DNA from: an uncultured Alphaproteobacteria bacterium
GTDB taxonomy: Bacteria; Pseudomonadota; Alphaproteobacteria; Methylaequorales; Methylaequoraceae
NCBI GenBank assembly: GCA_902563305.1
Contig: CACEWP010000005.1
Span: 4,211-68,210 of the forward strand
Direction of reading: 5' to 3'
Length of the DNA stretch: 64,000 nt
The notes under the pieces are model-generated. The model was not told where the DNA came from and ran no database searches. It worked only from the letters and a program-made list of their open reading frames with translations. The position numbers and the translations under genes are program-made. Below are positions 1 through 64,000 of this stretch, piece by piece. How positions within the stretch are numbered: position 1 is the stretch's first letter; every line of letters starts with the position of its first letter.

Positions 1-129
1 CTTTTAACTAGATTACTTAGGGAATCTGATAGAGCTTTTAACGAAGCCAAATTGTTAGCTAAGAAACTCTGTCCAAAATGTAAAAAAGATTTCTCGAACT
101 ATGAAAATATATCCGAAAAACTTCATTAA
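1..129 (+). CDS. 3' end of an unidentified gene entering from the window edge
   Basis: Frame 1 is open from base 1 to TAA at 127-129 (...AKKLCPKCKKDFSNYENISEKLH*). No recognisable motif. Confidence 0.3.
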   Translation, partial: LLTRLLRESDRAFNEAKLLAKKLCPKCKKDFSNYENISEKLH

Positions 130-243
130 TGAAATCTAGTTTTATTGTATCTAGCTCAATCAAATCAATCTATCTAAGCTTGTTTTAGTTTCTAAAAAAA
201 TGATTTGATAAAAGAATTAAAACTAATATGTTGTCGAAAACAA

Positions 244-1056
244 ATGAAGATTTTTCTAACCTCAATTATTTTATTATTTTTATGCTCTGGATCTATTCAT
301 TCAAGAGAATTTATAGTTCTACAATCAACAACTTCAACAAGAGACTCTGGTTTTTATGATCATCTATTATCGAAATTTTCGGAAATATCAGATTTTGATG
401 TTAGAGTTGTTGCAGTAGGAACTGGTCAAGCTTTAAAAAATGCTAGAAAGTGTGATGGTGATGTATTGATTGTGCATCATAAGGAATCAGAGGAAAAGTT
501 TATAAATGATGGTTTTGGTATTTTTAGAAAAGAATTCATGTTTAATGACTATGTACTTGTAGGACCTAGAGATGACCCAGCTAAAACACTAAAAAGTAAA
601 TCAATAAAAAGAGCATTTGAGAAAATTATCCAATCAAAATCTTTATTTATTTCAAGAGGCGATGATAGTGGAACAAATAAAAAAGAAGAAAGCCTATGGG
701 AGGCGATTGGTAAGATTCCTAGTCCAAAGACTAATAAATGGTATCTATCTGTAGGACAGGGTATGGGTAGTGCTCTTAATGTAGCAGTTAATAAAAATGC
801 ATATATTATTTCAGATCGAGCGACTTGGGTAAGTTTTAATAATAAAAGAGAGCACAAAATATTAGTTTCAAATGAACCTTTACTACTTAATCACTATGGG
901 GTGATACCTATTAATCCGAAAAAATGTCCGAATACAAAAGTTGAACTCGCAAATATATTTATTAATTGGCTAACATCAGAAAATACAAAACAAATAATCG
1001 ATAATTTTAAGATTAATGAGAGTCAACTTTTTTTTTCAATTTCAAAAAAAAATTAA
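244..1056 (+). CDS. tupA: Periplasmic tungstate/molybdate-type substrate-binding protein (TupA-like PBP)
   Basis: Signal peptide from the ATG at 244 (MKIFLTSIILLFLCSGSIHS). The motifs TTSTRDSG and VAVGTGQAL...GDVLIVHH...EEKF match my memory of the TupA family. The track ORF starts further upstream at a TTG. Confidence 0.6.
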   Translation: MKIFLTSIILLFLCSGSIHSREFIVLQSTTSTRDSGFYDHLLSKFSEISDFDVRVVAVGTGQALKNARKCDGDVLIVHHKESEEKFINDGFGIFRKEFMFNDYVLVGPRDDPAKTLKSKSIKRAFEKIIQSKSLFISRGDDSGTNKKEESLWEAIGKIPSPKTNKWYLSVGQGMGSALNVAVNKNAYIISDRATWVSFNNKREHKILVSNEPLLLNHYGVIPINPKKCPNTKVELANIFINWLTSENTKQIIDNFKINESQLFFSISKKN

Positions 1057-1094
1057 GTATTTTGTAAAACAATAAATCATATTAGTATTATCAA

Positions 1095-1487
1095 ATGCCT
1101 CACCTTCAATTTGATATAAATGTAAAGCTTAATAACAAAACAAGGAAAACTTTTTTAGATTTTGTAAGAACTGAATTTTCAAAAATAATGAGAACAGGGG
1201 AAGGACATATTGCAATAAGTCTCAGAGAATTTGCAAGAAGCTCCTTATCACTGGGTAGGTCCTCGCCAGAAGACTATGTTTGTTTTATGAATTTAGATAT
1301 AAGAGAAGGTAGATCATTGAAACAAAAAAGAGATCTAGTAAAAAAATATATGGAAGGTGTTAAACAAATTCTTGGAATCGATTTAAATAATCAATACATA
1401 ACTTATACGTCACATAACGGAAGGGACTTTAATTTGTATGAAAAAACATTAAAAGAATGGTCTGATAATGACAACCCTGTAAAATAA
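1095..1487 (+). CDS. MIF/tautomerase-superfamily-like protein
   Basis: 130 aa beginning Met-Pro (MPHLQFDINV...), the catalytic Pro-1 hallmark. Length and spacing of hydrophobic blocks resemble MIF/phenylpyruvate tautomerase. Confidence 0.45.
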   Translation: MPHLQFDINVKLNNKTRKTFLDFVRTEFSKIMRTGEGHIAISLREFARSSLSLGRSSPEDYVCFMNLDIREGRSLKQKRDLVKKYMEGVKQILGIDLNNQYITYTSHNGRDFNLYEKTLKEWSDNDNPVK

Positions 1488-1494
1488 AATTAAA

Positions 1495-1773
1495 ATGAAA
1501 CTATCAATATCAGAAATTTCAGATTCATTGTTTAAGGTTACTATTTTAGATGAAGTAGAAACATCTCATTTGGTCACTGTTAGTGACGAATTTTTAAATA
1601 AATATATTAAAAAAAAAATTTCTAAAAAGAAGTTAATTGAATTAAGTTTCAATTTTTTACTGGAAAGAGAAGGAAACTCATCAATTTTAAAAGAATTTAA
1701 ATTAGAGGTAATTGCAGAATATTTTCCAGAATATTTAGATAGTGTGAAGACATGGGTAAAAGGAATAAACTGA
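1495..1773 (+). CDS. Hypothetical protein
   Basis: 92-aa ORF, 7 nt after the preceding gene, same strand. No motif recognised. Confidence 0.5.
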   Translation: MKLSISEISDSLFKVTILDEVETSHLVTVSDEFLNKYIKKKISKKKLIELSFNFLLEREGNSSILKEFKLEVIAEYFPEYLDSVKTWVKGIN

Positions 1774-1863
1774 ACTACTAATAAAATTTTCTGATAATTG
1801 TAACTTGTTTTTGTTTTAAATAATTAATATCTTATATCATAACCATTTAAAGGAGGTGATCTG

Positions 1864-1941
1864 ATGTCTAGTATTATTGATTTTAATCAACTTAAATTAT
1901 TTATCTATTTATCAGAGCAACCTTTGGTAGAAAGTAAATAA
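1864..1941 (+). CDS. Candidate 25-aa small ORF (MSSIIDFNQLKLFIYLSEQPLVESK)
   Basis: Near-perfect SD AAAGGAGGTGA lies 5 nt before the ATG at 1864. A strong intrinsic terminator follows 30 nt after the stop. Confidence 0.35.
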   Translation: MSSIIDFNQLKLFIYLSEQPLVESK

Positions 1942-1970
1942 ATACCATAAGTTGATAAGCTTTAGTACGA

Positions 1971-1997
1971 GGGGGGGGGTATTCCCCCCTTTTTTTT
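1971..1997 (+). terminator. Rho-independent terminator
   Basis: A G9 run, TATT loop and C6 run form a GC hairpin, followed directly by T8. Confidence 0.8.
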
Positions 1998-2041
1998 AAA
2001 TCTTTTTGATCTTTTTATAAAACTCTGGATAGCTATAAATT

Positions 2042-2560
2042 ATGAATTTTTTTAGTTTTTTGATTTTAATTTCGTTAACTTTTAATGTGTTTGCAGATGA
2101 ACTTAATTCATGGAGTCAGTTGTTAAAGAGAGGTAACACTTATTACAAAAAATCAGATAATACTCCATTTTCAGGAGTGTTAAAAAATTTTTTTCCTTCG
2201 GGTAAAATTTCTGTAATTGACCATTTTAAAGATGGTAAACAACATGGAATCTTTAAGAGTTTTCATGAAAATGGTAATTTGTCGATGATTGGTCAATTTC
2301 ATGATGGAAAACAAGTTGGTGAATGGTCAGAGTATTATGATGATGGATCTCTTTACTGGAAACTAGAATATTTAGATGGAAAAAAAGTAGATGGTTTGTT
2401 CCAGATGTTTCACAAAAATGGTTCTATAAAATCCGAAGTAATTTATAAAGATGATAAACCATCAACAAACTGGAAATATTTCAAAGAAAATGGAGAAATC
2501 GAGAGGATTGATATTTATAAAGACGGAAAGTTTTTTTATGAAAAATATATTAACAATTAA
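2042..2560 (+). CDS. MORN-variant repeat protein (YwqK-like), secreted
   Basis: Signal peptide plus reiterated G-K-x-x-G-x-(F/W)-x-x-(F/Y)-(H/Y)-x-N/D-G units (GKQHGIFKSFHENG, GKQVGEWSEYYDDG, GKKVDGLFQMFHKNG). Confidence 0.6.
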   Translation: MNFFSFLILISLTFNVFADELNSWSQLLKRGNTYYKKSDNTPFSGVLKNFFPSGKISVIDHFKDGKQHGIFKSFHENGNLSMIGQFHDGKQVGEWSEYYDDGSLYWKLEYLDGKKVDGLFQMFHKNGSIKSEVIYKDDKPSTNWKYFKENGEIERIDIYKDGKFFYEKYINN

Positions 2561-2768
2561 ATCAACTTTTTAAACATTTATATTATTTCCACCTTTTATA
2601 TAAAAAAATTACTAGCAACCACATTCCTACTACAGTTGTAATTTCTAACCAAGACATAAATGTACCCCTACCAAATGATTGAAGCTTTTAAAATATTCAC
2701 TAATCTTTAAAAAAATTTTTTTAATTATTCAAAACAAATCAAACAAAATTTTTATAATAAATTAGAAA

Positions 2769-3257
2769 ATGATAATATATGAGATAACAAAAAAAATCCT
2801 AATGTCAAATTACATAATGTTTTTAAGAGTTTTATTAATTTTTTCTATTTTTTATAAATCTGAAGTCTTTTCAAAACAAAGTTTTACTTTGGAATGTAAG
2901 ATATTAATGGAAGTTGAAAATGATCAAATTACTAAAAAAAAAATGTATGACCAAAAGTCGCTCTTAATTTATATTGATAAAAGAAACTCATGGATAAATG
3001 ATCTTTCATTTGAAAATTGGTTATCCAAGAATTCTGAAGATCAAGAAAAAATAGAAAAAAGCTTTGAAGAGGATAAGAAAAGGTATTTCTTTATATTAAG
3101 AATATTTTCAGATAAGGATAAACAAAAATTAGAATCAAGCGATTTAATTAAATACGAAAAGTTTGGAGGAGATTTGACATTTAAAAAAAATTTTTACGAT
3201 TATGAAGGCAAAGTTTTTTTTAGCTCAGAGGTTAGTGGGCGATGCAAAAAAAAATAG
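2769..3257 (+). CDS. Hypothetical secreted protein
   Basis: ORF with an N-terminal hydrophobic signal-like segment. The true start may be the internal ATG at 2802. No motif recognised. Confidence 0.5.
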   Translation: MIIYEITKKILMSNYIMFLRVLLIFSIFYKSEVFSKQSFTLECKILMEVENDQITKKKMYDQKSLLIYIDKRNSWINDLSFENWLSKNSEDQEKIEKSFEEDKKRYFFILRIFSDKDKQKLESSDLIKYEKFGGDLTFKKNFYDYEGKVFFSSEVSGRCKKK

Positions 3258-4304
3258 TTATTCTATTATAATTTCTACCACCTCATTCTTTGAGCCCAAT
3301 CTCATCCTTGGACCCCAACAGCCCGCACCACAAGAAACAAAAAGTATGGAGCCGAATTTCTTATAAATACCATAAATTTCACTAAACTTAAGTTTAACTA
3401 ATAGATTAAATGGAAATATCTGCCCTTTATGAGTATGTCCAGCTAACATTAAGTCAATTTTAGATGGAATTTTTCTCCAAAGAGAGGGTTTGTGGGTAAG
3501 AATTATATTCAATTTTTCTTTTTTATAATTATTCATAACTATAAGTTTTTTTTTTTCAGTTGTCATATTATCTCCGACTCCTATTATATTGAGTCCTTTA
3601 GATTTAAAAGTTTTCCCATCTATATTTTTAATATTAAACTCACAAAGCTTCTTAGATATTCTATCCCAATCTGCTAAATAATGCTCATGATTTCCTGTAA
3701 CAAAAAGAACTGGTTTATTAATTAAATTAAAAACCTCTAAATTTTGTAAATCAAAATTATTTAAGTCTATTAGATCACCACCAATTAGTAGGATATCAAA
3801 ATTTATTTTTTTTAACTCATTAAAGATTTTTTGTAGATGTTTTTCTGAATTTGATCCTAGATGGACATCACTTATGAAGACTAAATTAACCCTTTTTTTT
3901 ATTTTATTTGATGAAATCCTCACAGTTTTTAATCTAACTGAACGTCCATTAATAATACTTATTATGCTAAAATAAGAAATAGTTGCAAAACATATTAAAG
4001 CTAAGTAAAAATCATTGGTATTAAAGAAAAGTTTAAATGTTAATGCTGTTAAAGCAACATACAAACTAATAAAGCCTATCCCCATACCTTCAAATATTAG
4101 TAATTGTAAAAATTTTGGTTTAGTTGCAGACCTGAAATAAAAAAAAATAACAACATAAAAAAAAAAACATTGAATGATGGATGATAATCCAAAAATACTA
4201 CTTCCCGAAAAAAATGAAATGAGAATATCGTAGGGTAAACAATATATTAAGTAAGTTAATGATATTCCGATAAAATTAGAAATAATTTTTTTTTTGGTAA
4301 ACAT
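3258..4304 (-). CDS. Membrane-anchored metallophosphoesterase (YkuE-like)
   Basis: N-terminal TM helices followed by the calcineurin-like motifs SDVHLG, GGDLID, GNHEH and GHTHKGQ. Confidence 0.8.
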   Translation of the reverse strand: MFTKKKIISNFIGISLTYLIYCLPYDILISFFSGSSIFGLSSIIQCFFFYVVIFFYFRSATKPKFLQLLIFEGMGIGFISLYVALTALTFKLFFNTNDFYLALICFATISYFSIISIINGRSVRLKTVRISSNKIKKRVNLVFISDVHLGSNSEKHLQKIFNELKKINFDILLIGGDLIDLNNFDLQNLEVFNLINKPVLFVTGNHEHYLADWDRISKKLCEFNIKNIDGKTFKSKGLNIIGVGDNMTTEKKKLIVMNNYKKEKLNIILTHKPSLWRKIPSKIDLMLAGHTHKGQIFPFNLLVKLKFSEIYGIYKKFGSILFVSCGAGCWGPRMRLGSKNEVVEIIIE

Positions 4305-4401
4305 AATAAATTTAGTTAATGTTATATAGTTATTAATATAATCGGAAATATAAATATTCTATTTTCGAGCTGTTTTAAACTAATATCTTTTGTACGGGTT
4401 G

Positions 4402-4560
4402 ATGAAAAATTATTTTAAAGAAAGTATCCATCAAGAATTTGGAAGATTTCTTAGAGATGAAATGGAAGATATTGAAAAAGAAGAATATATACGCTCTGAA
4501 AGATATAAAAGTTCTATAAAGCTTATATCAAAAATATTCCAAAAAAACTCCATAAAGTAA
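4402..4560 (+). CDS. Candidate 52-aa charged helical small ORF
   Basis: ATG...TAA open frame in an otherwise empty 470-nt intergenic region (MKNYFKESIHQEFGRFLRDEMEDIEKEEYIR...). The SD is weak. Confidence 0.2.
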   Translation: MKNYFKESIHQEFGRFLRDEMEDIEKEEYIRSERYKSSIKLISKIFQKNSIK

Positions 4561-4777
4561 ATTGTCTTAACATTAATTATGTTATTTTTCATAAGCTAAT
4601 TGAAAATTTACCTTAATAAAAGTTCAATTATAATAGATTAAAAACGCACTGCTTTAATAAAATTTACTTTAAAAAAAATTTAATCAGTGTTTTTCAAAAA
4701 CTTAATAAGTAAGTTTTAGATTTTTTTTAATATTCAAACTATTGATAGCTCATTTTCAAAATTATATAATTGAATGT

Positions 4778-5398
4778 ATGTTGTTTAATCTTGAAAATAT
4801 TCAATATAAGTATGAGGATAAAGTTTTTTTAAAAGAGTTGAGCTTAACTATTGAAAGCGGAAATCATCTTTTAATTCATGGTAGATCAGGTTCTGGTAAA
4901 AGTACACTAATTAATCTCATGACAGGCCTATTAAGGACAGTTTATGGAAGTATAACTTTTGAAAATATCAATTACAATAATTTAACTGATTCAGATTTAG
5001 ATGTTTTAAGGTCCAAGAATTTTGGATTTATTTTTCAGAGGTTACATTTAATTGGTCACTTAAACGTTAAACAAAATATTTCAATTGCAATTAACAAAAA
5101 TAATTGTCTTTGTACTGAGGAATTAATTAAAGATCTTGGTCTTGAAAAATTAAGAAATAAAAAAGTAAGTGATTTAAGTGTTGGTGAGGCTCAAAGAGTT
5201 GCGGTTGCTCGCGGAGTGGTTAATAATCCAAAAGTCATCTTTGCTGACGAACCTACATCAGCATTGGACAATTCTAATTCTAAAAAAGTAATGGATCTTA
5301 TATTATCTCAAACAAAGAAAACAAATTCAACATTGATTGTTTCTACTCATGATGAAAGAATCAAAAATTATTTTTCAAAAGTAATAAGGCTAAAATAA
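4778..5398 (+). CDS. ABC transporter ATP-binding protein (MacB/LolD-type)
   Basis: Walker A GRSGSGKST, signature LSVGEAQR, Walker B IFADEPT. The ATG at 4778 gives the canonical N-terminus. The stop overlaps the next gene's start (ATAATG at 5398). Confidence 0.9.
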   Translation: MLFNLENIQYKYEDKVFLKELSLTIESGNHLLIHGRSGSGKSTLINLMTGLLRTVYGSITFENINYNNLTDSDLDVLRSKNFGFIFQRLHLIGHLNVKQNISIAINKNNCLCTEELIKDLGLEKLRNKKVSDLSVGEAQRVAVARGVVNNPKVIFADEPTSALDNSNSKKVMDLILSQTKKTNSTLIVSTHDERIKNYFSKVIRLK

Positions 5399-6738
5399 TG
5401 ACAGACCTAAGTTTTGTATTCTATTCCTTAAAGTCACGATGGTTGAATTGCTTGTTGTCAATTTTTCTAACTGCATTTGGTGTTTCTATAGCAATATTAA
5501 TTACTCAGTTTGGGAATAATATAAAAGATCGGCTTAAGAAAGATGGAGCAAATATTGATCTTGTTGTGGGAGCAAAAGGTAGTCCAATTCAATTAATCTT
5601 ATCTTCGGTTTATCACATTGATATTCCAACTGGGAATATCTCATGGGAAGCTGCTCAAGATTTAATAAAACATCCTCAAATAAAAAAAGCAATACCTGTT
5701 GCATTAGGAGACAATTGGAAAGGAAATAGAATTGTGGGTACAACAATTGATTATTTAGAACATTATAATGCTGAACTTAAAGAAGGTAAGATATGGGATA
5801 AAAAGTTTGAAGTCGTTGTGGGCTCATCTGTTAAATTAGATATAAATGATCAAATTGTAGGTGCTCATGGTCTTTATGACGGTGGAGAGGTTCATGGAGA
5901 TAAAAAATATAGAGTTACTGGTATAATCAAACCCACTAAGACCGTCCTTGATAGACTTATTTTTACTTCTATCAACTCAGTTCTAGATATTCATGGTATA
6001 GAAAATATTGATGACAAAGAGGTTTTTAAATCAAATCACGATCATCATGACGATCATAAAACGCATAGTGAAAGCAGTCATATTAATACTAAGAGTCATC
6101 ATGATCATCATGATGAAGATTCACATGACCACGAAAAATCTGAGCACGGGCACGCAGGTAACAATCAAGTTAGTAAGCACGGTGAAGCAAAAATGGCAGA
6201 GATAACTGCATTATTGTTAACAACAAGTTCACCAATTGCAAATATTAATCTTCCTAGATTTATTAATAGGAATACTTCCTTCCAGGCTGCTAATCCGGCT
6301 CTGGAGATCACACGTTTAACATCTATGCTTGGAATAGGAGCCAAAAGTTTTGGGATATTATCTTTTATTTTAATTATTATAGCAGCTTTAAGTGTATTTT
6401 CTGGTTTAGCTGCAAATCTTGAAAATCGCATGTGTGATTTAGCAATTTTAAGAGCTTTAGGCTATACAAAAAATAGGATATTTAAGATTATATGTCTTGA
6501 TGGGATGATGATAGTTATTGGTGGTATATTGATTGGAGTAATATTTAGCGTGATAACATTTGAGACATTAAATTATTCAATTGTCACTCTAAACACAGTT
6601 CAAGCAAAATTTAGTTTAACATTAGATTTATTTTTTATAATTCTTGTTGTTTTTCTTTCAGGAATTGTGGCTGCAGTTTTTCCTGCATTACGTGCATCTA
6701 AAATAAGTGTTGCAAAACAATTATCACAAAATATATGA
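5398..6738 (+). CDS. ABC transporter permease, FtsX/MacB family, with His-rich periplasmic insert
   Basis: N-terminal TM, large periplasmic domain and a C-terminal FtsX-type TM bundle. The insert is NHDHHDDHKTHSESSHINTKSHHDHHDEDSHDHEKSEHGH at about nt 6034-6156. Confidence 0.85.
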   Translation: MTDLSFVFYSLKSRWLNCLLSIFLTAFGVSIAILITQFGNNIKDRLKKDGANIDLVVGAKGSPIQLILSSVYHIDIPTGNISWEAAQDLIKHPQIKKAIPVALGDNWKGNRIVGTTIDYLEHYNAELKEGKIWDKKFEVVVGSSVKLDINDQIVGAHGLYDGGEVHGDKKYRVTGIIKPTKTVLDRLIFTSINSVLDIHGIENIDDKEVFKSNHDHHDDHKTHSESSHINTKSHHDHHDEDSHDHEKSEHGHAGNNQVSKHGEAKMAEITALLLTTSSPIANINLPRFINRNTSFQAANPALEITRLTSMLGIGAKSFGILSFILIIIAALSVFSGLAANLENRMCDLAILRALGYTKNRIFKIICLDGMMIVIGGILIGVIFSVITFETLNYSIVTLNTVQAKFSLTLDLFFIILVVFLSGIVAAVFPALRASKISVAKQLSQNI

Positions 6739-6744
6739 ATAATT

Positions 6745-7365
6745 ATGACCATTAATAATTTCTATTTTTCTGGTAGTCTAATTTTTAAATTATGCTTAAT
6801 TCTGTTTTTTTCGATAAACTTTAAGTTGAAAAATGCCCACAGTTTTATTTTAAAAGGCAATGGTCCACAAGTTAAGAACATTGTAGATAATGTTTTTTCT
6901 ACCGAATCTTTTGATGATGAGTTTGATCTTCAATACGATATGCTTTCGAGCGTAGAGGATTTCATAAATTTGCCTGAAGGTGGAACACCATGGGAAGTAT
7001 TCGCTGACACTGGTATGGATGAATATATATTTGAAGATAAGGAAGGGTTCGAATGGACAGGTGTTCGTCCAAAATTTACTGAAAATATAAAAATGTTAGA
7101 AGATAAAAATATATTAGTTCAAGGCTACATGTTTCCTCTCGATCAAAACGAAAAGCAACAAACTTTCTTACTCATCCCATTTCCAGTTCACTGTCCATAT
7201 TATCCGCATGCTACATCGAATTTGATTATTGAAGTCCATGCTAACAAACCAATTCTTTTTTCATATGACCCTATTAATATTGAAGGAAAATTGGAGTTAG
7301 TTCCTAAAGATGATTTATACAATATCTTTTTTCGTCTAAAAAATGCTAAACTAGCATCCAAATAA
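6745..7365 (+). CDS. DUF3299-like exported protein
   Basis: Signal-like N-terminus. The motif block VQGYMFPLD...TFLLIPFPVHCPYYPH...NLIIEV resembles the DUF3299 pattern (GfmvPle...FlLvP...C.H.ppPp.NqiV.V) as I recall it. Confidence 0.6.
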   Translation: MTINNFYFSGSLIFKLCLILFFSINFKLKNAHSFILKGNGPQVKNIVDNVFSTESFDDEFDLQYDMLSSVEDFINLPEGGTPWEVFADTGMDEYIFEDKEGFEWTGVRPKFTENIKMLEDKNILVQGYMFPLDQNEKQQTFLLIPFPVHCPYYPHATSNLIIEVHANKPILFSYDPINIEGKLELVPKDDLYNIFFRLKNAKLASK

Positions 7366-7377
7366 ACAATAAAAAAT

Positions 7378-7806
7378 CTATATACATTGATTGCATATTC
7401 CATTGACCTCTAGGTTCCAGTTCAACGGCATAAACGTTTTTTCTTCTACATTTTCTTTGATTGCTGAAGGTAACTCACACATATGCGATTCAATAACCTT
7501 GCCGCATACATTGCAAATCATAAACTGAGAACCCTTATGGAAATGATCAGCTTTACAAGCTGAATAGGCATTTAAACTTTGAATTCTGTGAATGAAATTA
7601 TGTGATTGCCAAAATTCTATTGCTCTGTAAATGGTTGGTGGTTTAGGATTATTTAAAACTCTTGCTAATTTTTTTAACACTTCGTAAGCTTTAAGTGGTT
7701 TTTCACTATTAGCAATTACCCGTAACACATTTTTTCTTGGTTTTGTATACCTATGTTTATTTTTATTACAAAAATCTATTGCTTTCTTTTCAATGGTTTT
7801 GGTCAT
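7378..7806 (-). CDS. zur: Fur-family metalloregulator, probably Zur
   Basis: 142 aa with a winged-helix N-terminus and CNVCGK...CNQC structural-zinc Cys pairs. It is convergent with the His-rich ABC operon. Confidence 0.75.
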   Translation of the reverse strand: MTKTIEKKAIDFCNKNKHRYTKPRKNVLRVIANSEKPLKAYEVLKKLARVLNNPKPPTIYRAIEFWQSHNFIHRIQSLNAYSACKADHFHKGSQFMICNVCGKVIESHMCELPSAIKENVEEKTFMPLNWNLEVNGICNQCI

Positions 7807-7822
7807 AAATATCTTATATTTT

Positions 7823-7843
7823 TTTAGTTACATTATAACATTT
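7823..7843 (-). promoter_or_regulatory. Candidate Zur box in the zur/yqhA divergent promoter
   Basis: The minus strand reads AAATGTTATAATGTAACTAAA, against the remembered proteobacterial Zur consensus AAATGTTATAATATAACATTT. It lies about 20-35 nt upstream of the zur start. Confidence 0.4.
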
Positions 7844-7953
7844 TATAAACTTATAATAAAATTATATTATTATATTTTTGATTAAATTTTTTGTTTAAAA
7901 GTATCTTATTTTCTTATTGATTTTAATAAAAAAAGATTGTTAATAAATTAAAT

Positions 7954-8469
7954 ATGTTAAAGAATTTTGAAAAATTTATAGAAAACCTAATGTTTGCGTC
8001 TAGATGGTTGTTAGCTCCATTTTATTTTGGTCTTATAATATCACTCTTTTTTTTATTAATAGTTTTTATTAAGGAAATTATTCATTATATAAGCCATTTC
8101 AGCACAGACGAGACTGAACTTATTTTATTTATTCTTACACTGATTGATTTATCTTTTGCCGGTAATCTATTAATCATAGTTATTTTTTCAGGATATGAAA
8201 ATTTCGTTTCTAAAATAAATATTAGGAATCATGAAGACAAACCAGAGTGGATGGGAACAGTTGATTTTGGTGGTCTAAAGTTAAAATTGATTTCTTCGAT
8301 TGTTGCTATTTCAGGGATTCATTTGTTAAAGATTTTTTTCGGACTTGAGAATTACACTCAAAGTCAAATACTTCTTTTTATAGCAGTGCATTTTACTTTT
8401 GTCTTAAGTGGAGTTTTGTTAGCATATATGGATTCATTAATAGCAAAAAGTAAATTAAAAATGAAATAA
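7954..8469 (+). CDS. yqhA: UPF0114/YqhA-family inner-membrane protein
   Basis: N-terminal FASRWLLAPFYFGL motif and 4 TM helices typical of YqhA. Confidence 0.75.
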   Translation: MLKNFEKFIENLMFASRWLLAPFYFGLIISLFFLLIVFIKEIIHYISHFSTDETELILFILTLIDLSFAGNLLIIVIFSGYENFVSKINIRNHEDKPEWMGTVDFGGLKLKLISSIVAISGIHLLKIFFGLENYTQSQILLFIAVHFTFVLSGVLLAYMDSLIAKSKLKMK

Positions 8470-8529
8470 TTTAACTTTGTTAGGAATTATTACTGTATTT
8501 TCTAATTTAATTCTTTTTAACTTTTATCT

Positions 8530-8679
8530 CTACTGACAGCAGTTATCTGAATCAACACAACATCCATCTTTGCAACATTTGCTGCTACAATCTCCTGTTT
8601 TACAACCATCACTACAACATCCATCTGCACAACAAGTGTACTTGCAGCAAGTCTCATTAATATTATTTATTTTACTCAC
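8530..8679 (-). CDS. 49-aa cysteine-rich (14 Cys) metallothionein-like peptide
   Basis: The minus strand has SD AAGGGGG, 5 nt, then GTG, and encodes (M)SKINNINETCCKYTCCADGCCSDGCKTGDCSSKCCKDGCCVDSDNCCQ*. The region is stop-free for 50 codons in an AT-rich context, and the plus frames are closed. It is absent from the track (<60 aa). Confidence 0.65.
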   Translation of the reverse strand: MSKINNINETCCKYTCCADGCCSDGCKTGDCSSKCCKDGCCVDSDNCCQ

Positions 8680-8706
8680 TTTAACCCCCTTTATATCTCT
8701 AATAAT

Positions 8707-8734
8707 ATTATATCATTAATATAATAAGTATCAA
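8707..8734 (-). promoter_or_regulatory. Candidate sigma70-type promoter of the Cys-rich peptide gene
   Basis: The minus strand reads TTGATA-16 nt-TATAAT, with the -10 box about 30 nt upstream of the GTG. Confidence 0.4.
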
Positions 8735-8799
8735 TTAAAATACATTGCTTAAAAAGCACCAAATTTTGTTGTCACAGGAAATAATAAATTTTTTATTTC

Positions 8800-9714
8800 T
8801 CAAGGGATTACATTATAATTAATTGGAAAAAAACCTTCTACTTTTTCAGTCTTTGGTGCAGTATGATAAAAAGAAATTGTTAATTTATTATTGTTTCTAT
8901 ATATCTTAAAATTAGTCGACATATTATTACTCATCTTATAAGTCTTAATTTTTATATTGAAAAATTTCTTTGTTAATTTTTCGATATTAATACACTCTGC
9001 ACGCAACCTACTAGTGTCAGGACTAAATAAAATAATTCTTTCTAACTTCTGGTTTTTATATTTGATATCATTTAACATATCATGAAATTCTTTTGTTTTG
9101 ATTGAATTATTTTTGGGAATACTATTGTTATGTTTAATAAATGTTTTATTTTTAAAATTAAATATAATTAAAAAGCATGTAAAAATCCCATAAGTGTAAT
9201 AATATTCATTATTAGAAATTTTGATCAATTCATTTTTTGCAGTTTTTATTTTTCCATTGGAAGAGATTCCAGTGTAATTTTCTGATTTGTAAGGACGAAA
9301 TTTAATGTATCTATTTTTTCGATAATTAATAATAGCGATATAGTCATTTAGTTTTTTTTTCGATAACTCTTTAATTAAGAAATTGTAAATATCTTTTTCA
9401 TACTTTTGATAATTCCTCGTAAATTTAATTAAAGTTGGATTTATTTTATATTGTCGACTAATTTTTAAACCTAGATTAGTTAAATGAAAATTAAGAGAAT
9501 CTTTATCAAAAAATAAAAATCTATTTTTTCTTAATTCACTAAAGATAATCAAGTACGATTTTACCGTTTGTTCTAAAGGTTTATTTCTAAAGTTTGATAA
9601 CTGGATTAGTTTAGGAAAAAATATTAAGGAAATTATTTGTGTTAAGGTTGCCTTTGATCCTAGAGGAAAGTAATACTGAAAATAAGAAAATATGATTTTT
9701 AAATATACAATCAC
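8800..9714 (-). CDS. Hypothetical protein (ORFan-like, Lys/Asn/Ile-rich)
   Basis: 304-aa ORF, visibly more AT-rich than its neighbours. No motif recognised. Confidence 0.5.
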   Translation of the reverse strand: MIVYLKIIFSYFQYYFPLGSKATLTQIISLIFFPKLIQLSNFRNKPLEQTVKSYLIIFSELRKNRFLFFDKDSLNFHLTNLGLKISRQYKINPTLIKFTRNYQKYEKDIYNFLIKELSKKKLNDYIAIINYRKNRYIKFRPYKSENYTGISSNGKIKTAKNELIKISNNEYYYTYGIFTCFLIIFNFKNKTFIKHNNSIPKNNSIKTKEFHDMLNDIKYKNQKLERIILFSPDTSRLRAECINIEKLTKKFFNIKIKTYKMSNNMSTNFKIYRNNNKLTISFYHTAPKTEKVEGFFPINYNVIP

Positions 9715-9928
9715 TTTTAATAATCTTATGGTTGTGTTTAATATAATATATTGAACGTATGATTGTGTTCACAGATTATTATAATGTCTCTGTGATATCA
9801 ATAAAAAATTTTTTCAAGAATTTAATTTGATAAAAAATGGACTTAAATGATCAACCAAAAGATTTTATAAATTTAATGATTATGAAATACCGGTTATGGT
9901 GGTTAGAATTAAGTATCAAAGTTTTGTA

Positions 9929-10777
9929 CTATATCATACAAGTATGCATTTTTTGGGGTGGTGTTGTTTCATCTTTTATCTTATCAAGACCATCGGTGTT
10001 GAAGTCTTTACTTTTTTCTTTTGGAATTGCCAATATATTTTCCTGACAAATATTTGGGAAATAATTAATATTTGATTTGTTGTGATTGTGAGGATTGAAT
10101 AGATACGATAATACCCAGTATAATGCATAACCAGACTTTAAAAGTAATTTATTTAATTTATTTGGGAAAACTCTTTGATTTTCAATCCACATGATTGGTC
10201 TGAATTTATTTATGAATAATTTACCTCCATTAAGGACATCTAATTCCATACCTTCCACATCAATCTTAACAAAATTACATTTTTTTAAATGTAAAAATTT
10301 ATCAAGATTGGTGATTGATATTTTTTGTTTAGCATCACTTTTATCAGGAAAGAAAGGATTATCTTTATTCTGAACAAGACTGACACCGCCAAAGTTGTCT
10401 ACAACATTATAGTTAATGAATGTTAAATCTATAGTTGTTTTTTCTAACCCCACGCCTGATCGAAATAACTCAATATTATATTTTTTATTTTTCTCTACAT
10501 TCATTTTTAATATTTCATAAATTTCTTTTTGAGGTTCAAATGAAAAAACTTTCCCTGATTTACCGATTTTCTTTAAGAATGGAACTGTAAACGCTCCAAT
10601 ATTGGACCCGATATCAAAAACGTAGTCACCTTTTTTGATAAATTTCATAATAATTGACAACTCAATTTCTGAATACTCTCCATATAATTTTAAACTGTTT
10701 CCAATATACAAGTCTGAACTTAGAGAATGAAACATTCCATGTTTAGTCTTTAATAAATCTACATTACAACTCATCAT
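9929..10777 (-). CDS. FkbM-family SAM-dependent methyltransferase
   Basis: FDIGSNIGAFTVPF (SAM-binding glycine loop), VFSFEPQKEIYEIL and FVKIDVEGMELDVLNG match the FkbM family pattern. Confidence 0.75.
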   Translation of the reverse strand: MMSCNVDLLKTKHGMFHSLSSDLYIGNSLKLYGEYSEIELSIIMKFIKKGDYVFDIGSNIGAFTVPFLKKIGKSGKVFSFEPQKEIYEILKMNVEKNKKYNIELFRSGVGLEKTTIDLTFINYNVVDNFGGVSLVQNKDNPFFPDKSDAKQKISITNLDKFLHLKKCNFVKIDVEGMELDVLNGGKLFINKFRPIMWIENQRVFPNKLNKLLLKSGYALYWVLSYLFNPHNHNKSNINYFPNICQENILAIPKEKSKDFNTDGLDKIKDETTPPQKMHTCMI

Positions 10778-10975
10778 TTTAATTTCTTCTTAATTATCGG
10801 TTATTACTTCAAATACAAACTTTATTAAAATCTAGCAATTTTAATACCATTTTGAATCTTGTAGTTTGTCTTCTATCTCTTTGTATTGTTCATTCAACTC
10901 TGATCGTATGTCTTCGTTTCATTTGCCCTTATTTGTTAAAGAGTGAATCCTCTTAAACCCTTTGTGAGTCTCCCT

Positions 10976-11008
10976 AAAACAAACAAGGGGGAACAATTGC
11001 CCCCCCTT
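10976..11008 (-). terminator. Intrinsic terminator at the 3' end of ssrA
   Basis: The minus strand reads CAAGGGGGGG-CAATTG-TTCCCCCTTG followed by TTTGTTTT. Confidence 0.6.
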
Positions 11009-11250
11009 GCCGATGAGACTTCTGTTGCCCGGTGGTCCCACAACCGCGCTTTCTTAATTTAATTAAGCAGCGAGTGCCATTTCATTATCATTGGCATTTA
11101 TATGTTTAGTCCGATAACGTTGGTACTATTCCGGGCAAAGTTTTTGACTATTCACACGCACGTCGATCCTGTTTCACCCCCATAAAATGTGGTGGAGGTG
11201 CCGGGTACCGCCCCCGGGTCCGCATCGGCTCAAAATCAAACGTTTATTGC
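10976..11250 (-). ncRNA. ssrA: Two-piece (permuted) tmRNA gene, alphaproteobacterial type
   Basis: The minus strand reads acceptor piece ...GCCGATGCGGACCCGGGGGCGGTACCCGGCACCTCCACCA, an 8-nt spacer, then coding piece GGGGGTGAAACAGGATCGACG.... The tag reading frame GCC AAT GAT AAT GAA ATG GCA CTC GCT GCT TAA (ANDNEMALAA*) is at 11063-11095. The 5' boundary is approximate. Confidence 0.85.
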
Positions 11251-11356
11251 CATAGCTGAAATTCAGCAATTTAATAATAATGAATGATAAAAAAAATAAA
11301 ACCTATAAATTGTTTTAGTATAAAAAAAAGCTAATATAGAAAAATCAGAGTTTTTT

Positions 11357-12283
11357 ATGAAAAAAAAATCCAAGGCACAAATTGAAATCGAACAATTAAG
11401 AAAAAATAATTTTTCTACAAAAAGAGCTACTGTAAAAAATTTAGAAAAAATTTTGTATAAGTCATTCAAAGTTTTAGATTACGGGTTTATTAGGGTGGTA
11501 GACTATATGGGAGACGACTCTTCTATTGTTCAGGCAGCAAGAGTTTCTTATGGAAAAGGTACCAAAAAATTAAATCAAGATAAAAGTCTTATTAATTATC
11601 TCATAAGTCATAGACACTCTACTCCCTTCGAGATGAACGAAATAAAATTTCATGTAAAGTTACCAATATTTGTAGCTCGACAATGGATCAGACATAGAAC
11701 AGCCAATGTTAATGAGTATTCTGCAAGATATTCAATTTTGGATAAAGAATTTTATATTCCTAAACATAAAGACCTTAAACCACAATCCAAGTCAAATAAT
11801 CAAGGGAGATCGGGTAAACTTAGTTTGGATGAAGCAGAAAATTATTCAAAAATAATCAAAGAAAACTCAAGGATTGGTTTTGAAAATTATTCCAAATTAT
11901 TGAATGAAAATGAAGAGGGAGAAAAAATTGAAAATTCAAGAGAAGGTCTAGCAAGAGAACTCTCAAGAATGACATTGCCTTTAAATGCCTACACCCAATG
12001 GTATTGGAAAATTGATTTACATAATTTGATGCATTTTTTATCTCTGAGGTTTGATCCTCACGCACAATTTGAAATAAGAGTGTATGCAGAAATAATGATG
12101 GATATACTTAAAAAATGGGTACCTCTTACACACAACGCCTTTGTTACCAATAGACTTAATGCATTAACAATTTCTTCAGATGGAATTAAGTATTTAAAAT
12201 CCTTGATTAATGGAAAAGGACCTACGCCAAAAGGTATTTCAAAAAGAGAACTGGATGCATTAAAGAAAATTTTTAATTGCTAA
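11357..12283 (+). CDS. thyX: FAD-dependent thymidylate synthase
   Basis: ThyX signature region WIRHRTANVNEYSARYS (RHR...SxR type). Length and N-terminal extension are compatible. Confidence 0.85.
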   Translation: MKKKSKAQIEIEQLRKNNFSTKRATVKNLEKILYKSFKVLDYGFIRVVDYMGDDSSIVQAARVSYGKGTKKLNQDKSLINYLISHRHSTPFEMNEIKFHVKLPIFVARQWIRHRTANVNEYSARYSILDKEFYIPKHKDLKPQSKSNNQGRSGKLSLDEAENYSKIIKENSRIGFENYSKLLNENEEGEKIENSREGLARELSRMTLPLNAYTQWYWKIDLHNLMHFLSLRFDPHAQFEIRVYAEIMMDILKKWVPLTHNAFVTNRLNALTISSDGIKYLKSLINGKGPTPKGISKRELDALKKIFNC

Positions 12284-13049
12284 TTTTTACATCTTGAGTT
12301 TTGTTTTTATCTAATACTTCAATTAACTGATCTGATATATTCTCAAACACATTATTAATACACGAATTGTTTTTTGATGTAAGAGGAATTCCAGAGTCTC
12401 CTGCATTTGAAATTTCTGAGTAAATAGGTATTTCACCAAGAAACTTTAAGTTTTGTTTTTTAGACTCCTCCAACGCACCATTCTTTCCAAACAAGTACTT
12501 TTTTGTTTCATTTATTTCAAGATAACTCATATTCTGAATAATTCCTAGGATTGGAACATTTACCTTTTTAAACATATTAATTGCTTTCCTTACATCTAAA
12601 AGAGATACCTCTTGAGGGGTAGATACAATTACGGCACCATTGATCTTTAAACTTTGACACAATGATAATTGGATATCTCCAGTACCAGGTGGCAAATCTA
12701 TAATTAAAAAATCTAAATCACCCCACTCAACGTCATTTAGCATTTGCTTTATAGCACCGGAAGCCATTGGTCCTCTCCAAATTATGGCTTCATTTTCCGG
12801 AATCATATTGCCAATTGACATAGCAAATATTGAGAACTTTTGGTAAGGAAGCATTTTTTTTGTTTTTGATAACTGGGGTTTTTCAGATACTCCTATCATT
12901 TTTGGAACCGAAGGACCATAAACGTCAGCATCTAAAAGACCAACTTTAAAGTTTTTGAAACGTGCCAAAGTTATCGCCAAATTTAGGGCAACCGTTGATT
13001 TCCCTACCCCTCCTTTACCTGAAGCAACTACGATAATATTTTTAATCAT
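12273..13049 (-). CDS. apbC: Mrp/ApbC/NBP35-family Fe-S cluster carrier ATPase
   Basis: Deviant Walker A ASGKGGVGKST and DLPPGTGD. The 3' end overlaps thyX convergently. Confidence 0.85.
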   Translation of the reverse strand: MIKNIIVVASGKGGVGKSTVALNLAITLARFKNFKVGLLDADVYGPSVPKMIGVSEKPQLSKTKKMLPYQKFSIFAMSIGNMIPENEAIIWRGPMASGAIKQMLNDVEWGDLDFLIIDLPPGTGDIQLSLCQSLKINGAVIVSTPQEVSLLDVRKAINMFKKVNVPILGIIQNMSYLEINETKKYLFGKNGALEESKKQNLKFLGEIPIYSEISNAGDSGIPLTSKNNSCINNVFENISDQLIEVLDKNKTQDVKISN

Positions 13050-13151
13050 TTTACAAATATTAATAAAAAAAAATAAAAATTAAATTAGAAAAATTATTCT
13101 TTGCATGCTGAAAACATTTCTTATATATAAGTTATCAATAAAGAAAAAAAA

Positions 13152-14267
13152 ATGTCTTGGTCATCTAACGATAATAACAGTCCCTGGGGTAAAAAACCAA
13201 GGGATAATAAAAATAATTCATCTAATAGCAGTGGAAATGGCTATTCAGACGATTATTTAAAAGGATTTCAAGATAAACTCAAAAATATGTTCCCTAAAAA
13301 CAACCCAACTAGTCTTGGGCTTGTAACAGTCATTTTATTAGGAATCTGGACTTTAAGTGGATTTTACAGAGTCGGAACCGACGAACAAGGTGTTGTCACT
13401 AGGTTTGGAGAATATGTTAGAACAACTGAACCTGGACTTCACTATCACTTCCCTTTTCCTATCGAGACAGTATTTAAACCTAAGGTCACTAAGGTAAATA
13501 GAATTGAAGTTGGCTTCAGAACCTCTCAATCTCAATTTTCTCAAACGCCTCAAACAAGACAAACACCTGAAGAAGCACTAATGCTTACTGGCGATGAAAA
13601 TATAGTAGACTTAAACTTTACTATCTTTTGGATTATTAATGACGCTAAAGATTTTTTATTTAATGTCAGGAACCCTCAAATTACTATCAAGAGCATTGGT
13701 GAAAGCGTTATGCGAGAGAAAATTGGCCAGACCCCAATCGACCCGATTTTATCTGAAGGTAAATCAATTGTTGAAGAGGATGTAAAGAATAATGTTCAAA
13801 AAGTTTTAGATTACTATGAGGCCGGGGTGTTAGTAACTCAAGTTCAACTGCAAAAAGCAGATCCACCAGAATTAGTTATTGAATCATTTAGGGATGTTCA
13901 AAGAGCTAAAACAGACGAACAAAGGCTAAGAAATGAAGCTGAGGCCTATAGAAACGATATTATACCAAAAGCTAGAGGAGAAGCAGAAAAAACAATACAA
14001 GAAGCAGAAGCATACAAACAAGAAGTTGTGGCAAAAGCTGAGGGTGAGGCTCAAAGATTTTTATCAGTTTACAATTCTTACAAAACCTCAAAAGATGTTA
14101 CAAGAGAGAGAATTTACCTTGAAACCCTTGAGAAAACTCTAGGAAAGATTGACAAAGTAATCGTTGATAATAAAGCTGGAGGTGGAGTTGTTCCCTACTT
14201 ACCTTTACCAGAATTAAAAAAAAAATTAAAAAACAATAATCCTAATCAAAATCCATCCAATGAGTAA
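13152..14267 (+). CDS. hflK: FtsH protease modulator HflK
   Basis: SPFH/band-7 domain, N-terminal low-complexity region plus TM. It overlaps the downstream hflC by 8 nt. Confidence 0.9.
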   Translation: MSWSSNDNNSPWGKKPRDNKNNSSNSSGNGYSDDYLKGFQDKLKNMFPKNNPTSLGLVTVILLGIWTLSGFYRVGTDEQGVVTRFGEYVRTTEPGLHYHFPFPIETVFKPKVTKVNRIEVGFRTSQSQFSQTPQTRQTPEEALMLTGDENIVDLNFTIFWIINDAKDFLFNVRNPQITIKSIGESVMREKIGQTPIDPILSEGKSIVEEDVKNNVQKVLDYYEAGVLVTQVQLQKADPPELVIESFRDVQRAKTDEQRLRNEAEAYRNDIIPKARGEAEKTIQEAEAYKQEVVAKAEGEAQRFLSVYNSYKTSKDVTRERIYLETLEKTLGKIDKVIVDNKAGGGVVPYLPLPELKKKLKNNNPNQNPSNE

Positions 14268-15129
14268 AACCAGTTTATTCTCTATACTATTAATTGTATT
14301 AGCATTTGTTGGTTTAAATGCTTTATTTACAATGAGTGAAAAAGAACAAGGCCTTGTTCTCCAATTTGGTGAACCAAAAAGGGTTGTCAAGTCATCAGGC
14401 CTTCATTTTAAAATACCATTAATCCAAAATGTTGTTAGATATGATAGAAGAATTCTCGAATATGATCTTCCTGTGGAAGAAGTAATTGCTGTAGATAAGA
14501 AAAGAATGTTAATTGATTCATTTACTAGGTTTAAAATTATAGATCCACTTGAATTTTATAAAACAGTAGGAAACGAGATTAATGTAAGAAATAGGCTTAA
14601 CTCAAACGTTATTTCGTCCCTAAGAAGAGTTGTAGGGCGAGTTACTTTAGATGAACTTTTATCTCAAGAAAGAACAAAAATTATGGAAGATATAAAACTT
14701 GAAGTCAACAATGAAGCCTTTAGATTTGGGATCGAGATTGTTGATGTAAGAATTAGAAGGGCTGATTTACCCGAAGCAAATAGTCAGGCTATATATGAAA
14801 GAATGATTAGTGAAAGAGTTAGAGAGGCTAAAGAGTTTAGAGCCAAAGGCTCAGAAGTTGCTCAAAAAATAAGGGCAGAAGCTGATAAAGAGAAAACTGT
14901 TATATTAGCAGAAGCTACTAGAAAATCTGAAATTTTAAGAGGTGAAGGAGAATCAGAAGCTATAGATATTTATGCAGATGCATTTGAGAAAGATTCTGAT
15001 TTTTATTCTTTTTACAGATCAATGCAGGCTTATGGAAATGTATTGGGTGAAGATGGAACAACAATGATTTTATCTCCAGACAGTGAATTTCTAGAATTTT
15101 TTAATAACTCAAAAGGTAAATCAAGATAA
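14260..15129 (+). CDS. hflC: FtsH protease modulator HflC
   Basis: SPFH domain paralog immediately after hflK. Confidence 0.9.
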   Translation: MSKTSLFSILLIVLAFVGLNALFTMSEKEQGLVLQFGEPKRVVKSSGLHFKIPLIQNVVRYDRRILEYDLPVEEVIAVDKKRMLIDSFTRFKIIDPLEFYKTVGNEINVRNRLNSNVISSLRRVVGRVTLDELLSQERTKIMEDIKLEVNNEAFRFGIEIVDVRIRRADLPEANSQAIYERMISERVREAKEFRAKGSEVAQKIRAEADKEKTVILAEATRKSEILRGEGESEAIDIYADAFEKDSDFYSFYRSMQAYGNVLGEDGTTMILSPDSEFLEFFNNSKGKSR

Positions 15130-15132
15130 AAA

Positions 15133-16584
15133 ATGTTTAGAAATTTTTCAATATTTGTATTTTTGTTTTTGTACTCACTTAATTTGAAAAGTCATCCTTT
15201 ATCAGATGATTTTGCTGATCTTGTTCAGAAAAAGTCACCTAGCGTTGTAAATGTCTTTACAGTTCAAAAACCTAAGCAATCGTCCAATAATCAAAACCCA
15301 TTAGAAAGTATTCCTCCGCAGTTTAGAGATTTTTTTAAAAATTTTCCTCCTGGATTTCCTTTTGGTCCACAACCCCAACAACCAAATCAGCAAGAAAGTG
15401 AGAGACCTCAAGCTTTAGGTTCTGGGTTTGTGATAGATCCTACTGGTTATATTGTTACAAATAATCATGTGATTGAACAAGCAAATGAAATTAAAGTGAA
15501 ATTTCAAGACGACTCTGAGTTAGAAGCACAACTTGTCGGAACAGATAAACTCACAGATATTGCATTACTAAAAGTTGAACCAAAAAAACCGCTATCCTAT
15601 CTCAAATTTGCAGATTCTGACAAGGCTAGAGTTGGTCACTCTGTCTTTGCAATTGGAAATCCATTTGGATTGGGGGGCACGGTAACCTCAGGAATTATTT
15701 CAGCTTTTAACAGAGACATCAATGCTGGTCCTTATGATAGTTTTATTCAAACTGACGCATCTATTAACAGAGGAAATTCTGGGGGGCCACTTTTTAATTT
15801 AGAGGGCGAAGTGTTAGGAATTAATACCGCAATTTTTTCACCCACTGGTGGAAGTGTTGGAATTGGTTTTTCAATTCCAGCTAATTTAGCGAAGCCCATA
15901 ATTGAACAATTAAGAAAATTCGGAAAAACGCAAAGAGGATGGCTTGGAGTTCGAATTCAGGAATTAACACCTGAAATTGCTAAAAGCCTAGGATTAAAAA
16001 ATGAAGAAGGTGTTTTAATTTCAATGGTAAATCCGGGAGAGCCTGCTGAGAAAGGCGGGTTAAAATCTGGAGATGTGATTTTAGAATTCAACGGGAAAAA
16101 AATTAAAGATGTTAAATCACTTCAGAGGACCGTTGCTGAGTCTGCGGTTGAGAGTAAAGCTAAAGTTAAAGTATGGAGAGACAAAAAAGAAAAGAATTTT
16201 ACTGTTAAACTTGGAGAGCTAGAAAAGTTCAATACAGCCAACAATGAAAAATCTGATTCTAATAAAGAAGTTGTAAGTGACGAAGTCGAGATTGACGCAG
16301 TTGGTTTAAGGCTTCTTGGTCTTAATAAAGAAACTAGATCAAAATATAATATTTCTAAAAACGTAAAAGGAGTTGTTATCACTGCAGTTAAAAGAGATTC
16401 ATTTGCATCTAAAGCCGGTTTGAATGTTGGAAACGTAATATCCCAAATTGCACAAAAAGATATAGAACGCCCAGCAAAAGCAAAACAGATTTTTGAGGAA
16501 TTTCTTAAAAAAGATTCAGATGCTGTCCTCTTACAAGTTTTTGAGGGAGACTTTTCAAGGTTTTTAATACTTAAATTAAAGTAA
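15133..16584 (+). CDS. degP: Periplasmic serine endoprotease DegP/DegQ (Do family)
   Basis: Catalytic-triad context TNNHV...DIALLK...GNSGGPL plus two PDZ-like C-terminal domains. Confidence 0.9.
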   Translation: MFRNFSIFVFLFLYSLNLKSHPLSDDFADLVQKKSPSVVNVFTVQKPKQSSNNQNPLESIPPQFRDFFKNFPPGFPFGPQPQQPNQQESERPQALGSGFVIDPTGYIVTNNHVIEQANEIKVKFQDDSELEAQLVGTDKLTDIALLKVEPKKPLSYLKFADSDKARVGHSVFAIGNPFGLGGTVTSGIISAFNRDINAGPYDSFIQTDASINRGNSGGPLFNLEGEVLGINTAIFSPTGGSVGIGFSIPANLAKPIIEQLRKFGKTQRGWLGVRIQELTPEIAKSLGLKNEEGVLISMVNPGEPAEKGGLKSGDVILEFNGKKIKDVKSLQRTVAESAVESKAKVKVWRDKKEKNFTVKLGELEKFNTANNEKSDSNKEVVSDEVEIDAVGLRLLGLNKETRSKYNISKNVKGVVITAVKRDSFASKAGLNVGNVISQIAQKDIERPAKAKQIFEEFLKKDSDAVLLQVFEGDFSRFLILKLK

Positions 16585-16588
16585 GGTA

Positions 16589-17485
16589 TTGTATCCATTT
16601 GCAATTTTGATAGGGGGACCTACTGCGGCCAAAAAAACAGAGCTAGCATTTGAAATTCAATCGAAAATTCCTGGTGTAGTTATTAATTCAGATAGCATGC
16701 AAGTTTACAGTGAATTAAGGTCTCTGACTAATATGCCCTCAAAAGGTGAAATTATTAAGCACTCCTGTAACCTCTTTGAATTTGTCAATTATCCAACAAA
16801 GTGTGATGTTGGATATTGGTTTAAGAATGTTAAACTGATTTTATCAGAAACTAAAGGCAAAATACCAATTTTTGTGGGTGGTACGGGATTATATTTAGAG
16901 AGTTTACAAAAAACAATTTCTCCGATTCCTAAAATTTCACTAGCAGTAAAAAATAAAATTCAAATTTTACATCAAAAACACGGTAATTCATATTTTTATA
17001 AAAAACTCAAGGCATATGACCCTGAATACTCAAAAAAAATTTCTGAGAATGATACTCAAAGACTCTTCAGAGCCATCTGTGTGAAAATATCAACTGGTAA
17101 AAATTTAACTTATTGGCATAGTATAAAATCAAAAAAAATATTTAGAAGGATAATTTACGTTACAATTTCAACTGACAGGGAGGAACTCTACAAATCTATA
17201 AATCAGAGGTGTTTAAAAATTTTAAAATCTAATGCTATACAAGAAGTGTCTGAATTTTTAAAAAAAAAAAAACCTATAGATCATCCGTTACATAAATCTA
17301 TTGGTTTTAAAATAATAGAAGATTATATAAATAATATAAGATCTTTTGAGGATTCTCTGGAGTTATTTAAACAAGAAACTAGGAGATATGCAAAACGTCA
17401 GATCACATGGTTTAAGAATAGATCAAGAGAATCTAAAAAAATGAATTTTAAAGAAGCTAAAATATATTTATTGAAAAATATTTAA
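16589..17485 (+). CDS. miaA: tRNA dimethylallyltransferase
   Basis: N-terminal IGGPTAAKKTELA P-loop region, SMQVY and GGTGLY motifs. The apparent start is TTG. Confidence 0.85.
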   Translation: MYPFAILIGGPTAAKKTELAFEIQSKIPGVVINSDSMQVYSELRSLTNMPSKGEIIKHSCNLFEFVNYPTKCDVGYWFKNVKLILSETKGKIPIFVGGTGLYLESLQKTISPIPKISLAVKNKIQILHQKHGNSYFYKKLKAYDPEYSKKISENDTQRLFRAICVKISTGKNLTYWHSIKSKKIFRRIIYVTISTDREELYKSINQRCLKILKSNAIQEVSEFLKKKKPIDHPLHKSIGFKIIEDYINNIRSFEDSLELFKQETRRYAKRQITWFKNRSRESKKMNFKEAKIYLLKNI

Positions 17486-17537
17486 TTTTTCATTTTTTTG
17501 GTGTTTATAACTGGTTTTTGGTTTAATTTAAATTATT

Positions 17538-19295
17538 ATGAAAAAATTATCAGGTGCAAGAATTGTAATCGAAACATTAATTCAAGAGAAAGTGAAGGTG
17601 ATATTTGGTTACCCAGGTGGAGCTGTATTGCCGATTTATGACGAATTATTTAAGCAAAAAAAAATAAGACATATTCTTGTTAGACATGAGCAAGCCGCTG
17701 TTCACGCTGCAGAGGGTTATGCAAGATCTACAGGTAAAGTTGGAGTGGTTTTAGTAACATCTGGGCCTGGAGCAACAAATACAGTCACAGGTCTCACTGA
17801 CGCAATGATGGATTCCATCCCTGTTGTATGCATCTCCGGACAAGTCCCTACACACATGATTGGAAATGATGCATTTCAAGAGGCTGATATTGTAGGTATA
17901 ACAAGACCATGCACTAAACATAATTATTTGGTAAAGGACATATCAAAATTAGCAAGTTGTATCCATTCTGCATTTCATATTGCCAGAAATGGAAGACCTG
18001 GACCAGTTTTAGTTGATATACCAAAAGATATTCAAACATTCAAAAGTACTTACAATGGAAAAAAGCTAACTAAAAGTATATCCTTTTATAAACCAATATT
18101 AAAACCTCCTATAGAACAAATTTCAAAATTTGTAGATCTTTTAAAAAGTTCAAAGAAACCAATATTTTATATTGGAGGTGGAGTAATAAATTCTGGCTTA
18201 GGAGCTTCCAAGTCACTTAACACTCTTCTTAAAGTTACGGGGTTTCCTTGTACACAAACTTTAATGGGCCTAGGTGCTACTCCTACATCCGATAATCAAT
18301 TTGTTGGAATGTTGGGGATGCATGGTACTTATGAAGCAAATTTATCTATGAACAAATCAGATTTAATGATTTGTGTTGGAGCTAGGTTTGACGATAGGAT
18401 TACAGGAAAAGTTTCAGGTTTTTCACCGCATTCCAAAAAAGTTCATATGGATATCGACGCTTCATCTTTTAATAAAAGTGTAAATGTTGACTTACTTATT
18501 CAAGGAGATCTGTCTAAAATTTTAGACATGACTATAAAATTTATTAAGGATAAAAAAATTACTTTTAAATCAAAGTCTATTTCCGACTGGTGGAATCAAA
18601 TAAATAAATGGCGATCAAAAGATTGTTTAAGTTATAAAAATTCTAAAACAGTCATTAAACCTCAATATGCTTTACAAAGATTAGATACTCTAACCAAAAA
18701 ATTAAACCCATTTATTACCACCGAGGTCGGACAACATCAAATGTGGGCTGCCCAATTTCTCACTTTCAATAAACCTAAACACTGGATGACTTCTGGAGGG
18801 CTTGGAACTATGGGTTACGGTTTACCAGCCGCGATGGGAGTACAAATTGCTCATCCGGATGGCTTAGTTATTGATGTTGCAGGTGAAGCATCAATTCTTA
18901 TGAATATACAAGAAATGTCTACAATTAAACAATATAGATTACCTGTAAAAATATTTATTTTAAATAATCATTACATGGGTATGGTCAGACAGTGGCAAGA
19001 ACTACTTCATGGAAATAGGTTATCTGAATCTTATATGGATTCACTACCTGATTTTGTTAAACTTGCTGAATCATTTGGTGCAACTGGCCTGAGAGTCATA
19101 AAGCCTGGAGAGGTAGATGACTTAATTAAAGAAATGATAAAAATTAAAGGGCCTGTTATTTGTGACATAGTTGTAGATCCAAAGGAAAATTGCTTCCCAA
19201 TGATTCCATCAGGTTCTTCACATGACCAAATGCTTCTTGGACCAAATGACAAATTGGAAGGGGAAATTTCAGAAGAGGGTATGGTTCTAGTATAG
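17538..19295 (+). CDS. ilvB: Acetolactate synthase large subunit
   Basis: 585-aa ThDP enzyme (GYPGGA, GPGATN, GLGTMGYGLPAAMG), followed by the small subunit. Confidence 0.95.
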   Translation: MKKLSGARIVIETLIQEKVKVIFGYPGGAVLPIYDELFKQKKIRHILVRHEQAAVHAAEGYARSTGKVGVVLVTSGPGATNTVTGLTDAMMDSIPVVCISGQVPTHMIGNDAFQEADIVGITRPCTKHNYLVKDISKLASCIHSAFHIARNGRPGPVLVDIPKDIQTFKSTYNGKKLTKSISFYKPILKPPIEQISKFVDLLKSSKKPIFYIGGGVINSGLGASKSLNTLLKVTGFPCTQTLMGLGATPTSDNQFVGMLGMHGTYEANLSMNKSDLMICVGARFDDRITGKVSGFSPHSKKVHMDIDASSFNKSVNVDLLIQGDLSKILDMTIKFIKDKKITFKSKSISDWWNQINKWRSKDCLSYKNSKTVIKPQYALQRLDTLTKKLNPFITTEVGQHQMWAAQFLTFNKPKHWMTSGGLGTMGYGLPAAMGVQIAHPDGLVIDVAGEASILMNIQEMSTIKQYRLPVKIFILNNHYMGMVRQWQELLHGNRLSESYMDSLPDFVKLAESFGATGLRVIKPGEVDDLIKEMIKIKGPVICDIVVDPKENCFPMIPSGSSHDQMLLGPNDKLEGEISEEGMVLV

Positions 19296-19304
19296 TTTCT
19301 AAGA

Positions 19305-19817
19305 ATGACAGAATCGCACTCAAAACATATTCTTTCTATTATGGTTGATAATGAGCCAGGGGTTTTGGCCAGGGTAGTGGGATTGTTTTCAGGAAGAGGT
19401 TATAATATAGAAAGCTTATCAGTTTCTGAGGTTGATTCAGATAAATTTCTCTCTAGAGTGACGATTGTCACTTCTGGAACCAAGAATATTATTGATCAGA
19501 TAAAAGCACAATTGCTCAAACTCATACCCGTCCATAATCTTATAGATATTTCTGAGTTAAAGACCTTTATAGGAAAAGAGTTGATTTTAATCAAATTGGA
19601 TGTAAAAAAGAAGTCAGTTTCAAAAATTTACAAACATGTCAAAGATTATGGAGCAAAAATTTTATTCGATAACAGAACTGAAATGATCATCGAATTTTCA
19701 GGCACCCCCTCTGAGATTTCATCTATGATTAAAAAATTAAGATCATTTAACATTATAGAGTTAACAAGGTCTGGTTTAGTATCGATAGCATTAGGAAAAG
19801 ATTATATTAAAAAATAA
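19305..19817 (+). CDS. ilvN: Acetolactate synthase small (regulatory) subunit
   Basis: ACT-domain start HILSIMVDNEPGVLARVVGLFSGRGYNIESL. Confidence 0.95.
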   Translation: MTESHSKHILSIMVDNEPGVLARVVGLFSGRGYNIESLSVSEVDSDKFLSRVTIVTSGTKNIIDQIKAQLLKLIPVHNLIDISELKTFIGKELILIKLDVKKKSVSKIYKHVKDYGAKILFDNRTEMIIEFSGTPSEISSMIKKLRSFNIIELTRSGLVSIALGKDYIKK

Positions 19818-19827
19818 GGAAAGTTAA

Positions 19828-20847
<1,020 letters not shown>

Positions 20848-20853
20848 TATTAT

Positions 20854-23524
<2,671 letters not shown>

Positions 23525-23527
23525 TTT

Positions 23528-24367
23528 ATGGTATACAGGTCGTCTTTTGGTAGGGGATTTCAGTCAAATTTTCTCAACAAATATGTCTTAAGTCTAATAT
23601 TATGTTTAATTTCTTCACTAATACTTTTTATACTTTCTATTATAGACTCTAAACCCCTAGAATCTTTAAGATATAATACAATCTCATTTTCAAAACCTTT
23701 TATTGTTTTTGTTGGAAAGCCCTTAGATATATTAAATAGCACATTTGTATTTATTAAAGAACTTAAAGAAGCTAAAAAGATCAATAAACTCTTAACAGAG
23801 GAAAATAGTAAATTAAAGAAGCAAATAGATAAAGATAATTTCTTAATACTTGAAAATTATAGGCTTAAAAATTTATTAAAAATAGATGAGACTGATTACG
23901 TAAAAAAAATTACAGCAAGAGTATTGATTGATTCATATAAAGATGGGGGCTCATTAATATATATTGATGTTGGAAAGAGTGACGGCTTGAAAATTAATGA
24001 TATTGTTTTTAATGAAAATGGATTATTAGGTAGAATTATAGAGTTAGGTTCGTTTTCATCAAAGGTTATGACAATCTTCAATGAAAATTCTGTTATACCT
24101 GTTCTATCAGTCAAATCAAAAAAATCATTTTTCGTAGAAGGAAGTGCAAGCAAATTGAAGCCTAAGCATATTGAAAGAATGTTTGACCTTGATCATGGTG
24201 AAATTATAGTTTCTACTGATGCAGCTGGATACTTCAAAGAAGGTATAAGAATTGGAAGAGTCGTTAAAACATTAAATGAAGTTTTTGTGGTACCATTTGC
24301 AAAAAAAACAGATTCAATTTATGTTAATGTTTTGATTTATGATTTTAAAAACGAATTTAAAGACTAA
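23528..24367 (+). CDS. mreC: Rod-shape-determining protein MreC
   Basis: TM, coiled coil (ENSKLKKQI) and beta domains, in the position after mreB. Confidence 0.85.
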   Translation: MVYRSSFGRGFQSNFLNKYVLSLILCLISSLILFILSIIDSKPLESLRYNTISFSKPFIVFVGKPLDILNSTFVFIKELKEAKKINKLLTEENSKLKKQIDKDNFLILENYRLKNLLKIDETDYVKKITARVLIDSYKDGGSLIYIDVGKSDGLKINDIVFNENGLLGRIIELGSFSSKVMTIFNENSVIPVLSVKSKKSFFVEGSASKLKPKHIERMFDLDHGEIIVSTDAAGYFKEGIRIGRVVKTLNEVFVVPFAKKTDSIYVNVLIYDFKNEFKD

Positions 24368-24378
24368 TTATATTACTA

Positions 24379-24876
24379 ATGTTCAATTCCCTCATATTTA
24401 GATCTTTACCATATCTATTTGTCTTGTTTTTTATTTTTTTTGAGTCAACACCAAATTATTTTTTTGAAAATGAAATGATTAAACCTTTGATGTTTTTTTC
24501 AGTTCTGTATTGTTGGTTAATAAATGACTTTAAAAGATTTTCACCAATAAGCATTTTCATATTCTGTAATTTATATGATCTAATTCAAGGTGGAGCAGTT
24601 GGTATTACTGCATTATTTTTTTTATTATTACAATACACCCAAAGAAAGAAATTTAATGATCTTATTTCTAATGACTTTAAAGAAACTTGGATGAAATTTA
24701 TTATAAGTCTGACATTTTACTTGTCTTTAACTTCCTTTACTAGACTGTTCTTTGATACTGAAGCAATAGTTTTAAAGAATTTGATAATCTGTTTTATTTT
24801 TAGCATTGCTTTGTTTCCATTATTTTTTTCAATTACGGACAAATTGAGTTATAAATTTAGAAATTATAATGAATAG
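24379..24876 (+). CDS. mreD: Rod-shape-determining protein MreD
   Basis: Polytopic 165-aa membrane protein between mreC and mrdA. Confidence 0.75.
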   Translation: MFNSLIFRSLPYLFVLFFIFFESTPNYFFENEMIKPLMFFSVLYCWLINDFKRFSPISIFIFCNLYDLIQGGAVGITALFFLLLQYTQRKKFNDLISNDFKETWMKFIISLTFYLSLTSFTRLFFDTEAIVLKNLIICFIFSIALFPLFFSITDKLSYKFRNYNE

Positions 24877-26641
24877 AGAAATTAACCATGAAAAGAAAAT
24901 CCGAAGAAGAACACTTGTTATAGGGTTATCTAAAACCTTTTTTATGTTATTAGTTTCAGTAAAACTTTTTTATCTTCAAATACTTCAAAAATCAAAGTAT
25001 GGAAAACTTTCAGATACTAATAGGATAAAAATAAAGATTTTATATCCTGAAAGAGGAACTATTTATGATCTTTATAATAATGAGATTGCATCAAATAAAA
25101 TTGATTACCAACTAAGTATCTTTAAAGACAAAAAAAATTTAATCAATAGGTATATTAATAAATTAAAAGGTCATATTAATTTTTCAGATAAAGATCTAGA
25201 GGAAATTAAAATAAATATAAATAAACAAGATCTTTCAGATTTTATAACAATAAAAAGAAATTTAAGTTGGAACGATCTAGAGTTTTTTGAATTTATGAAA
25301 AATAAGTTTCCTTTTCTTTTAATTACAAAAGAAAAAGTTAGAAACTATGATAATGAAATGATTTTTTCTCATGTGCTTGGTTATGTAGGTTTTAATAAAA
25401 ATATTAAAAAGAAAAAATTATCGAATCTTAAGGTTGGTATTTCAGGAATTGAGAAAAAACTTGACTCTAAATTGCTTGGTGCGGACGGATGGATCAAATT
25501 TGAAACAAATTCTAAGGGAATTGTTAAAAAAGAATTAAATAAAAAATTTGCAATACCTGGCGGAAATATAAAAACACATTTAGTGAGAGAAATTCAAGAA
25601 AAAGCTTTTAATGAGATGCAAGGTATTAATGGAGCAGTTGTTATGATTGATTGTAAAGATGGAGGAGTTAATTGTCTTTATTCATCACCCTCTTTTAATA
25701 ATAATGAGTTTAGTGACGGAGTAAGTAGAGAAAGATGGAATGAATTAATTTCTGATGAGTATAACCCTCTTCTTAATAGATGTATTGCTGGTTTATATTC
25801 GCCTGGTTCAACTTATAAATTAATCACGGCACTTCATGCTATAGAAAATGAAAAATTTGGCAAAAATCAAACCTATTTTTGTTCTGGACACATTCAATTT
25901 GGTAGTAGAAAGTTCCATTGTTGGAAAAAGGAAGGTCATGGAAAGTTAGATTTACATGGAGCAATTATGAAATCTTGTGATTGTTATTTTTACAATTTAG
26001 CTAAAAAAATTGATATTGACAAACTTGCGAGTTTTTCAAATAAATTTTCATATGGAAATGTTACTGGAATTGATATTCCTAATGAACTTAACGGAATAAT
26101 GCCTAATAGAAATTGGAAAATTCAGAATAGAGGAGAGAAGTGGCAACGCGGTGAAACTCTGAATAGTGCAATTGGCCAGGGTTTTATGTTATCCACTCCT
26201 CTTCAAATCACTTTAATGACAGCCAGAATTGCCACAGGTAAAAATATAATTCCAAGTATAATTTATAAAAAAAGGAACTTTGAGCGTCTGAATATTAGTG
26301 AAGAAAATCTTAATTTTATAAAGAAATCTATGTTCTCAGTTGTAAATGATAATAATGGGACAGCTTATAATTCGCAACTTACTGGTTCTCTAAAAATGGC
26401 CGGAAAGACCGGTACTTCGCAAGTTAGAAAAATTACTTTAGAAGAGAGAGAAGATGGTGTTATAGAAAATGAAAAATTAGATTATAGATTAAGGGATCAT
26501 TCAATCTTTACATGTTTTGCTCCTTTCGATGATCCAAAATATTCTCTCACAGTTGTTGCTGAACACATGGGAAGTGGTTCAAAAGTAGCAGCCCCAATTT
26601 CGAAAAAAATAATGCAATCAGCTTTAAAGAAATTTACTTAA
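24869..26641 (+). CDS. mrdA: Penicillin-binding protein 2 (elongasome transpeptidase)
   Basis: SxxK (SPGSTYKL) and KTGTS motifs in mreBCD-mrdA-rodA order. Confidence 0.9.
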   Translation: MNREINHEKKIRRRTLVIGLSKTFFMLLVSVKLFYLQILQKSKYGKLSDTNRIKIKILYPERGTIYDLYNNEIASNKIDYQLSIFKDKKNLINRYINKLKGHINFSDKDLEEIKININKQDLSDFITIKRNLSWNDLEFFEFMKNKFPFLLITKEKVRNYDNEMIFSHVLGYVGFNKNIKKKKLSNLKVGISGIEKKLDSKLLGADGWIKFETNSKGIVKKELNKKFAIPGGNIKTHLVREIQEKAFNEMQGINGAVVMIDCKDGGVNCLYSSPSFNNNEFSDGVSRERWNELISDEYNPLLNRCIAGLYSPGSTYKLITALHAIENEKFGKNQTYFCSGHIQFGSRKFHCWKKEGHGKLDLHGAIMKSCDCYFYNLAKKIDIDKLASFSNKFSYGNVTGIDIPNELNGIMPNRNWKIQNRGEKWQRGETLNSAIGQGFMLSTPLQITLMTARIATGKNIIPSIIYKKRNFERLNISEENLNFIKKSMFSVVNDNNGTAYNSQLTGSLKMAGKTGTSQVRKITLEEREDGVIENEKLDYRLRDHSIFTCFAPFDDPKYSLTVVAEHMGSGSKVAAPISKKIMQSALKKFT

Positions 26642-26643
26642 AA

Positions 26644-27732
26644 ATGATAGAAAATTTTATTAAATTAAAAAATTTAAATTGGTTATTTATTTTTTTAGTT
26701 TCTTTCTTGTCTTTTGTTGGTTTGATAATGATCTATAGCGCAACCATCGGAGAAGAATCAAAAATTTTTATATCCCATATATATAAAATTCTATTTGGTT
26801 TTTTTTTGATGATACTTGTAAGTTTAATTGATTTAGAATTTTGGAAAAGAAATGCGTATTTTTTTTATTTAATCGGACTTATTCTTCTAATATTGGTTTT
26901 TTTTTATGGTTATCTTGGAAAAGGAGCTAGAAGATGGATTAATTTTCTTGGTTATAATTTTCAACCTTCAGAGATTATGAAAATTTTTTTGATAATCACT
27001 TTGGCAAAGTTTTTTGATGAGAAAAAAATTAGAGAACCAAGGGATTATCTCTTTCTGATTCTTCCTATTATCTTAGTGACCATACCTTTTGTATTAATCT
27101 TGATTCAACCTGATCTTGGAACAGCAATGCTAATTCTTTTTGTAAGTATTGTAATTTTTTTTATGTCTGGAATTAATTGGAAATTTTTTTTTTTTTCAGG
27201 CTTGTGTACAATCATTATTACTCCTTATCTATGGGGAGGTCTTAAGGTGTATCAAAAGAAGAGAATTCTAACTTTATTTAACCCTGAAAGTGACCCCCTC
27301 GGCTCAGGCTATCATATTATTCAATCTCAAATTGCAGTTGGTTCAGGAGGAACTTTTGGTAAAGGCTGGACTAAGGGAACACAATCCCATTTAGATTTTC
27401 TTCCAGAAAAACATACTGATTTTATATTCTCAATGCTAGGAGAGGAATTTGGTTTTTTAGGAACTTTGTCTGTTATTGGACTTATATGCCTTATTACTTA
27501 TATGGCTTATGATATTACTGGAAGATTTATACACAATAATTTTAACAGGATGGTTGGCATAGGAATTATCTCTAACTTTTTCTTTGCATCCTTTATCAAT
27601 ATATCAATGGTTATAGGGATATTACCAATAGTTGGTCTACCGTTACCTCTAGTATCTTATGGTGGTTCCTCAATGCTGACATACTTTATTGGATTTGGGA
27701 TAATTTTATCATTAGATAGAAATCAAAGTTAA
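26644..27732 (+). CDS. rodA: SEDS peptidoglycan polymerase RodA
   Basis: FtsW/RodA/SpoVE family (QPSEIMK, HTDFIFS, SYGGSS). Confidence 0.9.
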   Translation: MIENFIKLKNLNWLFIFLVSFLSFVGLIMIYSATIGEESKIFISHIYKILFGFFLMILVSLIDLEFWKRNAYFFYLIGLILLILVFFYGYLGKGARRWINFLGYNFQPSEIMKIFLIITLAKFFDEKKIREPRDYLFLILPIILVTIPFVLILIQPDLGTAMLILFVSIVIFFMSGINWKFFFFSGLCTIIITPYLWGGLKVYQKKRILTLFNPESDPLGSGYHIIQSQIAVGSGGTFGKGWTKGTQSHLDFLPEKHTDFIFSMLGEEFGFLGTLSVIGLICLITYMAYDITGRFIHNNFNRMVGIGIISNFFFASFINISMVIGILPIVGLPLPLVSYGGSSMLTYFIGFGIILSLDRNQS

Positions 27733-28767
27733 TTATAAATCTCCTTTTTCGGACAACAAAATAGCAATCTTTCTTGTTGATTTGATTCTACTGAGAGTAA
27801 TCAAAATTACTACTAAAAGTGGAACACTCAGAAACATTCCTGCAATTCCCCAAAATTTCCCCAAAATTGTTAAAAAAATTATCATAACAAGAGGACTTAT
27901 ATTAAGTGTTTTTCCCATCAGTTTGGGTTCTAAGATATTTCCAATATAAATTTGAACAAGTGAGAGACACAAGAAAGTAAACAATGGTTCAAAAAAGTTT
28001 AAAAACTGAATTATTGAAAAAAATAGTGGTATTAAAATTGACAAAACGGAACCAACGAATGGAATAAAATTAAGAAAGAATGATAGAACCCCAAAGGTAA
28101 TAGCTAAATCATTTTTGAGAACAAATAAAGAAAAAAAAGTTAGTAGTCCGGTTAATATACTTGTGAGAGTTTTAAGTTGAAAATAATAAAAAATATCCGA
28201 ATTAATTTTGTTGAGTATTCTAATTTTTGGAGCTGAAAATATTGATTTTATTTTCTTTATAAAATTTTTTTCCTCTACAACAAAAAATATAAGAAAAATT
28301 ATTATAAAAGAAAAATTTCCAGCGAAATCTGAAAATCTATTTAGAACTTTTGTGAATATTGAAAATAAATCCAATGAATTCAAAAATTCATCGTTTTGAA
28401 GAAAATTATTAATAAATGTGTTTGATAATATTGAAATAACCTTTTCAAAGTTATCTTGATAGACTGAGGATTTTTGTATTACACCGTCAAGGTTAAATTT
28501 AAGGATAAGCCAGAGAAAATAAAGGACAATAAATACAGCTAAAAACATTATAGGTATTGCAGTAACTTTGCTTAAGTTAATTTTTAATCTTTGGTGAATT
28601 AAATCAATTAATCTGGATGTGATTGATTTTATTATTAGATAAAATATTAAAGATAAGAAAAATGGAAGTAATATAAACTTTCCAAAGTACATTAAGATAA
28701 AGAAAAAAAATATATACAAAATAATATTAGTAATTTTCATTGATCTATTTTTTTTTATAATTCTCAA
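27733..28767 (-). CDS. AI-2E/PerM (UPF0118) family transporter
   Basis: Polytopic protein with C-terminal ...GKFWGIAGMFLSVPLL... typical of the family. The alternative ATG at 28740 would remove the overlap with the upstream lipoprotein gene. Confidence 0.7.
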   Translation of the reverse strand: MRIIKKNRSMKITNIILYIFFFFILMYFGKFILLPFFLSLIFYLIIKSITSRLIDLIHQRLKINLSKVTAIPIMFLAVFIVLYFLWLILKFNLDGVIQKSSVYQDNFEKVISILSNTFINNFLQNDEFLNSLDLFSIFTKVLNRFSDFAGNFSFIIIFLIFFVVEEKNFIKKIKSIFSAPKIRILNKINSDIFYYFQLKTLTSILTGLLTFFSLFVLKNDLAITFGVLSFFLNFIPFVGSVLSILIPLFFSIIQFLNFFEPLFTFLCLSLVQIYIGNILEPKLMGKTLNISPLVMIIFLTILGKFWGIAGMFLSVPLLVVILITLSRIKSTRKIAILLSEKGDL

Positions 28768-29440
28768 GAATCTGTGTCATTTTTGTTGTTCCAAATAAAT
28801 CTGAGTCTGTTTCCTCTATTCTATTACTTTTTATAAGACCAATTCCCTTCGCATACCATTCTTCAGATGTTATATTTATTTCAATCGATCCAATCTCGCT
28901 ATCACCAATAAATTTTGTTTTACCTTCGCCTCTAACTAACATACAGTCATTAAATTTTCCAAGGGGCGTAGAAACAAACTCACTTGTTGAGATAATCTCA
29001 TAATTTATTTTGAAATTGGTCGTTGCTCTATAATCATAGTATGGATAACGTTTAAGAATCAAAAAAGTTTTACTTTCCACTGACCATTTTTTACCTTTTT
29101 CATAAGGAAGGGGCAAAACTACTCTTTTCTTTTTTTCAGGGTTAATTTTATTATCTTTAGCAAAAGCGAAGCCGTTTCTGTAGATTCCATTGTTTTCTTT
29201 TTTATAAAAAAAGATAGATCCATCTTCTCTTAGAAAAGGATAGATAAAGCTTTTTTTGCCGTCAATTTCTAGGAGTTTTTTACCAAGTGATAAGTTAACT
29301 TTTTTATAAATTGTTTTTTTTTCTACTTCAGGTTTTATCTCTATTTTATAAGACCAAGATTTTATTTTGTCTAATGGAAAGTAGGAATCATTAGTCTCTG
29401 AACAACTAGCTAATAGAACAAAAAGAAAGAGATATTTCAT
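28745..29440 (-). CDS. Lipoprotein of unknown function (paralog of 55092-55790)
   Basis: Lipobox LLASC. Blocks shared with the second copy: YFP...W.Y, DG S, K(K/E)W, DC..(V/I).G.G...FIGD...G.I...I...E....GIGL. Confidence 0.7.
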   Translation of the reverse strand: MKYLFLFVLLASCSETNDSYFPLDKIKSWSYKIEIKPEVEKKTIYKKVNLSLGKKLLEIDGKKSFIYPFLREDGSIFFYKKENNGIYRNGFAFAKDNKINPEKKKRVVLPLPYEKGKKWSVESKTFLILKRYPYYDYRATTNFKINYEIISTSEFVSTPLGKFNDCMLVRGEGKTKFIGDSEIGSIEINITSEEWYAKGIGLIKSNRIEETDSDLFGTTKMTQILENYKKK

Positions 29441-29961
29441 TACTTTTCTGGCAATAACTGATTTGGCATATCAAAAAAATTTAATTTACTGCTTACTGTG
29501 GTTGTTTTTTCTTTCTTTAATACTGATGAAATTATATTCTTTTTATTTTCGTCTATATTCTCCCCCATTTGAGGTATTCCATTTTTTAAATTTACAAGTG
29601 CTTTTGAAATTCTCTCGTGTACTTCTTTATTATATTCTAAACTATATGATCTTGGAGTACTTAACCCTGCAAGATCATCCATATTTGTAATCCACAGAAA
29701 GATTGCTCCTTCTGAGTTAATTAGTGCGTTAGGTTCATAGACTTGCGCTGCAACTAGCCTAAACCTATCTGGTAATGAGTCATTTGTTGGCCAACCTATA
29801 AGATCTTTATAAGAATTATAGGTTACTATATAAAAAAACGTTGTTAATATAATCATCGACGATTTTACTAACCAGTGAAAATTAGTTCGCAAGTTAAATA
29901 AAACTAGCAAAAAACCTAAAATAACATAACAAATTATTATTAAAAAAATTTCTGAATTCAT
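29440..29961 (-). CDS. Two-TM membrane protein of unknown function
   Basis: 173-aa ORF with SD AAGGAAAGG upstream. Its stop shares 1 nt with the next start (TAATG). Confidence 0.65.
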   Translation of the reverse strand: MNSEIFLIIICYVILGFLLVLFNLRTNFHWLVKSSMIILTTFFYIVTYNSYKDLIGWPTNDSLPDRFRLVAAQVYEPNALINSEGAIFLWITNMDDLAGLSTPRSYSLEYNKEVHERISKALVNLKNGIPQMGENIDENKKNIISSVLKKEKTTTVSSKLNFFDMPNQLLPEK

Positions 29962-29974
29962 AATGACCTTTCCT

Positions 29975-30571
29975 TTAATTCTCTGGGACTAATTTTTTAA
30001 AAAGACTACCAGAGACACTTACTTTACCATTTTGAGTAATATTAAATCTTGTTGCAGTTTTTTCTACACCTTTTTTTTCTAAATTTATTGTTCCATAATA
30101 AATGACTTCTAACTGTGGGTTGACTTTCTCAACTTTTACATTCACATCTACGGGTTGCTCGGTTTTTGTTGCATAGTAATGTACATTAACAATATATTCT
30201 CCTGGAACAACAGCTCTAATTGTAACAACTTCCTGATTAAGTGGATTTTGAACTTTTTCACCGTTAATTTCAATTGTATCATTCAGTAGTCCTCGATCGT
30301 CTCTGTCTAAATGCACAAACCCTGCTTCTTTACCTCTGAACCAAACCAGATCTCCAGTTGGACTTTGAACATAAGTATCCACATCATCCGGATTATTATC
30401 CTTCCAACTTACTGTTATTATATATTCAGCTTTTGGATTTATAACTCCTGTTTTGGGAATTGGATTCATAAAGATTATAGCAAGAAACATTAAAAGTGTA
30501 AAAGATAACAGAATATTGAATAACAAATCAGTAAAAGGGTCTGCCCTCAATCTTCTTCCAGAGTATGACAT
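29975..30571 (-). CDS. Bitopic protein with an ExbD/TolR-like N-terminal anchor and a novel beta-rich periplasmic domain
   Basis: N-terminus RRLRADPFTDLLFNILL...IIFM resembles the ExbD/TolR TM with its conserved Asp. The remainder (YIITVSWKDNNPDDVDTYVQSPTGD...VPGEYIVNVHYY) is not ExbD-like. Confidence 0.6.
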   Translation of the reverse strand: MSYSGRRLRADPFTDLLFNILLSFTLLMFLAIIFMNPIPKTGVINPKAEYIITVSWKDNNPDDVDTYVQSPTGDLVWFRGKEAGFVHLDRDDRGLLNDTIEINGEKVQNPLNQEVVTIRAVVPGEYIVNVHYYATKTEQPVDVNVKVEKVNPQLEVIYYGTINLEKKGVEKTATRFNITQNGKVSVSGSLFKKLVPEN

Positions 30572-31281
30572 TATAAACTATTATCTATGCTTACTTCGGA
30601 TATCTGGTTTAAAACCGAAAACAACTCATCACATCCACTTTCGAGGTTATAATATTGAATTGCTATCATTACTCCTGCCACTAATGCTGAGAGAGTTGTG
30701 TATAAAGCAACTCCCATTCCACTTCCCATTGTTGTTAAAACTCCTTGCAAAAGAGTTACATCGAAAGTTGTAATATCAGAAAGAGAACCTAACATAATAA
30801 TGAAACCAATTACAGTCCCAATTAACCCTAGTTTCAACATAATATCTGAGCAAAACCATCCAAATTCGTAAAAACCTACTGTTTTTTTTATATAACTATC
30901 GAGTATTTGAACGTGAGATGTTGCTCCATTTTTTTTTAGTCCTATTAAATCTTTAAAGTAATCTCTCACTATTCCGTCAGAAATCTCTCCTTTTGAAGTT
31001 AATATTAAAACATCTTCAATAATTCTAAGTTTAACATTCTCGTCTAAAAGACTTTTTTTAATAATATGAGCTTTATTTAATTCATCAGAGATAATGAAAG
31101 TATGATAAAAGCAATGCATACTGATTATAATAAACAAGACTAAAATTAAACTTGTAATGTAACTTTTATCTGAACTAATTATTTTAACAATTAGTCCTTG
31201 GTCAAAAATAAAAAAAATAAAAAATGTCATTAAGCTAAATTGTAAAAGCCATTTTAAAAATAGTTTATGTACCCTTGTCAT
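30571..31281 (-). CDS. MotA/TolQ/ExbB-family proton-channel protein
   Basis: C-terminal signature KLGLIGTVIGFIIM and GVALYTTLSALVAGVMIAIQYYN, with 3 predicted TM helices. Confidence 0.7.
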   Translation of the reverse strand: MTRVHKLFLKWLLQFSLMTFFIFFIFDQGLIVKIISSDKSYITSLILVLFIIISMHCFYHTFIISDELNKAHIIKKSLLDENVKLRIIEDVLILTSKGEISDGIVRDYFKDLIGLKKNGATSHVQILDSYIKKTVGFYEFGWFCSDIMLKLGLIGTVIGFIIMLGSLSDITTFDVTLLQGVLTTMGSGMGVALYTTLSALVAGVMIAIQYYNLESGCDELFSVLNQISEVSIDNSL

Positions 31282-31289
31282 AGTTTAAT

Positions 31290-31802
31290 TTAATAATGAA
31301 TTAAGGTTTCAATTGGGACGCTAATATTTTTTCTTCCATTTAAAAAATTTAATTCAATTAAAGATAGAAAACAAGTTAATGTCCCACCAGATTTTTCTAA
31401 AAGTTTACAAGCTGCATTTGCAGTTCCGCCTGTAGCTAAAAGGTCATCAACTAAGAGTATATTTTTGGATTTAAGATTTACATTAACTTCTAATGTATCT
31501 TTGCCATATTCAAGGTCGTAATCAATGCTTATTGTTTTACCAGGTAGTTTATTTTTCTTTCTAATCATCACAAACCCTTTATTTAATTTGTAAGCAAGCG
31601 ATGATGCGAAAATGAAACCTCTTGCATCAATTCCTGCAATTAAATCAAATTTATAATTTTTTATTAAGTCATATAAGCTATCAACTGTGGCTTTAAATGC
31701 TTGGTCATTAGAAATCAAGGTGGAAATATCATAAAAAAGTATCCCAGGTTTAGGGTAATCTGGGATCTTAGAAATAAATGTTTCAATCTCTCTTATCTGC
31801 AT
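31290..31802 (-). CDS. apt: Adenine phosphoribosyltransferase
   Basis: PRPP-binding motif ILLVDDLLATGGT, 170 aa. Confidence 0.9.
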   Translation of the reverse strand: MQIREIETFISKIPDYPKPGILFYDISTLISNDQAFKATVDSLYDLIKNYKFDLIAGIDARGFIFASSLAYKLNKGFVMIRKKNKLPGKTISIDYDLEYGKDTLEVNVNLKSKNILLVDDLLATGGTANAACKLLEKSGGTLTCFLSLIELNFLNGRKNISVPIETLIHY

Positions 31803-31883
31803 ACTTTGAAAATTAAAATTCTAAAAACTCTTAAAAAAACTAGTAATAATGAAAAAAATATTGAAAAATAACATTATAAAAAT

Positions 31884-31909
31884 TTCTTAATATTTTTAAA
31901 TATTAAGAA
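31884..31909. promoter_or_regulatory. Perfect 12-bp inverted repeat (candidate TetR-type operator)
   Basis: TTCTTAATATTT-tt-AAATATTAAGAA lies 34 nt upstream of the TetR-like gene, in the divergent apt/TetR-like intergenic region. Confidence 0.4.
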
Positions 31910-31942
31910 TATATATAAATATTTCATTTACAACTGAAATGT

Positions 31943-32527
31943 ATGAATTCATTAGAGAAAAAATTTAAATTAATTGATGCGTCATTTAAAATAATTGAGA
32001 TTGAAGGTTGGAATAATTTTTCTTTAAAAAAGCTAGCTGAATCTCAAAAAATTGCGCATAAAGAAATCATCAATATTTTTAAATCAAAAAATCAAATTCT
32101 TAAGGAATTTTCAAAAATGATAGATCATAAAGTAGAAAATAATTTTGATATCAGGGATTTAGAGAACACATCAATAAAAGATAACTTGTTTGAACTAATT
32201 ATGCTCAGACTTGAATATATGCAACAGTACAGAAAAACTCTAAAAATTATCATTGAAGTTTTTAAAACAAATCCGTTGATTGCAAAATCTGTCACTACAA
32301 ATATTTTGGATTCACTAGATTTTTATTTAGAATTAACTAATGCATACGAAGATTCAATTTTTGATATTTTCAAAAAGAAATTAATTTTTGTTATTTATGG
32401 TTATATATTTACAGTTTGGTTAGATGATGATTCAAATGAATTATCAAAAACTATGTCAGAATTAGACAGACTTTTGACATTTTCAGAAAAATTAGCTCTT
32501 AACTTTAAAAATTATACCCCATTTTAA
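31943..32527 (+). CDS. TetR/AcrR-fold protein (regulator or COQ9-like)
   Basis: N-terminal HTH-like LIDASFKIIEIEGWNNFSLKKLAESQKIAHKEIINIFKSKNQIL. It sits next to ubiB and ispB. Confidence 0.55.
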   Translation: MNSLEKKFKLIDASFKIIEIEGWNNFSLKKLAESQKIAHKEIINIFKSKNQILKEFSKMIDHKVENNFDIRDLENTSIKDNLFELIMLRLEYMQQYRKTLKIIIEVFKTNPLIAKSVTTNILDSLDFYLELTNAYEDSIFDIFKKKLIFVIYGYIFTVWLDDDSNELSKTMSELDRLLTFSEKLALNFKNYTPF

Positions 32528-33836
32528 CGTTTTTAAGAGCATTTTGTTGTCTTTTGTTCAAGTCCTTTTCACTGAACCCACTTATTAGCTCATGGAATAG
32601 TTTGTACCAATTTAGTTTAGCATCTAGGTGAAGAAATACTGACCCCAGACCAATCGCTGCTCTGTCCATAAAAACAAACTCTCGAGGCGGTTTGACACCT
32701 CCAATTTTTTTTAGTTCTTTGTGAACTTTTGATGCCGCTTCAGCTCCGTATGTAGAGGAATTAGTATCTTGCATCTTCCTTATTTTGTCTTCCATAAGGG
32801 GAGAGTAAAGAAATTTTGCCCAAATGTTTAAAATGTCAATTAGGTCTTTAGAAATATTTTCAAATCCCCAGCTTTCGTAGGCATGTACTGCTAAATCTTG
32901 ATTATTTTGTTTTATAGCATAATAGAGATCAATAACTCCTTTTACAAATGATGGTTTGAAAATTCTAATACAACCAAAATCTAGAAGTTTAATGTTTCCT
33001 TTATCATCAGATAAATAATTTCCTAAGTGTGGATCACCATGAATTATTCCATAGTTATAAAAAGGATAGTACCAGGCTTTAAACATATTTTTAGCAATAT
33101 TTTGCCGGAGTCTATGTGAATGTTTCTTGAAATTTAGAAGTTTTTTTCCAATCAAATAATTCATACTTATTAATCTATTTGTGGAAATAGTTTCATATAC
33201 TTTTGGAATTTTTATTTCTTTAGATTTGTCAAAGATTAGTTGGAATAACTTGATATGTTTTTGCTCTTGAAGATAACTTAATTCTTCTTTAATTCTAACA
33301 CTTATTTCTTTTTGGATTTCCGTGGTGTCGATACTGCTATCAAATTTCTTATAAATTGAGAATATTAATTTTAATTGGTTAATATCGGCTTCAACTATAG
33401 AGTTCATATCGGGATATTGTAACTTACAAACAATCTGCTCACCCTTATGTTCAGCTCTATGAACTTGACCTAGAGAAGCTGCGGCAAAAGGTTGTTTTTC
33501 AAAAGAGTCAAAAGAATCAAGCCAATTGAACCCTAGTTCATTTTTCATCCTTCTTCTTACAAAATTCCAGCCCATCGGTGGAGCATTAGACTGTAATTTT
33601 GCAAGCTCTTTAACGTACTCTTCAGGTAAAAGATCAGGTACAGTGGAGAGTAATTGAGCTATTTTCATAATTGGCCCTTTAAGACCACCTAAAATAGTTT
33701 TTAGTTCCATTGCATTCTTCTCGTGCTCTTTATTTAGAAATTTTGTCTCTAAAAACTTATAGGCAATTGACCCTGCTGATGTGCCTAAATTAGCATATCT
33801 TATTACTCTTTTTGAAAACTTATTAATTTCGTCCAT
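32505..33836 (-). CDS. ubiB: ABC1/UbiB-family atypical kinase (ubiquinone biosynthesis)
   Basis: ABC1 motifs AAASLGQVH...VCKLQYP and HGDPHLGN. Confidence 0.85.
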   Translation of the reverse strand: MDEINKFSKRVIRYANLGTSAGSIAYKFLETKFLNKEHEKNAMELKTILGGLKGPIMKIAQLLSTVPDLLPEEYVKELAKLQSNAPPMGWNFVRRRMKNELGFNWLDSFDSFEKQPFAAASLGQVHRAEHKGEQIVCKLQYPDMNSIVEADINQLKLIFSIYKKFDSSIDTTEIQKEISVRIKEELSYLQEQKHIKLFQLIFDKSKEIKIPKVYETISTNRLISMNYLIGKKLLNFKKHSHRLRQNIAKNMFKAWYYPFYNYGIIHGDPHLGNYLSDDKGNIKLLDFGCIRIFKPSFVKGVIDLYYAIKQNNQDLAVHAYESWGFENISKDLIDILNIWAKFLYSPLMEDKIRKMQDTNSSTYGAEAASKVHKELKKIGGVKPPREFVFMDRAAIGLGSVFLHLDAKLNWYKLFHELISGFSEKDLNKRQQNALKNVKMGYNF

Positions 33837-34016
33837 AATTGATAAATTAATGGAAAAAAAAAAAATTTAAATGAAAATCATTAATATAATAAAAAATATA
33901 GACAGAGGAATATAGTTTTTTGAAATGAATTCAAGAAATCTTGCTTTAAAGTAATTTGATAACCCGATTTGATTAAACTTTTCCATAAAGAAGCTTGTGC
34001 AATAATTATTCCAGAT

Positions 34017-35027
34017 TTATTTAGTTCTTTCTGTTAAGAAATCTGCCAAATTTATCATCTTTTCTTTTTCTTGTGAATCTGAAAATGTTCCTAGACTATC
34101 CTTTGCCATAATTGAGAAATGTTTAGCCTTTTTTATACAATCAGCTTTAACGTTGTATTTATTCATTAATTCAATCACTTTATTAAAGTCACTCTGATTT
34201 GAAGTGTCTTTAGAAATTATAAATTCTATAATTTTTTTCTCTTTTTTGTTACACCTTTTAAAACAGATTATTAATGGTAGAGACATTTTTCCTTCTTTAA
34301 GATCATTACCTGTATTTTTACCAATTGTTTTACAATTTGAAAAATAGTCGAGTGTATCGTCAATTATTTGGTATGCAATACCCAGAAAAGTTCCAAACTC
34401 TGCTAAACTACTTTTTTTTTCGGAACTTACTTCGCTAATCTCGCCCCCTATCTGACAGGCAGCTGAAAATAATTCTGCAGTTTTATGATCAATAATATCT
34501 AAATACTCAGACTCTTTGGTGTGAAGTTTTTTTATTGAGACTAATTGCTTAACTTCACCTCTAGAAATTTTGACTGAAGCTTTTGAAATAATATTTAAAC
34601 AATTAATAGAACCATCATCTATTAACATTCTAAATGCTTTACTGAGTAGAAAGTCTCCAACTAAAATACTTGATTTGTTATCCCAAATGAAATTTGCTGA
34701 AGATCTTCCACGTCTTTTATTGCTATTATCTACAACATCATCATGCAGAAGAGTGGCTGTGTGAATAAATTCAATAATAGAGGCAAGAGTTATGTGTCTA
34801 TTCCCTGTATATTTGCATAATTTTGAGCAGGCAATAGTAAGTAATGGTCTTATTCTTTTGCCTCCAGAATTAATAATGTGACTTGTGAGATCAGAAATTA
34901 AAGATTCACTACCAGCTAAGTTATCTATGATTGATTGATTTATTTTAAATATATCAGGTTCCAGCCACTCAACGAAAGTTTCCAGTGGGTTTTTTAAGTT
35001 TTTTCTTTTTAAATTTATTATGTTCAT
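34017..35027 (-). CDS. ispB: Polyprenyl (octaprenyl-type) diphosphate synthase
   Basis: First and second Asp-rich motifs LLHDDVVD and DDTLD. Confidence 0.85.
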   Translation of the reverse strand: MNIINLKRKNLKNPLETFVEWLEPDIFKINQSIIDNLAGSESLISDLTSHIINSGGKRIRPLLTIACSKLCKYTGNRHITLASIIEFIHTATLLHDDVVDNSNKRRGRSSANFIWDNKSSILVGDFLLSKAFRMLIDDGSINCLNIISKASVKISRGEVKQLVSIKKLHTKESEYLDIIDHKTAELFSAACQIGGEISEVSSEKKSSLAEFGTFLGIAYQIIDDTLDYFSNCKTIGKNTGNDLKEGKMSLPLIICFKRCNKKEKKIIEFIISKDTSNQSDFNKVIELMNKYNVKADCIKKAKHFSIMAKDSLGTFSDSQEKEKMINLADFLTERTK

Positions 35028-35130
35028 TTGCTTTTACAAAAATTTGGTAATATTTTTTTTGAAAAAAATCTATTAGAATATAGTATTCTAAAATTAAATT
35101 TTAAATTAAAATTTTATATTAATTTTTTAT

Positions 35131-35979
35131 ATGTTAACTTTTCAAAAAATAATTGATAATCTTCAAAGTTATTGGCGTGATAAAGGGTGCCTTCAAATCC
35201 AATCTTATGATATGGAAATGGGAGCTGCAACTTTCCATCCTGCGACAACATTAAGGGCAATTGGAAAAAAACCTTGGAAGGCTGTTTTCCTTCAACCTTG
35301 CAGAAGGCCATCCGATGGAAGATATGGTGATAATCCAAATAGACTACAGAGTTACTATCAACTTCAAGTTCTAATAAAGCCTAGTCCTTTGAACTCTCAG
35401 GAACTCTACTTAAACAGTTTGAAAAAAATTAGTATTAGTAGAGAGTTAAATGATATTAAATTTGTGGAGGATGATTGGGAAAGTCCAACACTTGGTGCAA
35501 CTGGCTTAGGTTGGGAAGTGCAATGCAACGGAATGGAGATAAGTCAATTCACTTATTTTCAACAAATAGGAGGATTGGATTGTAGACCAGTTAGTTTGGA
35601 AATAACATATGGACTTGAACGAATTGCAACTTTTGTTCAAAATATTGACAATGTTTATGATATTGTTATGGATAACACAGGTATCACCTATGGAGATATT
35701 TATTTAGAAAATGAAAAACAAATGTCCTCTTTCAATTTTGAACATGCTTCTAAAGATTATTTATATGAATCATTCAAACATTATGAGAAGAGTTCTAAAT
35801 TGCTCATTGATAATAATTTACCTATTCCTGCTTATGAACAATGTATAAAAGCTAGTCATTCTTTTAACCTTTTAGATTCAAGAGGGCTAGTATCTGTATC
35901 AGAAAGACAGGCATATATTCTTAGAATTAGGACTCTTGTACAAAGTTGCTGTAAGTTAATATTAAAAAAAGATGAGTGA
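35131..35979 (+). CDS. glyQ: Glycine--tRNA ligase alpha subunit
   Basis: Highly conserved N-terminus [12 protein letters not shown]...GC...QSYD.E.GAATFHP. Confidence 0.95.
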
Positions 35980-38002
35980 TTTTTTACTTGAAATTTATGG
36001 GGAAGATATTCCTTCATCCTCTCAAACCTTGATTCAAAATCAATTTGAAGAATTATTCAAGAATTTATTTTCTAATTTAGAAATTAATTTTAGAGATGTT
36101 CAAACATTTTCTACATCCAGAAGAGTTACAATTTTTGTTAAAGAATTATCTAAATCCACTAAATCCAAAAAAATCGAAATAAGAGGGCCACAAATAAATG
36201 CTAATGAAAACGCAATAAATGGTTTTTTAAAATCAAACAATCTTAATAATATTAAGTTATTAGAGAAAAAAGAGATAAATGGTAAAGTTTATTATATTTT
36301 AAAAAAAAATAGTAAAGGTAAAAAGGTTTTTGATTTACTAAAATCAGAGGTTCCAAAAATCTTGAGATCAATTAGATGGACTAAATCCATGAGGTGGGGG
36401 GAAAATAATGATAGATGGATTAGACCAATAAAAAATATTTTATGTTTATTTGATAAAAAAATTATTAAATTTGAGTTTGCTGGCCATCTTTCTAATAATT
36501 TTACGTATGGAAATTATCATTATTCTGAGAAAAAGATAAAATGTGAAGACTTTTTAAATTATAAAAAAAAATTAAAAGAAAATTATGTTGTTTTAGAAAG
36601 ATCACTTAGACAAAATGAGATAATAAAGAAAATTAAAATTTTTTGCAGAAAAAATAAGCTTAACTACTTTATTACGCCATCATTTTTAAAACGAGTTTCA
36701 GATTCGGTAGAACATCCAAATATTTTTTTTGGGAAGTTTAGTACCGACTTTTTCAAACTTCCAGAATTTTTATTAACAAATATAATGACCGATAAACAAG
36801 ATTACTTTTTTTTTAAAGATCAGAAAAATAAACTTAGTGATAAATTTGGCTTTGTAGCTGGTATCAATCCTAATGAACAAGACAATTTAATAATTGGAAA
36901 CCAGAATGTACTTAAGGCAAGATTTAGTGATGCTTCTTTTTTCATAGACGAAGATAAAAAAAATAAACTAAGTCAAAGACATGCTTCTTTAGATCAAATA
37001 ATTTTTTACGAGAAAACTGGCTCACTTTTTGATAGAGCAATAAGGATAGATAGTTTGGTGAAGTATATTTACAAGAGTTTTGGAACTGAGAAAAACGATC
37101 GAATGTTTGATTATTTACTTTTTTCCAATGCTGATTTAGTAACTGAGTTAGTCAAAGAGTTTCCAAATTTACAAGGAAAAGTAGGTGGATATCTTGCTAA
37201 GCTAGAAAATTTCCCTAAAGATATATGTGATGCATTTTCTGACCAGTATGAATATGAGTTTCCGGATTCATATTCAAATTTTTTGACTTTTATACTTTCA
37301 ATTTCTCAGAAATTTGATTCTATTTTGGGATATTTTGCTTCTAAAGACCATCTCTCTGGAGCTGGAGATCCATTTGGAATAAGACGTTCAACGCTGTCTA
37401 TTATAAAGATTTGTATCGAAAAAAAAATTAGAATTAATTTTTATAATTTATTCTCATTAAATAATGAACTTTACAAAAAGCAAAATATTTCTCTTAAGAT
37501 AGATTATAGTTATTTATTAGAATTTTTCAAAAAAAGAATTTCAATATTGCTTGGAGAGATGGGTTTTAGACAAGACCTGATTAAAGCGTCTATTAATACT
37601 GAGTTTGATCCATATTTTATTTTTGAGAGATTAAGAAATATGGATCATTTATATAAATCTAAAGATGGAATTAATTTTCTTAAGGCCTTTAAAAGACTTA
37701 ATTCATTAAGCGAAGAAATGGAACAAAACAAAATTAACACAACTCTTTTTCAAAAAGATGAAGAGAAAAAACTTTTCGAGTTATTAAATGATTTAAAATT
37801 GAATATTAAGAAGAATTACGATTTTATTTTTCAGAATCTAGAATATCAAAAAAAACTTAGCCAAACCCTTGATAACTTCTTTGATAATGTGGTTGTAAAT
37901 GATGAAAATAATAAAACAAAAATTAACAGAAAAATATTAATTAATGAATTTCGTAAGGTACTAAATAAAGAGTATAGGTTTTCACTTTTAGAGATTAAAT
38001 GA
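35972..38002 (+). CDS. glyS: Glycine--tRNA ligase beta subunit
   Basis: 676 aa, overlaps glyQ by 8 nt. N-terminus [12 protein letters not shown] is typical of GlyS. Confidence 0.9.
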
Positions 38003-38898
38003 TAAATAACATTAAAAAAAAAATAGAATTATCTAATCTCTTGGAAAAAATTGAAACTGATTTTGATTCTTCAGAAATAATAGAAAAACTAGATAAACTT
38101 CATTCGCAACCAAAAGCTCATGTAATAGGAATAACAGGATCTCCTGGTGTTGGTAAGTCTTCATTAATTAACAAATTAGTATCATATATCAGAAAAAAAA
38201 AAAAATCAGTTGGTATCATTGCAATTGATCCATCCTCTGAGAAGACTGGAGGAGCTATATTAGGCGATAGAACACGTTTGATGTTAAATCCAACAGATAA
38301 CAATGTATTTGTTAGGTCAATGGCTTCAAAAAACTATTTAGGTGGAATCTCAGAATTAACCTATCCAGCTATGATAGTTATGAGATCTATTTTTGACTTT
38401 ATTATTATTGAAACCGTTGGGGTTGGTCAGTCAGAAATATTTATAAAAAATTTATCAGACACTGTTGTATTAGGAATACAGCCGGGTAGTGGTGATACAG
38501 TTCAGTTTATGAAATCTGGAATATTTGAGATTCCTGATGTTATTATAGTTACTAAAAGTGATATTGAAAAACTCTCTCAAATTACCTTTTCTGATTTATG
38601 TGCTAGCAAATCATTTTTTCAGAATCAAAATGACTGGGATATCAAAATAATAAAAACTTCATCTACACAAAACTCTGGTTTTAAACAACTTTTTGAAATT
38701 CTTAAATTAAGATGGGAATGGTTAAAAAGTGAAAAAAGATTATTTAGATTGAGAAATCAACAAGATATTAAATGGATCCACACTTGTATTTCAAAGGAAT
38801 TTGGAGATAAAGGTCTACAAAAAATCAAAAAAGACTTCTCATATAAAAAATCTCCGTTTAGTGAATTAATTAAATTAAAGAGAAAATTTAGTTTTTAA
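37999..38898 (+). CDS. meaB: G3E-family P-loop GTPase, MeaB/ArgK-like
   Basis: GITGSPGVGKSS, IAIDPSS..TGGAILGDRTR, ETVGVGQSE and TKSD motifs. ATGA overlap with glyS. Confidence 0.65.
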   Translation: MINNIKKKIELSNLLEKIETDFDSSEIIEKLDKLHSQPKAHVIGITGSPGVGKSSLINKLVSYIRKKKKSVGIIAIDPSSEKTGGAILGDRTRLMLNPTDNNVFVRSMASKNYLGGISELTYPAMIVMRSIFDFIIIETVGVGQSEIFIKNLSDTVVLGIQPGSGDTVQFMKSGIFEIPDVIIVTKSDIEKLSQITFSDLCASKSFFQNQNDWDIKIIKTSSTQNSGFKQLFEILKLRWEWLKSEKRLFRLRNQQDIKWIHTCISKEFGDKGLQKIKKDFSYKKSPFSELIKLKRKFSF

Positions 38899-39762
38899 CT
38901 AATCATTACACCACCATAACTTTTCTAATTTGACAATTGAGTCTCCACTCATTAGTTCCTTGTCTAAACATTTATCTATGAATTTTAGATTAATGTATGC
39001 AAAACCGTCTATTCTGTTATGACTTGTTATATTTCCAATTATTTCTTTATTAAACAATACATCTCTATCAACTTTTCCTTTAAAAAAAATTTTAATTTTA
39101 AACAATTTCCTTTTTACAATATTTCTATATTTCATTCTTGCAGTTATTTCTTGTCCCATGTAACAACCCTTGTCCCATGAAATTCCATTTAACTCATCAA
39201 ATCTCATTTCGAGAAGTAAGGATTTATTTTTAATTGCATCAATGTTAAAATCAGGAATTGAATTTTTAAGTCTGATGTCATTGTAAATTGAGCTAGATAT
39301 AATTTTAAGTTTATTCTCTATTAGATTAAATTGTTTTGGAGTGTTGAAAACGTAGAGTCGTTTGAATAAATTGTTAAATCTTGGATCATCAAAACAGATA
39401 AATTTGAGCTTAAGTTGCATTATAACTTCTTCAGAATAGTTTGATATTATAAATACAGAAACATTTTCTTTAATTTCCAATTCAACATCTGATCTCAATT
39501 TATAAATATTAAGTTTCTGCATCACCAATGATTCATCGTCTTTATGAATTTCAACCAAAAGAGAATCGTCGTAAACTGTTAAAAAAAAATCTGATAAAAA
39601 TTTTCCTTGTGGAGAGAGAATAGACGAATAAATTGAAGTTTTTTTTTTTAAAATTTCAATATCATTTGATATAATCCCTTGAATAAAGGAGAATTTGTCT
39701 TTCCCAGATATTTTAATTATAGACCTTTGATTTAATTTGTGAAATTCTTTTTTGTGTAACAT
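38899..39762 (-). CDS. ygfZ: Folate-binding Fe-S assembly/tRNA-modification protein YgfZ
   Basis: Signature DKGCYMGQEITARMKYR. Confidence 0.8.
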   Translation of the reverse strand: MLHKKEFHKLNQRSIIKISGKDKFSFIQGIISNDIEILKKKTSIYSSILSPQGKFLSDFFLTVYDDSLLVEIHKDDESLVMQKLNIYKLRSDVELEIKENVSVFIISNYSEEVIMQLKLKFICFDDPRFNNLFKRLYVFNTPKQFNLIENKLKIISSSIYNDIRLKNSIPDFNIDAIKNKSLLLEMRFDELNGISWDKGCYMGQEITARMKYRNIVKRKLFKIKIFFKGKVDRDVLFNKEIIGNITSHNRIDGFAYINLKFIDKCLDKELMSGDSIVKLEKLWWCND

Positions 39763-39799
39763 TATGCTAATTTATTTAATTTTTTTATAATTTAATAAT

Positions 39800-40771
39800 A
39801 TGATTAAAACTAAAAATATACTAATAATTTCATCCAATAGACTTGGTGATGCAATATTATCATCTGGGTTAAATGAATATTTTACTAAAAGTGCAAACTC
39901 TAAACTAACTTTTGTCTGCGGTTCAACACCATCAGAAATCTTTAAATATTGTCAAAATATAAATGAATTAATCACACTGAATAAAAAAAGATTTTCGTTT
40001 CATTGGTTCACTTTATGGTCGAAGTTGATATTTACTAAGTGGGAACACATAATTGATCTTAGAGGTACTGGAATAAGTTTTTTTTTATTTTCGAATAAAA
40101 AATATAGGTACATTAAAAAGAAAAATAATATCAAAGAGCATAAGGTTTCTGAAATCACCAAACCAATTGTTGGAGAAATCTTACAACCACATATTAAATT
40201 ATCACGCAATAAAGATTTTAAGAATAACAAACTGCAAGAAATACTAAAATTAAAAAAAAAATATAAACTAATAATGATAGCTCCTTCAGCTAACTGGATA
40301 GGAAAGATTTGGCCATCGGAAAGATATTTAGATTTAGTTAATCGATTAATCAAGCACTCTTTTTTTAAAAAATCACTATTTATCTTTGTTGGCCCAAGTG
40401 ATGAAAGGTATTTAGTTGAAAAAGTCTTTGGATTAAAGAAGCCCTATATATTTGATTTATTTGGAAATTCTTCTTTAATTGAGATTTTTTATATTATGAA
40501 AAATTGCAAGCTTTTTATTGGTAATGATTCAGGATTGATGCATCTGGCAGCATTAGCAAAAATCAAAACAATTGGTCTGTTTGGACCAAGTAATAAGTTT
40601 AAATATAGACCATGGGGTGAGGGAAATATTTGTATTTCTAGTCCAAAGAACCCTGATGAACTGATGGGTTTTAAAGGTTTTAACGCACGAAATACTAAAT
40701 CTTTAATGCTTGACCTTAAAACAAAAACAGTCTTTAAAAAAGTAATCCTAAATACAGTTAAAGAAAAATGA
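39800..40771 (+). CDS. Glycosyltransferase family 9 (heptosyltransferase-like)
   Basis: N-terminal ILIISSNRLGDAILS and C-terminal GNDSGLMHLAA. Confidence 0.8.
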   Translation: MIKTKNILIISSNRLGDAILSSGLNEYFTKSANSKLTFVCGSTPSEIFKYCQNINELITLNKKRFSFHWFTLWSKLIFTKWEHIIDLRGTGISFFLFSNKKYRYIKKKNNIKEHKVSEITKPIVGEILQPHIKLSRNKDFKNNKLQEILKLKKKYKLIMIAPSANWIGKIWPSERYLDLVNRLIKHSFFKKSLFIFVGPSDERYLVEKVFGLKKPYIFDLFGNSSLIEIFYIMKNCKLFIGNDSGLMHLAALAKIKTIGLFGPSNKFKYRPWGEGNICISSPKNPDELMGFKGFNARNTKSLMLDLKTKTVFKKVILNTVKEK

Positions 40772-41520
40772 AAAAGCTATCAGTCTTAATAGTTATTCAT
40801 AATGAAGAGTCTCAGATAGAAGATTGTCTTAAAACTGTTAAATTTGCCGATGAAATAATTGTAATACTTGATAATTGTACAGACAATTCAATTAAGATTG
40901 TAAAGAAATATACAAAAACTTATTACTCGGGAAACTGGAAAATTGAAGGTGAAAGAAGAAATTTTGGAATATTGAAATGTACTAAAGATTGGATATTAGA
41001 AATTGATGCAGATGAAAGAATATCATCCAAACTAAAAAATGAAATAAAGCAAATAATTCAAACCAGCCAATACGATTGGCATAAAATCCAAGTAAATAAT
41101 TATTTAGGAACCAAACTTGTTAATTATGGATGGGGTGCTTATTTTGGTAAATCTTCTTATGCCGGTCTATTTAAAAAAAATAAAAAAGTTTGGGGAAAAC
41201 AAAGAGTTCATCCTAAAATTATTTTATATGGAGTTGAGGGGAAAACATTAACAAATAAATTAACTCATTTTTATTGTAAAAATATCTCTGATCTTTTTCT
41301 GAAATTAGATAATTATTCTTCTGCAAGAGCTAGTGACCTAAAATTCTCAAAGTCCAATGAATCACTGTTAAGAAATATTAGAAGAGTTTTTTCAAGATTT
41401 TGGAAATGCTATTTTCTTAGAAAAGGATTCAAAGAACAAGAAGTTGGTTTTTTGATTGCTGTTGTTGCTGCTTTGTACCCAATATTATCATATTTGAAAT
41501 ATAAAGAAAAAGATGACTAA
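40768..41520 (+). CDS. Glycosyltransferase family 2
   Basis: LSVLIVIHNEE...DNCTDNS...EIDADE (GT-A DxD). Confidence 0.8.
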   Translation: MKKLSVLIVIHNEESQIEDCLKTVKFADEIIVILDNCTDNSIKIVKKYTKTYYSGNWKIEGERRNFGILKCTKDWILEIDADERISSKLKNEIKQIIQTSQYDWHKIQVNNYLGTKLVNYGWGAYFGKSSYAGLFKKNKKVWGKQRVHPKIILYGVEGKTLTNKLTHFYCKNISDLFLKLDNYSSARASDLKFSKSNESLLRNIRRVFSRFWKCYFLRKGFKEQEVGFLIAVVAALYPILSYLKYKEKDD

Positions 41521-42550
41521 AATATTATTTATTGATAATGGAATTGAATTTGACTCCAAAACACTTAGAGAAAAACCCTATGGTGGTGCTGAGGTTGCGT
41601 TTGTTTCACTAGTAGAAAATTTAGCTAAATTGGGTTTAAAGGTAAAAGTTTACAATAACTGTTTAAATCAAGGTAAAATTAACGGCGTTGAGTGGAAAAA
41701 AATTGACAACACCATATTTTCAGAGGATTTTGATGTGTTGGTTGTTAATCGGGGAGATAAGTATCTAGATTTTAGGAAAGAATGTAAAAATAGAATTTTT
41801 TGGATTCATAATCCTGCAAAATATATTTTAAAATATAGGTATCTCTCTAAACTTTTTTTAAATGGTACAAAAATTGTTTTTTCGAGTAATTATCATTTAA
41901 AAACATATCCATGGTGGGGTCCTTCTAAAGCTAGAATTGTGATTCCATATGGAATTGATGATTATTTATTTAAGGAACCAAATAAAACAAAGCCTTTTGG
42001 AAAAAGTGCTATCTTTACATCAAACCCCATGCGAGGTTTGGAGTGGTTATTAGATAGATGGGAAAAAAAAATTTTTCCAAATTCTAAAGAAGCTAAATTA
42101 AATATATTCTCTGGATTTGAAACTTATGGTGATTTTGGGAGAAAACATTCAAATCAAATTAATAGGATTCTGTCAAAAGCTAAGTCATTAAAAAACAAAG
42201 GTGTAGTAATCAATAAACCAGTTGAAAGAAAAACTCTTTTTAAAAAAATAGAATCATCAAGGGTATTTATCTATAAAGGAAGTGATGATGAGACTTTCTG
42301 TATGGCAGTAGCAGAATCACAAATGTTGGGAATTCCTGCTGTCGTTGGAGATTTTGGATGCTTACGAGAGAGAGTTGTAAACAATAAAACTGGTTTTGTA
42401 TGTGAAAATGAAGAAGAATTTTGTTTGAACACTATTAAAATTTTAAATGATGATAAACTTTGGAAAAAAATGAATAAAGAGCTATTAATTAGAAAGAATT
42501 ATTTTAAATGGTCTGAGATTGCAAAAAAATGGTTAAAAATAATAAAATAA
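41513..42550 (+). CDS. Glycosyltransferase (GT-B, group 1-like)
   Basis: YGGAEVAF start and a C-terminal E..FCMAVAESQMLGIPAV block typical of GT4. Confidence 0.7.
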   Translation: MTKILFIDNGIEFDSKTLREKPYGGAEVAFVSLVENLAKLGLKVKVYNNCLNQGKINGVEWKKIDNTIFSEDFDVLVVNRGDKYLDFRKECKNRIFWIHNPAKYILKYRYLSKLFLNGTKIVFSSNYHLKTYPWWGPSKARIVIPYGIDDYLFKEPNKTKPFGKSAIFTSNPMRGLEWLLDRWEKKIFPNSKEAKLNIFSGFETYGDFGRKHSNQINRILSKAKSLKNKGVVINKPVERKTLFKKIESSRVFIYKGSDDETFCMAVAESQMLGIPAVVGDFGCLRERVVNNKTGFVCENEEEFCLNTIKILNDDKLWKKMNKELLIRKNYFKWSEIAKKWLKIIK

Positions 42551-43581
42551 AGATTTTAAACATACTTAGCGGTGCTAAATTTGGTGGAGCAGAATTATTT
42601 TTCGAAAGACTTACCTGTTCATTTGACAAACATAAAGATATTCAGCAGAAAATTATTATTAGACGTAATAAAAGAAGATTTAATATTCTGAATGAAAAAA
42701 TTAGTGAGATTGAACAAATAAACAATTTTAATTATTATAATCCTTTTTGCTCCTTCAAGGTTGAAAAAATAATTAAAGATTTTAAGCCTGATATAGTTTT
42801 AAGTTGGATGAATAGAGCCTCAAAAATACTTCCTAATAAAAAAATTAATAATGAAAAAACAGTTGGACGAATTGGTGGTTTTTACAAGATTAAAAATTAT
42901 GTTAATTGTGATTTTTTAGTTACAAATACCCCAGATTTAAAAAAATATGTAATTTCACAAGGTTGGGATCAAAGAGCTGTTGAATATATCCCAAACTTTG
43001 TTATCCAAAATCAAGATTCAATTTTATCAAAAAAAGATAAAAATAATAATGTTATCTTGTGCATGGGAAGGTTTCACCAAAATAAAGCAATTGATATAAT
43101 TATTAAAGCTATGCCATTTTTACCAAAATTTAATTTATTTATTGTTGGAGATGGGAGTTTGCGAATTGATTATGAAAACCTTATTAAAAGATTTAATTTA
43201 AATTCTAGAGTTAAAATATTTGAATGGAGTGAGGATATATCTGAATTTCTTAATTCCTGTTCTGTTCTTGTATGCCCGTCCAGACATGAACCTTTTGGAA
43301 ATATTGTTGTTGATGGTTGGGCACATAAAATTCCTGTTATAGTTTCAGACATTGATGGCCCGGGTAAAATGGTTAAACATAAATCAAATGGATTAAAATT
43401 TGAAAAGGATAATGTTTTTGACTTAGTAGCTAAAATAGAAGACTTACAATCAAATAAATCTTTAAAAAGAAAGATCATAAATAATGGTTTTAATACATAT
43501 AAAAAAAATTTTTCTGAAGATGTTATAGTTTCTAAATATTTAAGTTTTTTTAAAAGAATTAGAAGATCATGTGCGGAATAG
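42529..43581 (+). CDS. Glycosyltransferase family 4 (group 1)
   Basis: FGGAE start and PSRHEPFGNIVVDGWAHKIPVI (EX7E region). Confidence 0.8.
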   Translation: MVKNNKIKILNILSGAKFGGAELFFERLTCSFDKHKDIQQKIIIRRNKRRFNILNEKISEIEQINNFNYYNPFCSFKVEKIIKDFKPDIVLSWMNRASKILPNKKINNEKTVGRIGGFYKIKNYVNCDFLVTNTPDLKKYVISQGWDQRAVEYIPNFVIQNQDSILSKKDKNNNVILCMGRFHQNKAIDIIIKAMPFLPKFNLFIVGDGSLRIDYENLIKRFNLNSRVKIFEWSEDISEFLNSCSVLVCPSRHEPFGNIVVDGWAHKIPVIVSDIDGPGKMVKHKSNGLKFEKDNVFDLVAKIEDLQSNKSLKRKIINNGFNTYKKNFSEDVIVSKYLSFFKRIRRSCAE

Positions 43582-45305
43582 CAGGTTTTTCATACTTAAG
43601 ACCGAAAAATAAACAATCAAATAAATTTTTCCAAATTGAAAAATTTATTTCTCACAGAGGACCTGAGAATACTGGTCGTTATGGAAATGCTTATTTAAAT
43701 TTATTACATACAAGATTGTCAATTGTGGACTTGAAAGGTGGCAATCAACCAATTGAAAATAATAGATATGTTTTGATAGTTAATGGAGAAATTTATAACG
43801 ATCTTGAAATTAGAAAAAAAAATAAATCATATAAATATTCTACCAATTCTGATTCTGAGTCCATTTTAGCATTGTATCATAAAGGGGGGATTGATGCTTT
43901 AAAGAATTTAAGAGGTATGTATGCATTTGTAATTTATGATAAGAATCTAGACGAAGTTATAATTGGTAGAGACGAATTTGGGATTAAACCACTTTACTTT
44001 AGTTTGTTGAAAGATGGAATAATGTTTTGTTCTGAAATCAGACCAATTAAATCATTTGGAAAATCGAATTGCAGTATTAATATATTTAAATTTTTCGAAT
44101 ATATGCAACTTCAGTATTCAACTGGAACTGGAACGATTTATAATGGCATTAATAGAGTAGCTCCGGGTCAAATTCTTGTAATCAAAAGGGGTAAAATAAT
44201 AAGAAGTATTTCAAATTCTTTTAAAACAAAAAGTAAGCAGAATATTAATCAAACGGAAAAATTTATTGATAATAGTTTAAGAGAATCAATCGAAAGTCAT
44301 TTAAGAAGTGATGTACCATATTGTCTGTTTTTTTCTGGGGGTATTGATTCAATGCTACTTTTGCACTATTTATATCAATTGAAAAAAAAAAATATTGTCG
44401 CATTCTCAATATTTTTTGATGAATATTCTAAAGAAGATTTAAAAAAGATAACCGATAAATATAATATTGACTTAGTGTATGAGAAGTTTTCTGAGAGAGA
44501 TTTCTGGGAATGGATCTTTTTTGCTGCTGAGAAAATTGATGAACCAGTTGCAGATTATGCAATTTTACCCACCTTTAAACTTGCTTCACTAGCTTCAAAG
44601 AATTTTAAAGTTGCACTTACTGGAGAAGGTGGAGATGAATTATTTGGAGGATATGGGAGATATAAAAAATCTCAAAGATCTATTTTTAAAAATACAGATT
44701 ATATCCCAAGAGGTGCATTTAAAAAAATTTTTAAGAATAAAAAATTTTCTAACTGGGAATATGAGTTAAAAAATCTTAATAGTTTTACATTAAGAAATGA
44801 ATTTTCAATTCTTCAAAGATTTCAAATATTTGATTACTACAACTGGTTACCTAATAATTTACTTGTTAAATTAGATAGATGCCTGATGGCATTTGGTATG
44901 GAAGGAAGAACTCCATTCATCGATAAAGAATTATTTAATAAGTTATTTTATATAGATGATGATAGGAAAATTAATAAAGGCTTTGGAAAATTTTATATAA
45001 GAGATTTTCTAAATTCAAGAATCCCCGAATATAATTTTTTTAAAAAAAAAAAAGGTTTTTCTGTTCCAATTTATGATTGGATACCAAGTAAAGTTGACTA
45101 TTTAGAGGAATTGCTCTTAAAACAAGAGTTTTTAGGGGAATATTTCTCTAAAGATGAATTAAGACATATTTGTAAAGCAACGAAATATAATAAAAAATTT
45201 TCTAAACCACTTTGGCATATCATTTTTTTTACGTCATGGTATCTTGTAAATATTCTTGGACTTAATAAAAAAGGAAACTTTTTTGATGTCTTATCTGATA
45301 GATAA
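43569..45305 (+). CDS. asnB: Asparagine synthase (glutamine-hydrolysing)-like amidotransferase
   Basis: Ntn start MCGIAGF and PP-loop FSGGIDS. Embedded in the glycosyltransferase cluster. Confidence 0.8.
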   Translation: MCGIAGFSYLRPKNKQSNKFFQIEKFISHRGPENTGRYGNAYLNLLHTRLSIVDLKGGNQPIENNRYVLIVNGEIYNDLEIRKKNKSYKYSTNSDSESILALYHKGGIDALKNLRGMYAFVIYDKNLDEVIIGRDEFGIKPLYFSLLKDGIMFCSEIRPIKSFGKSNCSINIFKFFEYMQLQYSTGTGTIYNGINRVAPGQILVIKRGKIIRSISNSFKTKSKQNINQTEKFIDNSLRESIESHLRSDVPYCLFFSGGIDSMLLLHYLYQLKKKNIVAFSIFFDEYSKEDLKKITDKYNIDLVYEKFSERDFWEWIFFAAEKIDEPVADYAILPTFKLASLASKNFKVALTGEGGDELFGGYGRYKKSQRSIFKNTDYIPRGAFKKIFKNKKFSNWEYELKNLNSFTLRNEFSILQRFQIFDYYNWLPNNLLVKLDRCLMAFGMEGRTPFIDKELFNKLFYIDDDRKINKGFGKFYIRDFLNSRIPEYNFFKKKKGFSVPIYDWIPSKVDYLEELLLKQEFLGEYFSKDELRHICKATKYNKKFSKPLWHIIFFTSWYLVNILGLNKKGNFFDVLSDR

Positions 45306-45308
45306 AAT

Positions 45309-46649
45309 ATGACGGATACTTCACAAAGATTTGATTTAATATTGAGGAATGCAAAAGTTCTACTACCGAATGATAAAATTGAAGAAATAGACATTGGTAT
45401 TGCTGATTCTAAAATTACTTCTTTAGGCGATTTAAACGGAAAAGTTTCTATCAAAACATTGGATATAAAAGGATTATTGGTAATCCCTGGAGTAATTGAT
45501 ACTCAAGTACACTTCAGAGAGCCTGGACTAACTCATAAAGAAGATATTTTTCATGGTACAAAGGGAGCGGCACTTGGTGGAGTTACAAGTATTTTTGAAA
45601 TGCCAAATACAAAACCACCTACCACTAATATCTCTGAACTTAGACATAAATTTGAAATTGCTAAAGAAAACGCATTTTGTAATTACAGTTTTTTTGTTGG
45701 TGCGACAAAAGATAATATAGATGATTTAAATAAATTAGAGAACTTTCCAGGTTGTTGTGGAGTTAAAATTTTTATGGGATCTTCTACAGGTGATCTTTTG
45801 GTTGAGGATGATCGTAATATTCTTAAGATTCTAAAAAGTGTTAAAAAAATGATTGCAGTTCACAGCGAAGATGAGTACCGATTGAAAGAGAGGAAAGAGA
45901 ATTTTTCTAAAAAATCAATATCAGTTTTGGATCATCCTCATCTCAGAGATGTTGAATCCGCTGTAAAAAGTACAAAGAGACTTTTAAATGCGGCTAATAT
46001 ATCTAAGAAAAAAATTCATATTCTCCATTTATCAACTTCTGATGAAGTTGATCTGTTAAGATCTAATAAGAATGTTGCTACATGTGAAGCAACACCCCAG
46101 CATTTATTTTTTAGTGCTCCTGAATGTTATGAAAAGCTAGGTTCACTTGCCCAAATGAATCCTCCAATTAGAGATTTTTCTCATACTAAGGGAATTTGGA
46201 AAGGTGTTTCAGACCAGGTAATTGATATTATAGGTTCAGATCACGCGCCTCACACTATTGAAGAAAAAAGAAAAAAATATCCAGATTCACCATCAGGTAT
46301 GACTGGCGTTCAGACGCTACTTCCAATTATGTTGGATTTTGTAAATAAAAAAAAATTGTCGATCTTTGATCTTGTAAGATTAGTATGTTCAAATCCATGT
46401 AAAATTTATAATGTTGTAAATAAAGGTCAAATAAGTCTTGGATTTGACGCAGATCTAACCGTTATAGACATGGAGAAAAAATTTACTATTACTGACGACT
46501 GGATTCAAAGTAAATCAAAATGGACACCATATAACAATTACACAGTTAAAGGAATGCCGGTTTTAACAATTATTAATGGAAAGTTAGTTATGTCTGATAA
46601 TGAAGTGCTTCCTAATCCTGAGGGTAAAAAAATAAATTTCAAGTATTGA
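45309..46649 (+). CDS. pyrC: Dihydroorotase (class I, amidohydrolase)
   Basis: IDTQVHFREPG, AVHSED, HILHLS and GSDHAPH motifs. Confidence 0.8.
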   Translation: MTDTSQRFDLILRNAKVLLPNDKIEEIDIGIADSKITSLGDLNGKVSIKTLDIKGLLVIPGVIDTQVHFREPGLTHKEDIFHGTKGAALGGVTSIFEMPNTKPPTTNISELRHKFEIAKENAFCNYSFFVGATKDNIDDLNKLENFPGCCGVKIFMGSSTGDLLVEDDRNILKILKSVKKMIAVHSEDEYRLKERKENFSKKSISVLDHPHLRDVESAVKSTKRLLNAANISKKKIHILHLSTSDEVDLLRSNKNVATCEATPQHLFFSAPECYEKLGSLAQMNPPIRDFSHTKGIWKGVSDQVIDIIGSDHAPHTIEEKRKKYPDSPSGMTGVQTLLPIMLDFVNKKKLSIFDLVRLVCSNPCKIYNVVNKGQISLGFDADLTVIDMEKKFTITDDWIQSKSKWTPYNNYTVKGMPVLTIINGKLVMSDNEVLPNPEGKKINFKY

Positions 46650-46812
46650 TCTCCCTAACTATTATTATTTTTATACTTTCTTCTGATACATAGTACTGAT
46701 CAATAGTATTTTTTATTGCAATTTTTATTGCACTTTCTTTATCTGTTGCGTGAATAGTTTCAAAATTTTTTCCATAAATTGGAATTTCTAATTCCACTTT
46801 ATACCATTTCAT
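46639..46812 (-). CDS. Candidate 57-aa protein translationally coupled to the DAACS transporter
   Basis: ATGA stop/start overlap with the transporter gene. Encodes MKWYKVELEIPIYGKNFETIHATDKESAIKIAIKNTIDQYYVSEESIKIIIVREINT*. Below the track cutoff. Confidence 0.4.
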   Translation of the reverse strand: MKWYKVELEIPIYGKNFETIHATDKESAIKIAIKNTIDQYYVSEESIKIIIVREINT

Positions 46813-48020
46813 TCTTTTTCACTTTTATTTATTACTATGGTTACCATAGCATCACCAGTTATATTGATTGACGTTCTTAGCATATCCAAAAATCTATCAA
46901 CACCCATCACAATAGCTATCCCCTCTAAAGGCAAACCTACTTGGTTTAAAACCATTCCTAACATTATAATACCAACACCTGGAACCCCTGCAGTACCAAT
47001 TGAAGCCAGCGTAGCAGTTAGGATAATTGAAATATAATCAGAAAAAAACAAATCAATACCATATAGATTAGCAATAAAAACTGTTGCTATCCCCTGCATT
47101 ATAGCAGTTCCATCCATATTAATTGTTGCTCCAAGTGGAATGGTGAATGAGGCAATATTTTCTTTAATATCAAATTTATTTTTCATACATTGCAATGTTA
47201 TAGGAATAGTTGCACTGCTACTTGATGTCGAAAATGAAAATAATAGTGCTTCTTTAATACCTTGAAAAAAATTACTAAGATTCAACTTCCCATAAAACTT
47301 TATTAGAGTTAGATAAACCAATACTGCATGAAAAATAAGTACAGTAATAACAAGAATAAAATACTTCAACAATTCAATTATTGATGAAAGACCCTGAGTG
47401 GCAAAAGTTTTGGCTATTAAACAGAAAATACCTAATGGTGCTATGATCATTACAAATGAGAGAATTTTCATTACAACATCATTAAAATCATTAAAAAATT
47501 TTTTTAATGTTTCAACACGCTTTGATATCGATAATGCACTCCCAATTAAAATTGCGAAGAAAATCACTTGTAACATTTCTCCATCCACTAGGGATTCGAA
47601 AGGGTTATTTGGAATAATATTTAATAAAATTTCAAAAAAGGAAGGCGGATCGGAAACCTTGATGTTAGTCGTTTCAAAATTCGAGTCAATGTTTTTTCCT
47701 GGTTGAAACAGATTTGCAAAGAAAAGAGAAGATGTTATGGCTAAAAAGGTAGTAGTTATATATAGCGCAACTGACTTTATACCTATTCTTCCTAAAGTAT
47801 TAAAATTATTGAGATTGGCCACACCTTTGATGAGTGAAAAAAAAACAATTGGGACAACCAGCATTTTAATTGTCTTAAGAAAAATATTTCCTCCAAATTC
47901 TAAAAGATTTATAATAATTTCTTTAAAGTATATAGGTATATTTAACCATCCGATTACAATGCCAAATAAAACTCCTAACATAAAACCAATGAAAATTTGT
48001 TGAGTTAAGTTTTTTTTCAT
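46809..48020 (-). CDS. Dicarboxylate/amino acid:cation symporter (DAACS, GltP/DctA-like)
   Basis: SSSSATIP, PLGATINMDGTA and VDRFLDMLRTSINITGDA (Asp and Arg of acidic-substrate type retained). Confidence 0.9.
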   Translation of the reverse strand: MKKNLTQQIFIGFMLGVLFGIVIGWLNIPIYFKEIIINLLEFGGNIFLKTIKMLVVPIVFFSLIKGVANLNNFNTLGRIGIKSVALYITTTFLAITSSLFFANLFQPGKNIDSNFETTNIKVSDPPSFFEILLNIIPNNPFESLVDGEMLQVIFFAILIGSALSISKRVETLKKFFNDFNDVVMKILSFVMIIAPLGIFCLIAKTFATQGLSSIIELLKYFILVITVLIFHAVLVYLTLIKFYGKLNLSNFFQGIKEALLFSFSTSSSSATIPITLQCMKNKFDIKENIASFTIPLGATINMDGTAIMQGIATVFIANLYGIDLFFSDYISIILTATLASIGTAGVPGVGIIMLGMVLNQVGLPLEGIAIVMGVDRFLDMLRTSINITGDAMVTIVINKSEKE

Positions 48021-48022
48021 AC

Positions 48023-48096
48023 TGGTGCCCTCTACTGGTTACGCTCCAGTGGCTGAGTCTTACCAAGACCCTGTTTTACTATTAAACTAAGAGGGC
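48023..48096 (-). tRNA. tRNA-type cloverleaf with anticodon GGU (Thr-type), encoded ACCA and atypical D/T loops; either a divergent tRNA or a tRNA-like 5' leader
   Basis: The minus strand reads GCCCTCT-TA-GTTT-AATAGTA-AAAC-A-GGGTC-TTGGTAA-GACTC-AGCC-ACTGG-AGCGTAA-CCAGT-AGAGGGC-ACCA. Stems are 7/4/5/5 bp with one G-U pair. U8, A14, U33, A37 and G53-C61 are present. The T loop is not TTCRA and the D loop lacks GG. Confidence 0.55.
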
Positions 48097-48190
48097 GGTT
48101 ATTTGATAAATAATTAAACATTAATTAATAATAAACAAAATCCTTTTTAACTCAAAGGTGTGTTTAAAAAGAAAATAAAATGAGAATGAA

Positions 48191-49798
48191 TTATATATAA
48201 TTGAAACTGTTTGGTGTTACTTTGTTCCAATAAACATTTAATCTCGGGTCTGCAACATTTAATTTACCTTTTTTCATTAATTCACCAGTTTCAACTTTTG
48301 GATATATTTGGTCAGCCAATCTAATTTCACTTTCAGATAGTCTTCTAACTATATGCCTTCTGCTTAGTTCAGAAGGGTGATTGACCCCTACCGATTCTAA
48401 CAATTCCTTAAATACGAATAGTGTGTTTTTATGAAAACTTGAAGCTCTTTCTGATCTATCTTTTATATCAATAGCTCTATAACGCATGGGATCCATAGTT
48501 GCAATACCGGTAGGACATTCTCCAGTATGACATGATCTACATTGTATACATCCAATTGCAAACATAAATGGTCTAGCCATATTAACCCAGTCCGCTCCTA
48601 AAGAGCACATGTGAGCAATGTCAAAAGCTGAGACTATTTTTCCTGACACACCAATTTTTACTCTTTTTCTTAAATTTGATCCAATAAGCGCATTATCAAC
48701 AAAAATAATTGCATCTTTAAGAGGTGAACCAAGATGATCAGTAAATTCAGCTGGTGCGGCACCAGTGCCACCCTCAGCTCCATCAATTGTAATAAAATCA
48801 ATATATTTTTTTTTTAATACCATGGTCTTAACAATTGATATCAGTTCCCACGGATGTCCAATACACATTTTTATTCCAACGGGTTTATTACCAGAAAGCT
48901 TTCTTAATTTTTCTACAAAATCGAGTAGTTGTTTAGGTGTAGAAAATTCTTTATGTTTTGCTGGTGAAATACAATCCTTACCAACGTCAATTCCTCTTGT
49001 TTCTGCAATTTCTTCAGTTACTTTAGGCGCAAGTAGCATGCCACCATGACCTGGTTTTGCTCCTTGACTAATTTTTATTTCAATCATTTTAATCTGATTT
49101 TTTTTGGCCTTACTTGCAAAAGTTTTTGGACAAAAATCACCATTTTTATTTCTACAACCAAAATATCCTGATGAAATCTGCCAAATTGTATCTCCACCTC
49201 CACGCTCATGATATTTAGACATTGATCCTTCGCCAGTATTATGAGCAAATTTTCCAATTTTTGCAGCTTTATTTAAAGAAGTAATTGCAGGAGGCGAAAT
49301 AGCACCAAAGGATGTTCCTGAGATATTTAGAACAGACATATCATAGAAATTTTTACCAATACCTACTTTGGTTCTAAAATCTGAATTTGTAATTGAAGAT
49401 GGTGTAATTGAATGATTCAGCCATACAAAATCGTCGTCATACATTTTCTCCAGAGAACCAAACGGTCTCACACCACCGATATTCTTTGACCTTTGGTAAA
49501 CCATTGTTCTTTGGTTTCTAGAATATGGAACTTCATCATCATCTGTTTCCCAATAATATTGCCTTAATTCTGGCCTTATACTTTCTAAAAAAAATCTAAA
49601 CCTACCTAAAAGCGGAAAGTTCGATAAAATTGACCTCTTTTTTTGTAGGAAGTCCTTGAGCGAAATAATAAATAAAAAAAAACTTAAGAAAAAAATTATA
49701 GTAAAAAAAGAATTAAAAAAACAAGCTACACCTGAAATAGCAGATATCACAGCTGTGTAAACTAATAAAGAATATCTTCCCCAAATAATGTCGATCAT
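48191..49798 (-). CDS. FMN-binding glutamate synthase-family protein (GltB domain 2-like), membrane-anchored
   Basis: N-terminal TM helices. GAKPGHGG, DGAEGGTGAAP and CxxxxC..C Fe-S-like motifs. Confidence 0.8.
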   Translation of the reverse strand: MIDIIWGRYSLLVYTAVISAISGVACFFNSFFTIIFFLSFFLFIISLKDFLQKKRSILSNFPLLGRFRFFLESIRPELRQYYWETDDDEVPYSRNQRTMVYQRSKNIGGVRPFGSLEKMYDDDFVWLNHSITPSSITNSDFRTKVGIGKNFYDMSVLNISGTSFGAISPPAITSLNKAAKIGKFAHNTGEGSMSKYHERGGGDTIWQISSGYFGCRNKNGDFCPKTFASKAKKNQIKMIEIKISQGAKPGHGGMLLAPKVTEEIAETRGIDVGKDCISPAKHKEFSTPKQLLDFVEKLRKLSGNKPVGIKMCIGHPWELISIVKTMVLKKKYIDFITIDGAEGGTGAAPAEFTDHLGSPLKDAIIFVDNALIGSNLRKRVKIGVSGKIVSAFDIAHMCSLGADWVNMARPFMFAIGCIQCRSCHTGECPTGIATMDPMRYRAIDIKDRSERASSFHKNTLFVFKELLESVGVNHPSELSRRHIVRRLSESEIRLADQIYPKVETGELMKKGKLNVADPRLNVYWNKVTPNSFNYI

Positions 49799-49945
49799 AC
49801 AAACACAACACTATCAAATTATAAATTAAAAAAAAATGTTTAATATAAAATTAATACTAATTTTTATATTTCATATTTTAATCCAACTATTGTATATGTT
49901 AATATTATCATTTCCGATTAATAAAAGGTAAGTAAAGTTCTAAAA

Positions 49946-50296
49946 ATGGATGAAATAGAAATACAAAAAAAACTAAAACAATTTGCAAAAGATAGAGATT
50001 GGGAAAAATTCCATAATTTAAAAAACCTGGCTATCTCTATTTCTTTAGAGTCCTCTGAATTATTGGAAATATTTCAATGGCAAAATGAAAATTCAGCTTT
50101 TTGGAAAAATAAAAAAATAATCAGAATGATAGAAGATGAAATTGCTGACGTTATGTTGTACCTATTGAGGTTTTCAGATATTGCAAAAATTGACATTCAA
50201 AAAATTTGTGAACAAAAAATAAAAAAGAATAAAAAAAAATATCCAATTAAATTTGCTAAAGGAATATCTACAAAATATAACAAACTTAAGAGATGA
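49946..50296 (+). CDS. MazG-like nucleotide pyrophosphohydrolase
   Basis: All-alpha NTP-PPase pattern F..ERDW..FH....L...L..E..EL.E.FQW plus EEIADVMLYL. Confidence 0.75.
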   Translation: MDEIEIQKKLKQFAKDRDWEKFHNLKNLAISISLESSELLEIFQWQNENSAFWKNKKIIRMIEDEIADVMLYLLRFSDIAKIDIQKICEQKIKKNKKKYPIKFAKGISTKYNKLKR

Positions 50297-50396
50297 AATT
50301 ATTGAAATAAGATTTTTATGAAGAACCCCCCAAATAAATTTGCTAAACTTTCTAAAGCTTTAAGAAAAAATTTAATTAAAAGGAAGGAAAAAAAAA

Positions 50397-50951
50397 ATGG
50401 GGATAATGCCTGATTCTTGGATACAAAAAATGGCCCAAGAAAAACAAATGATAGACCCATTTGTTAACAAGTTAGAAAAAAAGAATGTTCTTTCCTATGG
50501 TCTCTCTTCATATGGTTATGATGCAAGAGTATCTAGTAATTTTAAAATTTTTACAAATGTTAATTCTGCAACAGTGGACCCTAAAAGTTTTAGTGAATCA
50601 AGTTTTGTTGATAGAGATGTTGATTTTTGTATTATACCTCCAAATAGTTTTGCTTTGGCAAGGACTGTGGAGTATTTTAAAATTCCAAAAGAAACCTTAG
50701 TAATCTGTGTAGGAAAATCTACTTACGCTAGATGTGGAATTATTGTAAATGTTACTCCTCTTGAACCAGAATGGGAAGGTCATGTAACACTAGAATTCTC
50801 AAACACTACCCCACTTCCTGCTAAAATTTACGCAAACGAGGGAGCCGCTCAATTTTTATTTTTTAAGGGAGAGAACATTTGTGAACTTTCCTATGCAGAT
50901 AGAAAAGGAAAATATATGTTTCAAAAAGGTATAACTCTTCCAAAATTATAA
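50397..50951 (+). CDS. dcd: dCTP deaminase
   Basis: GYD.R..., [10 protein letters not shown] and [14 protein letters not shown] motifs, 184 aa. Confidence 0.9.
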
Positions 50952-50953
50952 TA

Positions 50954-52222
50954 ATGGATAAGATAGTAATAATCGGAGGAAACCCTTTAAATGGAAAAAT
51001 TAAGATTAGTGGATCAAAAAACTCAGCACTTCCTATTTTAGCTTCTTCGCTTCTTACTAAAGATAAAATCTCAATTTCTAATATCCCAAATTTATCAGAT
51101 GTAACTTCGATGTTTGATTTGTTAAAATCTTTGAATGTAAATATAAGAAAAAAAGTTAATTCAATTGATCTTACATCCTCTACTCCAGAATCTTTTTTTG
51201 CTCCTTATGAAATTGTGAGAAAGATGAGAGCATCTTTCTTAATATTAGGTCCGCTACTCGCTAGATATGGTGAAGCTTCGGTATCTCTTCCTGGTGGTTG
51301 CGCCATAGGAACAAGACCTGTGAATTTGCATCTAGAAGGGTTGGCAAAAATGGGTGTAAATTTTAAAATTGAAAATGGTTATGTACGAGGAAATATCAAT
51401 GGGAGGTTAAAAGGAACAACTTTAAATTTAGATAAAGTATCAGTTGGAGCAACTGAAAACTTGATTATGGCAGCAACATTAGCAGAGGGAACTACAATAA
51501 TTAATAATGCAGCGAGAGAACCGGAAATCTCTGATTTGTCAAAACTATTAATAAAGATGGGTGCAAAGATAAATGGTTTTGGGACAAAAAAAATTGTTAT
51601 CAAGGGTACTAGAAGCTTAAAAAGTTGTTCTTACAAGATCATGCCAGATAGGATTGAGATGGGAACCTTTGCTTTATGTGTTTTTGGTTGTTCTGGAAAA
51701 GTAGAACTTGAAAATGTGAATGAGGAAATTTGCGTTCATTTAAAAAAAATCTTCAAACCTTTGAAATCTTTAAAGTTGAAAATTTTTAAAAATGGTAAAA
51801 GAATATTGATACAAAAGGACGCAGATCAAGAAATTTCTTTAAAAATCAAGACTAAAGAATACCCTGGATTTCCAACAGATTTACAAGCACAATTAACTTC
51901 AGCTCTTTTAAAAACTAAAGGAAAAACTGAAATAATTGAGAATATTTTTGAAAATAGGTTTATGCATATTAGTGAATTAATTAGAATGGGTGCAAAACTT
52001 AATCAAAAAGGTTCAAAAGTTATTGTGAGTATGTGTAAAAAATTAAAAGGTGCAGAAGTAATGGCAACGGATTTAAGAGCATCCTCCTCTTTAGTTATTG
52101 CTGGATTGATGGCGGAGGGAGAAACCATTATAAATAGAGTTTATCATTTAGACAGAGGTTACGAAAATCTAGAAAAGAAGTTACAAAGTTGTGGAGCACA
52201 AATAAGGAGAATAAGATCATGA
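50954..52222 (+). CDS. murA: UDP-N-acetylglucosamine 1-carboxyvinyltransferase
   Basis: ISGSKNSALPILA and LPGGCAIGTRPVNLH (catalytic Cys loop). Confidence 0.95.
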   Translation: MDKIVIIGGNPLNGKIKISGSKNSALPILASSLLTKDKISISNIPNLSDVTSMFDLLKSLNVNIRKKVNSIDLTSSTPESFFAPYEIVRKMRASFLILGPLLARYGEASVSLPGGCAIGTRPVNLHLEGLAKMGVNFKIENGYVRGNINGRLKGTTLNLDKVSVGATENLIMAATLAEGTTIINNAAREPEISDLSKLLIKMGAKINGFGTKKIVIKGTRSLKSCSYKIMPDRIEMGTFALCVFGCSGKVELENVNEEICVHLKKIFKPLKSLKLKIFKNGKRILIQKDADQEISLKIKTKEYPGFPTDLQAQLTSALLKTKGKTEIIENIFENRFMHISELIRMGAKLNQKGSKVIVSMCKKLKGAEVMATDLRASSSLVIAGLMAEGETIINRVYHLDRGYENLEKKLQSCGAQIRRIRS

Positions 52223-52866
52223 AAAAAATAATTTTAGCTGTTCCTAAAGGGAGAATTTTGAATGAACTTATTCCACTTATGAAAAAAATTAAAATTGATC
52301 CTGAGAAAGATTTTTTTGAAGAAAATTCTAGAAAATTAATGTTTGAAACAAATTATAAAAATTTATCAATAATAAGAGTTAGGGCATTTGATGTCGCAAC
52401 ATTTGTAGCATTTGGAGCTGCACAAATTGGAATAGCCGGTGATGATGTTTTAAATGAATTTAATTATAAAGAAATTTATAAAGTTTTAGATTTAGGAATT
52501 GGAAAATGTAGGTTGTCTGTTGCTAAAAAAATTAATAAAAATAAAAACAATCGTCAGAATAATGGTCATATAATGGTAGCTACAAAGTATAAAAATTCTG
52601 TAACTAATTTTTTTGCAAGAAAAGGAATTAGAGCAGAGTGTATCAAATTAAATGGTGCAATTGAGCTTGCACCAAAGTTAGGAATTTGTTCAACAATAGT
52701 TGACTTGGTTTCAACGGGAAGGACTTTGAAAGAAAATGATCTTGAGGAATTAGATGTACTCTTAAATATTACTTCTAAATTAATAGTAAATAAAATTTCA
52801 TATAAAGTGATGAATTTAGAAATATCTAAAATAATAAAAAAATTTTCTACGGTGATAAATGGTTAA
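52219..52866 (+). CDS. hisG: ATP phosphoribosyltransferase, short form
   Basis: LAVPKGRI start and DLVSTGRTLKEN. ATGA overlap with the murA stop. Confidence 0.9.
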   Translation: MKKIILAVPKGRILNELIPLMKKIKIDPEKDFFEENSRKLMFETNYKNLSIIRVRAFDVATFVAFGAAQIGIAGDDVLNEFNYKEIYKVLDLGIGKCRLSVAKKINKNKNNRQNNGHIMVATKYKNSVTNFFARKGIRAECIKLNGAIELAPKLGICSTIVDLVSTGRTLKENDLEELDVLLNITSKLIVNKISYKVMNLEISKIIKKFSTVING

Positions 52867-54157
52867 AATCTTAAATACGAAAGAAAAGGATTTTAAAATA
52901 AAATTTAAAAACCTTCTTAAAAAAAGAGATCAGGATGATTTTAAAATTGACAAAGTTGTTTCTAATATTATTTCAGAGGTGAGGTCTGATTCTGACAAAG
53001 CAATAGTAAGATTAACTAAAAAATTTGATAAATTTAATTTTGATAATTTTGATGACTTGATTGTCTCTGATGAAGAGCTTCAAAGAAGTTATATTGGTTT
53101 AAACAAGGAAACAAAAAAATCATTACAAAGAGCTATTACAAGAATAAAATCATATCATAAGAAGCAAAGACCCTTAGATTCAATGTATAAAGATAGCGAG
53201 GGAGTGGTTTTGGGAGGAATATGGAATCCAATTGAGTCAGTCGGTTTATATGTACCAGGAGGTACAGCTGCTTATCCATCTTCTTTAATAATGAACGCTG
53301 TTCCCGCAATTGTTGCGGAGGTTCCAAGAATAGTCGTAACTGTTCCAGCTACTAATGGAGAAGTGAATTCTCTTGTATTAGCCTGTTGTAAAATGCTTGG
53401 ATTAAATGAGATATATAAAATTGGTGGTGCACAAGCTATTGCAGCAATGGCTCTAGGAACCAAAACAATTAAAAAGGTTGATAAGATATTTGGGCCAGGA
53501 AATGCATTTGTTGCTTCAGCAAAAAAGCAATTTTTTGGAACTGTGGGTATTGATATGATTGCAGGACCCTCTGAAATCCTAGTGGTTGCTGATTCAAAAA
53601 ATAACCCCGATCACATTGCAATAGATCTATTATCTCAAGCTGAACATGACAAATTAGCTCAATCAATTCTAATAACTGATGATAAGAATTTTTCAATAAG
53701 AGTTTTAACTAGCATTGAAAATTTTTTAAAAAAATTGGACAGGAGAGAAATTGCTAAATCAAGTTGGAATAATTACGGTGCTGTTATAATTTGTGAAAAT
53801 CTTTTAAATTCATCTGATTTAATTAATAAAATTGCTCCTGAACATCTCGAGATTGCAGTAGACAAACCGAAAAGATTTTTAAAAAAAATAAAAAATGCTG
53901 GTGCAATTTTTTTAGGTCGATATACACCAGAGGCAGTGGGAGATTATATAGCAGGACCAAATCATGTTTTACCTACAGACAGAACTGCTAGATTTTCTTC
54001 AGGATTAAATTTATTAGATTTTTACAAAAGATCCTCTATTGTTGAATGCAATAAAGAAAATCTAAAAAAAATTGGAAAGGATGCAATTAATCTTGCTTAT
54101 GAAGAGGGTTTACAAGCTCATGCTTTATCAATAGAATGCAGAATAATTAAAAACTAA
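52859..54157 (+). CDS. hisD: Histidinol dehydrogenase
   Basis: [21 protein letters not shown] and PEHLE motifs. Confidence 0.95.
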
Positions 54158-54162
54158 CGCAT

Positions 54163-54381
54163 ATGGCTAAAGATGAATTAATGGAATTTACAGGAACAGT
54201 GAAAGAACTGTTACCAAATGCAATGTTTAGAGTTCAGCTAGACAATGATCATGAAATAATAGCCCACACGGCTGGAAAGATGAGAAAATTTAGAATAAGA
54301 GTGCTTGCTGGTGATAGGGTTACAGTTGAGATGACACCATATGATTTAACCAAGGGTAGAATAACTTTTAGACACAAATAG
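54163..54381 (+). CDS. infA: Translation initiation factor IF-1
   Basis: 72-aa S1-like protein: [23 protein letters not shown]...AH..GKMR. Confidence 0.95.
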
Positions 54382-54385
54382 TTTT

Positions 54386-54961
54386 TTGATACGATCAAAT
54401 AAAATATTACTTGCATCTGAATCTCCTAGGAGAAAAGAACTTTTAAAATTATTGGGTTTCAAGAGTATACAGTGCTGCAAACACCTTATAAACGAGGATA
54501 ATTTCAATTTTAAAAAACCACTATCAAAATCAATAATTAGATTAGCAGAACTAAAAGCAGATTCAGTAAATTCATCACACAAAAAAAAAATAATCATTGC
54601 AGGTGACACAATTGTGATAAGGGCAGGAAAAGTTTTTAACAAAGTTAGCTCACAAAAAGAGGTCAAATCTTATTTGAAGCTTCTTTCAGGAAGAAAACAT
54701 TTTGTCTATGGCGGACTTTGTGTAATATCATTAAAAGGGAAAAAATTTACAAGATTTATAAAAACAGAAGTTTATTTTAATAAAATAGAAGAAAAAGAAA
54801 TGACTAATGAAGTCTTACAAGATGGTATTGGAAAAGCTGGAGGCTATGCAATCCAAAATTTTGGATCAAGGTTTATTAAAAAAATTCGTGGATGCTATAC
54901 AAATATTGTTGGCATATCAATTCCAGAGTTGTATAAAATATTTAAAAGTCCGGAGTTTTAA
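54386..54961 (+). CDS. maf: Maf-family nucleoside triphosphate pyrophosphatase
   Basis: ILLASESPRRKELL N-terminus and AGGYAIQ. TTG start. Confidence 0.85.
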   Translation: MIRSNKILLASESPRRKELLKLLGFKSIQCCKHLINEDNFNFKKPLSKSIIRLAELKADSVNSSHKKKIIIAGDTIVIRAGKVFNKVSSQKEVKSYLKLLSGRKHFVYGGLCVISLKGKKFTRFIKTEVYFNKIEEKEMTNEVLQDGIGKAGGYAIQNFGSRFIKKIRGCYTNIVGISIPELYKIFKSPEF

Positions 54962-55011
54962 TTTGAATTTCTAAAAACGTATGTTAAGTAGTTTTAATAT
55001 TTAATTTTTTT

Positions 55012-55087
55012 GCCCAGGTAGCTCAGTTGGTAGAGCAAGCGACTGAAAATCGCTGTGTCGGTGGTTCAATTCCTCCCCTGGGCACCA
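55012..55087 (+). tRNA. tRNA-Phe (GAA), CCA encoded
   Basis: GCCCAGGTAGCTCAGTTGGTAGAGC...CTGAAAA...GGTTCAATTCC...CTGGGCACCA is a canonical cloverleaf with a GAA anticodon. Confidence 0.95.
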
Positions 55088-55091
55088 TCCT

Positions 55092-55790
55092 ATGAATAAA
55101 CTTAGAATTTTTATAGTTTTTATTTTTTTTGTTGCTCAATCATGCGAATTCAACGAGAAAAATTATTTTCCATCGGAAGGTGGTCTTAAGTGGTTATATT
55201 CAGTTAATATCAAATCTTCTTATACTGGAAAAAGTAATATAAAAAGAATCATGGTAACTAATTTAAGTGAGAATAATGAATCCAATGGTAAAAGTTTTTC
55301 AAGGTTGTACTCGGATGGAAGTTATTATTCATATGCTATAGATGATAAGAAGATTATCCGCACATCTGTAATTCTTGCTTTTTCTGACGGTATTGATGAG
55401 CCCGTCGAAAAAATAATCTATCCTGATTCTGATTTTATCCAAAAAGAATGGATTGTCCGTGAACAGCTATTTCTTGTAAAAGGTTTCCAACCACCCCTTT
55501 TGAATGTTCGACCAAGATCACAATTTGATATGAATTATAAGATTAAGAGGAGGTATAAAAAATTTAAAGTAAATGATTTATTTTTTGATGATTGCATTGA
55601 AATAGAAGGCAAAGGCAATTCAAACTTTATTGGTGATACCCGGTCAGGACCAATAGATGTAAAAATTGAGAATGTCGAGATTTTATGTAATGGAATTGGA
55701 TTGGTGAGGCAAATCCGTTCTGAGAATACAAATGCGTCAGCTTTTGGAAATATGACCTTAATTAAAAATCTAATGAGTTTTAATAAATGA
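55092..55790 (+). CDS. Lipoprotein of unknown function (paralog of 28745-29440)
   Basis: Lipobox VAQSC. Conserved blocks shared with the other copy (YFP..., FIGD...G.I...I, GIGL). Confidence 0.7.
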   Translation: MNKLRIFIVFIFFVAQSCEFNEKNYFPSEGGLKWLYSVNIKSSYTGKSNIKRIMVTNLSENNESNGKSFSRLYSDGSYYSYAIDDKKIIRTSVILAFSDGIDEPVEKIIYPDSDFIQKEWIVREQLFLVKGFQPPLLNVRPRSQFDMNYKIKRRYKKFKVNDLFFDDCIEIEGKGNSNFIGDTRSGPIDVKIENVEILCNGIGLVRQIRSENTNASAFGNMTLIKNLMSFNK

Positions 55791-56695
55791 GTTCAGTATC
55801 ATTTGTAATTCCAGTTTATAATAAATCGTCTTACTTGGATCATGTTGTAAAATCACTTAAGAATCAAATTGGTGATTTTCAAAAAGAATATATTTTTATA
55901 GATGACGGATCTACTGACCAATCCTACACCAAATTATCAAAGCTTACTAAAAACTTAAAAAACAGCAAAATCTTAAAACAAAAAAATAAAGGATCAGCCA
56001 ATGCAACAAATCTTGGAATAAAAAAAGCTAAAATGAAATATCTAAAATTTTTAGATGCAGATGATGTCATTCTTAGTAAAACTACATTATCTTTAATGAA
56101 TATTTTAGAAAAAAATCCGAAGGTTGTTTTAGCTTATGGTCTCCAAAGAAAAGTGAATAATCTTGAGAGTGTTAATTTGTTGGAGGATTTTGATTTTAAT
56201 AATTTCTCTGTTATTGATAAGCCAGTCAAGAAGGCTATGAGAAATTCTATGTTTAATCCTTCACAATTTTTAGTTAGAACTGATTTGTGTAAAATGGTTG
56301 GTGGCTGTGATGAACGAATTAAGTTTAGTCAAGAATATTCATTAACATTAAAATTATCTCTATTGGGAAGCTTTGCAAGGTTAAATTTTCCAGTAGCTGT
56401 TCTTCCTTTTAATGCACCTGGTCAAATTTCCGAAAAAAAAAATAACCAGATTTACAGAGTTTCTAAAGCTCTTGAACTTTTTATATATGACAACCCAAAA
56501 TTAGATAATAACCTAATGCTTTATGCCCAAAGAAGACTTACTGCAAGATCTTGGAGATTTGCAAAAAGATTTAAAAACGCTAAATTTTTTTCAGAGTGGT
56601 TTTTATTATACTTGAGAGGTTTATTCAATATAAATACAGATATACTTACAACATGTAAAAGGGCTAATAGTATCTATCAGGAATTTATTGATTAA
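55787..56695 (+). CDS. Glycosyltransferase family 2
   Basis: VSFVIPVYNK...DDGSTD...LDADD motifs. ATGA overlap with the lipoprotein gene. Confidence 0.8.
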   Translation: MSSVSFVIPVYNKSSYLDHVVKSLKNQIGDFQKEYIFIDDGSTDQSYTKLSKLTKNLKNSKILKQKNKGSANATNLGIKKAKMKYLKFLDADDVILSKTTLSLMNILEKNPKVVLAYGLQRKVNNLESVNLLEDFDFNNFSVIDKPVKKAMRNSMFNPSQFLVRTDLCKMVGGCDERIKFSQEYSLTLKLSLLGSFARLNFPVAVLPFNAPGQISEKKNNQIYRVSKALELFIYDNPKLDNNLMLYAQRRLTARSWRFAKRFKNAKFFSEWFLLYLRGLFNINTDILTTCKRANSIYQEFID

Positions 56696-58086
56696 AAAAT
56701 TTTTCCAGGATTTAGAATATTTTTTGGGTCAAATACCTTTTTAATATTTTTCATTGTCTCTATTTCATTATAGTCTTTATGCTTTTTTAACTCCTCTATT
56801 CTTAGTTGACCAATTCCATGCTCAGCACTTATTGCACCTTCATATTTAGAAACGTAATCAAAAACTATTTGATTAACTGACCTTTTAATTGATTGTTTAT
56901 TTTTTTTTTCTGAATCGTTAATTAAAACATTAAAATGTAAATTATTATCTCCTAAATGACCAAAATTTATTATTTTGCTAGATCGTGAAAAAAGTTTTAT
57001 TTTTTTTGTGGTATCGTTAACAAATTTGTCAATATTAACTAAAGGAATGGAAACATCGTGTGGTATTATAAAATTTTCTTTTCTCTCTGCAAGTGGTATA
57101 GATTCTCTATAGTTCCAAAATTTTCGGTTTTCCTCTTCCGATTTTGAAATTATGAACTCATCATTTTCAAACATGTTAGGTTCAATACTCGAAGCGATAA
57201 AGTTGCTAAAGTTGTCAATTTGGTTAAAATTTGATAACTCAACTAGACAATAGCATTGATTTCTTTTTAAATTGTTTAGCTTGCATTCATGTTTTTCTAA
57301 AACTTCGATAGACTCTTTATTCATAAATTCAAAACTGGTTATTAAATCTTTGAATTTTTTATTCATGTATACATAAAAGTCTAATACTTTTGAAAAAATA
57401 TTAAATGATACCCAGATAACTATTTTCTCTTTCGGTAATGGGTAAAGTTGTATAGTTGCTGCTGTTATAATACCTAAAGTACCCTCTGAACCAATTAAAA
57501 GATTTTTTAAATCGAAACCAGTATTATTTTTTTTAATATTTTTTAAAGAACTATAAATTTTACCACTAGCAAATACAGCTTCAATTCCCATGACACTTTG
57601 TCTGATTGTCCCATATTTTATAACGTTTACGCCTCCTGCATTGGTTGCTAAATTTCCACCTATTTGACAATTTCCTCTAGATCCCATTGATAGTGGAAAC
57701 TCAAATTCATATTTAATTAATTCATTTTTTACATTATCTAAAATACATCCACTCTCAAGAGTGATAGAATTTCCAATGGGATCAATTTTTCTTATTTTAT
57801 TCATTCTTGATAAATTAATAATTACCTCTTTATGGTTTTTTCTTGGAACACCCCCTCCAACTAATCCAGTGTTTCCTCCTTGAGGAACAATTTGAATATT
57901 TTCTCTATGACAAAATTGAAGAATTGAAGAAATTTGTTTTGTATTTTTGGGAAATATTATTAGATCTGAACTACCTACATATTCCCCTCTCCAATCAACA
58001 CAATGTTTTTCTAGAATATCTGATTCAGTTGAATAATCCATAGGATTAAGGGTAGAAATCAACTTATTTATTTTTGTGGTTTTCAT
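56692..58086 (-). CDS. FAD-linked oxidase (GlcD/D-2-hydroxyacid dehydrogenase-like)
   Basis: PCMH FAD-binding domain (VPQGGNTGLVGG...GSEGTLGIIT) and C-terminal SAEHGIG. Confidence 0.8.
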   Translation of the reverse strand: MKTTKINKLISTLNPMDYSTESDILEKHCVDWRGEYVGSSDLIIFPKNTKQISSILQFCHRENIQIVPQGGNTGLVGGGVPRKNHKEVIINLSRMNKIRKIDPIGNSITLESGCILDNVKNELIKYEFEFPLSMGSRGNCQIGGNLATNAGGVNVIKYGTIRQSVMGIEAVFASGKIYSSLKNIKKNNTGFDLKNLLIGSEGTLGIITAATIQLYPLPKEKIVIWVSFNIFSKVLDFYVYMNKKFKDLITSFEFMNKESIEVLEKHECKLNNLKRNQCYCLVELSNFNQIDNFSNFIASSIEPNMFENDEFIISKSEEENRKFWNYRESIPLAERKENFIIPHDVSIPLVNIDKFVNDTTKKIKLFSRSSKIINFGHLGDNNLHFNVLINDSEKKNKQSIKRSVNQIVFDYVSKYEGAISAEHGIGQLRIEELKKHKDYNEIETMKNIKKVFDPKNILNPGKIF

Positions 58087-59055
58087 TTAAGATGATGCTC
58101 TTTGGAGTCTTTCATTAATTGTTTTCCCAATACCATTATTTGGAATCGGAGCGACAACTATTCTTTTTTTATTATATTTATCTAATTTTCTTAAGAAAAA
58201 AAATAAATTGAAAGCAGCCTCGTTTAAATTTGAAGATTTTGAAAGGTTAAGAGTTGGCTTATGAAACGTAATAATTTCAGATCCAAAATTTAGGAAAGCA
58301 TCATCTGAATTTGGACTGTTTATATTGATTTTCAAAGGGGTTTTGGGTGCATAGTGCTTCAGCATTTGACCCGGGGAATTAGGTTTAAAAATTTTATTTT
58401 TTTTTGGATAAAATATTTTAATTTTCTTTCCCAATTTATTTTTTATGAGATTTGTGTCAATTACTCCAAACCTTTTTATTTCGTATGGTTTAGATGTCAT
58501 ATCTAGTATAGTCGACTCTAGACCATACTTCGCCCTCCCAGAATTTATAACCAAATCAATCTTTTTACCAAAAGAATCAAAGACATGCTCTGCATCGGTT
58601 GGTGAAATGTATCCACTTTCATTTGCACTAGGAGCTGCTAAAGGTTTTTCTAATTTAGTTATTATTTTATTAATGAAAGTTGATTCAGGATGTCTGACAG
58701 CAATTGTTTCAAGTCCTGATACAGCAAAATCGTGAACAAGTAAATTTTTTTTTTTAGGTAATATAAGAGTAATTGGTCCAGGCCAGAACTCTTCCATAAC
58801 TAATCTCGAATCTTCATTAATGAATGCTATTTTCTCGGCTTGTTGTATTGAATTAACATGAATAATTAGTGGATTAAATTTTGGTCTATTTTTTAGTTCA
58901 TAAACTTTTTTAATTGCTAATATACTACTTGGATCACAAGCAACACCATAAACAGTTTCAGTTTTTAGCCCAACCAATTTGTCATTTCTAAGAAGTGAAA
59001 CAGCTTCTTTGAAAGAACTATCTGATTCTAACTTTATGTTATGTCTCATCTGCAT
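58087..59055 (-). CDS. tsaC: L-threonylcarbamoyladenylate synthase (Sua5/TsaC type)
   Basis: YrdC domain (TETVYGVACDP, SANESG) plus a C-terminal Sua5 domain, 322 aa. Confidence 0.85.
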   Translation of the reverse strand: MQMRHNIKLESDSSFKEAVSLLRNDKLVGLKTETVYGVACDPSSILAIKKVYELKNRPKFNPLIIHVNSIQQAEKIAFINEDSRLVMEEFWPGPITLILPKKKNLLVHDFAVSGLETIAVRHPESTFINKIITKLEKPLAAPSANESGYISPTDAEHVFDSFGKKIDLVINSGRAKYGLESTILDMTSKPYEIKRFGVIDTNLIKNKLGKKIKIFYPKKNKIFKPNSPGQMLKHYAPKTPLKININSPNSDDAFLNFGSEIITFHKPTLNLSKSSNLNEAAFNLFFFLRKLDKYNKKRIVVAPIPNNGIGKTINERLQRASS

Positions 59056-59284
59056 AATATATGTAAAAAAAAAAAAACTTTAAAGCTTATATTAAATTAC
59101 TGAAAGTTTAGTTAGAAATTTTAGACATTTAATGATTAAATACATCAAAAATTCTTTTAAACATGGACCCTAGATTTCATAAATATTTATATATAATTGC
59201 AGTATGTGCTTTAATAATTGCATTTTTAACAATTTATAAGGGTTTAAATGAAATTAATGTTTTTTTTAATGAGAGGATAAAAAT

Positions 59285-59944
59285 TTAATAATTTATCTTA
59301 TTAGTTAATTCATCAAATCTGTTTATTATAAAATTTGAGTGAAGAGATTCATTAAGCTCTCCGTAGCCATAGGTTACAAATATCGACCTCATTAAAAGGT
59401 TGTTAGCAGGTATAATATCATTATCACTGTCTCCTACCATCACTGAGTTTTCTGGTTTTTCTGAACATTCTTTCAAACATTTTTCTAACATTTCAACATC
59501 TGGTTTTAGCTTTAGATCTGAACAGGAGCCTAAAACAAAATCAAAATAAGAATCGATTTTAAAACTTTTGAGAATTTTTTCAGTGAGAAATTGCTTTTTA
59601 TTCGTGCAAATAGCGAGTTTAAATTTAGATTTTAGTATCTTCAGAGTTTCAGCCACTAGTGGGTAAAGTTGTGATTTCTTATCACAATTTTCATAATAAA
59701 ATCTTAGAAAATCATTTATCATTGAATCCATTTTGTTAAGAGGAATTTGGTGTCCAAGGTGCTTAAAAGCTTTTTCAATCATTGACTGAGCACCACCACC
59801 TACAAGATTTCCAACAATTTTCTTATCAACATTCTTCATTTCTTGCTTATTCAAAACAAAATTAAGTGAATCTATCAAATCTGGCCCACTATTGATAATT
59901 GTTCCATCAAGATCAATTATTATAAGTTTAATCGGTTTATTCAT
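59285..59944 (-). CDS. gph: HAD-superfamily phosphatase (phosphoglycolate phosphatase-like)
   Basis: IIDLDGTI, CTNK and GDSDNDI motifs. Confidence 0.65.
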   Translation of the reverse strand: MNKPIKLIIIDLDGTIINSGPDLIDSLNFVLNKQEMKNVDKKIVGNLVGGGAQSMIEKAFKHLGHQIPLNKMDSMINDFLRFYYENCDKKSQLYPLVAETLKILKSKFKLAICTNKKQFLTEKILKSFKIDSYFDFVLGSCSDLKLKPDVEMLEKCLKECSEKPENSVMVGDSDNDIIPANNLLMRSIFVTYGYGELNESLHSNFIINRFDELTNKINY

Positions 59945-60011
59945 AAAAAGAATTTTCTCCTCAAAAAAAATGTTATAATATTATTTTAATTTTTATTTCA
60001 AGTTTTATTTA

Positions 60012-61319
60012 ATGTCTTTATCAATAATTGTCTTAGCAGCGGGAAAAGGCTCAAGAATGGCTTCCTCTAAACCTAAAGTTCTACATGAAGTTGGAAACTA
60101 TCCAATGTTATTCCATATTTTAGATACTGTAAGTTCTTTTAAAAACAGTTTTGTTAATATTGTAATTTCTCATTCATTTTTAGATTATAAGGATTTGATC
60201 ATTAGTAAATACAATAAAGTAACTTTTTCAATACAGAGTCAACAAAAAGGTACCGCTGATGCTGTTAAATCTTCTTTAACAAACATCAAAAAAAATCCAA
60301 CTGACTACACCATAGTGTTGTGCGGTGATACACCTTTGATTTCAAAGAAAACAATTGAAAAATCTTTAAATAAACTTGTCAAAAATAACTTGGATCTTTG
60401 TGTTATATCAATGAAACCAGAAAATAAAAAAAATTCTTATGGTAAATTGAAATTTAAAGAAAATAAACTGATAGGAATTATTGAACAAAGTGAGATTAAA
60501 AAACAAGATCACAAGGATATTTGTAATTCTGGAATTATGATTTTTAAAACAAAGAGATTAATTGAAAACTTGAAACTTGTTAACAATAATAACAGAAAAA
60601 AAGAATATTTTTTAACAGATTTAGTTGATATCTTTTATAAACAAAACTTTTCAATAGATCATTATGTATGTAATTTTAATGAAACCTTGGGTGTAAATAA
60701 CTTAATTGACTTATCAAGGGTCAATAATGAATTTCAAAAAATAAAGAGAAGAAGTTTTCTTTCAAAGGGAGTTATCATGGAGGCTCCTGATACTGTTTAC
60801 TTTAGTTACGATACGAAAATAGCAAAAAATGTAATTATTCAGCCAAATGTTTATTTTGGTCCGGAAGTAGAGATAAAAGATAATGTAGTTCTAAGAAGTT
60901 TTAGCTACCTTGATAATGTTAAGGTTAGTCAGAATGTTTTAATTGGACCCTATGCCAGAATAAGAGATGGTGTTAATATTAAAAAGAATTCAAAAATCGG
61001 AAATTTTGTTGAAATAAAAAAATCAAATGTAGACGAAAATGTTAAAATATCTCATTTATCATATATTGGCGACTCAACAATCAATAGTTTTAGTAATGTT
61101 GGAGCAGGAGCAATAACTTGTAATTATGATGGGAAGAGAAAAAATAAAACTATAATCGGTAAGAATTGTTTTATAGGATCTAATACATCATTAGTTGCGC
61201 CTCTAAAAATAAAGAATGGTTCAATCATTGGTGCAGGTACTGTTGTAAATAAGGATGTTCCAAATGAAACTGTTGTTTATAGAAAATCAGAATTAATTAA
61301 AAAAGATAAGAAAAAATAA
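60012..61319 (+). CDS. glmU: Bifunctional GlcNAc-1-P uridyltransferase/GlcN-1-P acetyltransferase
   Basis: LAAGKGSRM N-terminus and C-terminal left-handed beta-helix hexapeptide repeats. Confidence 0.9.
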   Translation: MSLSIIVLAAGKGSRMASSKPKVLHEVGNYPMLFHILDTVSSFKNSFVNIVISHSFLDYKDLIISKYNKVTFSIQSQQKGTADAVKSSLTNIKKNPTDYTIVLCGDTPLISKKTIEKSLNKLVKNNLDLCVISMKPENKKNSYGKLKFKENKLIGIIEQSEIKKQDHKDICNSGIMIFKTKRLIENLKLVNNNNRKKEYFLTDLVDIFYKQNFSIDHYVCNFNETLGVNNLIDLSRVNNEFQKIKRRSFLSKGVIMEAPDTVYFSYDTKIAKNVIIQPNVYFGPEVEIKDNVVLRSFSYLDNVKVSQNVLIGPYARIRDGVNIKKNSKIGNFVEIKKSNVDENVKISHLSYIGDSTINSFSNVGAGAITCNYDGKRKNKTIIGKNCFIGSNTSLVAPLKIKNGSIIGAGTVVNKDVPNETVVYRKSELIKKDKKK

Positions 61320-63136
61320 TGTGTGGAATTTTTGGTGTTTCTTCAAATAATCCTGTGATTAATTCGATAATTAAAGGTCTCTCAAAATTAGAATACAGAG
61401 GATACGATTCTTCTGGTGTTTCTATTTTAGATAATAAATTAATAACAACAATCAGAGCTAAAGGAAAATTAAAAAATTTAAATAGAAAGATAAAAAATTC
61501 TAATCTCTGCGGGAATCTTGGAATTGGACATACTAGATGGGCAACACACGGTATTCCTTCCACTGAAAATGCACACCCGCATTCATCTGAGAGTGTTTCA
61601 ATTGTTCACAACGGTATAATTGAAAACTATTCACAACTAAAAAAAATGCTTAAAAAAAAAGGATTTATATTTAAATCACAAACTGATAGTGAGGTTATTG
61701 CTCATTTATTAAGCTATCAATTAAGAACTTATAAACCAAAAGAAGCGATAAAAAATACACTTAAATTTTTAGAGGGGGCATTTGCTATAGCAATACTATT
61801 TAAAGATTTTAATTTATTAGCGGGAGCTAGAAGAGGTAGTCCACTCGCTCTTGGAATTTCAGAAAATACAACGTATCTTGGGTCAGATTCATTGGCATTA
61901 GCTCCATTCACCCAGAAAATTATTTTTATGGAAGAAGGGGACAGTGTATTAATAGATAAAGATAAATTTGAAATTTATGATAAGAAATTCAAAAAAGTAA
62001 AAAGAGAAGTCACAATTTCTTCATTTACGGGTTCGAATCTGGATAAAGGAAATTTTAATCATTTTATGCAGAAAGAAATTTTTGAACAACCACTTATTAT
62101 AGGAGATTCAATATCTAGATTTTTAGATCCAATAAATAAAAAAATAAATATTCTAAATTTAAATATAAGCTGGATTACTTTATCTAAGTTAGATCTTATA
62201 GCTTGTGGCACGTCTTTTTATGCATGTCAAACTGCAACTTATTGGTTTGAAAAGTTTGCAAATTTATCCTCAAGCGCCTACCTAGCTTCAGAGTTTAGAT
62301 ATAAAACTTATATCAAATCAAAAAATACTTTATCAATCTTTATTTCACAATCTGGAGAAACAGCAGATACCCTAGCAGCTCTTAGATTTGCCAAGAAAAA
62401 TGGAAGTAAAATTTTCAGTATTGTTAATAATTCAGAAAGTAGTATTGCAAGAGAATCGGATTTTTTTATAACCATTGAAGCTGGTCCAGAAATAGGTGTT
62501 GCTTCTACTAAAGCATTTACGGCACAACTCAGTATTTTAGCTTGCCTATGTCTAATAGCTGGAAGAGACAGAAAAAAAATTAAAAGTTCTATGGAAAAAA
62601 AACTTACTGAAAATTTGTTAGAAGTTCCTTCAAATATGTCATTAGTTTTTAATGAATTAGATAAAATAAAAAAAATTAGTAAGCAAATTGTAAAGGCCAA
62701 AAGCGTTTTATTTCTTGGTAGAGGACATTTGTTTCCAATTGCTTTAGAAGGAGCACTAAAATTAAAGGAAATTTCCTATATTCATGCTGAAGGATACGCC
62801 TCTGGGGAAATGAAGCACGGACCAATAGCATTAGTTGATGACAAAGTACCAGTTGTTGTTATAGCACCTAAGGATAATCTTTTTGAAAAGAATATTTCAA
62901 ACATGCAAGAGATTCTTGCAAGAGGTGGTAAAGTGATATTGATAACTGACAGTCGAGGAGATAAAGAGGTTGAGGATTCATCTATGAAAAGATTAGTATT
63001 AAATAATTTGCCGGAGTTTGTTCAACCAATAATTTTTACAATACCTGTTCAACTTTTAGCTTATTATGTTGCAGTTTTAAAAGGTACGGATGTGGATCAA
63101 CCAAGAAATCTCGCAAAGTCAGTAACTGTGGAGTAA
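61319..63136 (+). CDS. glmS: Glutamine--fructose-6-phosphate aminotransferase
   Basis: MCGIFG Ntn start, two SIS domains and C-terminal KSVTVE. Confidence 0.95.
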   Translation: MCGIFGVSSNNPVINSIIKGLSKLEYRGYDSSGVSILDNKLITTIRAKGKLKNLNRKIKNSNLCGNLGIGHTRWATHGIPSTENAHPHSSESVSIVHNGIIENYSQLKKMLKKKGFIFKSQTDSEVIAHLLSYQLRTYKPKEAIKNTLKFLEGAFAIAILFKDFNLLAGARRGSPLALGISENTTYLGSDSLALAPFTQKIIFMEEGDSVLIDKDKFEIYDKKFKKVKREVTISSFTGSNLDKGNFNHFMQKEIFEQPLIIGDSISRFLDPINKKINILNLNISWITLSKLDLIACGTSFYACQTATYWFEKFANLSSSAYLASEFRYKTYIKSKNTLSIFISQSGETADTLAALRFAKKNGSKIFSIVNNSESSIARESDFFITIEAGPEIGVASTKAFTAQLSILACLCLIAGRDRKKIKSSMEKKLTENLLEVPSNMSLVFNELDKIKKISKQIVKAKSVLFLGRGHLFPIALEGALKLKEISYIHAEGYASGEMKHGPIALVDDKVPVVVIAPKDNLFEKNISNMQEILARGGKVILITDSRGDKEVEDSSMKRLVLNNLPEFVQPIIFTIPVQLLAYYVAVLKGTDVDQPRNLAKSVTVE

Positions 63137-63138
63137 TC

Positions 63139-63468
63139 TTGAAGGTGGGGTATTTCAATCCCAACATTGAAAAAATTGATATAAATTTCTCTTTAAATTT
63201 CAAAATAAATTCTCACCAAACCTACAGTATATCTAGTTATCAAAGACTTTTACTTGACCTCATTAAGGTGAAATTAAATGAGGGATTTAACTACCATCAG
63301 GTAGGTCAATTTTTACACATCAATGGATACAAAACCACCCGGAATAAACAATTCACTGGAAGACATGTTGAGAGGATTATTAAGAAGTATAGTGTGTTTA
63401 TAAGGAACAAAACTCGATACCATCAGTCAATATTAAGGGGTTTATGTGTATCTATAAGGTGGTTATAA
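63139..63468 (+). pseudogene. Recombinase-domain-like ORF without an ATG start (possible serine-recombinase/integrase remnant or small DNA-binding protein)
   Basis: Open frame from 3 nt after the glmS stop, with only TTG/GTG starts available. LNEGFNYHQVGQFLHINGYKTTRNKQFTGRHVERIIKKYS resembles the 'L...G.....G..W....V..IL.N' block of large serine recombinases. Confidence 0.35.
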
Positions 63469-63507
63469 GGAAAATAGGGGAATCTTTAAGGGAGGTTTAA
63501 GTAGTTT
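63453..63507. repeat. Array 1 of 11-bp phased TA(A/G)GG-type repeats (5 units)
   Basis: Units are tataaggtggt|tataaggaaaa|taggggaatct|ttaagggaggt|ttaagtagttt, spaced exactly 11 nt apart. Confidence 0.7.
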
Positions 63508-63537
63508 ATAATCAAAATAGTGTATTTTTGTTTAAAA

Positions 63538-63592
63538 TAGGGGAAACTTTAAGGAAGTCATAAGGAAGTTATAGGGGAGTTATGAGAGATTT
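63538..63592. repeat. Array 2 of 11-bp phased TA(A/G)GG-type repeats (4-5 units)
   Basis: Units are taggggaaact|ttaaggaagtc|ataaggaagtt|ataggggagtt|atgagagattt. The first 22 nt nearly repeat 63475-63496. Confidence 0.7.
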
Positions 63593-63649
63593 TACAAAAG
63601 TGATTTTAATCGATATTCTTATATTTGGATCATTATGGATTTTTTTTAA

Positions 63650-64000
63650 ATGAAAAAACTACACTTTAAAATATATAGATACATTTTAAGTAGATCATAT
63701 CCGTTTGACCATTGGTTGGTAATATTGACCTCATACTTTAACCTTTGGTTTTATTCTATAATTTTTTCATCAATCTTTTGTTTTATTTTTGAAACTACAT
63801 TTGTTGAATATATGAAGTTTTATTTTGTTTTTAATTTTTTATTTATGATTATTTATATTTTTTATTCCTATAAACTTGAATTCTTTAAATTAGTTTTTCA
63901 TACATTTGATCAACTATTTAGAATGACTATTGGAAGACTATTTGGGTTAAAACCAATAGATTATAATTACAAACCATTTGATCAAAGAAAATATTATGGA
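63650..64000 (+). CDS. 5' part of a hydrophobic membrane protein gene, running off the window
   Basis: ATG at 63650, open for 117 codons to the window end (MKKLHFKIYRYILSRSYPFDHWLVILTSYFNLWFYSIIF...). Confidence 0.4.
   Translation, partial: MKKLHFKIYRYILSRSYPFDHWLVILTSYFNLWFYSIIFSSIFCFIFETTFVEYMKFYFVFNFLFMIIYIFYSYKLEFFKLVFHTFDQLFRMTIGRLFGLKPIDYNYKPFDQRKYYG

Follow-up and report, generated by a model that had tools for sequence, protein, structure and literature searches.

MacB-like ABC systems regulated by Zur have been described in Vibrio (ZrgABCDE of V. cholerae and V. parahaemolyticus) and in Pseudomonas aeruginosa (PA4063–PA4066), with import proposed in the former and export in the latter. 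ZrgABC(DE) supports growth of Vibrio under zinc limitation, and the His-rich loop of ZrgA binds several Zn ions (PMC9820375, PMC9817125). In P. aeruginosa, Zur regulates PA4063–PA4066, whose expression rises when zinc is limiting (PMC4542158). PA4063 binds Zn and Co (PMC11481552, PMC8561739), while genetic and metal-content data for PA4064/PA4065 point to the export of pyochelin-cobalt (PMC11481552). Another Zur-repressed ABC operon, ZnuGHI of Caulobacter crescentus, has no annotated binding protein and carries a validated Zur box (PMC4176598). Here we describe a locus of a marine alphaproteobacterium that resembles the Zrg systems in gene content and differs from them in where its His-rich element is found.

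Gene content of the locus and class of its permease

The locus occupies positions 4778-7806 of a 64-kb stretch of DNA (the window, that is, the whole stretch analysed) from an AT-rich (about 28% GC), gene-dense genome. Three genes, for an ABC ATPase, a permease of the MacB/FtsX type and a DUF3299 protein, form an operon, and a gene for a Zur-like regulator converges on it; all four genes of the original prediction are present where it had placed them. The features and their profile matches are:

4742..4770, plus strand: sigma-70-like operon promoter, TTGATA-17-TATAAT, 11 of 12 positions, the top promoter match within 4300-8000
4778..5398, plus strand: ABC ATPase of the MacB/LolD/FtsE class, 206 aa (Pfam ABC_tran, 105.6 bits)
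5398..6738, plus strand: type VII (MacB/FtsX-type) ABC permease, 446 aa (MacB_PCD 30.3 bits, cut-off 27; FtsX 46.8 bits, cut-off 25.5)
5995..6204, plus strand: His/Asp/Glu-rich disordered periplasmic loop of the permease, aa 200-269, between invariant H199 and T270
6745..7365, plus strand: DUF3299 protein, 206 aa, exported or membrane-anchored (Pfam DUF3299 36.7 bits, cut-off 22)
7378..7806, minus strand: Zur-like Fur-family regulator, 142 aa, convergent with the operon (Pfam FUR, 49.9 bits)
7826..7840, no strand assigned: Zur-box-like palindrome AGTTACATTATAACA of the zur 5' region; the Zur-box-like sequence GTTACATTATAACATTT is at 7827-7843, with 19 nt between it and the zur ATG
7897-7869, minus strand: candidate zur promoter, with the Zur-box-like palindrome between it and the zur ATG

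The ATPase stop codon overlaps the permease start, and 12 nt separate the stop codons of the DUF3299 and regulator genes. The ATPase start (ATG 4778) is conserved in the related loci L003, L088 and L089; the best NCBIfam similarities of the protein are to LolD, FtsE, DevA and the nucleotide-binding domain of MacB, all below the equivalog cut-offs. The -10 box of the operon promoter ends 7 nt before this ATG, and the operon mRNA may therefore be leaderless or nearly so. The promoter block AACTATTGATAGC...AATTATATAAT is unchanged in L088 and L089, and no Zur box overlaps the promoter. The 470-nt spacer upstream of the operon has no Rfam match and no significant RNA folding (z -0.52).

In a fold search with the permease against the PDB, the top matches were all LolCDE, MacB, YtrEF, HrtBA or FtsEX. 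Pfam matches and AF2 topology give an FtsX four-TM module with a MacB-like periplasmic core between TM1 and TM2, and a cognate MacB/LolD/FtsE-class ATPase is encoded adjacently, as is typical of type VII ABC transporters; the AF2 model itself is of low confidence (mean pLDDT 60.5). The permease thus resembles MacB, LolCDE and other type VII systems in its MacB_PCD and FtsX domains, its best structural matches and its class of ATPase. Unlike MacB and LolCDE, it has no adaptor or outer-membrane partner genes, it scores far below the equivalog cut-off (TIGR02212 lolCE, 37.5 bits against 362.45; LolE and LolC models, at most 22 bits), and it has an invariant set of periplasmic His and Asp residues and a His-rich loop specific to its branch. 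A diverse set of 36 homologues shows no variation at periplasmic D75, D105, H157, H166, D185 and H199. An exact-sequence look-up of the permease (P0001) returned no record. The type VII ABC transporters that have been characterised either export or work from the periplasmic side, and no importer of an ion across the inner membrane is known among them.

The DUF3299 protein, the counterpart of ZrgE/PA4066, gives a weak match to PDB 4hsp, the structure of PA4066. Its gene lies directly 3' of the permease gene in 60 of 83 loci, and residues C150, G127 and G181 are invariant, Pseudomonas and Vibrio homologues included.

The histidine-rich loop of the permease

About 40 residues of the permease periplasmic domain had been reported to be roughly 40% His. 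The peptide quoted was exact, although the proportion was slightly high: the 40-aa core (aa 213-252, nt 6034-6153) has 14 His (35%). The complete loop contains 15 His in 70 aa (21%), compared with 1.6% His in the other long open reading frames of the window. It lies between TM1 and TM2, with an AF2 pLDDT of about 26 over aa 205-264. Repeat expansion was rejected as its origin, since the only tandem repeat that TRF found in the loop DNA was one of 9 nt in two copies.

The corresponding loop in homologues was delimited by two anchors in a MAFFT alignment, H199 and T270, both invariant in a diverse set of 230 homologues that spans 26-69% GC, several phyla and no fewer than 600 species genomes. 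All of these have a loop at the same site, 7-176 aa in length (median 48 aa) with a median of 9 His. At least five His are present in about 80% of them and two or fewer in about 11%, some having no His. The pooled loop composition is 20% His, 17.5% Glu and 14% Asp. Across the range of 26-69% GC, His makes up 14-19% of the loop versus 2.1-2.4% of the remaining protein, a 7- to 9-fold enrichment, and the His fraction of the loop is independent of GC (rho -0.15, p 0.18). The longest loops (median 70 aa) belong to low-GC members.

Hypervariable low-complexity sequence in orthologues, which the original prediction had named as evidence against itself, is literally what the homologues contain: loop sequence and length vary even among strains that are 83-95% identical. 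Yet the His content is kept across phyla and GC contents, which argues for a function, and as the enrichment holds regardless of GC, mutational drift does not explain it. The loop is probably metal-catching.

This architecture, a His-loop permease without ZrgA, is found in Sphingobacterium, Pedobacter, Burkholderiales, Latescibacterota and others, and it reaches contigs of 4.8-7.6 Mb and genomes of up to 69% GC. It is the norm of a large, old subfamily; the design is widespread in bacteria and, it appears, undescribed.

Comparison with Zrg systems and evidence for possible Zur control

The likeness to the Zrg and PA4063–PA4066 loci suggested by the original prediction was borne out. In both groups the ATPase is separate from a four-TM permease with a large periplasmic domain, a 3' gene encodes a DUF3299 protein with the same invariant Cys, and there is a linkage to Zur, here through the adjoining Zur-like regulator. 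Unlike those loci, the one described here has no ZrgA (PF10986) and no ZrgD-like gene; as had been foreseen, neither the locus nor the rest of the 64-kb window encodes a separate His-rich protein. The absence is reciprocal. No ZrgA homologue was found among 85 loci of the window type, and none of 80 Zrg-type permeases contains a His-rich window (at most 4 His per 30 aa), whereas 77 of those 80 loci encode a His-rich ZrgA; the Zrg side of this comparison, reached through proteins P0273 and P0382, is taxonomically narrow, as all sequences from its metagenome scan were Pseudomonas-like and at least 79% identical.

The window permease is homologous to the Zrg/PA4065-type proteins over its full length, at 24-25% identity (E 1e-36 to 1e-41), and D105, H157, H166, D185 and H199 are common to both types. 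They differ in a signature, VGAKGSPLQLILSxxYHxDxPTGN in the window type versus VGARSGxVNLLLYSVFRIGNATNN in the Zrg type, and in the His-rich loop, which Zrg-type permeases lack. These alignments fit a sister subfamily of ZrgB/PA4065 better than an orthologue, with the Zrg/PA4063–PA4066 systems as a putative distant sister branch.

The regulator is Zur-like rather than Fur-like, in agreement with the original prediction. Its best NCBIfam match is Zur PRK11639, at 85.7 bits (equivalog cut-off 167) against 32.9 bits or less for the next families, Fur and PerR included. Its PDB matches are 7dh7 (3e-22) and E. coli Zur 4mtd (5e-16), compared with 7e-6 for PerR and 5e-5 for Fur. In 25 of 83 loci, from Alphaproteobacteria as well as Bacteroidota, the permease gene has a fur-family gene no more than 3 kb away.

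The Zur-box-like sequence reported near zur is real. It has one mismatch to the alphaproteobacterial palindromic core TGTTAYNNNRTAACA, which was used for the Zur-box scans, and it is kept in the 83%-identical relative L088 within an otherwise diverging spacer. Across the whole window, matches of this quality do not exceed the chance expectation (2 found, 1.2 expected). The site 5' of zur is a candidate for autoregulation. In related loci, Zur boxes show an enrichment of about 12-fold ahead of ATPase or fur-family genes: 14 of 29 matches (at most one mismatch) fall in the 4% of sequence that lies there, where 1.2 would be expected. Perfect boxes directly precede the ATPase gene in L010, L011, L013, L039 and L054, and in the high-GC locus L079 this gene is preceded, at 40 nt, by a box of the Caulobacter type. 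The core of the enriched motif is identical to that of experimentally validated Caulobacter Zur sites. No canonical Zur box was found upstream of the window's own operon. Unlike in Zrg/PA4063–PA4066, its only box precedes zur, and direct zinc control of the operon is therefore suggested by its relatives.

An inverted repeat upstream of the operon, TAACAT-N5-ATGTTA at 4568-4584, is present as described, but it does not suit a Zur operator: its half-sites come in the opposite order from those of a Zur box and it is not conserved. It begins 8 nt past the stop codon of a conserved small open reading frame and is followed by TTTTT; L089 retains the small frame and lacks the repeat. It looks like a terminator hairpin.

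ZnuA also has a flexible acidic His-rich periplasmic loop tied to Zur-controlled zinc acquisition, but it is the soluble binding protein of the type II importer ZnuBC, whereas the loop described here is part of a type VII permease. At E <= 1, the 64 kb of the window yielded no ZnuA-like open reading frame (PF01297). Two loci, L075 and L081, have the operon, with a short-loop permease, next to znuA and zur. The His-rich neighbours in these two loci are ordinary ZnuA, so compensation of short loops by a ZrgA-like protein is unsupported. Genes for CDF and HMA proteins and TonB receptors are present near the operon in L001, L002 and L004. ZnuGHI shares with the present systems its alphaproteobacterial origin and the core of the Zur boxes upstream of window-type operons; compared by annotation, it differs in being of the ABC-2 type with two permease subunits (KEGG). 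Its membership of this family is unlikely given that annotation, and no Caulobacter homologue is among the best 120 matches.

Proposed function, alternatives and implications

We favour, as reasonably likely, the reading of the locus as a ZrgA-independent, Zur-associated, MacB-like type VII ABC system for zinc starvation with a self-contained metal-capture loop. The system would be expressed under zinc limitation. The disordered His/Asp/Glu-rich loop would act as a tethered low-affinity antenna and enrich Zn(II), or a divalent metal like it, near the permease, the job that falls to the His-rich loop of ZrgA/PA4063, a separate protein, in Vibrio and Pseudomonas. Metal would then pass to a structured site made up of invariant D105, H157, H166, D185 and H199, together with H73/D75 in the window's branch, and DUF3299 with its invariant Cys would perhaps take part in the hand-off. 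Mechanotransmission driven by ATP and the ATPase dimer would move or release the metal for uptake. A bolder version, in which this type VII pump with its own poly-His loop, His/Asp site and Cys-bearing DUF3299 partner is a distinct, widespread and undescribed zinc-acquisition machine working without a binding protein, is put forward tentatively.

The most substantial alternative, though an unlikely one, is a periplasm-facing exporter like that proposed for PA4064/PA4065. Its cargo during zinc starvation would be a metal chelate, a metallophore or a mis-incorporated metal such as Co, and the loop would bind the outgoing metal species. Characterised members of the MacB/LolCDE fold class do export or extract substrates, CDF efflux genes occur near the operon in L001, L002 and L004, and pyochelin-cobalt export data exist for the PA4064/PA4065 homologue (PMC11481552). 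However, the operon includes no gene for a MacA-like adaptor or outer-membrane channel, the annotated flanking genes include none for metallophore biosynthesis, Zur normally represses uptake rather than efflux genes, and the homologous Vibrio system promotes zinc-limited growth, consistent with uptake (PMC9820375). At only 24-25% identity between the window permease and PA4065-type proteins, function need not transfer. We regard as improbable a system for some other divalent metal (Ni, Co, Cu or Mn), which the adjoining Fur-family regulator would sense in place of zinc. Loops rich in His, Asp and Glu have no metal specificity, PA4063 takes up Co as well as Zn in binding (PMC11481552, PMC8561739), and the regulator, at 85.7 bits, is below the NCBIfam Zur equivalog cut-off of 167; against this, its best match to a Zur structure is better by at least 16 orders of magnitude than those to Fur or PerR, the operator motif found enriched is that of a classical Zur box, with the core of the validated Caulobacter sites, and the operon adjoins znuA and zur in L075 and L081.

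Two further alternatives concern the loop. That it is a neutral low-complexity linker, in a Lol/FtsX-like envelope machine that merely lies beside zur and has no metal role, seems very improbable: the loop is hypervariable, disordered and indel-prone, some members have no His and no Zur box precedes the window's operon, but the 7- to 9-fold His enrichment over the remaining protein holds at any GC, such loci repeatedly have Fur-family genes and Zur boxes, even in distant phyla, and the LolC/E equivalog score of 37.5 bits is far below 362. We give least credence of all to a recent fusion of a ZrgA/PA4063 protein into the permease through genome streamlining in this lineage. The missing ZrgA gene, the gene-dense genome of about 28% GC and the longest loops (median 70 aa) of low-GC members would suit such an event, and the original prediction had proposed a fused metal-capturing segment in a compact variant consistent with streamlining. 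The His-rich element does sit in the permease, but the folded domain of ZrgA has no similarity to the loop, which resembles only the His repeat of ZrgA, and that in composition. A deep divergence separates the His-loop branch from the Zrg branch, and their conserved motifs differ; permeases only 24-25% identical and a loop only compositionally similar to ZrgA point to a parallel solution and not a recent fusion. The same architecture is normal in large genomes of several phyla, so the design is not a quirk of genome shrinkage, and its distribution already contradicts the fusion.

Returning to the metal-capture reading, a large sister family that has its His-rich element on the periplasmic domain of the permease, and no ZrgA, is a natural experiment for the MacB-like Zur-regulated systems. 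The arrangement suggests that the element works right at that domain. It also singles out a few invariant residues for mutation, D105, H157, H166, D185 and H199 of the permease and C150 of DUF3299, and the question is directly testable because the family includes the cultivable, genetically tractable Sphingobacterium, Pedobacter and Phenylobacterium. A survey of SAR11 metal transporters does not discuss a system of this type (PMC4771312), and the zinc-uptake capacity of streamlined bacterioplankton may consequently be under-counted. The system bears on marine trace-metal ecology; if the bolder version is true, such a pump could be one of the main routes of high-affinity zinc uptake in many Bacteroidota and in the abundant marine bacteria that resemble SAR11.

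Gene content of the operon and its surroundings

Four genes were found within 4778-7806 of the window, which is AT-rich (GC ~28%). Pfam and NCBIfam searches confirmed here the ATPase, MacB/FtsX permease, DUF3299 protein and convergent Fur-family gene of the original prediction.

Features of the window (position, strand, description)
4402-4560, +, small ORF of ~52 aa (MKNYFKESIHQEFGRFLRDEMEDIEKEEY...), with homologues in two retrieved loci, L003 (235-387) and L089
4742-4770, +, sigma-70-like promoter TTGATA-17-TATAAT; conserved, abutting the start codon
4778-5398, +, ABC ATPase (Pfam ABC_tran, 105.6 bits)
5398-6738, +, permease (MacB_PCD and FtsX, each above gathering score)
6745-7365, +, DUF3299 protein (Pfam/NCBIfam assignment)
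7378-7806, -, Fur-family gene, Zur-like, convergent with the operon
8800-9714, -, ORF of 304 aa without a Pfam match, adjoining an FkbM-type methyltransferase (9929-10777)
10972-11282, -, permuted two-piece tmRNA, tag peptide ANDNEMALAA; typical of Alphaproteobacteria

The regulator scored 85.7 bits with the NCBIfam Zur model versus ≤32.9 for Fur or PerR models, and its closest solved structures were 7dh7 (3e-22) and E. coli Zur (5e-16), against 7e-6 for PerR and 5e-5 for Fur. These scores mark it as Zur-like, as had been predicted. A fold search with the permease model retrieved type VII ABC transporters only (LolCDE, MacB, YtrEF, HrtBA and FtsEX).

The stop codons of the convergent DUF3299 and zur genes lie 12 nt apart (7365-7378) and no terminator-like structure was predicted within 4300-8000, so that read-through or transcriptional interference between operon and zur is possible. 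The window is richest in AT at 8-10 kb (24% GC), the region that contains the 304-aa ORF. A restriction-modification pair occupies the equivalent position in L003, and the stretch may be a variable or island region.

The His-rich loop and its Zrg-type counterpart

The His-rich peptide first quoted matches the core of the window permease's loop exactly; this core contains 14 His in 40 residues, and the full loop 15 in 70. His accounts for 1.6% of the other long ORFs in the window. In the best 120 database homologues (120/120), a 40-aa window at the corresponding site has 8-16 His. Searched exhaustively, 1.84 billion cluster representatives yielded 690 proteins at E ≤ 1e-30, and when one genome per species was scanned, relatives turned up in at least 600 species. 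Those listed include marine Alphaproteobacteria, Pelagibacteraceae, 'Rickettsiales' MAGs, Sphingobacterium, Pedobacter, Burkholderiales, Latescibacterota and Calditrichia. On this sequence evidence, the His-rich loop is characteristic of the family rather than peculiar to this locus.

When 230 permease homologues were aligned (identity down to ~34%), the anchors H199 and T270 were invariant, and the loop between them measured 7-176 aa (median 48) with a median of 9 His. At least 5 His were present in the loop of ~80% of these permeases, and 2 or fewer in 11%. Pooled loop composition was 20% H, 17.5% E and 14% D. Across genomes of 26%-69% GC, His made up 14-19% of the loop versus 2.1-2.4% of the remaining protein, with no significant dependence of loop His content on GC (rho -0.15, p 0.18). 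Strains 83-95% identical still differ in loop sequence and length (48 to 74 residues). Since sequence and length shift among close strains while His enrichment is independent of GC, the loop combines a hypervariable sequence with a constrained composition. The original prediction had counted hypervariable low-complexity sequence against itself; the loop does vary in this way in sequence and length, but its His content is conserved across phyla and GC contents. This pattern would be expected of a flexible metal-binding antenna rather than of mutational drift.

Short, His-poor permease loops (14-17 aa) occur in two loci, L075 (4845-6355) and L081 (4757-6347). Their operons adjoin a classical znuA gene (PF01297), whose product has a His-rich loop too, as well as a second ABC ATPase gene and zur, together forming a compact zinc island.

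A PA4066 fragment (PDB 4hsp) served as the handle for reaching two loci, one from Pseudomonas and syntenic with PA4063-66 (L086), the other a Vibrio zrg locus (L087). Besides an ATPase, a permease and a DUF3299 protein, each encodes ZrgA (Pfam PF10986). The comparison with these loci suggested at the outset revealed a homologous permease and a common DUF3299 partner, the permeases showing full-length homology to that of the window at only 24-25% identity (E 1e-36 to 1e-41). The L086 and L087 permeases have another signature near TM1 and lack the His-rich loop. Among 80 Zrg-type loci, a Pseudomonas-dominated sample, no 30-aa permease window exceeds 4 His, and 77 loci encode a His-rich ZrgA (median 16 His). 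Conversely, a ZrgA homologue is encoded in none of 85 window-type loci, as the original prediction held for the window; the sole ZrgA 'hits' were a His repeat matching permease loops by composition. The His-rich element is thus reciprocally placed in two sister branches. Periplasmic D105, H157, H166, D185 and H199 are common to both permease types, and the DUF3299 partner has an invariant Cys (C150) in both branches.

Candidate Zur boxes in the window and at related loci

The core of validated alphaproteobacterial Zur boxes is TGTTAT-N3-ATAACA (PMC4176598). In 1.1 Mb from 83 loci, scanned with at most one mismatch, 14 of 29 matches fell immediately 5' of ATPase or fur-family genes, in stretches that make up 4% of the sequence and have an expectation of 1.2. 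Perfect boxes lie directly 5' of the ATPase gene in L010, L011, L013, L039 and L054, and L001, L002 and L009 have a shared box in the divergent fur/operon spacer. In a high-GC Phenylobacterium locus (L079), a box whose core matches the Caulobacter znuK box lies 40 nt 5' of the ATPase gene, the only such site in 15 kb. A fur-family gene occurs within 3 kb of the permease in 25/83 loci. In Pedobacter (L029, L033, L043, L049, L061, L067, L073 and L077) it is co-directional and immediately 3' of the DUF3299 gene, so that the operon apparently has it as a fourth gene. These loci yielded no Zur box of the proteobacterial type, and the operator of Bacteroidota is therefore probably a different one. 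L001 and L002, from the commonest marine clade, have a further gene (6989-7354 in both) inserted between Zur box and ATPase gene. Its product, a membrane protein of 121 aa, bears the motif CCGIPL at the N terminus, has no Pfam family and may be an extra metal-handling subunit.

In the window, a candidate Zur box (7826-7840, one mismatch) precedes zur. The site predicted there is present and conserved in an 83%-identical relative (L088), but one-mismatch matches across the window are no more frequent than chance predicts (2 against 1.2 expected). The only other, TTTTATTCGATAACA at 19660-19674 (+), is inside an ORF (19305-19817) and probably a chance match. No Zur box overlaps the operon promoter at 4742-4770, and we therefore infer zinc control of the window operon from its relatives. 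Only 7 nt lie between the -10 box of this promoter and the ATPase ATG, too few for a Shine-Dalgarno sequence, and the operon mRNA would be leaderless or nearly so.

The repeat TAACAT-N5-ATGTTA at 4568-4584 was rejected as a Zur operator: its half-sites are in the wrong order, it comes after the stop of the conserved 52-aa ORF (which has no Pfam family) and before TTTTT, and it is absent from L089. A weak terminator hairpin is a better explanation for it. Upstream of the promoter, a ~60-nt block at 4643-4702 (+), AAAA.G.A..GCTTT...ATTTACTTT.AAAAA.TTTAATCAG, is conserved in L088 and L089. Neither an Rfam match nor a significant fold was obtained for this block, which ends at a palindrome, GTTTTTCAAAAAC (4689-4701), that resembles a symmetric variant of the Zur box.

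Proposed function of the loop

We favour, with somewhat better than even confidence, a zinc-starvation system whose permease uses its own His/acidic loop in the role that falls to the His-rich loop in ZrgA. The ZrgA loop binds several Zn ions at low affinity (PMC9820375; compare PA4063, PMC8561739). The permease loop would capture metal in its place and pass it to the invariant His/Asp site and to the DUF3299 protein, the work coming from ATP-driven mechanotransmission.

The main rival, export of a metal species, we regard as unlikely. It would suit type VII ABC transporters, which are not known to import ions. Export has also been argued for PA4064/65 (PMC11481552), but the operon has neither adaptor nor channel genes alongside it, and the behaviour of the Vibrio system is that of uptake machinery. 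That the system handles a different metal is improbable, and a neutral linker, beside the constrained composition of the loop, is a still poorer account of the His-rich stretch. Least credible of all is a recent fusion. Loops are indeed longest in the low-GC marine members (median 70 aa), and the original prediction saw a metal-capturing segment apparently fused into the permease as a compact variant consistent with streamlining. We rejected this reading, since the ZrgA-less His-loop design also occurs in several phyla and in genomes of large size, the loop shares no similarity with the folded domain of ZrgA, and the His-loop and Zrg branches are deeply diverged. Judged from sequence comparison, the His-loop, ZrgA-less design is ancestral to a broad family.

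NCBIfam holds no equivalog for the permease or the DUF3299 protein. Literature searches that covered Zrg, PA4065, DUF3299, and MacB in combination with 'histidine-rich' turned up no account of a His-rich permease loop or a ZrgA-less branch, and a survey of SAR11 metal transporters (PMC4771312) contains no discussion of a His-loop system. If self-contained capture by the favoured zinc system is confirmed, the family would offer tractable hosts and specific residues for settling import versus export.

Follow-up and report, generated by a model that had tools for sequence, protein, structure and literature searches.

Five closely spaced genes lie on the minus strand of a 64,000-nucleotide window from an uncultured alphaproteobacterium, and the first-pass annotation of this DNA placed their open reading frames correctly, with all of the peptides that it quoted present. 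The first, g1 (30571..31281), encodes a MotA/ExbB/TolQ-family channel (A) subunit of 236 amino acids (aa), and is followed by g2 (29975..30571), encoding a candidate B subunit of 198 aa, and g3 (29440..29961), encoding a third component of 173 aa that is obligate in the trio. Beyond these are g4 (28745..29440), for a DUF3108-like lipoprotein, and g5 (27733..28740, with the ATG at 28740 taken as the start), for an AI-2E family permease. As read from the sequence, g1 and g2 meet in a TAATG at 30571 and g3 and g4 in another at 29440, each pair having one base in common, and AGGAAAGG lies within the 13-nt gap separating g2 from g3. These junctions are as first described, but the overlap of g4 and g5 at 28745-28767 arises only when the most upstream TTG (28767) is used as the permease start. 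With the ATG at 28740 as the start, g4 and g5 are 4 nt apart, and in tblastn comparisons with relatives the permease match likewise always starts downstream of the lipoprotein match, by at least a few bases.

Just 8 nt upstream of g1 is the end of another minus-strand gene, that for adenine phosphoribosyltransferase, apt (31290..31802; NCBIfam NF002636, 209 bits, cutoff 125). The transcript therefore probably spans six genes rather than five, with apt first. No terminator-like site was found on the minus strand from apt to the end of g5, a clear AI-2E permease gene (Pfam AI-2E_transport, PF01594, E 1.9e-35, 123 bits, cutoff 34.3) that is probably cotranscribed with the trio, yet lies outside the conserved module. 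Same-strand gaps in the window have a median of 3 nt and are 15 nt or less in 33 of 44 neighbor pairs; with tight junctions this usual, spacing alone is uninformative on shared function, and the real evidence for shared function is conserved synteny. The original proposal that all five genes constitute one energized envelope system drew on the tight same-strand packing and is helped by the lack of a terminator-like site and by a gene order kept in about 36 close relatives. Such packing is the norm here, however, and both the permease and apt are clade-specific neighbors, found beside the trio only among those relatives, the window's own clade, and missing beside it in all distant loci. A five-gene system is thus very unlikely, the invariant unit being g1-g2-g3 with g4 as an accessory.

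That g1 encodes a channel subunit, as initially proposed, is borne out by its score against Pfam MotA_ExbB (PF01618), which at 31.3 bits exceeds the gathering cutoff of 22.9. Hydrophobic segments at residues 7-25, 34-52, 147-165, and 190-208 give four predicted membrane helices, with a cytoplasmic insert of ~80 aa separating helices 2 and 3. Profile alignment to E. coli TolQ covers TolQ helices 2-3 (hhalign E 8.4e-5) and pairs T156 and T196, which are invariant in the family, with TolQ T145 and T178, polar residues of the last two helices that, according to the literature, line the ion path. By these sequence criteria, g1 is a real member of the MotA/ExbB/TolQ channel family. More specific models did not claim it: NCBIfam MotP and PomA gave 13-17 bits against cutoffs above 340, the NCBIfam Tol and Exb models gave no match, and ZorA gave only a weak one (E 0.34-0.37, NCBIfam and PADLOC).

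The product of g2 consists of a short positively charged N terminus, one membrane helix bearing D15 and N19, and a presumably periplasmic YfaP/DUF2135-like (PPC-like) beta-sandwich. An AlphaFold2 model of moderate confidence (pLDDT 72) places the helix at residues 12-35 and the strands of an all-beta sandwich at 45-187. Among 89 diverse representatives, 30-50% identical to the window protein, D15, near the cytoplasmic end of the single helix, is kept in 87 and N19 in 69, while W56, D63, D65, D91, G94, and E114 are kept in all 89, giving the sandwich an invariant acidic cluster; Val replaces Asp15 in one divergent subgroup (P0260, P0298). The family profile matches 2,099 clusters at 50% identity (E<=1e-3); in the best 150 listed, the matches cover the greater part of the profile and the proteins are mainly ~200 aa long. 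The beta module had been likened to the DUF2135/YfaP type, and this was upheld. Comparison of the family profile with E. coli YfaP gives an hhalign probability of 90% and E 1.6e-6, with g2 residues 45-140 corresponding to YfaP 139-218, although the match to Pfam DUF2135 itself (PF09906; E 0.018, 15.5 bits) is below the cutoff of 22. This indicates homology to the C-terminal part of YfaP at the level of the domain, as judged from profiles, and not family membership.

The first-pass annotation was right about the N-terminal membrane helix of g2 and its Asp, but its label "ExbD-like" went too far. No match to Pfam ExbD (PF02472) was found for g2 at E<=1, and of its 89 relatives only 3 match weakly (best E 0.0051). 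Comparison with E. coli TolR gives an hhalign probability of 0.8%, a Foldseek search with the g2 model returned no ExbD or TolR match and no significant structural neighbors, and the likeness to ExbD/TolR comes down to a short P-x-x-D-x-L motif. Membership of the ExbD/TolR family was therefore rejected, as g2 fails Pfam ExbD and has a beta-sandwich in place of the alpha/beta fold. A MotB/PomB flagellar stator was likewise rejected, Pfam OmpA, MotB, and MotB_plug giving no match and g2 thus being without an OmpA-like peptidoglycan-binding domain or plug. The gene for a B subunit usually lies immediately downstream of that for its A subunit. Because g2 is directly downstream of g1 with a 1-nt overlap and has the conserved helix residue Asp15, it looks like a B subunit, a candidate by position and membrane Asp, and its helix at 12-35, its Asp in 87 of 89 relatives, and the shared base with g1 are the features of that functional class. 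Since B subunits diverge in sequence, assigning them by position is routine (PMC12505986).

In the third protein, g3, two membrane helices at the N terminus are followed by a small alpha/beta domain and by a C-terminal tail that is conserved, F-D-x-P-x-x-L-x-P-x-K. Its AlphaFold2 model, like that of g2, is of moderate confidence (pLDDT 75); no relatives were found in Foldseek or PDB and no domain match in Pfam. The positive-inside count fits a periplasmic domain, and we infer that this domain faces the periplasm. The lipoprotein g4 has the lipobox LLAS|C with Ser at +2, as read from the sequence, and is probably on the outer membrane side. It scores 24.7 bits against Pfam DUF3108_like (PF21347), for which the cutoff is 27, and its family profile matches PDB 4fvs, a "putative lipoprotein" (E 0.0014), and 3fzx (E 0.011). 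Homologs of g4 adjoin the trio in distant lineages (L037, L038, L087, and L076), and in another locus (L086) the homolog is upstream of g1 (E 1e-39); g4 is a lineage-specific accessory to the trio.

Conservation of the trio is apparent across Alpha- and Gammaproteobacteria, in the SAR11-like clade, Hyphomicrobiales, Azospirillum, Granulosicoccaceae, Chromatiales, and SAR86-like marine Gammaproteobacteria. The genes g1 and g2 are syntenic in 87/87 cellular loci, and g1-g2-g3 is complete in 82, the remaining 5 being cut by contig ends, so that g3 is found in 82/82 loci long enough to show it, as well as in viral loci. Neighborhood conservation extends across both classes for the trio and is limited to the window's own clade for the permease linkage. 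Identity to the closest relatives is 97% for g2 and 94% for g1, as against 74% for apt, pointing to strong constraint on the trio. The trio is a conserved and apparently undescribed module related to MotA/ExbB ion-driven motors, carried by phages and by many bacteria from the sea and from soil; the earlier suggestion of novelty agrees with our finding no description in the profile libraries or literature searched.

A Tol-Pal system was rejected, as no tolA, tolB, or pal gene is adjacent to the channel pair in the window or in the neighborhoods examined. That the pair is instead the genome's own TolQ-TolR or ExbB-ExbD might be argued from the shared Pfam family of g1 and the alignment of its helices to TolQ helices 2-3, but g2 has its beta-sandwich in place of the TolR/ExbD fold, and phmmer searches of the window with E. 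coli TolQ, TolR, TolA, and TolB returned nothing, in keeping with the absence of NCBIfam Tol or Exb matches. Moreover, the trio has no tolA, tolB, pal, or tonB neighbor in any of the loci fetched, and it also occurs in genomes of 4.7-5.8 Mb and on an Azospirillum chromid. We give this identity almost no credence.

Defense and exclusion genes often occur in bacteria and phages alike, as the trio does, and some loci carry vWA, FHA, or MoxR genes. Together with the weak ZorA match, this could suggest a Zorya-like envelope-sensing antiphage system, or superinfection exclusion in phages, in which a MotAB-type complex triggers an effector. Searches of PADLOC defense families, however, gave no meaningful match, the sole one being ZorA at E 0.34, and no Zorya-type or TolA/Pal partner is present in the window, as the first reading had it. 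In addition, g1 does not have the long ZorA-type C-terminal tail, nor are ZorC/D-like nuclease or helicase genes adjacent in any locus. Patchy defense islands also differ from what we see, namely, a fixed housekeeping position clade-wide, a g2 more conserved than apt, and, in the SAR86-like group, a trio on its own, flanked by genes that by sequence are fumarase-like and aconitase-like. A defense or exclusion role is therefore distinctly unlikely.

Phages carry the trio in miniature. Matches to g2 were found in 29 cultured rhizobiophage records, and the whole trio was confirmed in 3/3 cultured phages examined, RHph_I1_9, RHph_N3_19, and the temperate phage 16-3, where it comprises p038, p040, and p042. 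Another 43 viral contigs (IMG/VR) have g2 matches, with the trio present wherever the contig reaches far enough. The phage g1 proteins, of 138-180 aa, match PF01618 at 22.6-33.5 bits and lack the cytoplasmic insert. The cytoplasmic domain is therefore dispensable, which in turn suggests that the output is periplasmic. In 8 viral loci, restricted to a few related groups, g3 is fused to Phage_lysozyme (GH24; E 1e-45 to 1e-50), these fusions having two N-terminal membrane helices. A second wall enzyme is linked to the trio in bacteria, where six loci from one gammaproteobacterial group, and that group only, have a tight YkuD-DUF302-g1-g2-g3 operon, YkuD being an L,D-transpeptidase; all but one of them (L085) add a gene for a vWA-TM-FHA protein with a signal peptide. 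Neither the carriage by phages nor the linkage to peptidoglycan enzymes was noticed in the first-pass annotation.

The fusions, with their paired membrane helices, the paring down of phage g1 to four helices, and the L,D-transpeptidase gene in a shared operon can also be read as signs of a lysis or autolysis device. Here g1 would be a gated channel or holin-like depolarizer and g3 a tether in the membrane that keeps a wall hydrolase switched off for as long as the membrane potential is maintained, much like a signal-anchor-release (SAR) endolysin with its pinholin, and cellular copies would control an autolysin or wall-remodeling enzyme. Most phage copies, however, have neither a fused lysozyme nor an adjacent GH24 gene, and in the cultured phages the trio is among early/replication genes (gyrase, exonuclease, clamp), with no recognizable lysis cassette found around it. 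Moreover, g1 retains the channel-lining threonines and g2 an Asp typical of energy-transducing motors, and free-living bacteria with streamlined genomes show high conservation of the trio. Taken together, these features make a lysis device unlikely.

We consider it somewhat probable that g1, g2, and g3 form a previously undescribed 5:2-class (MotA/ExbB) ion-driven inner membrane motor with a periplasmic, probably cell wall-directed, output. In such a motor, an oligomer of g1, presumably a pentamer, would surround the membrane helices of what is presumably a g2 dimer, and H+ (or Na+ in these marine organisms) would pass between g1 T156/T196 and g2 Asp15. Passage of the ion would lead to rotation or a conformational cycle of g2, and its YfaP-like beta-sandwich, together with the periplasmic domain of g3, may act on the cell wall or envelope. 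The likely outer membrane-side partner in this genome would be the lipoprotein g4, the effector in some phages would be the lysozyme fused to g3, and apt and the permease would be mere neighbors. Against the motor reading stand the absence of Pfam ExbD or MotB matches to g2, the Val at the Asp15 position in the divergent subgroup, the moderate confidence of the g2 and g3 models, and the restriction of the lysozyme fusion and the YkuD linkage to a few related viral groups and one gammaproteobacterial group, respectively. In the window, an mreBCD-mrdA-rodA cluster adjoins the trio, but this placement, too, tells against more than it supports, being clade-specific and convergent. A tentative extension, which we hold to be possible rather than probable, is that the trio is a peptidoglycan machine powered or gated by the membrane potential and common to bacteria and phages. 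The mini-motor might then move or control a periplasmic wall-active partner, such as the g3-fused lysozyme in some phages and wall enzymes, the lipoprotein tether g4, or the L,D-transpeptidase in bacteria.

The putative motor resembles known systems in part. GldL-GldM and PorL-PorM, of type IX secretion and gliding, are 5:2-class motors in which the B-type subunit extends periplasmic beta-sandwich domains and drives an envelope process, a plan that from published knowledge the trio would share. However, no sequence relationship to GldL/GldM was detected, GldM is a long multidomain rod where g2 has a single small domain, and the GldL-GldM taxa are Bacteroidota where ours are Pseudomonadota and phages. 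ExbB-ExbD and TolQ-TolR are nonflagellar MotA/ExbB-family motors, described as "generic ion transporters" (PMC12505986). With them the trio has in common a PF01618 A subunit with two channel threonines and a condensed cytoplasmic domain, a small single-helix membrane-Asp protein encoded directly downstream, and a presumed periplasmic output. It differs in the extra N-terminal helix of g1 (four helices versus three), in the g2 domain and its failure against Pfam ExbD, in having the obligate two-helix g3 rather than a TonB or TolA partner, and in its presence in phages.

Other likenesses are more limited. YfaP (DUF2135), from the yfaS/alpha-2-macroglobulin operon of E. coli, has a beta domain homologous to that of g2 but is not paired with a MotA-like gene; yfaA, yfaT, yfaS, and yfaQ of its operon have no counterpart here, and the invariant acidic motifs of g2 are particular to its family. 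ZorA-ZorB is similarly a MotAB-type pair recruited to a nonmotility function, from which the trio is set apart by the lack of a ZorA tail, ZorC/D genes, or a PADLOC match, by its housekeeping context, and by its occurrence inside phage genomes. As in SAR endolysins, the eight viral fusions tether a GH24 lysozyme by N-terminal helices near a membrane potential-related protein; here, though, it is the two-helix g3 domain that anchors the enzyme, a MotA-like/g2 pair stands in the place of a pinholin, and most trio copies have no lysozyme.

To our knowledge, the outputs of MotA/ExbB-class motors are few, comprising flagellar rotation, TonB-dependent uptake, Tol-Pal, gliding and type IX secretion, and Zorya defense. 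If the motor reading is right, the trio adds another, with a new type of B subunit and an obligatory third protein, in a module strongly conserved in abundant streamlined marine bacteria yet small enough for phages to carry. The lysozyme fusion and L,D-transpeptidase linkage provide a concrete cell wall hypothesis, and were the peptidoglycan machine real, it would represent a new output class for 5:2 motors and, in phages, a new lysis or wall-remodeling device. The phage A subunit may be the smallest natural member of its class and is attractive for structural and mechanistic work, and Azospirillum brasilense Sp7, Sinorhizobium phage 16-3, and the RHph rhizobiophages are cultured carriers available for genetics.

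Five minus-strand ORFs of 236, 198, 173, 231 and 344 amino acids, here termed g1 to g5, occupy 27733-31281, as reported in a first-pass annotation that read them as one energised envelope operon. The sequence bears out the TAATG sharing at 30571 (g1/g2) and 29440 (g3/g4), as well as the 13-nt spacer ahead of g3, which contains AGGAAAGG. The proposed overlap at 28745-28767, between the lipoprotein gene g4 (28745-29440) and the permease gene g5 (27733-28740), holds with the most upstream TTG as start; with the ATG at 28740 there is a 4-nt gap instead, and tblastn against relatives puts the start of the permease match at least a few bases past the end of the lipoprotein match. Upstream, the same-strand gene apt (31290-31802; NCBIfam, 209 bits), absent from that annotation, ends 8 nt from g1. 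Across the whole window, same-strand gaps have a median of 3 nt and measure 15 nt or less in 33 of 44 pairs; because tight spacing is the rule, the g1-g5 junctions are no argument for a common function. A scan for promoters and terminators found promoter-like sites to be rarer than in shuffled sequence.

Scanning species-representative genomes gave 79 loci, whose neighbors were compared by BLAST and clustering. Outside the clade of the window, only g1, g2 and g3 travel together, so that the five genes do not stand as one unit; the system is instead a trio with a lineage-specific lipoprotein. Family HMMs found the trio complete in 82 of 87 cellular loci, the remaining five being cut by contig ends. 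Its carriers include the SAR11-like clade of the window (labeled Alphaproteobacteria, Rickettsiales or Pelagibacteraceae by depositors), 2-Mb alphaproteobacterial MAGs, Hyphomicrobiales, Granulosicoccaceae, Chromatiales, Ca. Oxydemutatoraceae and SAR86-like marine Gammaproteobacteria. A copy also lies at about 954-967 kb on chromid p1 (NZ_CP012915.1, 1.75 Mb) of Azospirillum brasilense Sp7, a cultured and genetically tractable species (locus L095, 5258-7102), where the PLSDB record is unannotated.

Neighboring genes vary with lineage. Both apt and the permease, an AI-2E transporter by Pfam, adjoin the trio in the close clade only; SAR86-like genomes have the trio on its own, flanked by fumarase-like and aconitase-like genes. 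Other lineage-specific neighbors encode a Sel1-repeat protein, an SRPBCC protein with a YVTN propeller and, as read from the sequences, MoxR, DUF58 and vWA proteins. Six loci from a single gammaproteobacterial group (L081, 6045-10697; L083, L084, L085, L090 and L091) carry a tight operon of YkuD (L,D-transpeptidase), DUF302, g1, g2 and g3; each of them except L085 also has a signal-peptide-vWA-TM-FHA gene in it. Divergent from this operon, a sigma-54 two-component system lies upstream, usually together with a cytochrome b561-like gene. The product of g4 has a lipobox and DUF3108-like similarity below threshold; its homologues recur beside the trio in distant lineages, in one case upstream of g1 (L086, E 1e-39), which makes g4 a genuine accessory.

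The product of g1 (30571-31281) belongs to the MotA/ExbB family, scoring 31.3 bits against Pfam MotA_ExbB (gathering score 22.9), and has four hydrophobic segments. Across an alignment of 34 family members, GLxGTVIGF and GMxVALYTTL show little or no variation, and hhalign places T156 and T196 opposite T145 and T178 of TolQ. Sequence and profile searches of PDB chains returned weak matches to MotA, PomA and TolQ and nothing else. A flagellar stator was rejected, as g1 scores far under the NCBIfam cutoffs for MotP and PomA and the MotB family is not matched; Zorya was rejected likewise, with ZorA far under its cutoff and no PADLOC family for the trio.

The candidate B subunit is g2 (29975-30571). 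Its AlphaFold2 model (pLDDT 72) places a membrane helix at residues 12-35 and, after it, a beta-sandwich at 45-187. It falls in no Pfam family, as neither DUF2135 (E 0.018) nor PPC (E 0.13) reaches cutoff, but its family profile aligns with residues 139-218 of Escherichia coli YfaP (probability 90%, E 1.6e-6), so the YfaP-type domain that the first-pass annotation had proposed is upheld as domain homology. Foldseek gave no match to the PDB at E≤1e-3 and, against BFVD, generic beta-sandwich matches only, with low TM-scores; sequence and profile searches of PDB chains reached, at E 0.4-0.6, subtilisin-like proteases (residues 337-364 and 449-476). A canonical Tol or Exb system was rejected, since the match of the g2 family to a single TolR sequence had a probability of 0.8% in hhalign and Pfam ExbD matched, weakly, in only 3 of 89 relatives; the hhalign comparison with TolR was uninformative on the membrane-helix motif, which it missed. 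Nor does TolA, TolB, Pal or TonB lie next to the trio at any locus examined.

The g2 family is large, an exhaustive profile search yielding 2,099 clusters (50% identity) at E≤1e-3 and 453 at E≤1e-30; the best 150 of the 2,099 cover most of the profile and are mostly of ~200 aa, the exceptions being a number of fragments and a small set of longer sequences. In the membrane helix, D15 is present in 87 of 89 representatives and N19 in 69, while W56, D63, D65, D91, G94 and E114 are unchanged throughout; the acidic cluster suggests a putative metal-binding or ligand-binding site. Identity to the closest relatives is 97% for g2 and 94% for g1 against 74% for apt, pointing to strong constraint. A divergent high-GC subgroup (proteins P0298 and P0260) has Val at the Asp15 position and Lys at the Asn19 position. 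The apparent g1-g2 fusion in P0298 was rejected as evidence of coupling, its N-terminus resembling a wrong-frame artefact. Several public records give g2 relatives as 173 rather than 198 aa. Translation from an internal methionine, for example M28, would yield this length with loss of the helix Asp, and truncated entries of this kind would mask the B-subunit-like feature in automated annotation.

The third member, g3 (29440-29961), matches none of the families in Pfam, NCBIfam, PADLOC or PHROGs. Its model (pLDDT 75) combines a pair of helices with a small alpha/beta domain, for which Foldseek found nothing in the PDB at E≤1e-3 and sequence and profile searches of PDB chains no useful match.

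Evidence of the trio in phages, which the earlier finding did not include, came from a tblastn search with g2 of cultured phage genomes, with matches in 29 Rhizobium and Sinorhizobium phage records. HMMs found it complete in the three records examined: RHph_I1_9 (EVC04_146-148), RHph_N3_19 (EVB99_065-067) and temperate phage 16-3 (p038, p040 and p042; L139, 3271-5132 for p038-p042). The cultured-phage loci also include L093 (4426-5915) and L094 (4511-5977). The genes are miniature in size and all annotated as hypothetical. In phage 16-3, small extra ORFs, p039 and p041, are interleaved with the trio, and a periplasmic trypsin-like protease (p036) is encoded just upstream. Among viral contigs, 43 from IMG/VR carry the trio wherever the contig extends far enough, near genes usual in phages, namely those for primase, ribonucleotide reductase, RusA, a ClpP-like protease, bS21, Hsp20 and tRNA nucleotidyltransferase. 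Phage g1 proteins, at only 138-180 aa, keep the four helices and lack the cytoplasmic insert; the majority still meet the Pfam MotA_ExbB threshold. In eight viral loci, the C-terminus of g3 is fused to Phage_lysozyme (GH24; E 1e-45 to 1e-50), the fusions being given as L112, L113 and L118-L124 (e.g., L122, 5582-6499); contigs with the fusion also encode bS21, ribonucleotide reductase and primase. Viral and cellular g2 share 36-55% identity. That the trio of the window is a prophage remnant was rejected, as its g2 is closer to distant cellular copies (~48-68%) than to the best viral one (44%); its G+C, which matches the flanks, also disfavors a prophage origin.

Combined, these data describe a MotA/ExbB-family A subunit and, encoded downstream of it, a protein whose one helix carries a conserved Asp; a third membrane protein is obligate, and bacteria and phages alike inherit all three together. 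The trio would operate in the manner of non-flagellar MotA/ExbB motors: g1 and g2 may assemble as a 5:2-type complex, with g2 driven by ions flowing past T156, T196 and D15. By profile or fold the trio belongs to none of the ExbD/TolR, MotB, GldLM and Zorya families. The output would be periplasmic, as suggested by phage g1 proteins lacking a cytoplasmic domain and by the fused lysozyme, which has to work on the periplasmic side; positive-inside counts for g3 fit this reading. A probable cell-wall target is indicated by the g3-lysozyme fusion and by the operon with an L,D-transpeptidase gene, and in the window the DUF3108-like lipoprotein g4 is likely the outer partner. What is most informative among the new findings is that phages carry the trio and that it is linked to peptidoglycan enzymes.

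Of the original interpretation, a motor-like pair with a YfaP-like domain thus survives the loss of the five-gene unit, and it is apparently undescribed. In a recent survey of MotAB relatives, many "generic ion transporters" are noted as uncharacterised and their B subunits are recognised by gene position; this architecture is not described there (PMC12505986). No family in PADLOC or PHROGs covers the trio, and we found no description of it in literature on DUF2135, YfaP/COG4676, 5:2 motor surveys, SAR11 with MotA/TolQ/ExbB, or phage-encoded MotA/TolQ/ExbB-like proteins.

In the window, a complete cell-elongation cluster, mreB-mreC-mreD-mrdA(PBP2)-rodA (22445-27732, plus strand), converges on the operon, and the rodA stop at 27732 abuts the permease stop at 27733 with zero intergenic bases. 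Ubiquinone-related genes lie on the other side (31943-35027), encoding a weak COQ9-family/TetR_N-like protein (31943-32527, plus strand), a UbiB-type kinase (32505-33836, minus strand), whose gene overlaps the former by 23 nt at the 3' ends, and a polyprenyl diphosphate synthase (34017-35027, minus strand). The window also holds one tRNA (55012-55084, plus strand) and a permuted, two-piece alphaproteobacterial tmRNA (11011-11305, minus strand; 202.6 bits), which supports its alphaproteobacterial origin.

Follow-up and report, generated by a model that had tools for sequence, protein, structure and literature searches.

The elbow of a tRNA is, in the textbook account, built from the "universal" nucleotides G18, U54, U55 (as pseudouridine) and A58, and it is read by RNase P, the ribosome, TruB/TrmA-type enzymes and T-boxes. 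In E. coli the isoacceptor tRNA-Thr(GGU) is encoded by thrT within the thrU-tyrU-glyT-thrT-tufB operon, where a spacer of about 100 nt separates thrT from tufB. The threonine identity set is formed by acceptor-stem pairs and anticodon bases (review PMC9976931), and the E. coli thrS operator, a mimic of the tRNA-Thr anticodon arm in the 5' UTR, controls the gene of the cognate synthetase (PMC9976931). Universal conservation is ascribed to U54, U55 and A58, together with an important part in the T-loop fold, while the eukaryotic initiator tRNA carries a non-U54 and the combination A54-A58 (PMC7912444). A further departure is known from S. aureus, in which non-proteinogenic tRNA-Gly species have lost both G18 and G19 and coexist with canonical isoacceptors (PMC4574755). 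Here we describe a tRNA-Thr(GGU) gene that lies in a stretch of 64,000 nucleotides (the window) and that can be compared with each of these systems. The source is a streamlined marine alphaproteobacterium with 29% G+C, a methylotroph of the order TMED127 ("Methylaequorales"). This assignment to TMED127 rests on PMC12542740 and its Table S3; the Pelagibacterales, suggested at first as the relatives to look at, were the wrong group. A placement in SAR11 or HIMB59 was considered as well and given up in favour of TMED127; the SAG identifiers concerned are absent from the supplements to the HIMB59 paper. The genome of roughly 1.5 Mb offers little room for redundant tRNAs.

The gene occupies 74 nt on the minus strand (48023-48096) and shares with E. 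coli thrT the isoacceptor, the cloverleaf, the anticodon loop, A73, an encoded CCA (48025-48023) and the pairs G1-C72 and C2-G71, which we take to be the specific E. coli Thr identity pairs. Like thrT, it lies upstream of a protein-coding gene with which it is presumably co-transcribed. Read from 48096 to 48023, the minus strand consists of the acceptor strand GCCCTCT, the linker TA, the D arm GTTT AATAGTA AAAC, a single A, the anticodon arm GGGTC TTGGTAA GACTC and the variable loop AGCC, followed by the T arm ACTGG AGCGTAA CCAGT, the second acceptor strand AGAGGGC, the A and the final CCA. The anticodon GGT (48062-48064, minus strand) is held in the loop CTTGGTAAG together with U33 and A37, and alignment columns 29-39 are unchanged in both elbow types, A and B, that occur among the relatives. 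The first-pass annotation had reported a perfect cloverleaf with anticodon GGU and encoded ACCA at this place, and every one of its sequence statements could be reproduced, including the presence of U8, A14, A21 and G53-C61 and the enrichment in G and C (48% G+C in the element, 29.1% in the window as a whole).

By minimum free energy (MFE) the 74-mer folds into the cloverleaf (-24.5 kcal/mol, z = -2.58), which stays the MFE fold in a longer sequence with 29 nt of upstream and 62 nt of downstream DNA. Two of the tRNA searches proposed earlier were run. ARAGORN calls tRNA-Thr(ggt) at exactly 48023-48096 on the minus strand, and Rfam RF00005 gives 49.4 bits, compared with a gathering score of 29; the type B form reaches 46.8 bits with the same model. 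The value for the tRNA-Thr element lies below the 69.2 bits of the tRNA-Phe of the window, and the scan of the 64-kb window with default Rfam filters did not pick the element up, so that covariance-model pipelines may under-annotate such a tRNA. The thought that the element might prove to be a normal-scoring, standard tRNA-Thr therefore holds for the call itself, made by both ARAGORN and Rfam, but not for the score, which is reduced, nor for the default filters, which missed it. What we find of the membership features of RF00005 and of threonine tRNAs are stems of 7/4/5/5 bp, the finder and covariance-model scores, U33, the Thr anticodon, A37, G1-C72 and C2-G71. The elbow consensus of the family (G18, G19, U54, U55, C56 and A58) is matched only in part. 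Elbow nucleotides are consensus features and not membership criteria; yet they are the real anomaly of the element.

For the comparison across relatives, the genome scan was queried with the downstream transporter, the tRNA being no part of the query. In 20/20 genome loci, with transporter protein identities of 56-81%, the element precedes the orthologous transporter, and it is also present in about 85 metagenomic stretches; two unrelated matches of the metagenome pattern (L050 and L076) were excluded. This recurrence before the transporter is far beyond chance. In 16 of the 20 species-level genomes the tRNA is identical at 74/74 positions, and both flanks are unalignable there. Across 13 distinct variants, the 21 stem pairs are paired in all 273 of 273 cells, 10 of the 21 pairs change on both sides, and compensatory changes occur in all four stems. 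For covariation we obtain a score of 0.402, compared with 0.149 for shuffles (0/500); slid controls yield no more than 2 pairs. Invariant in all 13 variants are U8, A14, A21, G19, C56, G53-C61 and the anticodon loop CUUGGUAAG, and likewise G1-C72, C2-G71, A73 and CCA. A lack of conservation or covariation of the stems in related genomes had been named in advance as an observation that would refute the first reading; what we see instead are stems that are both conserved and covarying. The same data bear on the view that the element is a decayed tRNA or an integrase attachment-site remnant, placed before the transporter by chance. Such a remnant could have the lower Rfam score (49.4 vs 69.2 bits), escape the default filters and show non-consensus loops, but it is refuted by a sequence that is perfectly conserved between genera while the flanks have diverged, and by compensatory substitutions in each of the four stems, where every cell is paired; its probability is close to nil. 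A blastn search of the element and its flanks against 50,697 phage records for an attP or integration origin gave no match, and no signs of an integrase or mobile element were seen in the neighbouring genes. Selection has kept the tRNA-Thr as it is in at least five genera of this abundant ocean lineage.

The departure from canonical tRNA-Thr(GGU) lies in the elbow. In the D loop AATAGTA (48077-48083, minus strand) A18 replaces G and G19 is kept, while the non-canonical T loop AGCGTAA (48039-48045, minus strand) reads A54 G55 C56 G57 U58 A59 A60. The absence of GG from the D loop, the contrast of this T loop with the canonical TTCAATT of the tRNA-Phe at 55012-55087 and the reversal of the 54/58 pair to A54 and U58 had all been pointed out before, and all three stand. 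The T loop AGCGTAA is conserved in about 63 metagenomic and 17 genome loci. In place of the canonical G18/U54/U55/A58, tRNAs of this type A have A18, A54, G55 and U58, and those of type B, found in the sister genera, have G54 and G58; G19-C56 is retained in both. In the same gapless alignment columns, the D loop is AATGGTA in type B and in the phage tRNA-Thr copies. The 5' half of the window tRNA-Thr is nearly identical in design to that of phage tRNA-Thr(GGU) genes, which share its D arm and anticodon arm and possess canonical TTCRATT T loops, so that the deviation is confined to the elbow. How rare it is becomes clear from a baseline of 177 tRNAs, in which U54/U55/A58 are present in 172, a nucleotide other than T at position 55 in none, G55 together with A18 in none and the type B G54-G58 in none. 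The A54/U58 swap occurs in 4/177 phage tRNAs (T loop ATCGTTx).

Two inner tertiary pairs are altered on both partners, from G18-U55 to A18-G55 and from U54-A58 to A54-U58, in a geometry that is predicted. The association of the pairs 18-55 and 54-58 with the type is perfect, and we claim no significance for this covariation because a single phylogenetic split lies behind it. With G19-C56, G53-C61 and a purine at position 57 retained, the elbow is non-canonical yet appears structurally coherent. Since U54, U55 and A58 are described as universal (PMC7912444), full ribosomal function of a tRNA with G55 and A18 is an assumption. The eukaryotic initiator and the phage tRNAs with A54/U58 show that a tRNA stays functional when its 54-58 pair is exchanged for another; they keep U55 and G18, however, where the window tRNA has G55 and A18.

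Such an elbow could also belong to a specialised, non-proteinogenic extra tRNA-Thr that avoids EF-Tu and the ribosome, or else the elbow-binding enzymes, has another use such as aminoacyl transfer or regulation, and leaves the decoding of ACY to a canonical tRNA. The precedent would be the cell-wall tRNA-Gly species of Staphylococcus, for which weak EF-Tu binding is a further criterion. Loss of G18 and of the T-loop consensus marks the non-proteinogenic tRNA-Gly of S. aureus (PMC4574755), which the window tRNA-Thr resembles in deviating at position 18 and in the T loop, and U54/U55/A58 are otherwise near-universal (172/177 baseline tRNAs). G19-C56, lost in the S. aureus species, is nevertheless invariant here, where G18 alone has changed and G19 is kept. 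In 761 kb of related loci, which cover parts of genomes, no second tRNA-Thr turned up, ACT and ACC account for 427 of the 796 Thr codons in the window (54%) in a genome of roughly 1.5 Mb, and the A54/U58 swap is seen in ordinary phage tRNA sets as well (4/177). We hold the specialised function to be very unlikely. The window tRNA-Thr probably carries the main ACY decoding load, and the element very likely is a real decoding tRNA.

At its 3' end the gene runs almost directly into the next one. The CCA is followed by GT (48022-48021) and then by the ATG (48020-48018) of the transporter, exactly as first described. The transporter (46809-48020, minus strand, 403 aa) had been identified as a DAACS (sodium:dicarboxylate symporter family) protein, which agrees with the Pfam SDF match of 431.6 bits starting from residue 5. 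With NCBIfam it scores 281 bits for GltP, 227 for DctA and 154 for SstT, each below its cutoff, and we describe it as GltP/DctA-like. A link to threonine via SstT, itself a DAACS member, was considered and rejected since GltP and DctA are nearest and SstT is weakest. The start codon is M1, which is aligned in all transporter orthologues, while M14 is not conserved. The 2-nt spacer GT (48021-48022, minus strand) varies in sequence and length among the loci: it measures 1-8 nt in 51 of the 53 distinct type-A junctions, with 2 nt as the commonest class (20/53), and 3-15 nt in all 16 type-B junctions. The sole SD-like run, GAGGG (48028-48032, minus strand), is indeed the 3' acceptor strand, as had been claimed, and it lies 7 nt before the transporter ATG.

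From this arrangement came the second option of the first-pass annotation, a tRNA-mimicking leader in which the cloverleaf would act as a cis-regulatory 5' UTR that hides the SD and is opened or bound by a tRNA-binding factor (ThrRS, RNase P, EF-Tu) in a thrS-like control of translation. The position of GAGGG before the ATG and its pairing in the MFE fold of the precursor fit such a leader, as does the linkage of tRNA and transporter, which is conserved across the order, and the element has in common with the thrS operator that a threonine-anticodon structure stands beside a start codon. Yet the operator contains anticodon arms only, with no acceptor arm or CCA, whereas here a complete tRNA stands before an unrelated transporter, a generic DAACS protein that is not SstT-like and has no threonine link. 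The invariant anticodon loop, the identity pairs and the CCA would be superfluous for a leader, and none of the marks of a thrS-type operator (a partial mimic, a Thr-linked gene and a conserved RBS) are found in the element. The genome is moreover poor in SD sequences, with an SD core in just 6/59 genes of the window. Type B lacks the core altogether (0/16) and still keeps the abutment to the ORF, and among type-A loci the distance from GAGGG to the ATG has a spread of over 20 nt. By chance, an SD-like core is also borne in the 3' end of 25 of 177 unrelated tRNAs (14%).

A parallel case within the window points in the same direction. The canonical tRNA-Phe(GAA) (55012-55087, plus strand) ends 4 nt before the next ORF, which codes for 232 aa with a lipoprotein-type signal peptide (MNKLRIFIVFIFFVAQSC) and starts 4 nt after the CCA (55092-55790, plus strand). 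There is no SD-like run at this junction, and it is conserved too, with 4-9 nt in related loci. The tRNA-mimicking leader is thus unsupported and in our view highly improbable; a new riboswitch or leader class finds no support from any evidence here, and we judge GAGGG to be incidental.

The acceptor strand would have yet another role if the unprocessed tRNA-mRNA precursor were the translated form. It would then serve as a real SD whenever it is unfolded, and maturation and translation would compete. GAGGG stands at a near-optimal distance in the window, as it does in the most frequent class of junctions, that of 2 nt (20/53), and a spacer of 1-2 nt would give little room for a clean 3' cleavage that spares the start codon. 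Against translation of the precursor count the SD-poor genome, the type B loci and the tRNA-Phe junction. Because the acceptor stem has 7 bp, 5 of them G-C, and the cloverleaf dominates in the precursor, the SD would also rarely be exposed, and we consider this reading quite unlikely.

With 1-8 nt in place of the roughly 100 nt between thrT and tufB, the transporter mRNA cannot have an independent leader. In 51 of the 53 distinct type-A junctions a spacer of this length cannot accommodate a promoter or a terminator between tRNA and transporter, from which we infer co-transcription and processing. No terminator-like sites (0) were found around the junction in the window. A promoter of the transporter inside the tRNA was tried and rejected: inspection by eye shows no hexamer resembling a -10 box, with A2/T6 as required, at a plausible spacing from the ATG, and the tRNA is constant where the spacer is variable, which also argues against it. 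The 94-nt spacer on the 5' side of the tRNA contains a candidate promoter, TTGAGT-16-TATTAT (48128-48155, minus strand), a single consensus match in AT-rich DNA. When about 75 distinct loci were scanned upstream of the tRNA, the best matches were scattered from 0 to 90 nt upstream; given this scatter and the AT-rich DNA, the multi-locus scan is unusable, and only the site in the window was kept, as a candidate.

The explanation that we prefer as a whole, with a probability of about 0.8, is a functional tRNA-Thr(GGU) that abuts the transporter through streamlining, is co-transcribed with it and excised, and contains GAGGG incidentally. The gap of 2 nt would be so short because the intergenic DNA of the genome has been pared to almost nothing. 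The tRNA would be charged by ThrRS and would read ACU and ACC codons. It is likely that tRNA and transporter are transcribed jointly, presumably from a promoter in the 94-nt upstream spacer. RNase P and a 3' endonuclease, both putative in this role, would excise the tRNA and leave a transporter mRNA with a leader of 0-8 nt. This processed, near-leaderless mRNA is on balance the form that would be translated, without a Shine-Dalgarno sequence, as most genes of the genome appear to be, and GAGGG would be a by-product of the tRNA-Thr acceptor stem and no ribosome-binding site. One difficulty for this explanation is that the usual bacterial cleavage a few nt past the CCA, followed by exonuclease trimming, would enter the start codon where the spacer is only 1-2 nt. 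The first option of the earlier reading, that an atypical tRNA is transcribed together with the transporter and cut from its mRNA, is in essence borne out, in the form of a bona fide tRNA-Thr(GGU) with an odd elbow; its co-transcription and processing keep the status of inferences.

The layout calls to mind the tRNA punctuation of mitochondria. As there, tRNA genes abut ORFs on the same strand (2 nt for tRNA-Thr, 4 nt for tRNA-Phe) and SD sequences are rare, in an alphaproteobacterial host with a small, AT-rich genome. In contrast to mitochondria, where the CCA is added, it is encoded here, and the abutment is on the 3' side only, with a spacer of 94 nt on the 5' side of tRNA-Thr. Processing and leaderless translation, moreover, are predictions here, from a layout that is known at the junctions of these two tRNAs. 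In the literature on aberrant T loops and on tRNA punctuation in bacteria or SAR11-like genomes we found no description of this tRNA; the SAR11 tRNA paper of the Ardell laboratory, which excluded structurally unusual tRNAs, is silent on a tRNA-Thr of this kind.

In summary, the element is on the sequence evidence a genuine and strongly conserved tRNA-Thr gene and not a regulatory tRNA mimic, and its unusual parts are the elbow and the tight junction. One may speculate that the two are connected, in that tRNA excision is a routine route to leaderless mRNAs in TMED127 and the rebuilt elbow a linked adaptation. We regard this joint reading as unlikely. If it were true, TMED127 would show in free-living bacteria the equivalent of mitochondrial tRNA punctuation, the A18-G55/A54-U58 elbow would alter the handling of the precursor by RNase P, the 3' endonuclease, TruB and the CCA enzyme, and the elbow would thereby determine how much of the transcript ends up as mature tRNA and how much as translatable transporter mRNA. 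A cytoplasmic bacterial elongator tRNA in which two tertiary pairs are replaced on both sides would in any case be a natural experiment on the requirements of the elbow, and a type A tRNA-Thr cannot receive m5U54 or Psi55. Finally, the short, conserved tRNA-ORF junctions suggest that streamlining can push a free-living bacterium towards a mitochondrion-like mode of expression that is punctuated by tRNAs and independent of SD sequences.

The 74-nt element at 48096→48023 (−) is a true gene for tRNA-Thr(GGU) and nothing out of the ordinary in kind; ARAGORN, proposed as a check by the first-pass annotation, correctly called it as tRNA-Thr(ggt) at exactly 48023–48096 (−). On re-reading, all structural statements made earlier about the cloverleaf proved correct: the acceptor strand GCCCTCT and TA are followed by the D arm (GTTT, loop AATAGTA, AAAC), A, the anticodon arm (GGGTC, loop TTGGTAA, GACTC), the variable loop AGCC, the T arm (ACTGG, loop AGCGTAA, CCAGT) and finally AGAGGGC, A and CCA. 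Folding the 74-mer by minimum free energy returns this cloverleaf (−24.5 kcal/mol, z = −2.58), and it is still the optimal fold when 29 nt upstream and 62 nt downstream are added. The Rfam search gave a split answer, since the gene was missed in the default whole-window scan and was found with laxer filters at 49.4 bits over the full model (1–71), compared to 69.2 bits for the canonical tRNA-Phe of the window. This is a clear but sub-par match, with the deficit sitting in the T and D loops. The default (gathering-mode) filters overlooked it in the 64-kb scan despite a gathering score of only 29, and covariance-model pipelines may under-annotate the gene in TMED127 genomes. ACT and ACC account for 427 of the 796 Thr codons in the window, so that a tRNA reading with GGU is much needed.

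Searching species-representative genomes with the transporter protein encoded next to the tRNA, a search blind to the tRNA itself, furnished 21 loci (56–81% identity). In all 20 loci that extend upstream of the transporter, tRNA-Thr(ggt) directly precedes it, and in 16 of these 20 the tRNA is identical to the window gene at 74/74 positions between flanks that are both unalignable, a pattern that strong purifying selection on each nucleotide leaves behind. Scanning metagenomes for the D-arm and anticodon-arm design plus non-T at position 54 gave 87 stretches, which fall into two families: type A, that of the window (D loop AATAG[T/C]A, T loop AGCGTAA), and type B (D loop AATGG[T/C]A, T loop GTCAGTA; eight stem variants). 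In the alignment of 13 distinct sequences, every one of the 273 pair cells holds a standard pair and both sides have changed in 10 of the 21 pairs, with a covariation score of 0.402 versus 0.149 in shuffles (0/500); slid 3′ partners, used as a control, gave at most 2 such pairs. The stems are thus conserved, and the missing conservation that would have spoken against the element is not what we find. Together with the lack of any phage match to the element, these data refute the idea of a pseudogene or of a degraded tRNA or attachment-site remnant.

Invariant in the 13 sequences are U8, A14, A21, G19, C56, G53–C61, G1–C72, C2–G71, A73 and CCA, as well as the whole anticodon loop CUUGGUAAG. In E. 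coli, threonine identity is set by G1–C72, C2–G71, G35 and U36. The threonine identity set is made up of acceptor-stem pairs and anticodon bases (PMC9976931). The tRNA-Thr(GGU) genes of 13 phage tRNA arrays share the 5′-half design of the window gene, but have canonical TTCRATT T loops; hence only the elbow sets the window gene apart from a standard tRNA-Thr.

In type A, this elbow carries the changes G18→A, U54→A, U55→G and A58→U, while type B retains G18 and U55 and has G at both 54 and 58. Both types keep G19–C56, the outer stacking platform, G53–C61 and the purine at 57. A review of the T loop describes U54, U55 and A58 as conserved, with A54 of the eukaryotic initiator tRNA as the sole exception named (PMC7912444). 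As a local baseline we parsed 177 tRNAs from phage arrays (L022–L034, IMG/VR). T54-T55-C56 with A58 is present in 172 of them and the D-loop GG in 174. The A54/T58 swap occurs in four (Asp, Ile twice, Phe; T loop ATCGTTx) and A54/A58 in one tRNA-His; neither non-T at 55 nor G54/G58 was found in any of the 177. The 54–58 swap therefore has natural precedents, while G55 with A18 is without one among these 177 tRNAs. Type A has altered two known tertiary pairs (18–55 and 54–58) on both sides at once, which fits a coherent alternative elbow: the G55 O6 could stand in for the Ψ55 O4 acceptor with the A18 amino group as donor, and A54–U58 could stack on G53–C61 as U54–A58 does. Because the two types represent a single phylogenetic split, we claim no statistical covariation for these pairs. 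A consequence is that type A tRNA-Thr cannot carry m5U54 or Ψ55. One may think here of a specialised, non-proteinogenic tRNA-Thr of the S. aureus tRNA-Gly type (PMC4574755), which we consider very unlikely given that G19–C56 is intact and that 761 kb of related loci (loci, not whole genomes) contain no second tRNA-Thr.

The first-pass annotation had suggested Pelagibacterales, but the SAG and MAG names of the relatives are listed as order TMED127 (“Methylaequorales”), whose streamlined genomes of roughly 1.5 Mb belong to proposed obligate marine methylotrophs (PMC12542740); the same names are absent from the supplements of one HIMB59 study. Of our loci, L001 and L005–L008 belong to genus GCA-2691245 (“Methylaequor”), L013 and L015 to MED-G10, L010 and L021 to TMED13 (by its table), L011 (MED715) to TMED127 “Clade X”, and the type B loci L017 and L018 to CACBWF01 and L016 to TMED211 (PMC12542740); L012, a MAG named TMED13, is placed in that genus by name. 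The aberrant elbow spans at least five genera, with types A and B partitioned by genus. This order-wide conserved elbow is a real curiosity, of which the searchable literature gave us no description.

Directly 3′ of the CCA, a GT spacer leads to the ATG (48020, −) of a 403-aa ORF of the DAACS (sodium:dicarboxylate symporter) family (Pfam SDF, 431.6 bits, match from residue 5); upstream lies a gene with a glutamate-synthase domain (48191–49798, −). The transporter is GltP/DctA-like and SstT (Ser/Thr) is the weakest match, so there is no threonine logic in the linkage. M1 aligns in all orthologues, whereas conservation is lacking at M14, the next Met; the start codon is thus right. An ORF starts within 40 nt of the tRNA in 53 of 57 distinct type A junctions, with spacers of 1–8 nt in 51 and of 16 and 24 nt in the other two; the remaining four loci look frameshifted or contain Ns. 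In L063, L073, L102 and L103 the transporter frame seems interrupted, with the first long ORF ~160–360 nt past the tRNA and, in L103, GTG at the aligned start; such interruptions affect a handful of metagenomic contigs and may stem from sequencing errors or from true decay. All 16 type B junctions have an ORF start 3–15 nt after the CCA, belonging to the transporter or to a conserved ~80-aa membrane ORF preceding it. This ORF (MNKKKRIDYWRWLGFILAVIGA...), probably a small membrane protein of TMED211-like lineages, lies 8–12 nt after the CCA in L048, L057, L058, L081, L096, L107 and L111 (type B). Where it is inserted, also in L016, L051, L055, L070, L082 and L094, the transporter starts ~250 nt past the tRNA.

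The most telling point on this abutment is the canonical tRNA-Phe(GAA) (55012–55087, +), whose 3′ end ...GGGCACCA is separated by tcct from the ATG of a 232-aa ORF (to 55790, +) with a lipoprotein-type signal peptide (MNKLRIFIVFIFFVAQSC) and no Pfam or NCBIfam match. Both tRNAs of the window thus abut a same-strand ORF, and the tRNA-Phe junction is kept at 4–9 nt in the related TMED127 loci that include it. Abutment is therefore a genome habit and not a transporter-specific device. The window has 29.1% G+C, a rough ORF call puts ~89% of it in coding sequence, and it contains many overlapping genes or 0–10 nt spacers. In L041, L061, L093 and L105 the 3′ end of tRNA-Phe is encoded as ...GGGCACCG or ...CACCT rather than ...CACCA, again 4–5 nt from an ORF start; the terminal A is therefore not always encoded and a CCA-adding enzyme would be needed. 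The window also holds a two-piece (permuted) alphaproteobacterial tmRNA (10972–11305, −; Rfam alpha_tmRNA, 202.6 bits; tag ANDNEMALAA by ARAGORN).

GAGGG in the 3′ acceptor strand had been read as the Shine–Dalgarno (SD) sequence of the transporter. We judge it incidental, because an SD core (GGAG/GAGG/AGGA at −16 to −4) precedes only 6 of 59 window ORFs, 25 of 177 unrelated tRNAs (14%) have an SD-like core within their last 12 nt, type B keeps the abutment with the core in 0 of 16, and the GAGGG–ATG distance varies with the spacer. Those 25 tRNAs include 4 of 13 canonical phage tRNA-Thr. The genome initiates translation largely without SD. That some tRNA–transporter precursor is translated with the acceptor strand as SD is accordingly improbable. 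To a tRNA-mimicking leader that hides the ribosome binding site, as had been suggested, we give hardly any credence: three of its defining features are lacking, and the invariant anticodon loop counts against a role as leader or processing signal only, since such an element would not need one. The element does not represent a new class of leader or riboswitch.

The 1–8 nt from CCA to ATG are too few to hold a terminator or promoter; we found no terminator-like sites around the junction and no plausible −10 within the invariant tRNA. Transcription of the transporter would then have to start upstream of the tRNA and read through it; in that upstream stretch, TTGAGT-16-TATTAT (48155–48128, −) is a candidate promoter that cross-locus scans were too noisy to confirm. 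RNase P would set the 5′ end, and a putative cut at or just past the CCA (spacers go down to 1–2 nt) would leave a transporter mRNA with a 0–8 nt leader. Such excision would functionally resemble mitochondrial tRNA punctuation. The conserved tRNA–ORF abutment in an SD-poor, streamlined alphaproteobacterium, the second real curiosity, suggests punctuation-like expression.
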